From Chiloscyllium plagiosum (lineage: Eukaryota), in assembly GCF_004010195.1 (NCBI RefSeq), contig NC_057752.1, positions 7,466,014-7,517,664 of the forward strand: a stretch of DNA of 51,651 nucleotides. Direction: 5' to 3'. A model generated the notes under the pieces. It saw nothing but the letters and a program-made list of their open reading frames with translations. It did not search any database and was not told where the DNA came from. The position numbers were made by a program, and so were the translations under genes. Of the stretch, positions 1 through 51,651 are shown piece by piece (positions within the stretch are counted from its first letter, which is position 1; each line of letters starts with the position of its first letter).

Positions 1-290
1 CACAGCCTTAAAATTAGAGGGGGTCAATTCAGAACGGAAATGCGGATACATTTCTTCAGCCAGAGAGTGGTGGGCCTGTGGAATTCATTGCCGCAGAGTG
101 CAGTGGAGGCCGGGACGCTAAATGTCTTCAAGGCAGAGATTGATAAATTCTTGATGTCACAAGGAATTAAGGGCTACGGGGAGAATGCGGGTAAGTGGAG
201 TTGAAATGCCCATCAGTCATGATTAAATGGCGGAGTGGACTCGATGAGCCGAATGGCCTTACTTCCACTCCTATGTCTTATGATCTTATG
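1..290 (+). mobile_element. CR1-clade LINE 3' end (cut by window edge)
   Basis: CR1 ORF2 C-terminal motif (HFFSQRVVGLWNSLP), then 3' UTR ending in the short repeat tail cctatgtcttatgatcttatg. Confidence 0.85.
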
Positions 291-804
291 GAGCTAAGAT
301 TGCAGGAAATCAGTAACTGCTGTCTTAACCAAATAAAGAAGAAACTTTCAGGATTGGTCACGTGCATGGATAAGTCCAAATAAGGCATACACTTGGCAGA
401 GAGTCCTGTGTATAAAGCAGCCTGAGAAAATCCTTGATTTTCAGCAGAACTTCAAAAAAAACTCATCAGGAAATACCCTACATCAGGAGGTGTGGTGAAG
501 ACATCCAAAAGAGTTGGCCAGCTGCCAACTCTCCCGGGTATTAACGTTTAGGGTTAGTTACAGAACCCAGAGTCGTGAAAGACAGTGATTGAGGTCTTTC
601 TAGTAGTTAAAAGTGTGTATTATCTACTTAAGTACATAATAAATTAATTGAGTTTTATAGAGCTTTAAGTGTCTCCACTGTATCTTTATCTACGTATGTG
701 CTGTTGTCCTTCAGAGATGGGCAACACTTGCATAGGAGCTACTTCCAATGGATAGTTTCTTTTCTCAATAACTCACAGCAACCTTTGAAACATATCTTCT
801 CAAG

Positions 805-1707
805 GGTGATGCTAGAGGATTGTTGTTCAGACTGGAGGCATGATTAGTAAATTTGCAGATGACATCAAAATTGGTGGTATAGTGGATAGTGAAGAAAGGT
901 ATCTAAGTGTACAACAGAATCTTGATCAACTCGGCAAGTGGGCTGAGGAATGGCAGATGGAGTTTCATTCAGGGCAGGACTTACACAGTTAATGGTAGGG
1001 CCCTGGGAGTGTTGTCAAACAGAGAGACCTATGGGCGCAGGTACAAAGTTTCTTGAAAGTGGCATCACAGGTAGACTGGGTGGTGAAGAAAGCGTTTGGC
1101 ACACCTGCCTTCATCGGTCAGAGCATTGAGTATATGAGTTGGACATCATGTTACAGCTGTACAAGACCGTGGAAAGGCCACATTTGGAGTACTGTGTACA
1201 ATTCTGGCCGCCTTGCTATAGGAAGGATGTTATTAACCTGGAAAGGATGCAAACATTTTACAAGGATGTTACCAAAAGATTGGAATGTTTGAGTTATGAG
1301 GAGAGGCTGGATAGGCTGGGACTGGAGCATAGGAGGCTGAGGAATGATTTTATAGAGGTTTATAAAAGGGTTTAGATAAGGTGAATAGCAAAGGTCTTTT
1401 CCCCGGGGTAAGAGAGTCCAAAACTAGAGGACATAGTTTTAGGCTGAGAGGGGAAAGATTTAAAAGCGACGTGAGGATCAACCTTTTCATGTAAAGGGTG
1501 GTGCATATATAGAATGAGCTGCTCAAGGAAATGGTCGAAGTGGGTACAATTGCAACATTTAAAAAGATTTGGACAGGTACATGAATAGGAAAGGTTTAGA
1601 GGGATATGGGCCAAATGCAGGCAAATCAAACTAGTTTAGTTGAGGAAACCTGGTTGCATGGATGGGTTGGGTTGAAGGGGTCTGTTTCTATGCTGTCTGA
1701 CTCTATG
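805..1707 (+). mobile_element. 5'-truncated, internally deleted CR1 (HER1-like) LINE
   Basis: Encodes ISKFADDIKIGG, VVKKAFG and RPHLEYCVQFW with frameshifts; ends in a gactctatg tail. Confidence 0.9.
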
Positions 1708-2196
1708 CGTCGAAAATGGGAGCCAGCAAATTTTTAACATAACCTTCCGAGTTCAGACTAGGAAATTCCTCTGAGTGAACATGGATTGTGCAAAATCATG
1801 CCTTATTTGGTTAGATCTGAATTGACCTTGTGCTGATTAATTTGGACAAGGTCAAGCAAATCCAGTTAATATTATGAATTCTAAAGCTGTTCTTCAAGCA
1901 ACAAGTTAAGAAATGTAAGTTCAGACTTAAGATATTAAACACAGGAAAATCACAATCTAAATTCAAAGCTGAGAATTAATTAGATCTGAATATTTGTCAA
2001 ATTGTGATGGGTCAGAAGTTACTGAAATAAATAAAAGACATAAAGAATATCGAAAGGTCAAAGAGCTGACTTTTGTATATGTGTGTCTAAATCACTGGTG
2101 ATACTGTCTTTTGGTGCAGTTTGAACCTGACAGCTACATTTATTTCTTTTTCAACTTCTGCAAGTTCTCATCCTAATAGAACTACTGTGAAGACAT

Positions 2197-2410
2197 GATT
2201 TGGAGATGCCAGTGTTGGACTGGGATGTACAAAGTTAAAAATCACACAACATTAGTTTATAGTCCAACAGGTTTATTTGGAAGCACTCGCTTTCGGAGCA
2301 CTGCTCCTTCATCAGGTGGTTGATGAAGGATCAGCGCTTTGAAAGCTAGTGCTTCCAAATAAACCTGTTGGACTATAACCTGGTGTTGTATAATTTTTCA
2401 CATTGTAAAC
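2197..2410. mobile_element. Fold-back Penelope-like pLTR fragment (family B) with degenerate hammerhead motifs
   Basis: Imperfect inverted arms ~2227-2314 and 2321-2409 around ggtggt, plus a ~30-nt unpaired left extension. Minus strand reads CTGATGA-A-GGAGC-AGT-GCTCC-GAAAGC. Confidence 0.8.
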
Positions 2411-2474
2411 ACAGTAGTTGTGTTCTTGGGACATTTGTTCATTGTAACTTTTCTTTTATCTTATTTGCAAGGAT

Positions 2475-2680
2475 AAAAGCCAAAAATTACAAAGACTGGA
2501 AATCTATAACAAAACAGAAAATTCTGTGGTTGAAAACCTACAGAAGATCAGGCCGAATCTTTAATCAAAACAGATGGGTCAACATTTAGAATCCATATAG
2601 TCAGGTTCAGCACAAAATGTGAACCTCTATTCTCTCAACAAACTCTGATTGTCATTCCAGCATTTTCTGATTTTCTTTAA
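2475..2680. mobile_element. Highly degenerate Penelope-like pLTR remnant
   Basis: Weak similarity to the pLTR palindromes at 43420 and 44230 (gactggaaatct...cagaaa; ttccagcattttctg). Confidence 0.4.
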
Positions 2681-2764
2681 ATAATGATGATTGCTAATTT
2701 TCTTATATGATTAAATATAGATGTGAGTCACAACAGTTCTTAATTTGTAAATGATTTTACCTGA

Positions 2765-3984
2765 GTTATATCCCAGGCTGCTGGGAGGTGAGGGAGGAAA
2801 TGACCAAGGGCTCTGACCCAAATTTTTAATTCCTCCCTGACCATTGAAGAGGTGCCAGAGGACCGCTTTTCAAGAAAGGTGGTGGAAATAAACCAGGGAA
2901 TTACAGACAAGTGAGTCTCACATCAATGGTAGGGAAACTACTGGAGAGGATTCTGAAGGACAGATTTAATCTCCACTTGAAGAGGCAAAGTTTGACCAGG
3001 GTTAGTGAGCATGCCTTCAGCAGAGGGGAATCATGCCTAACAAATTTAATTGGATTTTTTGAGGAGGTGTGTAGCTGAGAGTAGGGCAGTTTATATGGGT
3101 TTCAGCAAAGCCTTTGACAAAGTCCCATGTGAGAGACTGATAAAGGAGGTCAAGCAAATGGAATTCAGTGTAACTTAGCAAGTTGGATCCAAAATTTGCT
3201 TAGTGGTAGGAGACAGAGTGTGGTGGTAGAAGGGTGCTTGTGTGACTAGAGGATGGTGTCCAGTGGTGTACCATATGGATCAGTTCTGGGTCCCTTATTG
3301 TTTGTAATTTATATCAATGATATAGATGAGAATGTGGGAGGGACAATAAGTAAATTTGTGGATGGTATGAAGATTGGCCAGAATGTTGACAGTGAGGAAA
3401 AAGGTATTAGGTCACATAAGGATATAGATGGATTGGCCGGATCAGTGGCAGATGGAATTTAACCCTTTGGATGAAGTAACAAGACAAGGGAATACTCAAT
3501 GCTTGGCCTGATACAAGGAAGCTAAGAGGAACAGAAGGATCTTGGGGTGCTTGTCCACAGATCTCTGAAGAGGGAAGCACAGGTTAATCGGGTAGAGTTA
3601 AGAAGGCATTCAGGATAAGTGTCTTTATCTGTTGTGGCATAGATTAAATAATAGCAGGAGGATTATGTTGGAGCTGTAAAAAACTTTGGTTAGGCCACAG
3701 CTCTCAAGTACTGTGTGCAGTTATGGTCACTTCGCTATAGAAAGAATGTGATTGCACTGGAGTGGATGCAGAGGAGATTCGCTAGCATGTTACCTGGGAT
3801 GGAGCATTTTAGTTATGAAGAGAAGCTGGTTAAGCACATGAATAAGAAATGTTTGGAGGGATATGGGTCAGGTTCAGGCAGGTGGGACTAATTTAGTTTG
3901 GTATTATGGTCGGCATGGACTGGTTGGACCAAAAGATCTGTTTCCATGCTGTATGACTCTATAACTCTATCTATGACTCTATGA
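2765..3984 (+). mobile_element. CR1 LINE fragment (RT region to 3' tail)
   Basis: PGNYRQVSLTS, FSKAFDKVP and [22 protein letters not shown] motifs; tail ctatgactctataactctatctatgactctatga. Confidence 0.9.
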
Positions 3985-6496
3985 GGTAGAGCAACAGCAA
4001 AGGAGAAAATAAAGTAACTCTGGATCCACTACCCACTGTATGGCCTGCTTCATTTGTCCAAAGATCTGGGAGTTCATAATTGTCCTGCTCAGTCTCATGA
4101 AGGTGTATGACAGAAACATGCAACCCTGAATAGATATCATCTTTGAATCAAGGGACACCTGCTACTGCCGAGAAGAGAATCATAATTTAATGTATAGCTT
4201 ATCTAAATGCTATTGTTAACTTATTCCTTAATGTCAGTGGTATTTAAAAGAATTGTACATGTTAAGTGTAACTGAGACAGATTGCTTTTTCGCAACCTCT
4301 CTGTTTCAGTACCTGCAGCTTGTGAATCTCAATAATTCCTTGTGGTGATAAATATGTAGAATGAGGTTGTTACCATCACAGCATGCTTCAGACTTCTCAG
4401 GTGTTTTGCAATGTCAGATCTGCTATTATAAATACTTTTGTGGTGCTCCCAGTACTGAGTATAGGACATGCTGAAAGCACCACAGGGATTGGATTATCAG
4501 CAGCTGGTTTAAAGGGCCTATGACTGCTTTGATTGTGCCTATCCTTTGGAGATCATGCAGCAGGAAGGCTGGGAACAAGAGAGAAACGGCCTACTATGAG
4601 GAGAGAGAGCTACTTGTTGTAAAGCTGAAGATTTAGCTCTAGGCATCTCTTGAAGCATCTTTTTGAAATGGTGTGGAGTGACTGAAAAGATTTTCAGTTG
4701 CTCCAGAATCATTATGGATCTTTTTCTATGTTAAATTAATCCTTGGATGTCAATGAACTTTCTGCACAGTTGATCCACAAGCTCATACTGGTCCAGGTAC
4801 CTGTGGCCTCATTTTGGTCTGTGCTATGTGCACTAGATGCTACATTGGTGACTGTGCGAGGAGTTCTTCCACTTCAGTGTAATCTGTGTCTAACATCTGC
4901 ATCAAGGAAGGCTCTCCCTTAAAATAGAAGGATACCATACCACTTCACATCTATCCAAGCTACCCTGTCCCAGGAAACAGCTGCCACATAACGCAGCTGT
5001 TGTGCCCATACATAATAAGCTGGTGACAACTGCAACATTTCCAAAGTCCAACATCTTTTGTGCATAAAGCAGACATCAGTTAGACCAGACCAACAACTTT
5101 CATTGCATTTCTTTTAGTTGTTAATCTTGTATTGATTTATCCATCTAAAGAAATAATCTACTGGCCCCTATCTATTCCTTTTATTACCTCTTTCAAATAC
5201 CCTCTCAATTTTCTCACTTTGAGAGAATGAAGCCCTATTTTCTGCTTTAATAATCAAAAATGCGCCTTACTTAATTTCTGTTTGAAATATGCCTCATTAT
5301 AGGTCCTTGCTGTCAGTTACAAAAGTTCTGAAAAACTGCCGGCAACCAAATTTTAAGTGGGTAATTCTCATTATCCAGGGGTTTACTGTGCAACCTGTTT
5401 CCTTTTCAGTTATTGCTCCTGATTCCACAATGAGAAATTTCTCACTTATCTTAAATGCCTCTTCGTCTTTCCAAACAACCTGCTTTCACCAAATGCAAAT
5501 TCCATGGTGTATTCCTCATTCAGGCTGGGGTGTAAGTACTATTGAAGTCCTATTGATTCAAAGTGATCTTGATTTGCATTAATTTATAAGGCCCGCCAAC
5601 CTCAGATGGGAGTCACAGCAATGTAACAGCAGTGAGCAGTTAAAATGATGACCAGAAAACATTTAGTGGTAGTGGGCAAGGTAAAAGGCTCCATTTTGAA
5701 GGACCCATTCAACATTTTGCTGCTGTGTAGAGTAGGTTAAGTTCAGTTCCTTAGTGTTTCTTCCACTAGCATCTTTTAAAGTGAACGACTTGGACTTTAA
5801 TAAAAACTCGCCCCTTAAGAAGACATTAAAGATAACAATTAAATGATCAAAGCTTTAATACTCGAACCAGACAGTTAGTGTCAAGCTGTTTACATTACAG
5901 TCATATGCTATGGTGGATGGATAAACACACTGCATTTGAACTTTTTGTATATTTGCACAACACAAATGAAACAATTTTGCATACCACAAAATAGTATCCA
6001 AATGAGATACTGAAACTTCATCATGTCCAGTAATTAAGTTTAATTCTGAATAAAAAACGCTTCTGAGTTTTCTCCTTTGATGTTCCTTTTGGTGGTTGCA
6101 ATCTACTTGCTGGCATTAATGTTGCTAACAAGTACCAATTGGATTTATTATGAGAACTACCTTTATCAAAAATGTCTTTTTATTTCTGATGGCGAGTAAC
6201 AATGTACTATTCAAGTAGTTAGCACAGATAATTGCATGAGGGATAATAGAGAAATGCTTCCTTCATATGGTGTATGGCCCTAGTAGAGGAAAATGGGATT
6301 GTATAAGTAGTGGCAGATTTTTGGCAGTACAGACTTAATGGGCTCAGTTAGGGGAGGTGACGACCTAGTGTTATTATTGCTAGACTATTAATCCAAGAAG
6401 GAGAAAGTGAGGTCTGCAGATGCTGGAGATCAGAGCTGGAAATGTGTTGCTGGAAAAGCGCAGCAGGTCAGGCAGCATCCAGGGAACAGGAGAATC

Positions 6497-6524
6497 GACG
6501 TTTCAGGCATAAGCCCTTCTTCAG
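6497..6524 (-). ncRNA. Minimal hammerhead ribozyme motif (left-arm copy)
   Basis: Minus strand reads CTGAAGA-A-GGGC-TTAT-GCCT-GAAAC-GTC. Confidence 0.65.
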
Positions 6525-6939
6525 GAATGAGGAAAGTTTGTCCAGCAGGCTAAGATAAAAGGTAGGGAGGAGGGACTTGGGGGAGGGGCGTCGGAAATGT
6601 GATAGGTGGAAAGAGGTCAAGGTGAGGGTGATAGGTCAGACGGGAGTGGGGGCGGAGAGGTCGGGAAGAAGATTGCAGGTTAGGAAGGCGGTGCTGAATT
6701 CGATGGATTTGACTGAGACAAGGTGGGGGGAGGGGAAATACCTTGTCTCAGTCAAATCCATCGAACTCAGCACCGCCTTCCTAACCTGCAATCTTCTTCC
6801 TGACCTCTCCGCCCCCACCCCAGTCTGACCTATCACCCTCACCTTGACCTCTTTCCACCTATCACATTTCCGACGCCCCTCCCCCAAGTCCCTCCTCCCT
6901 ACCTTTTATCTTAGCCTGCTGGACAAACTTTCCTCATTC

Positions 6940-6967
6940 CTGAAGAAGGGCTTATGCCTGAAACGTC
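6940..6967 (+). ncRNA. Minimal hammerhead ribozyme motif (right-arm copy)
   Basis: CTGAAGA core, extra A, stem II GGGC/GCCT, then GAAAC-GTC with palindromic ACGT in place of stem III; predicted cut after 6967. Confidence 0.65.
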
Positions 6968-7659
6968 GATTCTCCTGTTCCCTGGATGCTGCCTGACCTG
7001 CTGCGCTTTTCCAGCAACACATTTCCAGCTATTAATCCAAGAACTCAGGTAACGTTCTGGGGACCTGGATTCAAATCCTGCCACGGCAGATAATGGAGTT
7101 TGAATTCAATTTTTTAAAAAATCTGGATTGTCAGGAAAAACTGATCTGGTTCACTCGTGTCTTTCAGTGGAATGAGATCTGTCATCCTCATGAGCCGACA
7201 TGTGACTCCAGACCCATAGCAATGCAGTTGACTCTCAACTGCTCTCTGAAATGGCCGAGCAAACGAACTAATTGCATCAATCATTATGAAGTCTCAAAAG
7301 AAATGATATCGACCTTGGCACCAGAAAAGACAATGGCAAAAACAGCCCTGTTGACCTTGCAAAGTCCTCCTTACTAATACTTCCAGGATAGTGCCAAAAT
7401 TGGGAAAGCTGTCTCACAGACTAGTCAAGCAATAGCCTAACAGTCATATCTTACAGACAATATCCCAGACACCACCGTCACCCTCCCTAGATACAGACTG
7501 ACCCACCGGTAGGACAGATCCTGCAGAGGTAGTGGCTCTGGATTACATTGGGAGGGAGTTGCCCTGGACATCCTCAACATTGACTGTTGACCCCATGAAG
7601 GCTCATGGCTTCAGGTTAAACATGGGCAAGGAATTCTCCTGCTGATTATCACATACTGT

Positions 7660-7975
7660 GGCGGCATGGTGGCTCAGTGGTTAGCACTGCTGCCTCACAG
7701 TGCCAGGGACCCGGGTACAATTCCCGCCTCGGGCAACTGTCTGTGTCGAGTTTGCACATTCTCCCCGTGTCTGCATGGGTTTCCTCCGGGTGCTCTGGTT
7801 TCCTCCCACAGTCCAAAGATGTGCAGTTTAGGTGAGTTGACCATGCTAAATTGCCCATAGTGTTAGGTGCATTAGTCAGAGGTAAATATAAGGGGGTTGG
7901 TTTCTCTTCGGAGGGTTGGTGTGGACTTGTTGGGCCGAAGGGCCTGTTTCCACACTGTAGGTAATCTAAAATATC
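7660..7975 (+). mobile_element. HE1-like tRNA-derived V-SINE nested in the LINE APE region
   Basis: A box tggctcagtgg, B box ggtacaattcc, V-domain tttgcacattctccccgtgtctgc...cctcccacagtccaaagatgtg, CR1-like tail; TSD tactgt at 7654-7659 and 7976-7981. Confidence 0.92.
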
Positions 7976-8335
7976 TACTGTCCTTCCTCAGCTGATGAAT
8001 TGGTACTCCTCCATGTGGAACAGCACTTTGAGGAAGCACTGAAGGTGGTAAGGGCACAAAATATACTCTGGGTGGGGGATCTCAATGTTCAGCACCAAGG
8101 GTGGCTCAGCAGCAGCATTACTGATTGAGCTGGTCAGGTCATAAAGGACATAGCTGCTAGACTGGGTCTGCAGCAGGTGGTGAGGGAACCAACAAGAGGG
8201 GAAAAAGTACTTGACCTCATCCTTACCAAATCTGCCAGCTACAGATGCATCTATCCATGTCAGTATTGGTAAGAGTGACCACCGCACAATCCTTGTGGAG
8301 ACAAAGTCCCGCCTTCACATTGAGAATATCGTGAT

Positions 8336-9838
8336 GTGTGGCACTATCACTGTGCTAAGTGGGACAGCCTTCAAACAGATCTAGCAACTCAAGACTGGGC
8401 ATCCATGAGGCACTGTGGGCCACCAGCAGCAGCAGAATTTTTCTCCAGCATAATCTGGAACCTCATGGCCTGGTATATCCTCCACTCAAATATTACCATC
8501 AAGCCAGGGGATCAATTGTGGTTCAATGGAGACTGCAGGAGGGCATGGCAGGAGCATCACCCAGCATATCTAAAGATGAGGTGTCAACCTGGTCAAGCCA
8601 CAAAACAGGACTACTTGCAAGCCAAACAGTGCAAGCAGCAAGTGATAGACAGAGCTAAGCGATCCCACAACCAATGGATCAGATCTACGCCCTGCAGTCC
8701 TGCCACATCCAGTCATGAATGGTTGTGGACAATTAAACAACTCACTGGAGGAAGAGGAGGCTCCACAAATATCTCCATCCTCAATGATGGCAGAGCCCAG
8801 CACATCAAAGCAAAAGATAAGACTGAAGCATTCTCAGCAATCCTCAGTCAGAAATGCCGAGTGGATGATCCATCTCATCCTTCACAAGTGGTCCCCTGCA
8901 TTACAGATACCAGTCTTCAGCCAATTCAATTCACTTCACATGATATCAAGAAATGGTGGGAGACATTGCACACTGCAAAGGCTATGGGCCCTGACAATAT
9001 TCCAGCAATAGTACTGAAGACTTGTGCTCCAGACCTCGCTCCCCTAGCCAAGTTGTTCCAGTACAGTTACAACACTGGCATCTACCCGACAATGTGGAAA
9101 ATTCCCCAGGTATGTCTTGTAAGTAAAAAGCAGGACAAATCCAACCCAACCAATTACCGCCTCATCAGTCTACTGTCAATCATCAGTAAAATGATGGAAA
9201 GTGTCATCAACAGTGCTAGCAAGCAGCACCTGCTCAGTGACGCCCAGTTTGTGTTCTGCCAGGGCCACGCAGCTCCTGACCTCATTACAACCTTGGTTCA
9301 AACATGGATAAAAGAGCTGAATTCCAGAAGGGAGGTGAGAGTGACAGCCCTCGAAACCGAGGTAACATTTGGCCAAGTGCAGTATCAAGGAGTCCTACTA
9401 AACTGGAATCAATGGGTATCGGGGCAAACTCACTGCTCATTAGAGTCATACCCGGCACATAGGAAGATGGCTGTGGATGTTGGAGGTCAGTCATCTCAGC
9501 TCCAGGACATCTCTGTAGGAGTTCCTCAGGGTAGTTTCCTTGATCCAACCATCTTCAGCTTCTTCATTGATGACCTTCCCTCCATCATAAGGTCAGAAGT
9601 GGGGATGTGTGCCAATGATTGCACAATGTTCAGCACCATTTGCCACTTCTCAGATACTGAAGCAGTCCATGTCCAAATGCTACAAGATCTGGACAATATC
9701 CAGGCTTGGGCTGACAAGAGGCAAGTAACATTGACACCACACAAATGTCAGACTATGACCATCACCAATAAGATACAGTCTAACCACGTGTCCCTTGACA
9801 TTCAATGGTGTTACCATCACAGAATCCCCCTCTATCAA
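8336..9838 (+). pseudogene. LINE ORF2 reverse-transcriptase segment, probably inactive
   Basis: GPDNIP, NYRLISLLSIISK and GVPQGSFL motifs; the catalytic (Y/F)ADD reads CAND. The last ~30 codons of the 530-aa ORF come from the Rex1 insert. Confidence 0.85.
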
Positions 9839-11655
9839 TTTTACTTTCTTTATTTATTTTCGCATATACCGAAGTACAGTGAAAAGTACAGACGGATCAT
9901 AGTAAGCAAGATGCACATCATAGGGTGAAAAAACACTTCAACAGAGGTAAACAGGTTACAGTGCTCAAGGCATTACTTGAAGTTAGAGAGTCCATTCATC
10001 AGTCTAATAGTGGCCGGGAAGAAGCTGTTCCTGAACCATCTGGCGAGTGTGTTCAGGCTGCTGTATCTTCTGCCTAATGGAAGAGTTTGAAAGAGAGCAT
10101 TACTGGGGTGGGATGGGTCTTTGATGATGTTGGCAGCCTTTTCACGGCAACGAGTAATGGGGTCTGGGCTGTGCACCCAACCTTCTGTAGTTTCTTCCAG
10201 TCCTGGGCAGAGCAGTTACCATACCAGGTCGTTATGCACCGGGACAGTATGCTTTCATCTGTAAAGGTTGGTGAGGGACCTTGTGGACATGCCAAATTTC
10301 CTGAGCCACCTGAGGAAGAAGAGGCGTTGTTGTATCTTCTGGACCATCACATCTATGTGGGAAGTCCAGGACAGGTTTTCGTTTATCGTCACTCCAAGGA
10401 ACTTGGCACTCTCCCCCCTCTCGGCCTCAGTTCCGTTGATGTAGATGGGGGTGTGTTCTCCTCCTTTCTCTCTGAAGTCAATGATCAGTTCTTTAGTTTT
10501 GCCGATATCGAGAGACAAGTTGCTTTCATTGCACGATGTCACCAAACCCTCTATCTCTTTTCTGACTTGTTGTTGTTAGATATCCATTCTACCATGCTGG
10601 TGTCATCAGCAAACTTGTAGATGGTGTTCATTCAGACTTTGGCAACACAGTCGTGGGTGTACAGGGAGTACAGTAGGAGGGCTGAGAATGCATCCTTGGG
10701 GAGGCTCCAGTGTTGAGTGTTATAGTGGAGGAGGTGCAGTTTTCTATCTTCACTGATTGCAGACTATGGGTCAGGAAGCTGAGAATCCAGTTACAGGGGG
10801 CAGAGCCGAGACCTAGGTCTCCTAGTTTTGAGATCAGTCTGGATGGGATCATGTTAAAGGCGGAGCTGTAGTCAATGAGCAGGAGTCTGATGTAGGTGGC
10901 CTTGTTGTCTAGGTGTCCCAGGGATGAGTGCAGGGCTAGGGAAATGGCATCTGCTGTGGACCTGTTATGTTAATCCGCAAATTGTAGGGGATCAAAGCAG
11001 GCTGGGAAACTAGAGCTGATGTGGGTTGTGACCAGGCTCTTGAAGCACTTCATGATTATGGTGGCAAAGCCATTGGGCAGTAGTCATGAAGGCACTTTGC
11101 ATGTGCTTTCTTAGCTCCTGGGATGATGATGATGGTCTTTGGTGGGCGCTTTGGCTTGTAGAGGGAGAGGTTGAAGATGTCAGTGACTACCTCCACCAGT
11201 TGGTCCGTACAGGATCTAAGTGCACATCCAGGGACTCCATCTGGGCCAGTCACTTTCCTTGAGTTGACTCCCAGGAAGACCGATCTGATGTCTGCAGCAG
11301 TGACTGTGGGCAAGAGGTATGTCCGGGGCTGTCGGGGAAGATAACACCACACCACTGGCATTCTGCTTGAACCAAGCATAGAAAGCATCAGGGGGCGATG
11401 TGTCTTTGTCCGCTATCTTAACCTGCTTCATTTTGTATCACGTTATCTTGTTTAGGCTTTGCCACAGGCAGCGAGTATCTGTCTGGTTGATTTGAGTCTC
11501 TGACTTGATCCAGTACTGCCTCTTAGCATTCCTGATGGCTTTGCAGAGGTCACATCTGGATCTCCTGTATAGGTCTGGATCGTCTGACTTGAATGTTACA
11601 CGTCTGGTCTTCAATAGGGAGTGGATTTTTTGGTTCATCGAAGATTTCCAGGATA
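9839..11655 (-). mobile_element. 5'-truncated Rex1/Babar-clade LINE nested in the LINE
   Basis: Minus-strand peptides AIRNAKRQY, GPDGVPGCALRSC, KTKELIIDFR, RLFFLRWLRKFG and ESILSRCITTWYGNCS; TSD tatcaa at 9833-9838 and 11656-11661. Confidence 0.88.
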
Positions 11656-12979
11656 TATCAACATCCTGGGCGAAACTCAACTGGACTTGAAACATAAACA
11701 CAGTGACTACAAGAGCAGATCAGAAGCTAGGAATACTGAGGCAAGTAACTCATCTTCGGATTCCCCAAAGCCAAGTTAGGAGTGGAATGGAATACTCCCC
11801 ACCTGCCTGGATGAGTGCAGCTCCAGAAACACTCAAGAAGCTTGATACTACCCAGGATAAAGCAGCCTGCACCATATCCACAAACATCCATTTCCTCCAC
11901 CACAAACACTCAGTAGCAGCGTATATACTATTTACAAGATGCACTGCAGAAATTCACTCAAGATCCTCAGACAGCACCTTCCAAACCCAGGACCACTTCC
12001 ATCTAGAAGGACGAGTGCAGCAGATACAAGGGAACACCATCACCTTCAATTCCCCTCCAAGCCACTCACCCTCCTGACTTGGAAATATATTGCGGTTCCT
12101 TCACAGTTGCTGGATTATAATCCTGGAATTCTCTCCCGAACGTCATTGTGGATCAACCAACAGCAGGCAGACTGCAACTGTTCAAGAAGACAGCTCAGCA
12201 CCACCCCCTCAAGGACAAATAGGGATGTGCAATAAATACTGGCGATGCCCACTTCCCTTGAATGAACTTATGTACTATACCATATGATTTTATGATTCTA
12301 TGATCCTTTTGAATTATGAATGTTATACAGCAGGGGCGAAGCCTTCGACAGATCATTGGAAGGCTGCATCTGGCAGTGGAGAGATGACTGTCAGATTTTG
12401 GGCCCAACAATCATGAGAGACAATACCATTCGCAAGAGGGCTAAAACTACATTTGCAAGAGGGCGCAGAAAAGAAGAACAAGAGGATTATGAGGTCTTAG
12501 TCTACAATTCACTGCAGCCATGAATGTCTTCACTTCTGGATCTCCAGGAATCTGCTGTGGATTTTATCTGTGTTTTCTAAGCTGCAGACTATTACACCAC
12601 ACAGGTTTCTGATACTTTCTTTACTGAACAGTAAATTAATTTCATAATCGACCAGACAAGGCAAAGACAAGAGGGCATTGGGTTTCATCAGCATTCCTGA
12701 GCTCTCCAAGCTGCAGAACATTATTTATTGCATCCATGTGGCTGCCAAGACACCCAATAACTGCCTATTCAGACTTATTAAGAGGAAGGGCTTCTACTCC
12801 CTCAATGTTCAACTAGCCTGCAACCATAACAAGAGCTTCCTCAAAGTGTGCAATTGCTTTTCTGGCAGCTGCCATGACTCTTTCATTCTTCAGCAATCCA
12901 GACTATCATAGATCTTCATTCCAACTCCCAAGGTGTGTAGATGGATATTAGTGAACAAGGGATATTTCTTGAAGAGGTG

Positions 12980-13182
12980 AAAGTGAGGTCTGCAGATGCT
13001 GGAGATCAGAGCTGGAAATGTGTTGCTGGAAAAGCGCAGCAGGTCAGGCAGCATCCAGGGAACAGGAGAATCGACGTTTCGGGCATAAGCCCTTCCTGAA
13101 GAAGGGCTTATGCCCGAAACGTCGATTCTCCTGTTCCCTGGATGCTGCCTGACCTGCTGCGCTTTTCCAGCAACACATTTCC
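12980..13182. mobile_element. 203-bp fold-back Penelope-like insertion (family A)
   Basis: Perfect 82-bp arms 13014-13095 and 13101-13182, 5-nt spacer; 16-bp TSD atttcttgaagaggtg at 12964-12979 and 13183-13198. Confidence 0.92.
13096..13123 (+). ncRNA. Minimal hammerhead ribozyme motif
   Basis: CTGAAGA-A-GGGC-TTAT-GCCC-GAAAC-GTC with a fully paired stem II; stem I is only about 2 bp. Confidence 0.7.
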
Positions 13183-15194
13183 ATTTCTTGAAGAGGTGCC
13201 TATTCAGCTACCTATAGGAGTCTTGGACAAAGGCACATGGGCAACACAGGAATGCCACCTGCTCAATAGGACTGCCATTGAACAAGCTTGTTAATATACA
13301 GTTCTAATGCCTGAATTAGTCAGGTGGTGTCCTCCAATATCTTCCTGCAAGGGCTTTGGTCATATCTGCCATGCTCTCCATAACATGGTTATCCGGAAAG
13401 CTGTGGATTTTTAAGACAAAGAGGCCCTGAAAGAATGCAGCTCTCTTGGGGAGGAGCAGAAGATGAGAGGAAGAGGAATTAAAGGTGGAGAGAGATGACA
13501 ATGAACCTGCTGCATCATGAGATGGTCACCTCCAACTACCCTTCAGGAAGCGGATGCAACTCTCCCCCTCACAGCCTCCAGCATGAGATTCATGTCAGCA
13601 TCAATGAAATGAAGGATAGCCCTGTCTCTGTGTCAAGCTTTTGCCTCCCATGACATTTCACTTCCTTCTACTGGGGAAGGATTTGGCATAAACTGCAGCT
13701 TTTTTTCTTTGGTCTACCAGCATCCTCAGTGATGGCTGCCATGGGATGTCTAAATGAGTTCAGTGTTTCAGCTGATCCACCTCTGTTCCCATTTCTAATA
13801 GCTCTAAGTGGCCAAGAAATTCCCCTCCACACCAATTAAGGACCTCCCCATGTGAAAACCTGAGCCTTATCAATTTCCTTACTACCACAACCAGGTGTAT
13901 GACCTGAAAATAAGCCTGGCTGCTGTTTCTTTTCTCCAAGTTAAAAATTCACCCCTTCAATTTTCCATTTGTTTATCAAATATCTGCACCTGCCAAGACT
14001 TTTATGGATGCGGGTTAGGGTTGCTTATGAGCTTTGCAGAAGATCGAATCTGTGTTTAAAGGATTGTACTTATTTTATGTTGTAATTGTGATGGTATGAC
14101 ATCTTAAACTGTTAACATAGACATTGTTCTGATTTAAGCTTTATCTAGATGTCTGAGAAAAGCAAGCCTTTACATATTCAAAAATTTCAGCTCTCTCAAA
14201 TACCCTTGGCCCCGAGGGTTTTGGATAATTGAAGGTCCACTGTACTGCAGAGCCAGTTTAATTGTAAGACACATTGTAATCACAGTTCTGACACTATTGG
14301 GAAACAAACCCATGTCTCAGTGAGTTTGACAGCCTGTAGGCTGATCAGCTGACTGCCTGTCAAGCACCTGTCTAAGCCCTTTAGATAAATCACAGATGGA
14401 AATGCCACACGTCGACTCTGCACACTCGGATTGCTGAATATTCAGCTGCATATCATCTGAGATTTAACCCTCCAAGGACCCACAATAACATTTCTCAACC
14501 CATCACAGGGTGTAGTTAGATGAGCAATTTTCAGCTCATCAGAGAATATTGATGAATGTCCAATATCTTCTATTGCACACATTGCTTTGCAAAATGAATG
14601 AAAATCAATTCTGTATAAGAACCTTTCTAGAAGCCTCTTGCATTCTTAACATTTAAACTGACTCCACTTACCTTCTGAGTGCATTAACTGTTTAATCCAT
14701 AAGGACATTTAAAAATATGAAACTCTTAGTCACTTGCAATACATCCCAACAACCAAGTCAATTTTCAATCACTCCCAGCGTATCAATGATTCAATGAACT
14801 AAGTCCATCCCCATTCCCTCACAATCCAGTAGACCAAATCTATACCTATTCTGTCAAATTGTAGAATTTTCCACTGGACCAAATCCATCTTCATTACCTC
14901 AATTCATTGATTATTCTAATGCATCATATTCATCTTCATTCAATCTCAATTCAAGAATTTAAGTGGTTTTTGGATTTTGCTATTGGAGCCTGAAATGATG
15001 CGATAAAACTCTTCTTTTTCTGTTGGCTGTAATGATTCTGGTTGAAATTGTTTTTGGTAGATCTGAACACATTTCTGAACAGCAATGAGCCCAATCCATA
15101 AGACTACTCTTATTTTCTGGTGTAAATTGTAACAAAATTGACCATTTTATCTTGAGACCCACTGGGCTGCAAGGGTGGGGATAGATGTGGGTTA

Positions 15195-17190
15195 TAGAAT
15201 GGTTACAGCATAGACGCCATTCAGCCCACTGTTTCATTGACAGCTCTCTTTAAGAAGTAACTCAGCTAGGCTCACTCCCCCGTCCTTTTCCTGTTGCCAT
15301 GTAGGTATTTTCTCGTGAGATAATTATCCAAATATCCAATTCAAAGCAGATCATCACCATTATCTCAAGGGCAATTGGCAATGGGCCTGGCTAGTGATAC
15401 CCACATCCCATGACTGAATTTAAAAAAAAATCCCTTTTAAAAGCCAGGATTGGATCTGCCACCACCACACTGTCAGGTAGTGTATTCCAGATCCTAACCA
15501 ATTAAACCTCCTCTCCACCTTCTCTAATGTGGACAGTCCAACGTCACCAAAAATCTACATAACTGAATGTTCTCATTTCCAAAACTCTTCCTGAAATGTA
15601 GTGTTCAGAATTAGACACAGTGCTCCAGGTGAGGCTGAACCAGTGTTTTATGAAAGTTCACCGTAACGTCCTTCATTTTGTACTCTATATCTCTGTGTAT
15701 AAAATTCAAGATCCCAAATGCCTTACTCATGCTTTTTTTCAAACCTGCCCTGTTTTCAGTGATTTATTTGCATATACCCAAGTCCCTCTGCTTCTGCACC
15801 TCCTTGAGAATTGTATTCTTTATTTGGTAATGCCTTTCCTCATTCTTCCTGCCAAAATGTATCACTTCACACTTCTTTGCATTAAATTTAATTTGCTCAT
15901 ACCATCAGGTTGTCGTAGTCCTCTTGAAATTTATCACCTTCCTCCTCACAGTTCACACTATACTTTCAGGTTTTGTGTCATCTGCATGTTTTTAACTCTG
16001 TGCACCAAATCTTGTTCATTAACACAGCCCAAGAAAGGCAGTAGTCCTAATACCCTGGGGAATCCATTATATATCCTCCTCCTGTGCAAAAAACAACTGC
16101 TTATTACTCTGTATTGTCTGTTGCTGAGCCAAATTCATATCTAAGCTGCCACAATCAATTTTATCATAGGGGCTTCAGCTCCTTGCTGACAGACAAGTTA
16201 TGTGGCACTTTATCAAATGCTTTTGGGAGTCCATGTCCAAGTCCATCAACACTCTGTGTCATTTAATCAAAAGAAAATTCAATAAAATTAATTCAAAATG
16301 ATTGGCCCTTACAAATCCCTTAATTAATCTACATTTATCCAAATGACTGTTAGTTTTGTCCTGGATTGTTGTTTCTAACAGCTTTCCCATGCTGAGGTTA
16401 AACTGGTTGTAATTTCTCAGTTTATATTTTCACCTTTATTGAACAAGGGTGTAACATTTACAATGCTTCCAAAGTCCTTCACCAAACCTGTATTTAAGGA
16501 GGATTGGAAGATGATGGCCAACACCTCTGCAATTTCCATTCTCATTTCCTTCAGTATCATTGGATACAAATGATTTGATTCTAGTGACTTATCAACTTCA
16601 AGTACAGTTAACCTTTCTAAAGCCTCCTGTTTATCAATTTTTCATCATCCAGTCTCAACTACTTCCACTTTTATTTAAACGTTGGCAGTATCTTCTTCCT
16701 TGGTAAAAACAGATGTAAAATTACTTATTTAGTACATCAGTCATCCTATCTACCACCATGCATAAATCCCCTTTTCAGCCTTTAATCAGTCCTACTTCTC
16801 ATTTTGAGGAGAGACTTTTTTTAGTTGCTCACAGGATGAGGTCATCGGTGACTAGGCCAGCAATTATTGCTGTCCTTTTGCATTGCTTTTTATGTTGTCT
16901 ACCAGTCTCCTCTCATATTCCCTGTTGGTTGCTCTTATTTCCATTATCAATTCTCTTCTGAACTTTCTATATTCAGCCTTTTTCTCACTTGTATTAAGAA
17001 CCTAACATCTGTCATATACACCCATTGCTGCCTCATCTTACTCTCTACCTCTTATTATTCAGGGAGGTCTGGATTTGTTACGTTTGTCCTTGTGGAAATG
17101 CACCTTGACTGTCCCCAGATTACAGTATATCTTCTTTAAAGGCAGCCCATTATACAATTACAGCTTTGCATGTTGTCACTATTATCCACT
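15195..17190 (-). mobile_element. Old degenerate CR1 LINE
   Basis: 3' end at left (atagaatggttacagc); ORF2 remnants such as ggcactttatcaaatgctttt (KAFDKVP on the minus strand). Confidence 0.7.
15353..15430 (+). mobile_element. Short 3' tail of the tRNA-headed LINE/SINE family
   Basis: caccattatctcaagggcaatt...cccacatcccatgactgaatttaaaaaaaa resembles 12200-12268. Confidence 0.6.
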
Positions 17191-17371
17191 TGCTGAATTT
17201 GGATTATGGTGTGCTATCTGAGCAGGGTACACTTGCCTTTGCTCCACCTCACTTGGCATTGATTCATATTTAAAATAGAAAACATGTTTCAATTTGAGCA
17301 CTGACATCACTTATTTTGATAGAAGTATAAAAATTGATTATCATGTTGTTTGTTCCTTTCACGCATTCTGT

Positions 17372-17658
17372 TTAGATTAAATTCCCTACAGTGTGGAAAC
17401 AGGCCCTTCGGCCCAACAAGTCCACACCAACCATCCGAAGAGTAACCCACCCAGACCCATTTCCCTCTGACGAATGCACCTAACACTATGGGCAATTTAG
17501 CATCCCACAGTCCTGCACATCTTTGGACTGTGGGAGGAAACCCACACAGATATGGGGAGAATGTGCAAACTCCACACAGACAGTCGCCAAAGGCTGGAAT
17601 TGAACCTGGGTCCTTGGCACTGTAAGGCAGCAGTGCTAACCACTGAGCCACTGTGCCA
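17372..17658 (-). mobile_element. HE1-like V-SINE
   Basis: Reverse-complement homologue of 7660-7975. Confidence 0.92.
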
Positions 17659-17899
17659 TGGACAGTCTTTTGCTAAAACTAGTATAAAACATGTTTCATT
17701 TACACGGATCTCTCTATGATTGGAGCATCAATCAAAAATACTTACGCTGCTTCTTTGGGGTCCAAACTCCCACAATGGAAACATATATAACATCAGCTGC
17801 CTTGAAGAGCCATCTTAAAGGGATTCCAAAATCATTGGGTGACCATTATTATCTGATGATACGGATCATTAGGCATTGTGAGGTAATATGGTAGACATT

Positions 17900-18344
17900 G
17901 AATAGAATTGAGTCATTTATTGTCACATGTATTCAATATAAAATACAGTGAAAAGTTTAGACTGTCACCAGCCATTACTGCTGTTCTCATTGTCTGAAAA
18001 TAAAATAAAAAATTAAGAAAGATAATTTAAAGAGAGTCCAATCTTTCCTTCTCTGCTGCCAGAGTCCTATTCTGGGCTTCACCAGGCCATGCTATGCCGC
18101 CACCGGTCCTGCTCTGGGCTTCATAGGCTGATCGACTCTGTAATCACGCTACCTCTGACAACACCGTTGCTCCAGACCCCATCAAAGCCACCTTCCAGCT
18201 GAAAAAGCTCTCTTCATAAGTTAAGTATAAGCAAAAGCTAAAATAAAAATTGACAAAAGAGAAAGGGGACAAGAAAAAACAGCTGAAGAGGACAAGCCCA
18301 GGCACAGGAGCCTGGATGCTGCCTACTCTGCTGCCGCCATCTTG
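17900..18344 (-). mobile_element. Short non-autonomous Rex1-like derivative (5' end plus 3' tail)
   Basis: Left end tttattgtcacatgt...tacagtgaaaagt matches the Rex1 tail at 9850-9888; minus strand starts CAAGATGGCGGC; no coding remnant in between. Confidence 0.5.
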
Positions 18345-18402
18345 TATAGGAGCAATCAAATGCAGATTCATTAAGATTAGTTATAGACATAGGCAAAGGA
18401 CA

Positions 18403-18745
18403 GAAGAACATAAGATTTAGGCGCAGGAGTAGACAATTCGGTCTTTCGGAGCCTGCCATTCAATACGATCATGGCTGATCTCATCTTGGCCTCAACTCCA
18501 CTTTCCTGCCCACTCTCCATATCCTTTCAACACATTGTTAATTAAAATCTGTCTATCTCATGCTGAAATTTACTCAGTGTCCTGGTGTCCACTACAATCT
18601 GAGGTGGTGCATTCCATCGATTCATGATTCCTTGAGAGAAGTCATTTCTTCTCATCTTTTTTTTAAATCTGCCACCCCTTATCCTAAAACTATGACCTCT
18701 CATTCTGGATTGCCTCACATAAGGAAATGTCCGCTCTTTGTCTAC
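18403..18745 (-). mobile_element. CR1 LINE 3' end
   Basis: RMRGHSFRIRGGRFKKKMRRNDFSQGIMNRWNAPP, followed by a CR1 3' UTR. Confidence 0.85.
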
Positions 18746-18855
18746 TCTTTTATCTTCTGTATTATCTGCAGCTCTCAAGTTAGCTATGCAGTCATTAATC
18801 CCTTCGTTTGAGAGAGCATTTAATCATAGGATGCATCCACAACAAACTTAGAAAT

Positions 18856-19865
18856 TGTGGGGTTAACTGTATATATATTAAAAATTATTTCTTATTCATT
18901 TTAATTTCTGGTTTTTGAGTTAGTAACAGCAGGGTTTTCTGTGTGTCTGAGGTTAATAATTAACTTTTAAGTATGTCTATGGCCATGGTAATTTCATTTA
19001 AAACAGTTTTTGAAGCCTGGCTTGAAAGTGAATGCGTTTTGTGGACTGCTAATGGACTTTTGTTTATTTTAGATTGTTTTGTGATGTAGCGAGGTAAATA
19101 ATGAGGCCCTTAAGGTTTGTTAGATGTTTCTGGAGCTTAGTTTTATTTAATCTTGGGGAAACAGTGAAGAGAGAAAGACTTTTGAGTTTTACTTTTCCAT
19201 TTTGGGCGAGGCAGCCCTTTGAGGTCCTTGGAATAGAATGGCTGTATATACCTGTGCTGCTGGGAAGAGAAAGCTATTTAGTGAACTATATTCACTTAGA
19301 GTGACACGTTAATGTTCATCCCAGACCAGAAGTGTTGGGATAAAACCCCAAAGAGATTACTTAAAACTGAGTACATTAACACTCAGGTATATGATAGCTT
19401 CAGGAAGAAGCTATCTGCAGTTCCAGTCTAACAGTTGAAAAGTCACAAGTGACTTAAACCAACTAAAGTGTTGGATGCAGGGATGCTGATGTGAGTATTT
19501 TACAAATGGTGTTTTGGGTATTGTAACAGAGGTGTGTTTGGGTATTATACAAAAACTGTTTTATTTCTTTTCAATTTATAATGGAATGTTTTGGGATTAA
19601 TGGGATTATACTTTCACTGTGTGTTTAAAAATCTTTGAATTTGTATTATATGTAGATGGATTGCCTGACTCTATTTCATCTATTTCTCTTTTGTTAATAA
19701 ACTTCTGTTTTATTATTAAAGCAAAATCTGCAGCATGACATGCTTTTGTTTCAGTGAAAGACCACTACATTAAAAAATCAAAACAAATCAAAATATGATT
19801 TATCAAGCCAGGTTCCTGTCTGGGATCTGACTTGTTTAGTAATAACATCAGATGGAATCATAACA
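18856..19865 (+). mobile_element. Probable solo LTR
   Basis: TG...TAACA ends, near-TSD aaat/aagt, AATAAA near 19697; left boundary uncertain. Confidence 0.45.
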
Positions 19866-20205
19866 AAGTGTTACACAGCACATTGAGGGAAAGCATGACA
19901 GCAAACAGATTAAACACGTTCACCACTAAGCACTGTCATTTCTTCACAATTCTTTCAAAAATCTGTTCATCGCTCTGTCTTAATTCCTATTTCCAATTGA
20001 TACAAACTTTGGAAGCACATCTGCTTTGAATTTTCAAAACACGAAAATAGGTTGTTCTTCGAACTGCATAAGCTGGAATTCAGATCTGTTGGCTGCAGAC
20101 AACGGCTGTATTATACATTTTGAGGAAAGCATCACAATGGAAGTGAATATAAATCCATGGAAAAACGTGTTAAACTCCCAACAGGAAACTTAATTCATTT
20201 CACTA

Positions 20206-20440
20206 TGTAGTGATTGTAACAATGTTAGCAGATGGACCTCATAGAATATGCCCTCCCTGAATGTGGCTGTTAACCTGGTCCAATCAGGGAGCCCTGGCTT
20301 GCAGTTATAAACAGGAGTATCAGGGGTTCTGTTCACTCTGAGAGCTGGTTCTGAGGGAGCTGGGCCATTGTCGAGTACTTTGTCAGTGTAAATAAAGTGT
20401 GAGTTGGTGATGGGATTTCGACCTCTGTGGAGTTATTTCT
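20206..20440 (+). mobile_element. Short Gypsy-type solo LTR
   Basis: Starts TGTAG; CCAAT (20280), TATAAA (20305) and AATAAA (20391) in LTR order. Confidence 0.55.
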
Positions 20441-20540
20441 AAAACAAAACAGAAACTGCTGGTGAAGCTCAGTAGGTCTGGCAGCATCTGTGGGAAGAGT
20501 GCAGAATTAATGTTTTGAGTCCAGTTTTGACTTTATCTGA
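20441..20540 (-). mobile_element. Penelope-like pLTR fragment (family D)
   Basis: aacagaaactgctgg...ggtctggcagcatctgtgg matches 44230-44330. Confidence 0.65.
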
Positions 20541-20699
20541 TCTACCATTCAACTTTGCACAATCATATGCCTTTGCCTTATGTTTATTTTTCTCCCTAAC
20601 TTATTTAGTCAACTATCGATGGTGGGTCCCCTTGGATTTTTTCTTTATAGTTGAAATTAATTACTCTAGGTATCCTGGGATATTTCTTTAAATATTTGC

Positions 20700-22645
20700 C
20701 ACTGCTTCTAATCTTATTTAAGGTGGTTTCTGTTCCCTCATTACCATATTGTCTTTTAAATAATAGCACTCAGGTATTAGTTCTGACTAAGTTTCTCAGT
20801 AGGTGGTTTGGTATCCCTCTCTCAATTCAGAATCCATTTGTTGCATATCTATGAAAGAAAATGGGCCAAATATGACAGGCTCATTCACTTTTTACTTAAA
20901 GTTTTGACAGTTGTGCCTGAATTTTCAAATCATCCCCCTTTTTCCACAACTCTTCCTCTTTCTGACTAATTCTATAAGCCTGAGATCTCGTCGCAACAGA
21001 GTCAGGAAATGATCCGGTGTTGTTTTACTTCTACTGCTTGTTTCACACCAAGGCTGGTGAAAATACTTTTGGCAAAGGTAAATCAATTCCTTCTATAGGA
21101 ATTTGTTACATGACACCAACTCCAAATACCTGAGTGCTATTAGGGCACTCTAATTCAACTTACATAATCAGAACCTATTTACAACCTTCATATCTACCTT
21201 CAATTAATATATTTTCTCCTTTGTTCATTCCCCTCAAGGACAAATTGTATCATGAGCCAGCATCAGCAACTGACTTGCTCTAGTGTTACTCCAGTAACCA
21301 GTTGTCTTTATTTATCTTTATTGGTTGTCTCCTTGATTAAACAAGAACATAAGGCAATACTTCTCCCTTTGAAATAAAATGTTTAAAACCTCTGTTGACC
21401 TGATTTTCTTTATCAATAATCAAAGAAGAGTTTTTCTGACTGATGCCTCTCCCTCCCTGGTGCGTTCTGAGGGAATCTCATTCCACCTGTACCACGACTA
21501 CAGTTTTAATACCAATTTCCTTTCGAGATGCACTCTTTTCTGAGTTTGGAGATGCCAGTGTTGGACTGGGGTGTACAAAGTTAAAAATCACACAACACCA
21601 GGTTATAGTCCAACGTTTTATTTAAAGTTTTGTCAGTTGTGCCTGGTAACTGAAGTTTCAAATCATCCCCCTTTTTTCTCTAAATTTTTCTCCAACTTCA
21701 TTAAGCGAAAACACTGATCCCTCAGCATCACTTATTCTCTTGCAAATTCTGCAAATATTTCTTTCTTAACATCCTAAACTGTAATTGATAACCTTCAGAA
21801 ACAAGCCGATAAGCATTGAGTACTGTACTTTTAACAACTTCATAGACTGCAGATTCTTCTTCTAACAAACTAGTGTTCACATTCAAAGCTGTATTTAGCA
21901 AGACATTCTGTAGTTTTAACACATCTTTTGGCCTTTTCATCTTTACAGCAATCTTTCCAACTGAGGTTAAAAGTTCTTCAGCTCAATCTGTGTAAATTGA
22001 GGCACTAAATGGAGATCTTTGGGCCAATCAAATTCTTCACTGGAATCAGAATCATCCTCTGAGCTATTACCTCTTCATTCTTCTTTTACTCCTTTCTCTA
22101 GTAAAGTTTTATTGTCTCTGAGTTAGCTCTGTTTTTGGAATTCACTCTTTGATAATTCCATATCCCTTTCTTTTTCATCGTCCTCACTTTCCAATTCATG
22201 CTTTCTTATTTCCAGTTCCAATTTGTTTTCTTTTTTCCTTCCTTTCACTGGTTTTCATCCCTACTGTCTCCATTTCTATTCTTTTCTTCTTCTAATCCAA
22301 GTTTTCTTTTCATTTCTAACCAAATCTTAGTTAATTCTGATGGTGACATATATCAATTTCAGGTTTTCCTTCTTTAACCTCACTTTAAGCATCCCACCCT
22401 TTCTAGATCCTGCTTTTATTTCTTCCCTCAATTTATTTGTGAACACTCTCAGTGTAGCCCTCGGCAATAATTTCAAAATATTTTGTACTCCCAGAAAAGT
22501 CTTAGCAGCAGTCAAAGCCACTTTGAGATTCCAACCCATGTCGTATACTTCTCAGCAACTCCTTTCTCACTGCCCAGGATGTCCACGTACACGTTTTAAA
22601 AAATTTGATCCCTCTTAAATTCAATAAATTTCTATCCTGGGTGAG
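20700..22645 (-). mobile_element. Gypsy (Gmr1-like) gag relic
   Basis: YEVVKSTVLNAYRLVSEGYQLQFRMLRK resembles the Gmr1/SCAN-associated gag motif Y..VK.AIL.AYELVPEAYRQ.FR; N-terminus ALTAAKTFLGV and an E/K-rich coil. Confidence 0.7.
21543..21622. mobile_element. Penelope-like family B terminal fragment inside the gag relic
   Basis: Near-identical to 2197-2278. Confidence 0.8.
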
Positions 22646-22661
22646 GGTAACTGAGAAATTT

Positions 22662-22800
22662 TGTTCTGAAGAAGGGTCACTGGACCTAAAATGTTAATTC
22701 TGTTTTCTCTCCATAGATGCTGCCAGACCTGCTGAGGTTTTCCAGAACCTTCTGGATTTATTTCTGATATCGAACATCCAGAGTTCTTTGGTTTTTTTTA
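22662..22800 (+). mobile_element. Penelope-like pLTR fragment (family D) with decayed hammerhead
   Basis: ctgaagaagggtcactggacctaaaatgtta followed by agatgctgccagacctgctgag. Confidence 0.7.
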
Positions 22801-23007
22801 GTGAATGAGCAGAAAATGTACTTTAAACAGGTATTAGTGTTTTGATTGTGTGAGAGTAAGCTTTTCAAAATAAATGGGAACATGCCAGTCTTGAAACAGT
22901 GCCAATTAGAAATAGAAGTGAGATTCGAGTTTTTGAAGATTTGTAGCTCGGGTAGTGGATGAGGTCATTGATTCATTCACCAAGCTGGTATGTTTTTCTG
23001 CAGATGT

Positions 23008-23040
23008 TTCATCGCCTCGCTAGGTGACATCATCAGTGCA
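23008..23040 (-). ncRNA. Hammerhead motif in the left pLTR
   Basis: Minus strand reads tgca-CTGATGA-T-GTCACCT-AGCG-AGGCGAT-GAAAC-ATC-tgca, giving a 4-bp stem I. Confidence 0.55.
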
Positions 23041-23235
23041 TCTTCGATTAAGTATTGGTGTTCTGTCCTACCTGGTATTTATGTGTCCCTGTTTTTAGTA
23101 TTTCTGGTCCTGAGTAATTTGAATATGGACATATCTGAAATGATTACTCGACTACTCAGACCCCGAGGAATCTTGGCCCACAGACCAGTGAACACGTTTC
23201 ACCAGCTCCCCACAAAGGTTAAAGACCTGACACCT

Positions 23236-23933
23236 GAACATGCAGTCCAAGGTAGACAGGGCAGTGAAGAAGGCTTTTGGCACACTGGCCTTCATCAGTC
23301 AGAGCATTGAGTGTAGAAGTTGGGAAGTTATGCTGCAGTTATACAAGGTGTTGGTGAGGCCTCACTTGGAGTATTCTGTTCACTTTTGGTCACCTTGTTG
23401 TAGGAAAAATGTTATTAGACTAGAAAGAGTGCAGAAGAAATTTACAAGGATGTTGCCTGGACTCAATGGTCTGAGTTATAGGGAGAGGTTGGACAAGCTA
23501 GAACTTTTTTCTTTAGAATGTAGGAGACTGAGAGGGGTGGGGGGGACCTTATAGAGGTGTATATGATCATGATAAGCATGGATAGGGTGAATGCACTCGT
23601 ATTTTTCCCAGTGTTAGGCAATTGAGATCTGGAGGCATCGGTTTAAGATTAGAGGGGAAAGAATAAAAAGGAACTTGAGGGGCAACGTTTTTACACAGAG
23701 GGTGGTATGCATATGGAATGAGTTGCCAGTGGAAGTGGTTAAGGTGGGTACATTAACAACATTTAAAAAGCATTTGGATAAATACTTGGATTGGAAAGGA
23801 TTAGAAAGATATGGGCCAAGTGCAGGGAAGTGGGGTTAGTGTGGATGGACATTTTGGTCAGCACGGACCAGATTGGGTCAAAGGGCCTGTCTTCGTGTCC
23901 GTGTTGTAAGACTCTACGACTCTATGACTATGA
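23236..23933 (+). mobile_element. CR1 LINE 3' fragment nested in the PLE
   Basis: VKKAFG and VRPHLEYSVHFWSP; tail gactctacgactctatgactatgac. Confidence 0.9.
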
Positions 23934-24881
23934 CCCACATCCACCAGGATGAACATGATCTACAAAGATACCCTGTACGAACTGTGAAAAACACTACGTA
24001 GGACAAACAGGAAGAAAACTGACTATATGAGTGCATGAGCATCAGCTCGCCACTGCCAGACATGACCAGTACTTTCTCATTTCCAACACACAGACAATGA
24101 AGGGCACAAATTCAACTGGGACAATGTAAGTATCCCAGCACAGGCAAAACAGAGATAGTGAGAGAATTCCTTCAAGCCTGGCACTCCAACCAGAACTCAA
24201 TCAATAAACACATTGAACTGGACCCAATATACAAACCATTCAGACACTAAACTGGAAGCACTAAAAAAACAGGGACACATAAATACCAGGTGGGACAGAC
24301 CACCAACAGTTTATTGAAGACCCACTGACAATGTCACCTAGTGAGGCGACGAAACGTCTGCAAAAAAACACACCAGCTTGGCGAACAAATCTATGACCCC
24401 ATAGAAATTAGATGAAACAAGTCAAGTTATCTAAATATAGCATGGTTTGAATGATTTCAAATACACACCAAAACAAAATCCCATCTACTTCCCAACATCA
24501 TCACTTTACAGTTGCTGAAAAACCTGAGACGCTCCCTTCCCTATCAAATATTTAGGCTTGACACAACTGATTTTCCCTCATTTCTTGTCCTGTGAAAGGT
24601 GAAGCATTTTCCTTGATCCTTACATAACTGAGATCTTAAATTTTCTCAGCTTTAAATAACCACTGCACTTTCTAACCAAACACTCTTGGTCTGGAAGTTC
24701 CACAAACTGAACTCTTTCATTGAGGTACCTTATTTCCTTACTTGTTCTGAACAATCTCCTATTTTTAGGATTTCTACCACTATCTGACTCCAGCCAGATC
24801 TTCTTCAAATTGCCTATATGCTTTCCAATCTCTGGTTTTTTTTAAGGTAAAATCAATCCTTGATTATTCTAAATTCAAAAG

Positions 24882-25212
24882 TGGCATGGTGGCATAGTGC
24901 TTGGTACTGCTACCTCACAGTGCCAGGAACCCGGTTTGATTCCAGCCTCTGGTGACTGTCTGTGTGGAGTCTGTATGTTCTCCCCATGTCTGAGTGGGTT
25001 TCTGCCGGGCACTCTGGTTTCCTCCCACAGTCCAAAGACGTGCAGGTTTGATTGATGGGCCATTCTAAATTGCCCATAGTGTTCAGGGATGTGCAGGCTA
25101 GGCTATGATTAGCCATGGTGGGTGTGAGCTGGATCTGGATGGGATGCTCTTTAGTAGGTTGGTGCAGATTTGCTGGGCTGAATGGCCACTATATGCACTG
25201 CAGGGATTCTAT
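24882..25212 (+). mobile_element. HE1-like V-SINE (more diverged)
   Basis: A/B boxes and V-domain as in 7660-7975. Confidence 0.88.
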
Positions 25213-25418
25213 AATTGAAAACCAAACTAACATCTTTCAATGTTTTCTCTCTTTTGCCATAAATCCCCCACAATACAAAAAAAACTCCCATTTACACTCC
25301 TTTTACAGGAGACCTTCAGTCGGCTGCTCTCTGATACATGTTCATTTTAAATCATAGTTCATAAAAGACTTGAGTGGTTAATTATTAAACCCCTTCACAA
25401 AAAATATACCAATACCCA

Positions 25419-25698
25419 TTAGATTACTTACAGTGTGGAACAACAAGTCCACACCGACCCTCTGAAGAGCAACCCACCCAGACCCATTCCCCTACACCTA
25501 ACACTACAGGCAATTTAGCACAGCCACTTCACCTAACCTGCACACCTTTTGGACTGTGGGAGGAAACCAGAGCACCTGGAGGAAACCCACGCAGACATGG
25601 GGGGAATGTGCAAACTCCACACGGACAGTTGCCCGAGGCGGGTATTGAACCCAGGTCTCTTGCGCTGTGAGGCAGCAGTGCTAATCACTGTGCCACCC
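25419..25698 (-). mobile_element. HE1-like V-SINE
   Basis: Reverse-complement homologue of 7660-7975. Confidence 0.92.
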
Positions 25699-25906
25699 CA
25701 ATTTTTAGAGTTTGAAGTCCAAACTCTAAAATAAATTATCTTCATATATATAAATCACACACCTTGCATGACTTTCAGAAGTTTTGATCATGTCTGTTTG
25801 CTTAGTCAAACTCATGTATTGGAGGGAAATTATATTATTGCTAGGGTGAACCAAAAAGGGTGATCTAATTTATCATTCCTTTTCCTATTGAGTCACCTGA
25901 CAGAAG

Positions 25907-26492
25907 TGTCATGATCCTGCTCCTTTAACATGGTTATTCTGTCCTTGTTTTTTGTTTCAGAGGGGCTGTAAAGGCAGAGGTTCCAATATGTCTGGGTTTA
26001 TCTACTTGAAGAAACTTTTAAATCTTTCTTTTAAAATACTTGTGCAATGGAAGGGGAATGGGCATTTCCCCTAGTTCAAGGTTTGGTTTGGTTTGGTTTT
26101 AGCACGCTGTTTTGTTTTCAGCTGCTGGTCAAGTTTTAGCTGGGGACCCAGAGAAACAGCTCCGTGCTGATCCTCTCTCTCTCTATGACATCTCTCCTGT
26201 AGGAACCTGTGTTTGATTTTACTTTTCTTGCTAAGGGTGTGTTTGTGGGGATGTTGCAAGTATTTGGAACAGCATCATTAAGTTGTGATTGAGTCGATTG
26301 AGTTATGTTATTCTATATTCTGTTCTCTTTTGTTCATGTGTAAATAAATTGTTTTTGTTTAAAATGGAGTGCTTGCGCCAGCTGTATCACTCCTGGAACA
26401 TACACTTTTCATCTGCTTAAAACAACTTGAAAAGCTAGGGTCTGGGCTGTCTTCTTGCAATGTTTTGGGGGAGTCTGGCCTGGTCCATAACA
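25907..26492 (+). mobile_element. Solo LTR (Gypsy-like)
   Basis: TGTCATG...CATAACA ends, AATAAA at 26343; 3' half homologous to 36893-37205. Confidence 0.65.
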
Positions 26493-27089
26493 TATAGAAA
26501 TTTACTTCTGGTGTTTTTGGCAAAGAAGACTGGTCTTCTAAGAGCAACGCAATAAGCATGATTTTTACCTTTTAAAAGTAATCCTACCTGTGATGTGAGT
26601 AAGAGCCCTGGATTTTCTTTTGCCTTAACTAGTGATTACCATCCATGTCTTATACTCGCCATGGTTGTCGAGATTTGTCCTCATTAAAAACCGTTGTCTC
26701 ATGAAAGACCTTAGAGAACAGCATCAGGATTATTTAGAGTTAACAAAGCTGCTGTCCACCAGTTAGCCTGGTATATATTGCTACCCAATAAAATAAAGCT
26801 TGCAACAACTTGCAATAGCCTGTTAGATATGTGTGCTTTAAATTGTATCATTTCAGTGCAAGAGGAAAATACAGATTTTGGGTGATAAACAACTGCCTGC
26901 TTGTGCTGTTTAAGGTAGTGTTAGCCCCATGCCTTGAGGCAAATCATATTCAATTTATCTAACCTACTCTTGTGAGCTGAATAAGTACATTCACAACACA
27001 GAGTTCTGACTCTAAGAATGAGAAGGAGTTGAGAAATATTCACGGTAATTTACAGGGAAAAAGAGCAATACAGTGAGGAATTATCACAA

Positions 27090-27900
27090 GACAGGAACAG
27101 CAAAAGCCATTCAGTTTATCTAATTCACCCTGTCCCACAGATGAGGGTAGAAATGGCTGGGTTCTGCTGCTGCCATGGAATCTCATTTAACACAAGTGCA
27201 GCTTAGAGATAGGGCTGTTACAGTGAAGATTAAACTATTTGCCCTATGTTCACAAATACTGAAGCTCCATACTATTAGTGGATTCCTTTCTGACAGGATC
27301 CACTCAGAGCATTTTATTTTCTCTCTAGTATTAAACCCATATTTTTATTTTTTTAAATCATCTCAATAATCTGCATGTCCATTATTTTTCCTGCTTCAGT
27401 TGAGTCACCATTCATTGTTAGTGGCGGCAATCTCACCTGTACGTTGAGAAATGTCTGAGCTACATATGTACAGTATCACTGTTGAAGCCTGCTACATTTA
27501 TTATACCGTCTATCCAAAATCAATTTTCAACCACATCTGAGATCCTATGACCTTTCAGTTTAAGCATAAGCCTCTATACGAGGATCTTATCAAATATGTC
27601 CTGAGAAATAAAATTTACAATCTTTGCTTTATCCACAAATTCAGTTGCATCCTCAAAGTATTCCAGTAAATTAATCTGGCACACCCTGTCTTTTATAAGC
27701 TGATTTTATTGCCTTTAATGCTTGCAAAGTGCTCTTTAATTGCTACTTTTATAATAGGTGCAAGTTTTACCTGCATTATGGATGCCAAAGTAACAAGCTT
27801 TCAATCACCAGAATCATGCTCCTGGCGTTTTAATTGAATCACTGCTTTGTTAACCTCTGTTATCACCCCATGCCAGCATTTCCTCCAAATTTCTGCCAAT
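27090..27900 (-). mobile_element. Very old CR1 remnants
   Basis: Faint motifs (gaacagcaaaagccattcag; ggatcttatcaaatatgtcctgaga). Confidence 0.35.
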
Positions 27901-28789
27901 TCTGCTTCTCCCAAGATTATTTTAGAAAGAACCTAACTGATTGGAAATAGCTTCCCTGAAATGCAGTCCTGAAATGCAACAAATAAACTATTGTCTTTAT
28001 ACTGCTCAACAACCCATAAAAGCACATGCCCTGTTCAAAAGCATAAATCAGTGCTGGAAGAGATAGAATTCCACAACAAATTTATAAAGCTGTCATCCAA
28101 CAATTTGATTCTATAAAAATGATCCAGAAAGATCCAGAGCCAAAGCTTAATAAGTCGAGAGGGTATAAAAGCAAACTGCAATTAGGTTCGATGCAGGCAA
28201 AAGAACCATTTCACTTCTTCTCCAAGCTTGTTCCATCAAAGAAATATAAAGGTAAAGCAAAAGCCAAAAAATACAAAGAAATTATGTTTTAACTGGAGCA
28301 ACAAGACTAAATATCAGTAAACTTCTATTTTTAAGAATGAAAAAGACAACTGCTTAGTAGTTTACAGAAGGAATTTATATTATAAAATGTGTTGATCTCA
28401 CACAACACATTCAGCTTAATAGCATCCCAGAGAATAGAGTTAAAGTTACAGGAGCTATAAACACAGTTGGGACAAAAGCAAGTTTTTGGGGTTTGCAACC
28501 TACCTTTAAAGCACCTGTTACTTTTCATTATGCTTCCAATGGGCATTCCGCACCAGGCATTTGTTGATTGATTCACTTACATTTTTGACTGGCATCAGTC
28601 TATGGGTCTGACTGAAAGCATAACTCTGGAAGATTTGGCATTCGCTTATGTAGCAATGCTGATGGCATTGTAAAAAAAGAAAAGCCATTGTTGTTTTGTA
28701 CACAGAATAAAATGAGCAGGACATGGAGAGCAATTACTAATTTAATTCACAATACAATTTAACTTGTTTTATTTCTTGCTTGTTACAGA

Positions 28790-29300
28790 GGATATATGAC
28801 ATAGAACTAGGTCATTCAGCCCACTTAATCCATATCTGGGTTTATACTTCACTCAAACGTTCTCTGATTTATTTTCCCATATGAATCTACTAATTTAACT
28901 ATCTATCTACTTCTTATCCTTTCTGGCTTCTCCTTAAATACACGTAGACTATTTACTTCAACCATGTCCTGTGATAGTTACACATTCTTGGTACTCTTTG
29001 GCTGAAGACATTTATTCTGAATTCTTGGATTCCTCAGTATTATTTTATAGCAGTAGCCTCCCCTCCAAAAATTAATAAGATTGGCTAAGCAAAAAATTTC
29101 CTTACTGAAATCTACATGCTGATTATTCAATATTATATTTCTAACTTCTGGACATTCTTCTATTCTGTCCTTTAGTAAGGATTCCATTAATTTTCCTACA
29201 CTGATGTTAAACTGGTCTATAATTCCTTGGATATCTTCTTCACAGTAACTATGCTCCATGGAAGGGGACAATTTTACTGTCCCTCTAGTCAATGTCAAGT
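28790..29300 (-). mobile_element. Old CR1 remnant
   Basis: Minus peptide SVGKLMESLLKDRIEE..ILNNQH..CLANLINF resembles CR1 RT. Confidence 0.55.
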
Positions 29301-29549
29301 GTGTATTGAGTAAAATGAAACTTAAATTTGATCTAAAAAGGGGCTGGACCCATCCATCTTTAAAGTTCAAGTTGTTACCATGGCCCTAACAAACCCTTAG
29401 TGCAGGAATGCCCATAGAGGAACCTTGTAACTAAGACTGTATCTCTATTTTACACCTGTCATAATATAAAATAGCAACCTGCTTTGGGACCTTTTGGTAG
29501 CTATCTAAAGATCACAATGATTCAACTTGCAGGACATAGAAAAATATTT

Positions 29550-29870
29550 ATTTATTTCATATTCATTCATGGCATATAAGTGTTGCTGGCTAGGCCAGCA
29601 TTTCATGCCCAGCACTAGATGCCCTTTAGAAGGTGGTGCTGAACTTCTTCCTTGAATTGCTGGATCCACCCATAATACTATGAGGGGCAAAATTTCAGAA
29701 GTTTGACTCCGTGACAGGAACAGCCATATCTTTCCACGTCAGGATGGTGAGTGGCTTGGAGGGGAACTTGTAAGTGGGGGTGCTCCCATGTCCTTCAAGA
29801 TGGTAATGTTCATCATAAAAGCTGCTGTCGAAGGCACCTTGGTAAATTTCTGCAATTCATCTTGTGTGGA
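29550..29870 (-). mobile_element. 3' fragment of the tRNA-headed LINE family
   Basis: Reverse-complement homologue of 11930-12268. Confidence 0.75.
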
Positions 29871-29994
29871 CTCTGAGGAGCTGGGAGAGTTGTAGCAGCA
29901 TTCTGAGAAGGAAGGGAAGGACCCTGAGCAGTCGGAACATCACCTTCATCAGGAGAGAGCAGTGCAGTGTCAGGTATAACAAGCTAGAGAGGAC

Positions 29995-30330
29995 TTAATT
30001 AATAGATAAAATCTTTTCTCTGGAGTGGGGGAGTCCAGAACTAGAGGGCATAGGTTTAGGGTGAGAGGGGAAAGATATAAAAGGGACCTAAGGGCAACTT
30101 TTCACACAGAAGGTGGTGTGTGTATGGAATGAGCTGCCAGAGGAAGTGGAGGAGGCTGGTACAATTGCAACATTTAAAAGGCATTTGGATGGGTATATGA
30201 ATAGGAAGGGTTTGGAGGGATATGGGCCGGGTGCTGGCAGGTGGGACTAGATTAGTTTGGGATATCTGTTGACATGGATGGGTTGGACCGAAGGGTCTGT
30301 TTCTGTGCTATATATCTCTATGACTATGAC
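29995..30330 (+). mobile_element. CR1 (HER1-like) 3' end
   Basis: ctagagggcataggtttagggtgagagggg...ggaatgagctgccagagg; tail ctctatgactatgac. Confidence 0.9.
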
Positions 30331-30929
30331 CTGCTTCCAATACATTTGTTGCTCGAAAGGCAAACTGTCTCTGTTTGTTCCATGAAGAAATTGCAGATGT
30401 TTTTTTCTTCTCTTTTGCTGTTGTTCAAAAAGTTAAAAGTTAATGTTTTGAACCATTTGAAGATTTTCCAGTATGCCACATTGCTCCCACATTGCCCAGT
30501 CTTGTAAAACGTTTTTTCATTGTTCATTCTGGAGAGAGTAGCGCTCCCTTTAGACAGGGTTCTAACATGATATGGCCTAAGGATGAGTTGCCGATGTGGC
30601 TTGATTCTTGTTACAATGACAGTCTGTCAGACGGGTGATGATGTGCAATAGTAATACATTTATGAGTGTGAGCTTGTGTTGCCAATGTGCCCACAGAAGC
30701 TGTTGTTTTTGTTCCACTCCCAATACCTGAACTGGGAAGGGCAGTTCCTGGTTGGTAGTGCTTGACCTCATGCATGGGCTTCAAAAATGGCACTGGTGCC
30801 AGGTATTCTGGATGGTGATGAGTACTTCTACAGTTGGTGAGCATGATAGCACAAGTGGAATGCCAACCTTAGAGGTATAAGACTATAAGACCATTAGACA
30901 TAGGAGCAGAAATTATTGTGCATATATAA

Positions 30930-31040
30930 CCAGGTAAGCAGCATAAAATTGCATGAGAAAACTTGCTGGAGCTCATGGAGAGAAACCCTCTGTGAAACTC
31001 CCCGAAATTGACACCGCCAATTTTTGGTAAAATTCTGCCC
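30930..31040 (-). mobile_element. Terminal fragment of a Harbinger-like element
   Basis: Minus strand gggcagaattttacc resembles the TIR at 32107. Confidence 0.45.
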
Positions 31041-31373
31041 ATACATAATGTTATCATGCAAGGCTACCTCTTCTATCTTTTTATCAGTAGAGTGAACTTT
31101 CCTTAAATTCATCTGAAGGCATTTCCTCATTGACAGTGTTGATTGTTTCTCGACATCTCATCAGTAACAGAAGTAACAATCTAGCGAACAGTTACAATGT
31201 TTAAGAAATAATTATATATTCCAATCACAGGACTTTGATAGCTCACTTTAATGAACACAGTTATAACTCATGCAACAGTACCTATTGGTAAACTGCGCAA
31301 GAGGAAAAGAAACAATTTACTTACCTTTTAAACTCTTTCCACCTGCAGTCCGTGATTCATGCTACCTCTTTTG

Positions 31374-31715
31374 GATGGCAAGGTGGTTCAGTGGTTAGCA
31401 CTGCTACCTCACAGGGCCAGGGACCTGGTTCAATTCCAGCCTTGGGCGACCGTCTGTGTGGAGTTTGCACATTCCTCCAATGTCTGCATGGATTTCCTTT
31501 GGGTGCTCCGGTTTCCTTCCACAGTCCAAAGATGTGCAGGTTAGGTGAATTGGCCAAGCTAAATTGCCCATTGTCTCCAGGGATGTGTAGGTTAAGTGCA
31601 TTAGTCAGGGGTAAATTTAGAGTAAAAGGGAGGGGAATGGTTGCGGGTGTGTTGCTCTTTGGAGGGTCAGTGTGGACTTGTTGGGACAAGTGGCCTGTTT
31701 CCACACTGCAGGGAT
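31374..31715 (+). mobile_element. HE1-like V-SINE
   Basis: A/B boxes, V-domain and CR1-like tail. Confidence 0.92.
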
Positions 31716-31874
31716 GATACAGATGCTATAAATCCAACTGCTGCAAAAGCCCAGCCATCCTCCTGGAGTCAGACTCTCAATGAGTCCATAATGCTGTCAT
31801 GTCCTTCCTGAATAGACGAAGATGGGTACCAGAAACCACTCCCTCCCTTTGTGTGAAATGGCTGAGGGCTGTCC

Positions 31875-32049
31875 TCTCTCTTCTTTGAAATCAGTCCTTA
31901 AAATATAACTATGACCAAGGTTTTGGTTGCCTATCTTAATACTTTTTCATATCTTACTCTGTCACATTTTATCTGATTATGCTTGTATGAAGTGCTTTAG
32001 GATGCTTTAACTGCATTAAAAGTGTTATAAAATTGCAAGTTGTTGTTGT
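31875..32049 (+). mobile_element. L2-like LINE 3' tail
   Basis: ccttaaaa...tgaccaaggttttgg...tgaagtgctttaggatg...tgcaagttgttgttg. Confidence 0.6.
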
Positions 32050-32106
32050 ATTATAGTTAGGTTTCCTTCAAGCCTCACCCTCTCAGTTCAAATACCTTTT
32101 CGCATT

Positions 32107-33873
32107 GGGCTGAATCTTACATTAATTTTGGCCGAGTTCAAGTTGTGTTGAATTGTTTGGAAGGATTTCTGCCACAAGGCCCAGCAAGATTGTACAATTA
32201 ACCTGACTGAACTCACCTCATTAACTACCTATGCCACACCATGATATCTCTCACAACTAATTGTAGCCCCATCTTACCATGTGCCATTCCCAGAACAACT
32301 CAGCACTCACTGAATAACGTGGAATTGACTGGCATCCCTATGCTGGTGCCTGTCTTTAAATGGTAAATGGACAAGCACTGTCAGCCCAGATTGCCCTGGA
32401 CATGGCAGATATGGAGAAATTGGCACCTGCTTTGTTAGCAGAGACCTAGAGGTCCGGCTGGACAGGGTGGTCCAGACATAGGACGTCTTGTTCCCTCAGC
32501 TCCAGCAAAAAAGGCGAATTCTGCCACGCCTTGCCAGCCTGGTGTAAAGTTGACACCCAGGTTAAAGCAGTCTCAGCTACATGGAAGAATACACAGCTCT
32601 GTAGGAGGAAGGTCAATGACCTTCTCTAATGTGTCAAAGTAAGTGCCACCATCTTCTCTCCAATACCTCACACTCCCTTTATCTCTGCTACTGTACCTAC
32701 CTCCCACCAAGTCTCACTATTGCATATAACATTTTCCCTCAGCCACTGTTTACTCCAAATCCCCTAAAACTACTAATTGTGTGTGCCCTTTGCGCTGCCT
32801 CCTCACCTGCATGAAAATTGACATCTACACCACCCACTTTCATCTCCCTTAATACTTGCTTCTCTCACATCCCCCAAGGAAACCAAATCCCACCAGGGCA
32901 GAAAGACTCATGATATATGGTAGGCTACCTGACATTCGGCTCCTCAACCCTTACCTGCAAGGCAGACACACTATTTCCAAGCCCCTGGACTGACATTGAA
33001 GACTGTCCTTGACTTACTATGCTCGGATCCCTAAACAAAGGCTATCCCACTTGAATTGACTGAGGCCTGCTGACAACCATGACAAGCTTACTTAGTTTGT
33101 GCCTGTGCTAAATGGCATTGCAATACAGAAGTAATTTGAACCTGGTATTTTAGAGTTCTTGAGGAGATTTGGGAGACTCTTGAGAGAGCCTGGTATCTCT
33201 AGCTGAGGAGCAAAATGCAAATAGGCAAGGGAGGGATACTGTAAATATCCAGGTAGGTTCAAAGTGAATGAGTGCTATGGGAGGAAGCAAAGAGCCTAGA
33301 GATGCAACCTGGTCTAGTCCATGAGCTGGGTACCTATTCTTCAGTGCAAAGTGTCCATGCGACAGCATTACAAAGATAGCCAATGCATGGTGTAGCATTG
33401 AAGCATAGAAGCAATCCTAAAAGTGGATTGGAGATGTCCCAGAAGGGTTCATAAAGGCTGGCACATATCAGATGGCAAAGTCCATCGACTTGGGGTGCAT
33501 GGAGTGTTCCTGAGATTTTGGTGTCCTCCGTCCTACATGGAACAAGCAGTGAGCTGAGTTCACCAAGCACCAACTCGGACTTCAATATTCAGAATTCTCA
33601 ACATCTCGCTCATCTGGTGAGTTTGATAAGATAGAAAGCTGAATATTAATGAGGTGAGTTGGACCATCACCTGGGTGTTTTTCAAGCAATAATTCTCCTT
33701 AATTGGCAACTCTTCACTGTCTAATGAGAAACTCGCTGCGCCCCTTGTGAAAAGTATAAAAGATGGAGCAAGAAAATCCTGATGTCAAAATCGGCCTGAC
33801 CTGACCTCTAGTCCGATTCTGTCACAAACATTGCCATAGCCAATGCCACTCAGATCCTTATAAGATTCCACCC
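32107..33873 (+). mobile_element. Non-autonomous PIF/Harbinger element carrying a Myb/SANT-like gene relic
   Basis: TIRs gggctgaatctta and taagattccaccc (11/13 match), 3-bp TSD ATT; 32402-32640 translates APCFVSRDLEV..DVLFP..PAWCKV..QLCRRKVNDLL followed by GTAAGT. Confidence 0.75.
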
Positions 33874-34330
33874 ATTTTGTTTAGCTGTAAAGGATGGACT
33901 GCAAAGGAGAAAGTTGGATAAAACAATCACTTGCCACTCACAGAACATGCCCAATGTCAATCTATTCACTTAAACGTTATTTTAAAAATGCATTATGATT
34001 CCATTGTGCAGTCCTGCTGCTTGATTTGCCAGTGCACTGCACTCATGTGATCCATAACATGCAAACACAATAAGAGAAAAATTGGGGTTCTGTTCAACAC
34101 TCTCAATAGCTATTCATATACTTTCCTCCTTTGTATTCTATCCTCTTTCCCAAAAGCCTTTTTGATATTTTTTTGTGTTAACTTTTACTGATTTATGTAT
34201 CAGTGCCCAAATCTGTTTGCTCCTCGTCATTGTTAAAATATTTTTATTTGTTTTTCTTGGATCCAAAGTGGATTAGCAAAAATAAAGATCTTCAGAGGAC
34301 CAGAGTGAACAGTTGGGAAAACTTGCTGTC

Positions 34331-34915
34331 AGAATCATAGAGACAAACAACACAGAAACAGGCCCTTTGGTCCAACTCATTTCCCAAACTAAACTAGTCC
34401 CATTTACCTGTGTTTAACCCAAATCTTTTTAAACCTCTCCTATTAATGCACCTGTCCAAATGTCTTTCAAATGTTGTAACTGTACCTGCATTTATCACTT
34501 CCTCTGGCAGTTCATTCCATACACAAACCACCCTCTGTGTGAAAACCTTATCCCTCAGGTCCCTTTTAAATCTTTCCCCTCTCACCTTAAAATTATGCCC
34601 TCTAGTTTTGAACTCTCCCCGCTTTGGGATAAAACCTTTGCTATTCACCCTATCTATGGCCTTCATGATTTCATAAAATCTGTAAGATCACTCATTAGCC
34701 TCCTACACTCCAGGGAAAAAGTCCCAGCCTAACCATTCTTTCCCTATAACTCAAACGCTCCAGTCTTGGCAACATCCTGGCATATCTTTTCTGAACCTTC
34801 TCCAATTGAATAATATCCTTCCTATAACAGTGTGACCAGAACTATACACAGTATTCCAGAAGTATCTCACCAATATCCTGTACAACCTCAACATGACATC
34901 CCAACCCCGATACAC
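34331..34915 (-). mobile_element. CR1 3' fragment
   Basis: KTRGHNFKVRGERFKRDLR..FTQRVVCVWNELPEEV. Confidence 0.9.
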
Positions 34916-35479
34916 AAAAGGCATAGGCTTAGGGTGATAAGTAGAATTGAGGTAGAAGATCAATCATGATCATATTCAATGCAGAGCAGGCTCAAAAGAT
35001 TTACTATGTTCTACTCCTGCTGCCACTTATATTCTTAATGTTAGTTCTCCCTGGAGGTTGGAATTTATAGCATAAGTCTACCTGACTTTTCTGATAGGAA
35101 GGAGGGAATGGCTGTCCGTTTCAACCTTCCCAATGGCGCAGGTTCTAAGGTATGATGTGGATTGTCATATGTGAATCTTGACCCTCAGCGGGAAAAATGA
35201 AGGGTACACAAGGGAGTGGGGGACAGGGGGTCATTGGATGGCATGTGAAATAAGTAAACAGTGACATCGTTTTTCCTATTACTTAAAAATAAATATGAAG
35301 GGGTAATTTAGCAATACTGCAACTCTTAAAGAAGGGAATGTTTATTGGGGAATTGGGTTGCTGAATTCTAGCCTTGATTATAATCAGCCTTTATATTTGG
35401 CACAGTATAACTGTTTAATTACTCTTCTGATTTCTAATGCTCTCTACAGCAAAGCATTAAAGGGATATTGGAGCCAACA

Positions 35480-36246
35480 GTGAGGTGATTCCCTTTGGAA
35501 GGAGCAACAGGAATAAAGGGTACTGGGCTATTGGTAAGATTCCTGGTAGTGTAGATGAGGAGAGAGATCTCAGTGTCCATGTACATAGATCCCTGAAAGT
35601 TGCCATCCAGGTTGATAAGGTTGTTAAGAAGGCATACAGTGTGTTAGCTTTTATTAGTAGAGAGATTGAGTTTCGGAGCCATGAGGTCATGCTGCAGCTG
35701 TACAAAACTCTGGTGCGGCCGCTCTTGGAGTACTGCGTACAGTTCCGGGTCACTGCATTATAGGAAGGATGTGGAAGTTTTGGAAAGGGTTCAGAGGAGA
35801 TTTTCTAGGATGTGACCTGGTATGGAGGGAAAGTCTTATGAGGAAAGGCTGAGGGACTTAAGGCTGTTTTCGTTAAAGCAAACAAGGTTGAGAGGTGATT
35901 TAATTGAGACATATAAGATAACCAGAAGGTTAGATAGGGTGGACAGTGAGAGCCTTTTTCCTCGGATGGTGATGGCTAGCATGAGGGGACATAACTTTAA
36001 ATTGAGGGGTGATAGATCTAGGACAGATGTCAGAGATATTTCTTTACTCAGTGGAGTAGGGGCATGGAACGCACTACCTGCAACAGTAGTAGACTCGCCA
36101 ACTATGAGGGCATTTAAATGGTCATTGGAGAGGCATGTGGATGAAAATGGAATAGTGTAGTCAGATGGGCTTCAGACTGGTTTCACAGGTCGGCGCAACA
36201 TCAAGGGCAGAAGGGCCTGTGCTGGGCTGTAATGTTCTATGTTCTC
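35480..36246 (+). mobile_element. CR1 3' fragment
   Basis: VVKKAY, LVRPLLEYCVQF and RLRGDLIETYKI; tail atgttctatgttct. Confidence 0.92.
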
Positions 36247-36819
36247 TTAACACAATAGTTGCTTGCTGTTATAACAACAAGTCTATTCAATGCAGCAGAG
36301 GAACAATTATTTTCTGTGCACAATCTGGTCAATGAACATGCAATAGTGCCAATTATTGCACAAATTACTGCTGCTTAATCATGACAGTTAGGTAAATGGT
36401 TTCCCAATTTATTTTTGTATGTTAATTTACAGCAAAAGTATAGGCTCATTGAGGCAGAAAGGCTGTGGGAGATGGAGCAGATCATATTGATTAACAATGA
36501 CAAGGATTAGTGTATCATGTTTACAAGCAGCCTAATTACTGCCAGTGGCATCTCAGTAGAAAATGAAAGCCCCAAATACAACTCCAAATGACAGCAATGT
36601 TTCTGCAGAATTTACATGGAACAATGGGAAGCTTCTGTTGAAAACAGAAAAGTATTGACTATTTGTACAAATTCCCCTCGGAGATTTAAAAGAACTTGCA
36701 TCAAAATTACAGGATTGTCAGAAACAGAATAGATCTCTTTTCAACAAATGCTAATCACCTTCTACTGTTTCGTTTCAGGGCACAGTTTGCAGAGGGCAGT
36801 GGGAGTGAATGAAGGGTGG

Positions 36820-36892
36820 TAAAAAGCAGTATCGACAGTGTCGTGCTGGAAAATCACAGCAGGTCAGGCAGCATCCAAGGAACAGGAGAATC
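36820..36892. mobile_element. Penelope-like family A pLTR fragment
   Basis: gctggaaaatcacagcaggtcaggcagcatccaaggaacaggagaatc matches 6449-6496. Confidence 0.75.
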
Positions 36893-37205
36893 TGTGTCTG
36901 AATTTACCTTTTTGCCAAGGGGTATATTTATGTGATGTTACTATATTGGGACAGTTAATTAGTAATAGACACTGTATCTATTATTCAGTTAAGTTTTCCA
37001 ATAGTTAAGTTATTCTAAATTCTTTTCTCTTTTGTTTGTATTTTAACTATGGTGTTTAAAGAAATTGTGTTTTGTTTGACATTGAGTAGTTTGACCAGTT
37101 GCATCACATCTGGAACATGCACTATACATCTACCTTTAACATAAGAAAAAGTTAGGGTCTGGGCTACTTAAAATATTTTGAGGAGCTCTGGTCTGGTCCT
37201 TAACA
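36893..37205 (+). mobile_element. 3' half of a solo LTR
   Basis: Homologous to 26207-26492; ends in TAACA. Confidence 0.6.
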
Positions 37206-37850
37206 TGTTCATCTGGAAGGATGTCCTTTGCTTCTCTCAGAAATGTTGTGTGTCCAGGCAAATAAATAAGCATCAATGGACATGGTGTACAAATGTAGTT
37301 ACATTCTCAAATTATCTAAAACCACACTGCATGCTCTCTACTCATATGTGTGTTTTCAGCACTCTGTGTTATGCTCTGAAATAATTTTCCTATAGTGAAA
37401 GTTTGACTAACTAATCTGTAATTACGAGGTTTGTGCATTTTAAAAATTATTTCAGGAGATGGATCAGCATTTATAGCCCATGACTAGATGCCCTTGAGAA
37501 GGTGGTAGTGCGCTGCATTCTTAAACCGCTACAGTCTATTTTATTTGAATAGTCCCACAATGCTACTAGGGAGGGTGATCTAGGATTTTGACCCAATGAC
37601 ACTGAAGGAATGATGATATTGTTCCAAGTCAGGATGGTGAGTGGCTTGGAGGACATCTTGCAGGTGATGGTGTTCCCATATATCAGCTGCCCTTATGTGT
37701 GTTTGGAAGGTTCTGTCCACAGAAGCCCAGTGAATTTCTTCAGTGCATTTTGTGGCTGGTACACGTTGCTGTTACTGACTATTTCTGGTCAAGCGGTTGA
37801 ATGTTTGTAGATGTGATGCCAATCAAGCAGGTTGCTTTGTTCTGGATGGT

Positions 37851-39253
37851 CATAGAATCATAGAGATGGAAACAGACCCTTCGGTCCAACCCGTCCATGC
37901 CGACCAGATATCCCAACCCAATCTAGTCCCACCTGCCAGCACCCGGCCCATATCCCTCCAAACCCTTCCTATTCATATACCCATCCCTCTTAAATGTTGC
38001 AATTGTACCAGCCTCCACCACTTCCTCTGGCAGCTCATTCCATACACGTACCACCCTCTGCGTGAAAAAGTGGCCCCGTAGGTCTCTTTTATATCTTTCC
38101 CCTCTCACCCTAAACCTGTGCCCTCTAGTTCTGGACTCCAGGGAAAAGACTTTGCCTATTTACCCTATCTATGCTCCTCATAATTTTGCAAACATCTATA
38201 AGGTCACCCCTCAGTCTCCAACGCTCCAGGGAAAACAGCCGCAGCCTGTTCAGCCTCTCACTACAGCACAAATCCTCCAACCATGGCAACATCCTTGTAA
38301 ATCTTTTCTGAACCCTTTCAAGTTTCACAACATCTTTCCGATAGGAAGGAGACCAGAATTGACCAATAAAGGAAAGCATACCAAACGCCTTCTTCACTAT
38401 CCTATCGACCTGCGACTCCACTTTCAAGGTGCTATGATCCTGCACTCCAAGGTCTCTTTGTTCAGCAACACTTTCTAGGACCTTACCATTAAGTGTATAA
38501 GCCCTGCTAAGATTTGCTTTCCCAAAATGCAGCACCTCACATTTATCTGAATTAAACTCCATCTGCCACTTCTCAGCCTATTGGCCCATCTGGTCAAGAT
38601 CCTGTTGTAATTTGAGGTAACCCTCTTCGCTGTCCACTACACCTCCAATTTTGGTGTCATCTGCAAACTTACTAACTGTACCTTTTATGCTCGCTTCCAA
38701 ATCATTTATGTAAATGACAAAAAGTAGAGGGCCCAGCACCGATCCTTGTGGCACTCCACTGGTACTGCTCTGCCCTCATCCAATCTTCTTTGTTACTTCT
38801 TCAAAAAACTCAATCAAGTTTGTGAGACATGATTTCCCACGCACAAAGCCATGTTGACTATCCCTAATCAGTCCTTGCCTTTCCAAATACATGTACATCC
38901 TATCCCTCAGGATTCCCTCCAACAACTTGCCCACCACCGAGGTCAGGCTCACCGGTCTGTAGTTCCCTGACTTGTCTTTACCGCCCTTCTTAAACAGTGG
39001 CACCATGTTTGCCAACCTCTAGTGTTCCGACACCTCACCTGTGACTATCGATGATACAAATATCTCAGCAAGAGGCCCAGCAATCACTTCTCCAGCTTCC
39101 CACAGAGTTCTTGGGTACACATGATCAGGTCCTGGGGATCTATCCACCTTTACCCATTTCAAAACATCCAGAACTTCCTCCTCTGTAATCTGGACATCTT
39201 GCAAGATGTCACCATCTATTTCCCTACAGTCTGTATCTTCCATATCCTTTGCC
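37851..39253 (-). mobile_element. CR1 (HER1-like) nested in LINE copy 2
   Basis: SPGPDHVYPR, NYRPVSLTSVVGK, SQHGFVRGKSCLTNL and MEFNSDKCEVLHFG. Confidence 0.93.
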
Positions 39254-40107
39254 AAGCTTTCTGAGTATTATTGGAGTTGCAGTCATGTGATGAGTATTCC
39301 ATCACACTCCTGACTTGTGCCTTGTAGATGGTGGACAGGCTTTGGGGAGTCAAACAATGTGTCATTCCTTGCTATATTCCAGCCTCTGACCTGCTCCTGT
39401 AGCCACAGTATATGACTTGTCCAGTTCAGTTTCTGGTCAATGATAAGTTCCAAGATGTTGATATTGAGGGATTCAGGTTCAGTGATCGTAATGATGCTTA
39501 CATCTTCTGTTGTTGGAGGTGGTCATTGCTTGGCACTTGTGTGGTGCAAATGTTACTTGCCTCTTGTCAACCCAAATCTGAGTGTTGTCTAGGTCTTGCT
39601 ATATTTGTATATAGACTGCCTCAGTATCTAAGGATTTATTAATGGTGCTGAACATTTTGCAATCAAAAACAAACATCCCGGCTTCTGGCCTTATGATGGA
39701 GGGAATGTTATTGATAATGCACATGAGTCGATGCTATACCTATGCTACCTTCAATGTTTCCTCCAAGGTAGAGTTCAACATGGAGGATACTGATTTATCA
39801 GCTGATGGGGGAGCACTTGATAATCCACAGAAGGTTTCCTTTTGATTTGAAAACATGAGACTTCATGAGATCTGGAGTTAATGTTGAGGGCTCCGAGAGT
39901 AACTCCCTCTGAACTGTATACCACTGTGCTGCAACCTCTGCTGGGCCTGTCCTGCTGGTGGAACAAGACATACCCAAGGATGATGATGGTGCCTGGGACA
40001 TTGTCTATAAGGTATGATTCTGTGAGCATGGCTATTTCAGGCTGTTGCTTCACTAGTCTGTGAGACAGCTCTCCCAATTTTGGCACTAGCTCCCAGATGT
40101 TCGTAAG

Positions 40108-40565
40108 GAATGAGGAAGTCGGTTAGCTCACTGAGCTGCTGGGTTATCATGCAGATGTTTCATTACCATGCTGAGTAACATCATCAATGTGACTTCCGTG
40201 AAGCGCTGTTGATGTCCTGCTTGGTTTTTATGTGGTCTGGTCTGTTGGGGTGAGTGTCTTCTCTGCAACAGTTGTACACTGGGTCTATCTCTATGTGTTT
40301 GTTGATGGTCTTTTTGGTTGGAAACCAGGCTTCCAAGGACTGTTCTTACAGGAAGCAAACTAGCCACCTGATTTCACAATCACCAACTGGCAACTAAATG
40401 ACATGATCCACTGTCCCTCATCTCTGTACACACAGACCAAGAGGGCCATCAATTCAACTATGACAAAGTAACCACTCTAGGACAGGCCAACCAGAGACAT
40501 GCCAGAGAGTCCTTAGAAACCTGGTTTTCAACCAAAAAGACCATCACCAAAAACATAGAGATAGA
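40108..40565. mobile_element. Penelope-like family C fragment (inverted pLTR plus GIY-YIG C-terminal piece)
   Basis: 40150-40190 resembles 23008-23040; 40345-40560 is homologous to 24005-24220. Confidence 0.75.
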
Positions 40566-41519
40566 ATGGTTTCATTAGAGTTTTAATTCTAGATTCCCAG
40601 AACATTGCGTGGGTCTCTGGATTTCTAATCCAGTGTCCATCATTTGGCTATTGCCTCTCATATTTTGAACATTGAAACTGCATTTGGTGACCTCCAACCC
40701 TCAGGTACCTTCCTGGCATTTATGAAGTTTTTGAAGATATCAATTAAAACCCTTTTAGTTTCCTCCTATAATTGCTTGAAGATTCAAGGACACACCTAAT
40801 TTGGCTCAGGTGATTTGTGAATATGTAAACCTTCTGATTTTATGTAACATATTCTTTCCTCTTTTTGACGTGCATTATTGAGCTCTTTATCATTGTTACC
40901 AAGGCAAGATTATACCTACCGTCTTCTTTTGACCTTGGAAAAAAAAATCCATTCTTAATTCAAGGTCTGCATGAGGTTGTCTGTTTGCTGAATTCAGTTC
41001 ATGCCCTAGGCCTTACCAAACTCATCAAGCAAGCGCAATATCTGTAAAAATCCACAAGGAAATCGGAGTGTGCACCTGGCATATTCAACTCGCCGCCTGT
41101 TCCAAAGGACCTCCATATTGGAGCACCAGCATTTCAAGGCACGCTCCATGAGCAGCAGCCACATGCTCACCACATCCATGGACATTGATATCTGATATGT
41201 GCCAGCCTCTAAGAACCGTCATGGCACATCTCTGATACACTGACAGCATGCTTCTTCATTTGAATGCTGCCCTTCAGGCTGCACTGGTAAATCTCACTGT
41301 AATGCTGCAGCAAGGATACTGTGCACTCAGGGACACACCCCCATCTCATGGACTGGATCAGGCTGCATCTCTGGGCTCTTCACTTGCCATCGTGGCAGTC
41401 ACTCCTCTGAGTCTGTCTGAATGCTGATGGCATCCCTGCCTTACATTGCTTTGCCTTATCTTATTGCACTTTGGCCCCTCAGCTAGAGGTACCCGGTTTA
41501 TATCACTTCTGTAATAATT

Positions 41520-42655
41520 CTGCGGATGCTGGAAATCTGAAAAAAGCACAGAGAATGCTGGAGAAGTTGAGCAGGTCTAGCAGCATCTGTGGGGGGAGAA
41601 GTTAATGTTGCGAATCCAGTATAACTCTTCTCAGAGCTGAAAGGTGTTTTTTTATGAATACTTTTGACAGAGGCAGAAGCCCGGTGCAAAAGACAAAGGA
41701 ATTGTTAATGGTAGAGAAAGAGAAAAGGAGAATTTATCTTCTCCAAAGGCATTCCCAATACATGGAAGTGATTCATGGGTCAAGTGTTATGGATTGTTCT
41801 TCCATTTTTAGTGTCATACCTTATTTATACCTGGGCCATGAATGAGCATAAAACGTCACTAAGGAAAAGTCCAGCTGGCTATACCAATGATACATAAATG
41901 GTGGTATTTGGAACAAAGGATTTCTACTGGTGTATCATGCATATTCCTTACCTACTGCTAACTTTCACTGAAATGTTCAGAGGTAAAACAATAAAAAGTG
42001 TGTGAATTAAGGTATGAAAGGGGGAGAATGGATCCTCTCTCCTAAGAACAAAGTAAACAAGAAGGCTGGGGATGGGGGAGGAGGGGGGTGTAGAATGTAA
42101 GAAAAATGGAAAACAGACATGAAGCAGTCAGTTTCTGTAAGTTATTAAATTCAGTATTAAGACCTCAAAACTGTAATTTGCCTCAGCAAAAAACAAGGCG
42201 CTATTCCTCAAGCTTGCATTGTGCTCCGTTGCAGCTGGCCCAGGGCAGAAATGTTAGCCTGAGGGCAAGGTGACTTATCGAAATGGCAAGCAACTGGGAG
42301 TCAAGGTTATTCCTACAGACTGAGCAGAGGTCATCAGTGAAGCGCTCATCCAGTCTGTGTTGGCCTCATCAATGTCAAGGAGACTGCAATACGAACATCG
42401 AATGCAGTGGACTAGATTGAAAGAGGTACAAATAAAATGCTGCTTCACCTGTAATGTGAGTTTTGGGTCATGGGCAGTGAGGAAGGAGGTGGTGAATGGG
42501 TAAGTGTTACACCTTCTGTGATTGCAAGTGAAGGTGCCATGGGATTTGAGGAAGCATTAAGAGTGATGGAGGAGTGGGCCAAGATGTCATGGAGGGAACT
42601 GTCCCTGTGGAATGCTGACAATATGGGAAGAAGAAGATGTTGTAAAGTGAAAGGT
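41520..42655 (-). mobile_element. Degenerate Penelope-like element (pLTR plus GIY-YIG region)
   Basis: pLTR at 41520-41640; minus peptide QVKQHFICTSFNLVHCIRCSYCSLLDIDE resembles F.CTS.NLVYCIRC..C.LLYIGET. Confidence 0.7.
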
Positions 42656-43419
42656 GGGTAAATGTCCCCTTATTAACCTTGACCAGTTTGCAGTAACACT
42701 TCTTAATTCAGGTGTGTCACATAGTGGGATGGACAAAGGGGACAAGAGTCAGGGGAAGGCCCAACACAACTTTATTGAACTTGTTATCAAAGAAAAGATA
42801 AAAAGAAAAACAGTATTTATCAGATTCTACTACCGCACTTTAATTAAGCTCAATCAAGGTCTATCAATCTCTTCACAAGGCTCTTCAGTAAACAGTCTTA
42901 AATCTCTAAGTAAACAGTCTCAATTCTTCACTAGGTATCTATTTCTGAGGCAAGCTTACAAGAATTAACTATGCCATATCCATAGGTCCCTACCGCTGTA
43001 TTTGAACTGTTTACCTGAAAAGAATGGTAATACCATTCAATAAGGCGGGGAGAGGCTGTTCCTCAGTTTTTGAGGGTTGGCTGATGTTTCAGCATCTGTA
43101 GTTTTTGATTTGGACACCCCTCCCCTTGTCTAGGGCTGGTTCTGGTCTTCTGGCTCTGCTCAGTCTGATGATGCTCGCCAAGAAGTATGAGGAGCTGGAG
43201 ATGCTGTGCAGCTCGGCTGCCAGTCAAAGAGGCTCTCTGGAGATGCTATTGATGAAGGTGCAAAGCAGAGAGAGCTGGGGCTCTCGGTTGCTCCTTTTAT
43301 TCCCCTGTTTGTACCTTTCTCAAATTTTGTGTGGCCTATATCCAATACTAGCATTGAGTAGGGGCCGGAAGATTCAGTGAGGTGACTACTTTCCATATTT
43401 CCTAAGTCAAGGCCAGCAG

Positions 43420-43580
43420 CAAAGCAATAACAGAAACTGCTGGAAAAATTCAACATCTGTGGAGAGAAAGTAGAATTAACATTCCAGGTCCAGTGACCCT
43501 TCTTCAGAACTCTGAAGATGCTGCCAGACCGGCGGAGGTTTTCCAGCAATTTCTGTTGTTGTTTTGCTTCTGATTTCCAT
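43420..43580. mobile_element. Fold-back Penelope-like pLTR (family D)
   Basis: cagaaactgctggaaaa ... ttttccagcaatttctg inverted ends; minus strand CTGAAGA-A-GGGTCACTGGACCT-GGAATGTTA. Confidence 0.75.
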
Positions 43581-43989
43581 GGTTCAACATAGGTTTGAGC
43601 CTACATCTGTTAAGTGCTGTCCTTGTCCTGCTATGTCTCTGGCCTCCTATTGAGCTGGTGCAACCAAGTCTGCATAGCAGTCTTCGAACAAAACAGATTC
43701 ACTGGTTCATTCTGAAACAATGTGGCCATTAACACTTGGCCAGGTGGTTCCAGGCCTGTCTGGTTTTGATGGGAAGTTGATTTTCCAAGGCCTGGAGGCA
43801 TGAATACTGTCTGTCCCAGTTCTGCAGTTTGCAAATTGCAGAGCCTGGCTAGTATCCAAGTTTCAAGTTTTTAATCTATGTTCACGAAAAATCATCAATA
43901 TTTCTGTAACAATCCTAGAGGTCATGGGTCACCTGACTGCAATGTCTGTCCTGTCAAAATTATGTAAAAAACATGTTCCAGCACTTTTC

Positions 43990-44097
43990 AGTTCTGAAGA
44001 ACAGTCATATTTTATCCAAAGTGTCAACTCTGTTTCTCTCTCCACAGATGCTGTCCGACCTGTTAAGTTTCTCCAACATTCTCTGTTAGTTTTATAT
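43990..44097 (+). mobile_element. Penelope-like pLTR fragment (family D)
   Basis: Homologous to 22662-22770. Confidence 0.65.
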
Positions 44098-44229
44098 TAC
44101 TGCTGTCTTGCCTTGTGATTTAGCACCGACACAAAGACAGGAAGATTGTCATAGTTGTCAGCAGGCCTCAGTTAAGTCAAGGGAGATAACCTTCGCTCAG
44201 GTTCCTGGCACAGTAAGTCAAGGCCAGCA

Positions 44230-44428
44230 CCAAAGCAAAAACAGAAATTGCAGGAAAAGCTCAGCAGGTCTGGCAGCATCAGTGGAGAGAAAGGAAAATT
44301 AACATTTCCAGTCCAGTGGTTGTTCTTCAGAACTCTAAAGATACTACCAGACTTACTGAGTTTTTCCAGCAATTTTTGTTTTTGTGTCGGATTTCCAGCG
44401 TCTGCAGTTCCTTAGGTTTTTTTGTTTG
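44230..44428. mobile_element. Fold-back Penelope-like pLTR (family D) with tail
   Basis: Same structure as 43420-43580; degenerate TSD aagtcaaggccagc / aagtccagggccagc. Confidence 0.75.
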
Positions 44429-44429
44429 G

Positions 44430-45366
44430 AAGTCCAGGGCCAGCTCAGAATGGCAGGAGTTGGGGTGCTCTCCATATAAGGGATGAAGAGCCAAATGTCA
44501 GGTAGCCCAACACCCATCTTGACACTCTCTGCCCTGAGGAAAGCTGTTTACCTTCTGGAGTGAGACAGAGGCAGGTTTTATGGGAGATGAAAATGGATAT
44601 CACAGCTGTTACTTTTTTCGTGTAGTTGGAGAGGTGTTCAGAGTGAGACAACACAAAGGGCATGCAGGATTAGTGATATTCGTGTTTGGGGTGGGTGAGA
44701 GGAAGTGAGGGAAGATATTGCAGGCAATTGTGAGAGTGGTAGAGCATGAACCTGGGTGGGAGGTGGATGCAGGAGCAGAGACAGAGTGAGGATGAGGCAT
44801 CAGAGAGGAGATGGTGGTACTTACGCGGGTGGAGTGGAGAAGGTCAGTAACCTTCTTCCTACAGTGCTGGGCATTCCTCCAGATGCTGAAACTGCACTGA
44901 CCCAACCTCCAGCTAGACTGGCATGGTCTGGTGTTGTGGATTCCACTGCTTGTCCTGGGAAAGGATGAAATCCCATGTTGGCAGGACTCTGTACAGCAGG
45001 ACCCTGCCCACAAAGTGGGGTACCTATATTCCATCCACCCCATTTGACATTTCTGGGGCAAATATCACCAGCTGAACAGGGTAGCTTGATCCTGTCAGTG
45101 CTTGTCTGGATGCACTGTGGATTTTCAAAGATGGTGTGGGCGCAAAAGTTGCTGGTATTGTGGCAGATATCCACTAAGTTGTGAATTGCTCTGGGAACAG
45201 TGTGTGGTAAGATAGGTGGAAATTGGACAAGAGATGCCTTAGGGGAGTGGTAGGTAATTAATGAGGCAAGTTTGGTAAGATATAGATACGACCATGCTTG
45301 GCTTCACAGCGACAAATCTTCCAAGAGACACAACTCAGATTTAGCCAAAAAGGTAAGATTCAGACC
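44430..45366 (-). mobile_element. Second Harbinger Myb/SANT element (may extend left to ~43000)
   Basis: Minus-strand TIR ggtctgaatcttacc; WRNAQHCRKKVTDLL followed by GTAAGT; ggctacctgacatt shared with 32922-32936. Confidence 0.72.
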
Positions 45367-48300
45367 ATAGGTGGCACAACTGACACTTCTTTGTTCATGC
45401 ATCTGCACATCCCTGCACCTATGACTCTGTAAGTGCCAGGCCACATAACCCACTGGTCTTTAGCTACATCCCATCTTACCAGCCTTTCTGAGTCACTGCA
45501 ACACTTTCTGCAATGCCCACTGGAGCCCAGCATCTTATCAGTGATGAATGCGGGGCATCACATACAGAAAAGACCCAAACACTTCAAAACTTTTATTTAC
45601 AGTCCCCAAAATTGAACAGATATCAAACGCAAGTTGCATTAGCTGCTTAGAACAGAAACAAACTGCTTGCATAATGAACACCAACAATTTTACATTTGGT
45701 CATTGGTCATTGTACCCAGCTCTCATCTACTGGAACCGGGTGTCAGTTAAGCGCTGTGTGGCTTGCAGCGTGTTGAGTTTCTTCAGTTTCAGCTGCATTG
45801 TGATATGGCGCTATCAATGTTGCGTGTGTATAGTTGATTGCAGTCTGTACATGGGGGCAGCCAACTATGTGCCTTAACCCTACTACCCAGGCTGCAGCAC
45901 TGACCTTGTCACAGGGAAATTAGATGATACAGAGTGGAACAGTTTGTATCAATAACAGCCTTGATACATTTGTGGGCAGACAATCGAGAGATCCAACACA
46001 AGTCCTTAATGGTTCCATAGAATAAAAGTTCAATGTATCTGTCACTGGGAAAGGATGGACAGCAACTCTTTCAGGTCACAATTCCTGCTGCAGTAGTTGG
46101 CATAGTTCAGTCACAGTGTCGTGGGATATTCCCAACCTACCGTAGTACTGCGCCTCACTCATGTAAAAAAAAAGGCATTGAGGAGAAAAGAGTCTGGCCC
46201 TCTTATGCATCCAGTGCATTGTGAAGGACCTTCAGCTGCAACCTCTTCATGTGGCAGCATTTCGGCTTTTGCTGAAGGTTGTTGCTAGTCTTGAGCTTGC
46301 TGGTGCATCTGTTCCTCCTCCATTTATTTGTTGTTGTGTCCTACTGTGGTTAGATTCATCATCATGTTTGCAAAGAGCCTATGTGGGGAGCAATGTTCCC
46401 TCTAAGCTGCACGGGCAATGGGTACACGCAGCCTCCATATGTGCACACAGCCATTCCAATATTCTGCACATGAAGGAACGCTGGTAGGGATCAGATGAAG
46501 AGAACCGGTCCTTAATGATGAAAGTAGTCAGCATTCACATTCCTTACAAATGAAGGTTTAACACACTTCTCCATGCAAGGAGCATGAAGCATTCAAACAA
46601 GGTGGGCATGTATTACCTACTCTTGTCAATATCAGGTTGTACTTTATTCCAATGAATGGAGTGCCACTTATGTGGCAGGTTGATAGTAGCACTGTGTGAT
46701 TGCTGTGTGAGCAGCGATTCCTTCTCCTCTCAGGCCTACATCACCCTCAAAAAACAGCATTGCATGAGAGATTATTGTATTATTCTTTAAAGTTCAGGTG
46801 GTGAGGGAATCAGTTCCGTGCCCCTCTCTTCCCCAGGAAGTTTTGCTTTAGCTGTACGTGGTGTGGCCCACATGTGCCTCATTTAATGTCACCTATGATT
46901 ACTTTAGTCCCACAGAGATGTCAGTTCGAAATTTGCAAGGACCAGTGACATGGTTGACATTGCATGTAACCAGCATTTTCACGCTGCTTACTTGTATTCT
47001 GCACAATGAAATCATTACAAATGATTTGAACCTGCACTCTGCAGGCGCCTGATTGATGCCGATGCCCTTTGAAAGGCCATCCATCATACGCAAGTGGAAT
47101 CTACATTTTTGGCCATCAAGCAGACAGTGACTCTGATCATTCCTCGCAGTCATTTTCCATTCATAGGTTACCTTTAATATCCGACAGATCATTGAAGGTA
47201 ATACAGAACGCAATGGAAACCATGAGTACCAGGCTTGAACTGGTCATCAGGATCCCCCATATACCAAACCTCCATGCCTCTTCCTACCGAGCACTCCCTA
47301 GATAGCCCATTTTTACTAGAACCCCAGGGGTTCCCACCCAATCCTTTGAATTGAAAATACAACTTTCTTCCTTAATGCCTGAGCCTCGGCACCACCGTCT
47401 GATCATCCTCACCATCACTCTGCACAGTCCACCCTTCGAGGCAACAGTGGTGGTGACCACCTAATACCCACACCTCCAGCAGCATCCCACGTCCTACTAT
47501 GCACTACTGTCTCTCTCTCTTATATATTGAATATCCTCTGTTCACCATCCATGTACCCTCCACACCCCAGAATGCTGCATACACTACCTCGTGCTCAGTC
47601 CCCCACCTCGCGAATACAGCAGCACCCTATGATAGCCACCCAAAACATTCATTCTGCTAATCTCAGTACTTAGCATGCTGGGCTCTCCTGACCGACTTGG
47701 TCAGCGTGATAATTGACCAGACTGCTGACTGCTGTCCATGAAGCTTCCCACCTGTCTCACTATAAATTCCCTCGCTGTTTGTACTGGACCAGCAAGACTG
47801 ACCATGGCCTATTCCCTGGATTCCAGTGACACTGACCTCGTGATCTTGACCACCTCAAGTTCCTGAACTGTGATTGGATGCTGCTTGTGACTGAATGTAT
47901 TGGGAACCCCTGAGTGTACAGGCATCTCCTGACTGAAGGGCATCTCCCTGGACCTCACTGAGGACTTATTCTTTGAGTCATGGTCATTTGAATGGTGCTT
48001 ATGCAGTGTGTTTGCTGCGTAGGCTGTTGACACATACTGTTGGTATGACATTGACATAGTATGATGCCATACAGCAACATGTCCACACCCTTGATTGATG
48101 GCTGCTAACCAGCATGACAAACTGCCTGGCTTTGTTCCTGTGCTAAACAATAAGATAAGTCTGTTAGCACTGTCTGAGGGGTCAAAGTGCTGCCAGGCAA
48201 AGGCAATGATGCTGCGAGCATCCAGAGAAACACCAGCTGAGTGAACGCTAAGGAGCCCTGCAGATTGGTCCAGACTGTGAGCTGGATGCCTGTCCCTGTG

Positions 48301-48944
48301 TGCAACAGTATTATAATAAGTATAGCATGGTAGGGCAGAAGTGGACCGGAGAACTGTGAAGTCCCAGACTTGAGAACCTGATAGATTCTTTCTGGAGCCT
48401 TCATACAGGTGAGCTTCAACTGTCTCAGCTTCAAATAACTTCTTCATGGTGTTAGCTAAACACTTCTGGTCTGGAACTTTCCAACTAAACTCCTTATACT
48501 AAGGTAATCTCTTTTTTTAATAGTCCGCTACCTACCTTTCACAGGAGCAGCTATTTTATGCATTCACTTTCAGCCACGCCTTCTACAAAGCTACTTAAAC
48601 TGAAATCAAAAAGCTTTCTTCCAAGCTATGGGTATTTCCCCCAAGTCCCACAAAAAGTTCCAAAATCTTCTATCTGAAACCATAATACACTGTTTACTGT
48701 GTTTGCATATAAACCCTCCCAACATAAACAAATTCCCATCAGTCTTTCCAAACTATTACTCTCAAACTTTTTTTTATTAAAAGATCATGGCTACACAACT
48801 ACCTATTGTTCAATCACAAAACCTCTTCAGACACACAGAAAGCCTACATGTCACTGGTTCAAAATTCAAAAATCCAAAATAAATTATATCACAATGCATA
48901 TAAATCTCCATCTCTTATCACAGCACAAAAGTGTAGGCAGAATA

Positions 48945-49240
48945 TAGTGCTGAGGGAATGCTGCATTGTCAGATGTGCAGGTTTTTGGCTGCCACATTAC
49001 ATCAATGTTCTGACCTCTCAGAAGGACCTATGAAAAGATCTCATGTCACTACAGTATTTTGAATAATAATCGAGATTTTTCTGAAAGTTTTGGCTGCTAG
49101 TTATCTCTCAATTAGCATTTGGTCATTATCCCAAAAGTGTTTGTGTGCATTTGCTGCAAATATTTTGCCAGGCTTCCTATATCACATGAGTGACAACACT
49201 TCAAAATTACTTCACAGGGTAAAGTACTTTGATATGTACT
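48945..49240 (+). mobile_element. Degenerate DeuSINE (SacSINE1/AmnSINE1-like)
   Basis: agtgctgagggaatgctgcattgtcag, tgaaaagatctcatgtcacta, ggtcattatc and gtgacaacacttcaaaattacttca follow the order of the Deu domain and tail as I recall them; needs a Dfam search. Confidence 0.6.
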
Positions 49241-49279
49241 GAACTTGTGAATGCATGCTTGATGGATATTTAAACATTT

Positions 49280-49587
49280 AATCTTCCACTGAATGTGCAC
49301 AACGCTGGTAAGGTCAGCATTTGTTGCCCATTCTTAAGCTCTTGAACTAAGTGTCTTTTTAAGCCATTGTAGACAGCAGTTGAGTCAACCACATTACTAT
49401 GCATCTGGAGTCACATGCAGACTGGATTGGTTATATATATTTATATTCCAGGTTTATTAAACAAATTTTAATAAATTACTAAATTGTGCTAGCTATAATG
49501 GTGAAATTAGAACCCTTGACCACAAAACACAACACTTAGCCCCGCATTAGGAACTTAGTGATATTATCACTATGCCACCATCTCCCC
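49280..49587 (-). mobile_element. tRNA-derived SINE sharing head, body and tail with the tRNA-headed LINE
   Basis: Minus strand has A box tggcatagtga, B-box-like ggttctaatttc, a body matching 7199-7256, and tail atgggcaacaaatgctgacc. Confidence 0.72.
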
Positions 49588-50574
49588 ATACCCAAATTGC
49601 AAACAGTGCTGCAGAAGAATTTAAGATGATTGTCAGCATCATGATTTCAGTTTATTACTTATCTTCCACAACAGATTACTTTTGAATCAAAGTTAAGATA
49701 TGAATCACAGGAATGCATCAGACATTGGCACTGCAGTATAAGGAGTAGTTCCTCTGACAGAGACAGCCTTTGGCAATAAAGCTTGTACGGCCAAAGATGT
49801 GTCACTTGTGTTTTACAGAGGTCTTGTGAAACTGGACTGTTCTGTCAACACTCTTGTGATCACACATTTAATTTTTACAAATTTTAACAAATTTCTGTTA
49901 ACACAGGGCAGTGAAAGGGGTGAATTAAATCTGCCACATTTTCTCATGCATAAAGAATATAAATAAAAATCAATAATCACCAATCATCAACCTTTGACCT
50001 GTCCGAGCAGACTCATGCAATGAGATGTTGCAGCACAAATTTATCTAAAATTAATCATTGTGTGTTTATTCCAGTTTATTTTAGAAATAACAAGAAATGT
50101 CACAGTAATATTTTGTGGGGCAGGGAGAACCGCAGTCAGCTGGAGACTGTTCACAAGTGATTATGAGAAATTGTGCAGTAGTGAAATATTAACAAGCAGC
50201 AAATGGCATTCAAGTAAAATCCATACAATCACTCAAGGTATTGGCAGACGTTGAGAAGAGTTTCAACATAGATGCGTGGTTGGAATTGGGTGTCGCTGGG
50301 GGCTGTTAGATGAACAAAAATAAATGTATAAATGTCAGGAAGTCACCTCCAATTCACTGATTTCTGGAATTTACTCAGGCTGGGCAATCAACCTGCTCTC
50401 AAGATGTGGTTAGCATTTTAAGTATGTTCATGAGGCAGGAATTAACAAGGTGAAAACAAACTTGGGGAGCACTCCTTGTAAGCCAAAAAGAGTAAGACTG
50501 CTTCCTTCTTGCTCCCAAAACTAGCCCTGCCATTGGAGCTACCCGTCACAATCACCATTTCTGCCCCCCAGAAC

Positions 50575-50852
50575 AGTGAGTGCGAAGGATATACTTGCAG
50601 TCAAGTTAAGGGTTTACGATATTGGTTCTTGAGGTGAGAGGTTTCTCGTATAATGAAAGGATGCCTTTCTGGTGTTTAACAAAAAAAGACAAGATCTCAT
50701 TGAATCAAACAAAATTCTCAAGCAGCTTAACAGGATAGATATTGAGAAGTTGTTTCCCTTAGCTGGGGAACCTCGAATATGTGAGCACAGTCTCAGGATA
50801 AGGGGTAAACCTTATAGGACTGAGATGAGGAGAAATTTCTTCTCTCAGAGGG
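50575..50852 (+). mobile_element. CR1 fragment
   Basis: DLIESNKILK..HSLRIRGKPYRTEMRRNFFSQR. Confidence 0.8.
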
Positions 50853-51362
50853 CTCTATATCTACCTCCTTCTTGGAAACACAATGTTTTGGCCTCAACCA
50901 GTTCCTGTGATAGTGAATTCCACAGGTTCACCATTCTTTGGGTGAAGGCATTTCTCCTCATCTCAGTCCTTTATGGTTTGCCCCTTATCCTTAAACTCTA
51001 ACACCTTATTCTAGACTCCTCCACCATCAGGAACATCTTTCTTGCATCTAACCTGTCTAGCCCTGTGAGAATTTTATAGGTTTCTATGAGATACCCCTCG
51101 TTCATCTAAAGTCCAGTGAACACAATCCTAACCAATTCAATCTCACCTCATACATCAGTCCTGTATCCCAACAATCAATTTAGTAAATCTTTGCTGGACT
51201 CCCTCTATAGCAAGAACATTCTTCCTCAGATAAGGAGACTAAAGCTGTACACAATATTCCAGGTGTGGCCTTACCCATGCCCTGTATAATTGCAAGACAT
51301 TCTTCTTCCTGTTCTCGAATCCTCTCACTATGAAGGCCAACATACTGTTCACTTTCTTTACT
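50853..51362 (-). mobile_element. CR1 fragment, opposite orientation
   Basis: gaattccacaggttcaccattctttgggtgaag and acaatattccaggtgtggcctta (RPHLEYCV on the minus strand). Confidence 0.85.
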
Positions 51363-51515
51363 GTACTAGAGAAGGTGCAAAACTTGACCTACTCTTTGCC
51401 CTGTATAATTGCAAGACATTCTTCTTCCTGTTCTCGAATCCTCTCACTATGAAGGCCAACATACTGTTCACTTTCTTTACTGTACTAGAGAAGGTGCAAA
51501 ACTTGACCTACTCTT
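51278..51515 (+). repeat. Perfect 119-bp tandem duplication
   Basis: 51278-51396 is identical to 51397-51515. Confidence 0.95.
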
Positions 51516-51651
51516 AGGAAATAAGGCAGGGCAGGTGACTGAGGTGTCAGTAGGGGAGCACTTTGGGGCCAGCGACCATAATTCTATTAGATTTAAACTA
51601 GTGATGGAAAAGGAGAGACCAGATCTAAAAGTTGAAGTTCTAAATTGGAGA
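51483..51651 (+). mobile_element. CR1 starting in the APE C-terminal region (runs off the window)
   Basis: TREGAKLDLLLGNKAGQVTEVSVGEHFGASDHNSIRFKLVMEK, open frame. Confidence 0.88.

Follow-up and report, generated by a model that had tools for sequence, protein, structure and literature searches.

A tRNA-like head forms the 5' end of an ORF1-less elasmobranch LINE family and may be its Pol III promoter

By the textbook division, LINEs are transcribed by Pol II and code for protein, whereas SINEs are transcribed by Pol III and are non-coding. A locus in Chiloscyllium plagiosum raises the question of whether a LINE may itself begin with a tRNA-type promoter. The window, i.e., the whole 51,651-nt stretch of DNA analysed (NC_057752.1, positions 7,466,014 to 7,517,664), was read in a preliminary description as containing an ORF1-less LINE with a tRNA-like head, interrupted by three inserts. 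The three inserts are present and flanked by target site duplications (TSDs) of 15 bp (6385/7029), 6 bp (7654/7976) and 6 bp (9833/11656); the latter two are short, yet both inserts break sequence that is continuous in the family consensus (3,281 nt, built from 140 loci). Removal of the inserts leaves 3,136 nt, in agreement with the ~3.1 kb estimated earlier, with 89.4% identity to the consensus and, in keeping with its described decay, 13 frame-shifting indels. The first endonuclease motif lies at ~7364, at the previously noted distance of ~370 nt from the start of the spliced copy, which becomes 428 nt in the consensus, and the interval between head and APE offers no room for an ORF1. The reverse transcriptase profile PF00078 matches the window at 8324-9925, and a match to the endonuclease profile PF14529 was found in a sister copy. 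The element is arranged as follows.

6351..6399, + strand: 5' part of the tRNA-derived head, with the element +1 at 6351, A box at 6361-6371 and a D-arm/anticodon-arm-like region
6400..7043, no strand assigned: insert 1, an inverted-arm repeat plus the second copy of its 15-bp TSD
7044..7088, + strand: 3' part of the tRNA-derived head, with a variable-arm-like stem and B box at 7067/7068-7078
7089..7248, + strand: conserved non-coding body, common to the SINE (consensus 95-292)
7246..7286, + strand: hairpin region where the conserved frame begins, a consensus feature that is decayed in the window copy
7283..7659, + strand: N-terminal end of ORF2, a basic segment, leading into APE; broken in the window copy
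7660..7981, + strand: insert 2, a ~320-nt SINE
7982..9838, + strand: remaining APE sequence, then the linker and the reverse transcriptase (PF00078)
9839..11661, - strand: insert 3, an antisense fragment of a different LINE family
11662..12224, + strand: C-terminal part of ORF2 up to the consensus stop (~12222)
12213..12268, + strand: 3' end that the SINE also has, equivalent to the final ~63 nt of the consensus; AATAAA at 12231

The arms of insert 1 are 291 nt long and 99% complementary, and we take this insert to be a Penelope-like end; hairpin matches to it, below gathering scores, were all that Rfam returned for the whole window. Insert 2, presumably of the HE1/V-SINE type, has four further copies within the window. 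The LINE family of insert 3, which we assume to be Rex1/Babar-like, has 7,123 first-look candidates genome-wide.

Both promoter-like motifs map where they had been placed, at 6361 and 7068, the former with 3 mismatches in the window copy and perfect in the consensus. The consensus A box (11-21) and B box (73-83) have a tRNA-like spacing and lie near +1. At an 85-89% threshold ARAGORN folds the head into a long-arm cloverleaf (1/300 in shuffled controls), and Leu(AAG) scored best against the head among 46 host tRNA-like genes (z=8.0). Single copies of the head are missed by default ARAGORN and by Rfam, and 18 family copies gave no Rfam match to a tRNA, IRES or ribozyme. A ribozyme-bearing 5' end of the R2, RTE or Ingi type was considered and rejected, as Rfam and an HDV-like descriptor both gave nothing (0 matches in the first 420 nt, with a loose descriptor run without a positive control).

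The simplest objection to a headed LINE is that a SINE landed beside a truncated LINE at this locus. A TSD spanning head to tail, which the preliminary description had proposed to look for, was not found in the window copy or the family, and among the 30 exact head matches listed only one runs into APE. TSD scores at 61 element ends were indistinguishable from those of mismatched pairs, so the TSD test is uninformative for this family, where TSDs are undetectable throughout. The copy survey itself rules the objection out, leaving it a negligible probability. Head and ORF meet colinearly in dozens of independent copies whose flanks are unrelated, and they do so in five other species too. The head is carried by 19 of the 23 copies that reach upstream of APE, from a set of 62 RT-anchored copies, which is the count of ORF2 5' ends that had been proposed as a check; 11 of the 62 begin at consensus 1-12, and none has another UTR or an ORF1 at its ORF2 5' end. 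No alternative UTR is shared among 37 upstream flanks, and no separate tail that would mark the head as an insertion of its own was found between head and ORF. Of the APE-anchored copies, 11/29 extend to the head and 7 begin at 1-4; in 3/29 the 5' ends cluster at 187-190, a pattern that did not recur in the RT-anchored set and was set aside. Five published shark and ray Zenon consensuses, compared by eye over their first 400 nt, open with the same head. The tRNA-like head is an integral part and the true 5' end of this LINE family. The observation of an ORF1-less LINE with a tRNA-like head is confirmed, and its interpretation as an autonomous-type LINE with a SINE-type head is supported, with Pol III transcription suggested by the sequence. 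Neither of the two outcomes named beforehand as refuting that interpretation was observed.

The suspicion that the family might already be catalogued was correct, in that it is known as Zenon (PMC13343379). Judged by sequence, the window element is a decayed copy of an ORF1-less elasmobranch CR1-Zenon LINE, abundant in sharks and rays, members of which have been named by Stuart et al. 2026 as CarCar_, RhiTyp_, ScyCan_ and HypSab_Zenon-1 and SquAca_Zenon-1 to -3 (PMC13343379). Like other CR1-Zenon elements, the family has one ORF with APE and RT and no ORF1, and the Zenon poly-A tail corresponds to the short A-rich tails in which most complete copies end, the window copy having lost its own. 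The published elements likewise lack ORF1 and have an A-tail, the five -1 consensuses measuring 3.24-3.31 kb (PMC13343379); their first 400 nt match the family consensus by eye, with nothing in the sequence to set the two apart. Published Zenon consensuses also exist for hagfish and coelacanth. The main text of that article and its preprint contain 0 mentions of tRNA or polymerase III, and the head, the T-run depletion, the missing AUG and the partner SINE appear to go unremarked there. A search of the open literature turned up neither a Pol III-headed Zenon nor the ~351-nt SINE. A FastTree phylogeny of 91 RTs, in which no named Zenon was included, places the element among invertebrate and metagenome RTs, apart from the host CR1 (support 0.97).

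An intact ORF had been sought in the consensus, and there a single APE-RT frame was recovered, although one frameshift persists in a G-run; none of the 150 listed RT matches has an intact ORF, while copies with an intact ORF are on record for stingray and whale shark (PMC13343379). The first 280 residues of ORF2 in the consensus contain no in-frame Met (P about 0.003), the first in-frame ATG projecting to 8405, while 44/46 relatives have an upstream in-frame Met. An in-frame ATG at consensus 266 proved to be an artefact of two mixed subfamilies: 14/21 copies show a linker offset of 79 or 82, and each subfamily's own consensus has the frame closed. A search for longer homologues returned one protein. 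Where the conserved frame begins, the consensus can form a hairpin whose 7-nt loop resembles an anticodon loop, and an Ala codon follows in frame; in both subfamilies the predicted fold includes the hairpin with the Ala codon in frame. One may speculate that it acts as an anticodon mimic aiding non-AUG initiation, as pseudoknot I of the dicistrovirus intergenic IRES presents a tRNA-like anticodon:codon mimic at a non-AUG start (PMC3517527). Unlike that IRES, the Zenon hairpin has only 3-5 bp of pairing, with no covariation, no upstream pseudoknots identified and no Rfam IRES match, and we regard the likeness as a lead only. At one locus ARAGORN made a call upstream of the ORF; with 17 calls from 80 loci under relaxed settings, we attribute it to chance.

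The consensus also shows the sense-strand depletion of T4+ runs that a Pol III template would be expected to have. It contains 0 TTTT and only 4 TTT, against 23 expected from composition and 14.3 from dinucleotides (P=0.0014), and TTT is the most depleted of the 64 trinucleotides. Within the coding part there are 3 TTT runs, where codon permutations give 11.7 and none of 5000 comes out as low. The host CR1 has 16 TTTT, and all 80 outside relatives have at least 2. The missing TTTT does not by itself reach significance when set against dinucleotide or codon nulls (P 0.12-0.13), and the insert-3 LINE, with 2 TTTT in 1.8 kb, is likewise TT-poor and lacks a T5-of-6 window; the case for T-run depletion therefore rests on TTT, in which the Zenon target differs from the insert-3 LINE at P=0.03. 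The window copy has 2 sense-strand T4+ runs. The T6 at 7110-7115, previously noted as a Pol III stop, is real in this copy and does not extend to the family, where the consensus has an A-run and 7/41 copies have T4+.

A tRNA-type promoter, the lack of T-runs and the lack of an AUG together point to a coding element made by Pol III, and we consider it somewhat probable that the elasmobranch Zenon is an autonomous LINE transcribed from the A and B boxes of its head and spawning SINEs by internal deletion. TFIIIC would bind these boxes and Pol III would begin at +1, traverse the 3.3 kb by virtue of a sense strand purged of T-runs, and probably terminate at a genomic T-run past the A-tail. Translation of the uncapped RNA would begin at a non-AUG codon where the conserved frame opens, probably aided by the structured body. 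The APE-RT protein would then apply target-primed reverse transcription to its own RNA, dispensing with ORF1p. In human cells, Pol III transcripts do retrotranspose without ORF1p (PMC2666806). The loss of ORF1 is itself no evidence for Pol III, as all Zenon have undergone it, even the ones that lack a tRNA head. We know of little precedent for a translated 3.3-kb Pol III RNA. An extended version, with Pol III use since before the shark/ray split, translation independent of cap and AUG through the anticodon-mimic hairpin, and SINEs arising when one deletion removes the translation module, seems to us improbable as a whole, the IRES-like detail being its weak link.

Transcription by Pol II, whether driven by a cryptic promoter within the body or due to host genes being read through, is the less likely account. 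The head would then be a captured SINE 5' end, kept as a passenger or RNA module, and the T-poverty a matter of composition or RNA stability. LINEs are normally Pol II-transcribed (PMC10886601), and this family has an A-tail and an AATAAA 45 nt from its end, which is compatible with Pol II polyadenylation too; a second LINE of the host is TT-poor as well. RNA run X11 gave 1,533 reads from both strands (~3:1 bias), piled on the head and the 3' part with no sharp transcript start, and its poly-A loose ends at an internal A-run suggest internal priming; run X12 gave 0 aligned reads. A passenger head is difficult to reconcile with the way both boxes have been kept in sharks and rays despite changes in the spacer: by eye, the A boxes of the five published consensuses vary only at degenerate positions, and the B box is intact in 4/5. 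Nor does it account for the exact +1 starts of many copies, or for TTT-specific depletion and AUG loss that accompany the head and are absent from relatives.

The partner SINE, ~351 nt long, consists of consensus nt 1-292 (the breakpoint projecting to ~7248 in the window copy) joined to the last 63 nt. It is ~4x more abundant than the LINE, its junction 18-mer giving 4,305 exact matches against 1,057 for the LINE-type one. This derivative alone is short and non-coding in the manner of a SINE, the LINE being a 3.28-kb APE-RT element. The preliminary description offered two origins, a LINE that captured a Pol III promoter or the direct parent of a SINE, and both fit, since a matching SINE exists. 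With promoter and 3' recognition end on one element, internal deletions would be likely to yield ready-made SINEs, of which the abundant ~351-nt form may be one, and we infer the direction LINE to SINE. The reverse, in which template switching or recombination joined the first 292 nt of an older short SINE to a Zenon ORF and the ~351-nt form is sister or donor rather than a product of deletion, is a possibility of some substance that we hold to be the lesser one. Besides the fourfold excess of its junction, the SINE by eye shares states with white shark, catshark and dogfish Zenon and not with the LINE of this genome, and the ultimate source of the head must be a tRNA or SINE. Against it stand other head-plus-tail derivatives with breakpoints at 337/3170, 348/3161, 408/3179, 491/2960 and 818/3069, which indicate that deletion from the LINE recurs, and near-equal divergence of the heads from their own consensus (SINE 12.5%, LINE 13.0%). 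The reversed order is compatible with Pol II or Pol III.

If the proposal of Pol III transcription is true, a long-lived vertebrate LINE on a tRNA promoter would break the LINE/SINE polymerase divide, and would provide a natural example of a translated 3.3-kb Pol III RNA and a single-step path to SINE birth. The suggestion that the polymerase determines the requirement for ORF1p (PMC2666806) would also become testable. Lepidopteran Zenon is likewise ORF1-less and repeatedly yields short derivatives of 5' plus 3' sequence, but one of these, Persaeus, has no tRNA homology and no Pol III promoter (PMC6740152), whereas the shark derivative is a tRNA-headed SINE. Bov-tA, AfroSINE and CoeSINE4 also combine a tRNA head with LINE 5' and 3' parts, with the difference that the head there sits on a deleted, non-coding LINE of the RTE, Ingi, Vingi or R2 clade (PMC5786205) and here on a coding Zenon LINE. 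A possible precedent is RTE-1_DAn with the elements related to it, LINEs of a different clade with a tRNA-like sequence whose position and role are not given where that report mentions them (PMC5786205). Cassandra, Helenus and Ajax (TRIMp3) are non-SINE retroelements with Pol III promoters derived from small RNAs and, unlike Zenon, are LTR elements, non-autonomous and non-coding (PMC10886601).

The element at 6351–12268 is a single retroelement interrupted by three inserts, each bounded by a target-site duplication as the preliminary description had proposed. They are as follows:

Insert 1: repeat with 291-nt inverted arms; 15-bp target-site duplication
Insert 2: short SINE; 6-bp target-site duplication
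Insert 3: LINE fragment, antisense; 6-bp target-site duplication

Splicing out the inserts leaves 3,136 nt, in good agreement with the ~3.1 kb predicted, at 89.4% identity to the family consensus. This copy carries 13 frame-shifting indels and is therefore dead. Pfam confirms its reverse transcriptase (RT), and the endonuclease (APE) in a sister copy.

DNA queries of the 3.56-Gb host genome returned ~9,000–10,000 first-look candidates, and no intact frame was present among the 150 RT matches listed. The consensus draws on 173 alignments at 140 loci and spans 3,281 nt, with a leader of ~330 nt; copies diverge from it by 10–13%. A single APE-RT frame runs to position 3228, with one residual frameshift in a G-run. 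The 3' part consists of a short end with AATAAA followed by an A-rich tail. Judged by eye over their first 400 nt, five elasmobranch Zenon consensuses published by Stuart et al. 2026 (PMC13343379, Supplementary Table 2) open with the same sequence: those of white shark, whale shark, catshark, dogfish and a stingray. The hagfish and coelacanth Zenon elements given there start differently. This identifies the family as elasmobranch CR1-Zenon. That source describes elasmobranch CR1-Zenon as lacking ORF1 and having a poly-A tail, so the earlier suspicion that the family was already catalogued was correct. An RT tree containing no named Zenon sets the family apart from CR1, another LINE of the host, and NCBI shark proteins match at ~70%.

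The tRNA-like head on the ORF2 of elasmobranch Zenon is real, family-wide and ancient. To guard against bias, copies were anchored on coding sequence (APE or RT) when testing the 5' end. The head is reached in 11 of 29 APE-anchored copies, and 7 of the 29 start at positions 1–4. Among 62 RT-anchored copies, sampled from 151 matches, starts fall at positions 1–12 in 11, 13–120 in 8 and 121–430 in 4, with 39 truncated beyond 430. Comparison of 37 upstream flanks yielded 11 pairwise matches, all of them other repeats (chiefly the insert 1 family), and no upstream continuation of the element. These copies and flanks revealed neither an alternative UTR nor an ORF1, in keeping with the ORF1-less, head-bearing element first described. 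The head contains canonical A and B boxes (consensus 11–21 and 73–83). Default ARAGORN detects no tRNA in it; at a threshold of 85–89% an 88-nt long-arm cloverleaf appears (shuffles, 1/300). The top match among 46 host tRNA-like genes, an incomplete set, is Leu(AAG) (z = 8.0), and the parent tRNA was likely of the Leu or Ser class. Judged by eye across the published consensuses, changes in the A box are confined to degenerate positions, and four of the five preserve an intact B box. The variable arm differs in sequence between species with its stem retained. The B-box region can also pair with sequence directly 3' of the head (consensus 73–113, window ~7067–7110), forming a long hairpin alternative to the tRNA fold.

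Although the Zenon family itself is known, its tRNA-like head is apparently undescribed: no account was found in the literature searched. Kojima 2024 (PMC10886601) sets out the division between Pol II and Pol III elements and is sceptical that autonomous Pol III elements exist, and PMC11481361 and PMC5499810 concern other SINEs. Kroutter 2009 (PMC2666806) shows that Pol III transcripts do not need ORF1p; this independence may have eased a polymerase switch rather than caused the loss of ORF1, since ORF1 is missing in all Zenons.

The T6 run regarded as a Pol III stop is present in the window copy but is not the family state, as the consensus has an A-run there and runs of four or more T occur in 7 of 41 copies; tails show the same kind of A-to-T decay. 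The depletion of such runs, suggested earlier as a check, is evident in the consensus, which has no TTTT and only 4 TTT, against 23 expected from composition and 14.3 from dinucleotides (P = 0.0014). The coding part retains 3 TTT runs versus 11.7 in synonymous-codon permutations (0/5000 as low); Phe is encoded by 15–17 TTC and 1–2 TTT, and Asn codons stand at 20:20. TTT ranks 1st of 64 trinucleotides in depletion in this family, versus 63rd in host CR1 and 37th in the insert 3 LINE. All 80 metagenome relatives have at least two TTTT, and none has an upstream B-box match, the latter test having little power on short contigs. Counting against a Pol III signature, the insert 3 LINE is likewise fairly poor in T-runs; zero TTTT alone is not significant under stricter nulls (P 0.12–0.13). 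On balance, Pol III transcription of head-bearing Zenon is moderately likely.

Met is missing from the first 280 residues of the family frame, whereas an in-frame Met lies upstream in 44 of 46 relatives. The basic N-terminal segment distinguishes two subfamilies (19 and 32 copies) by indels of 3 nt and 9 nt, both of which keep the frame. Taken with the lack of an early Met, these indels make it likely that the segment is coding and that ORF2 initiates at a non-AUG codon. By eye, an Ala codon near consensus 327 opens a frame that the host shares with the five published consensuses except that of dogfish, which is one base off. Adjoining it upstream is a hairpin with a 7-nt anticodon-like loop, its centre complementary to the Ala codon, in a pairing that resembles pseudoknot I of the dicistrovirus IRES. 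Mimicry of that pseudoknot is rather doubtful, because the pairing is 3–5 bp and invariant and could have arisen by chance. An AUG-started 35-codon frame (consensus 348–455, window ~7300–7390), its AUG also present in the published −1 consensuses, lies out of frame over the ORF2 start and could be a regulatory uORF or permit entry by frameshift.

A head 18-mer has 1,585 exact matches in the host genome. Only one of the first 30 runs on into APE, and the majority are a ~351-nt SINE composed of consensus nt 1–292 and the last 63 nt, its junction outnumbering the LINE-type one fourfold. This breakpoint coincides with the last in-frame stop and removes the hairpin. Additional head-plus-tail derivatives have differing breakpoints. 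A parallel is Persaeus, derived from lepidopteran Zenon, which however has no Pol III promoter (PMC6740152). The first event may have run in either direction, from LINE to SINE or from SINE to LINE. The 451-nt head-plus-tail derivatives at three genomic loci (L167, L183 and L189) share the breakpoint 337/3170 and near-identical flanks, and therefore arose by duplication of a larger segment that included the neighbouring DNA, not by independent retrotransposition.

Hairpin repeats of the insert 1 type, found inserted in many Zenon copies, occur in the window at 6400–7043, 12975–13188 and 36844–36892, with near-perfect arms of 291, 88 and ~49 nt. A further Zenon copy on the minus strand (37465–40109) is more decayed, has an internal deletion and is split by a CR1 insertion at ~38317–39204, and Zenon fragments lie at 29561–29865 and 49345–49420. 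At the window end, a 119-nt unit is perfectly duplicated in tandem (two copies, 51278–51515).
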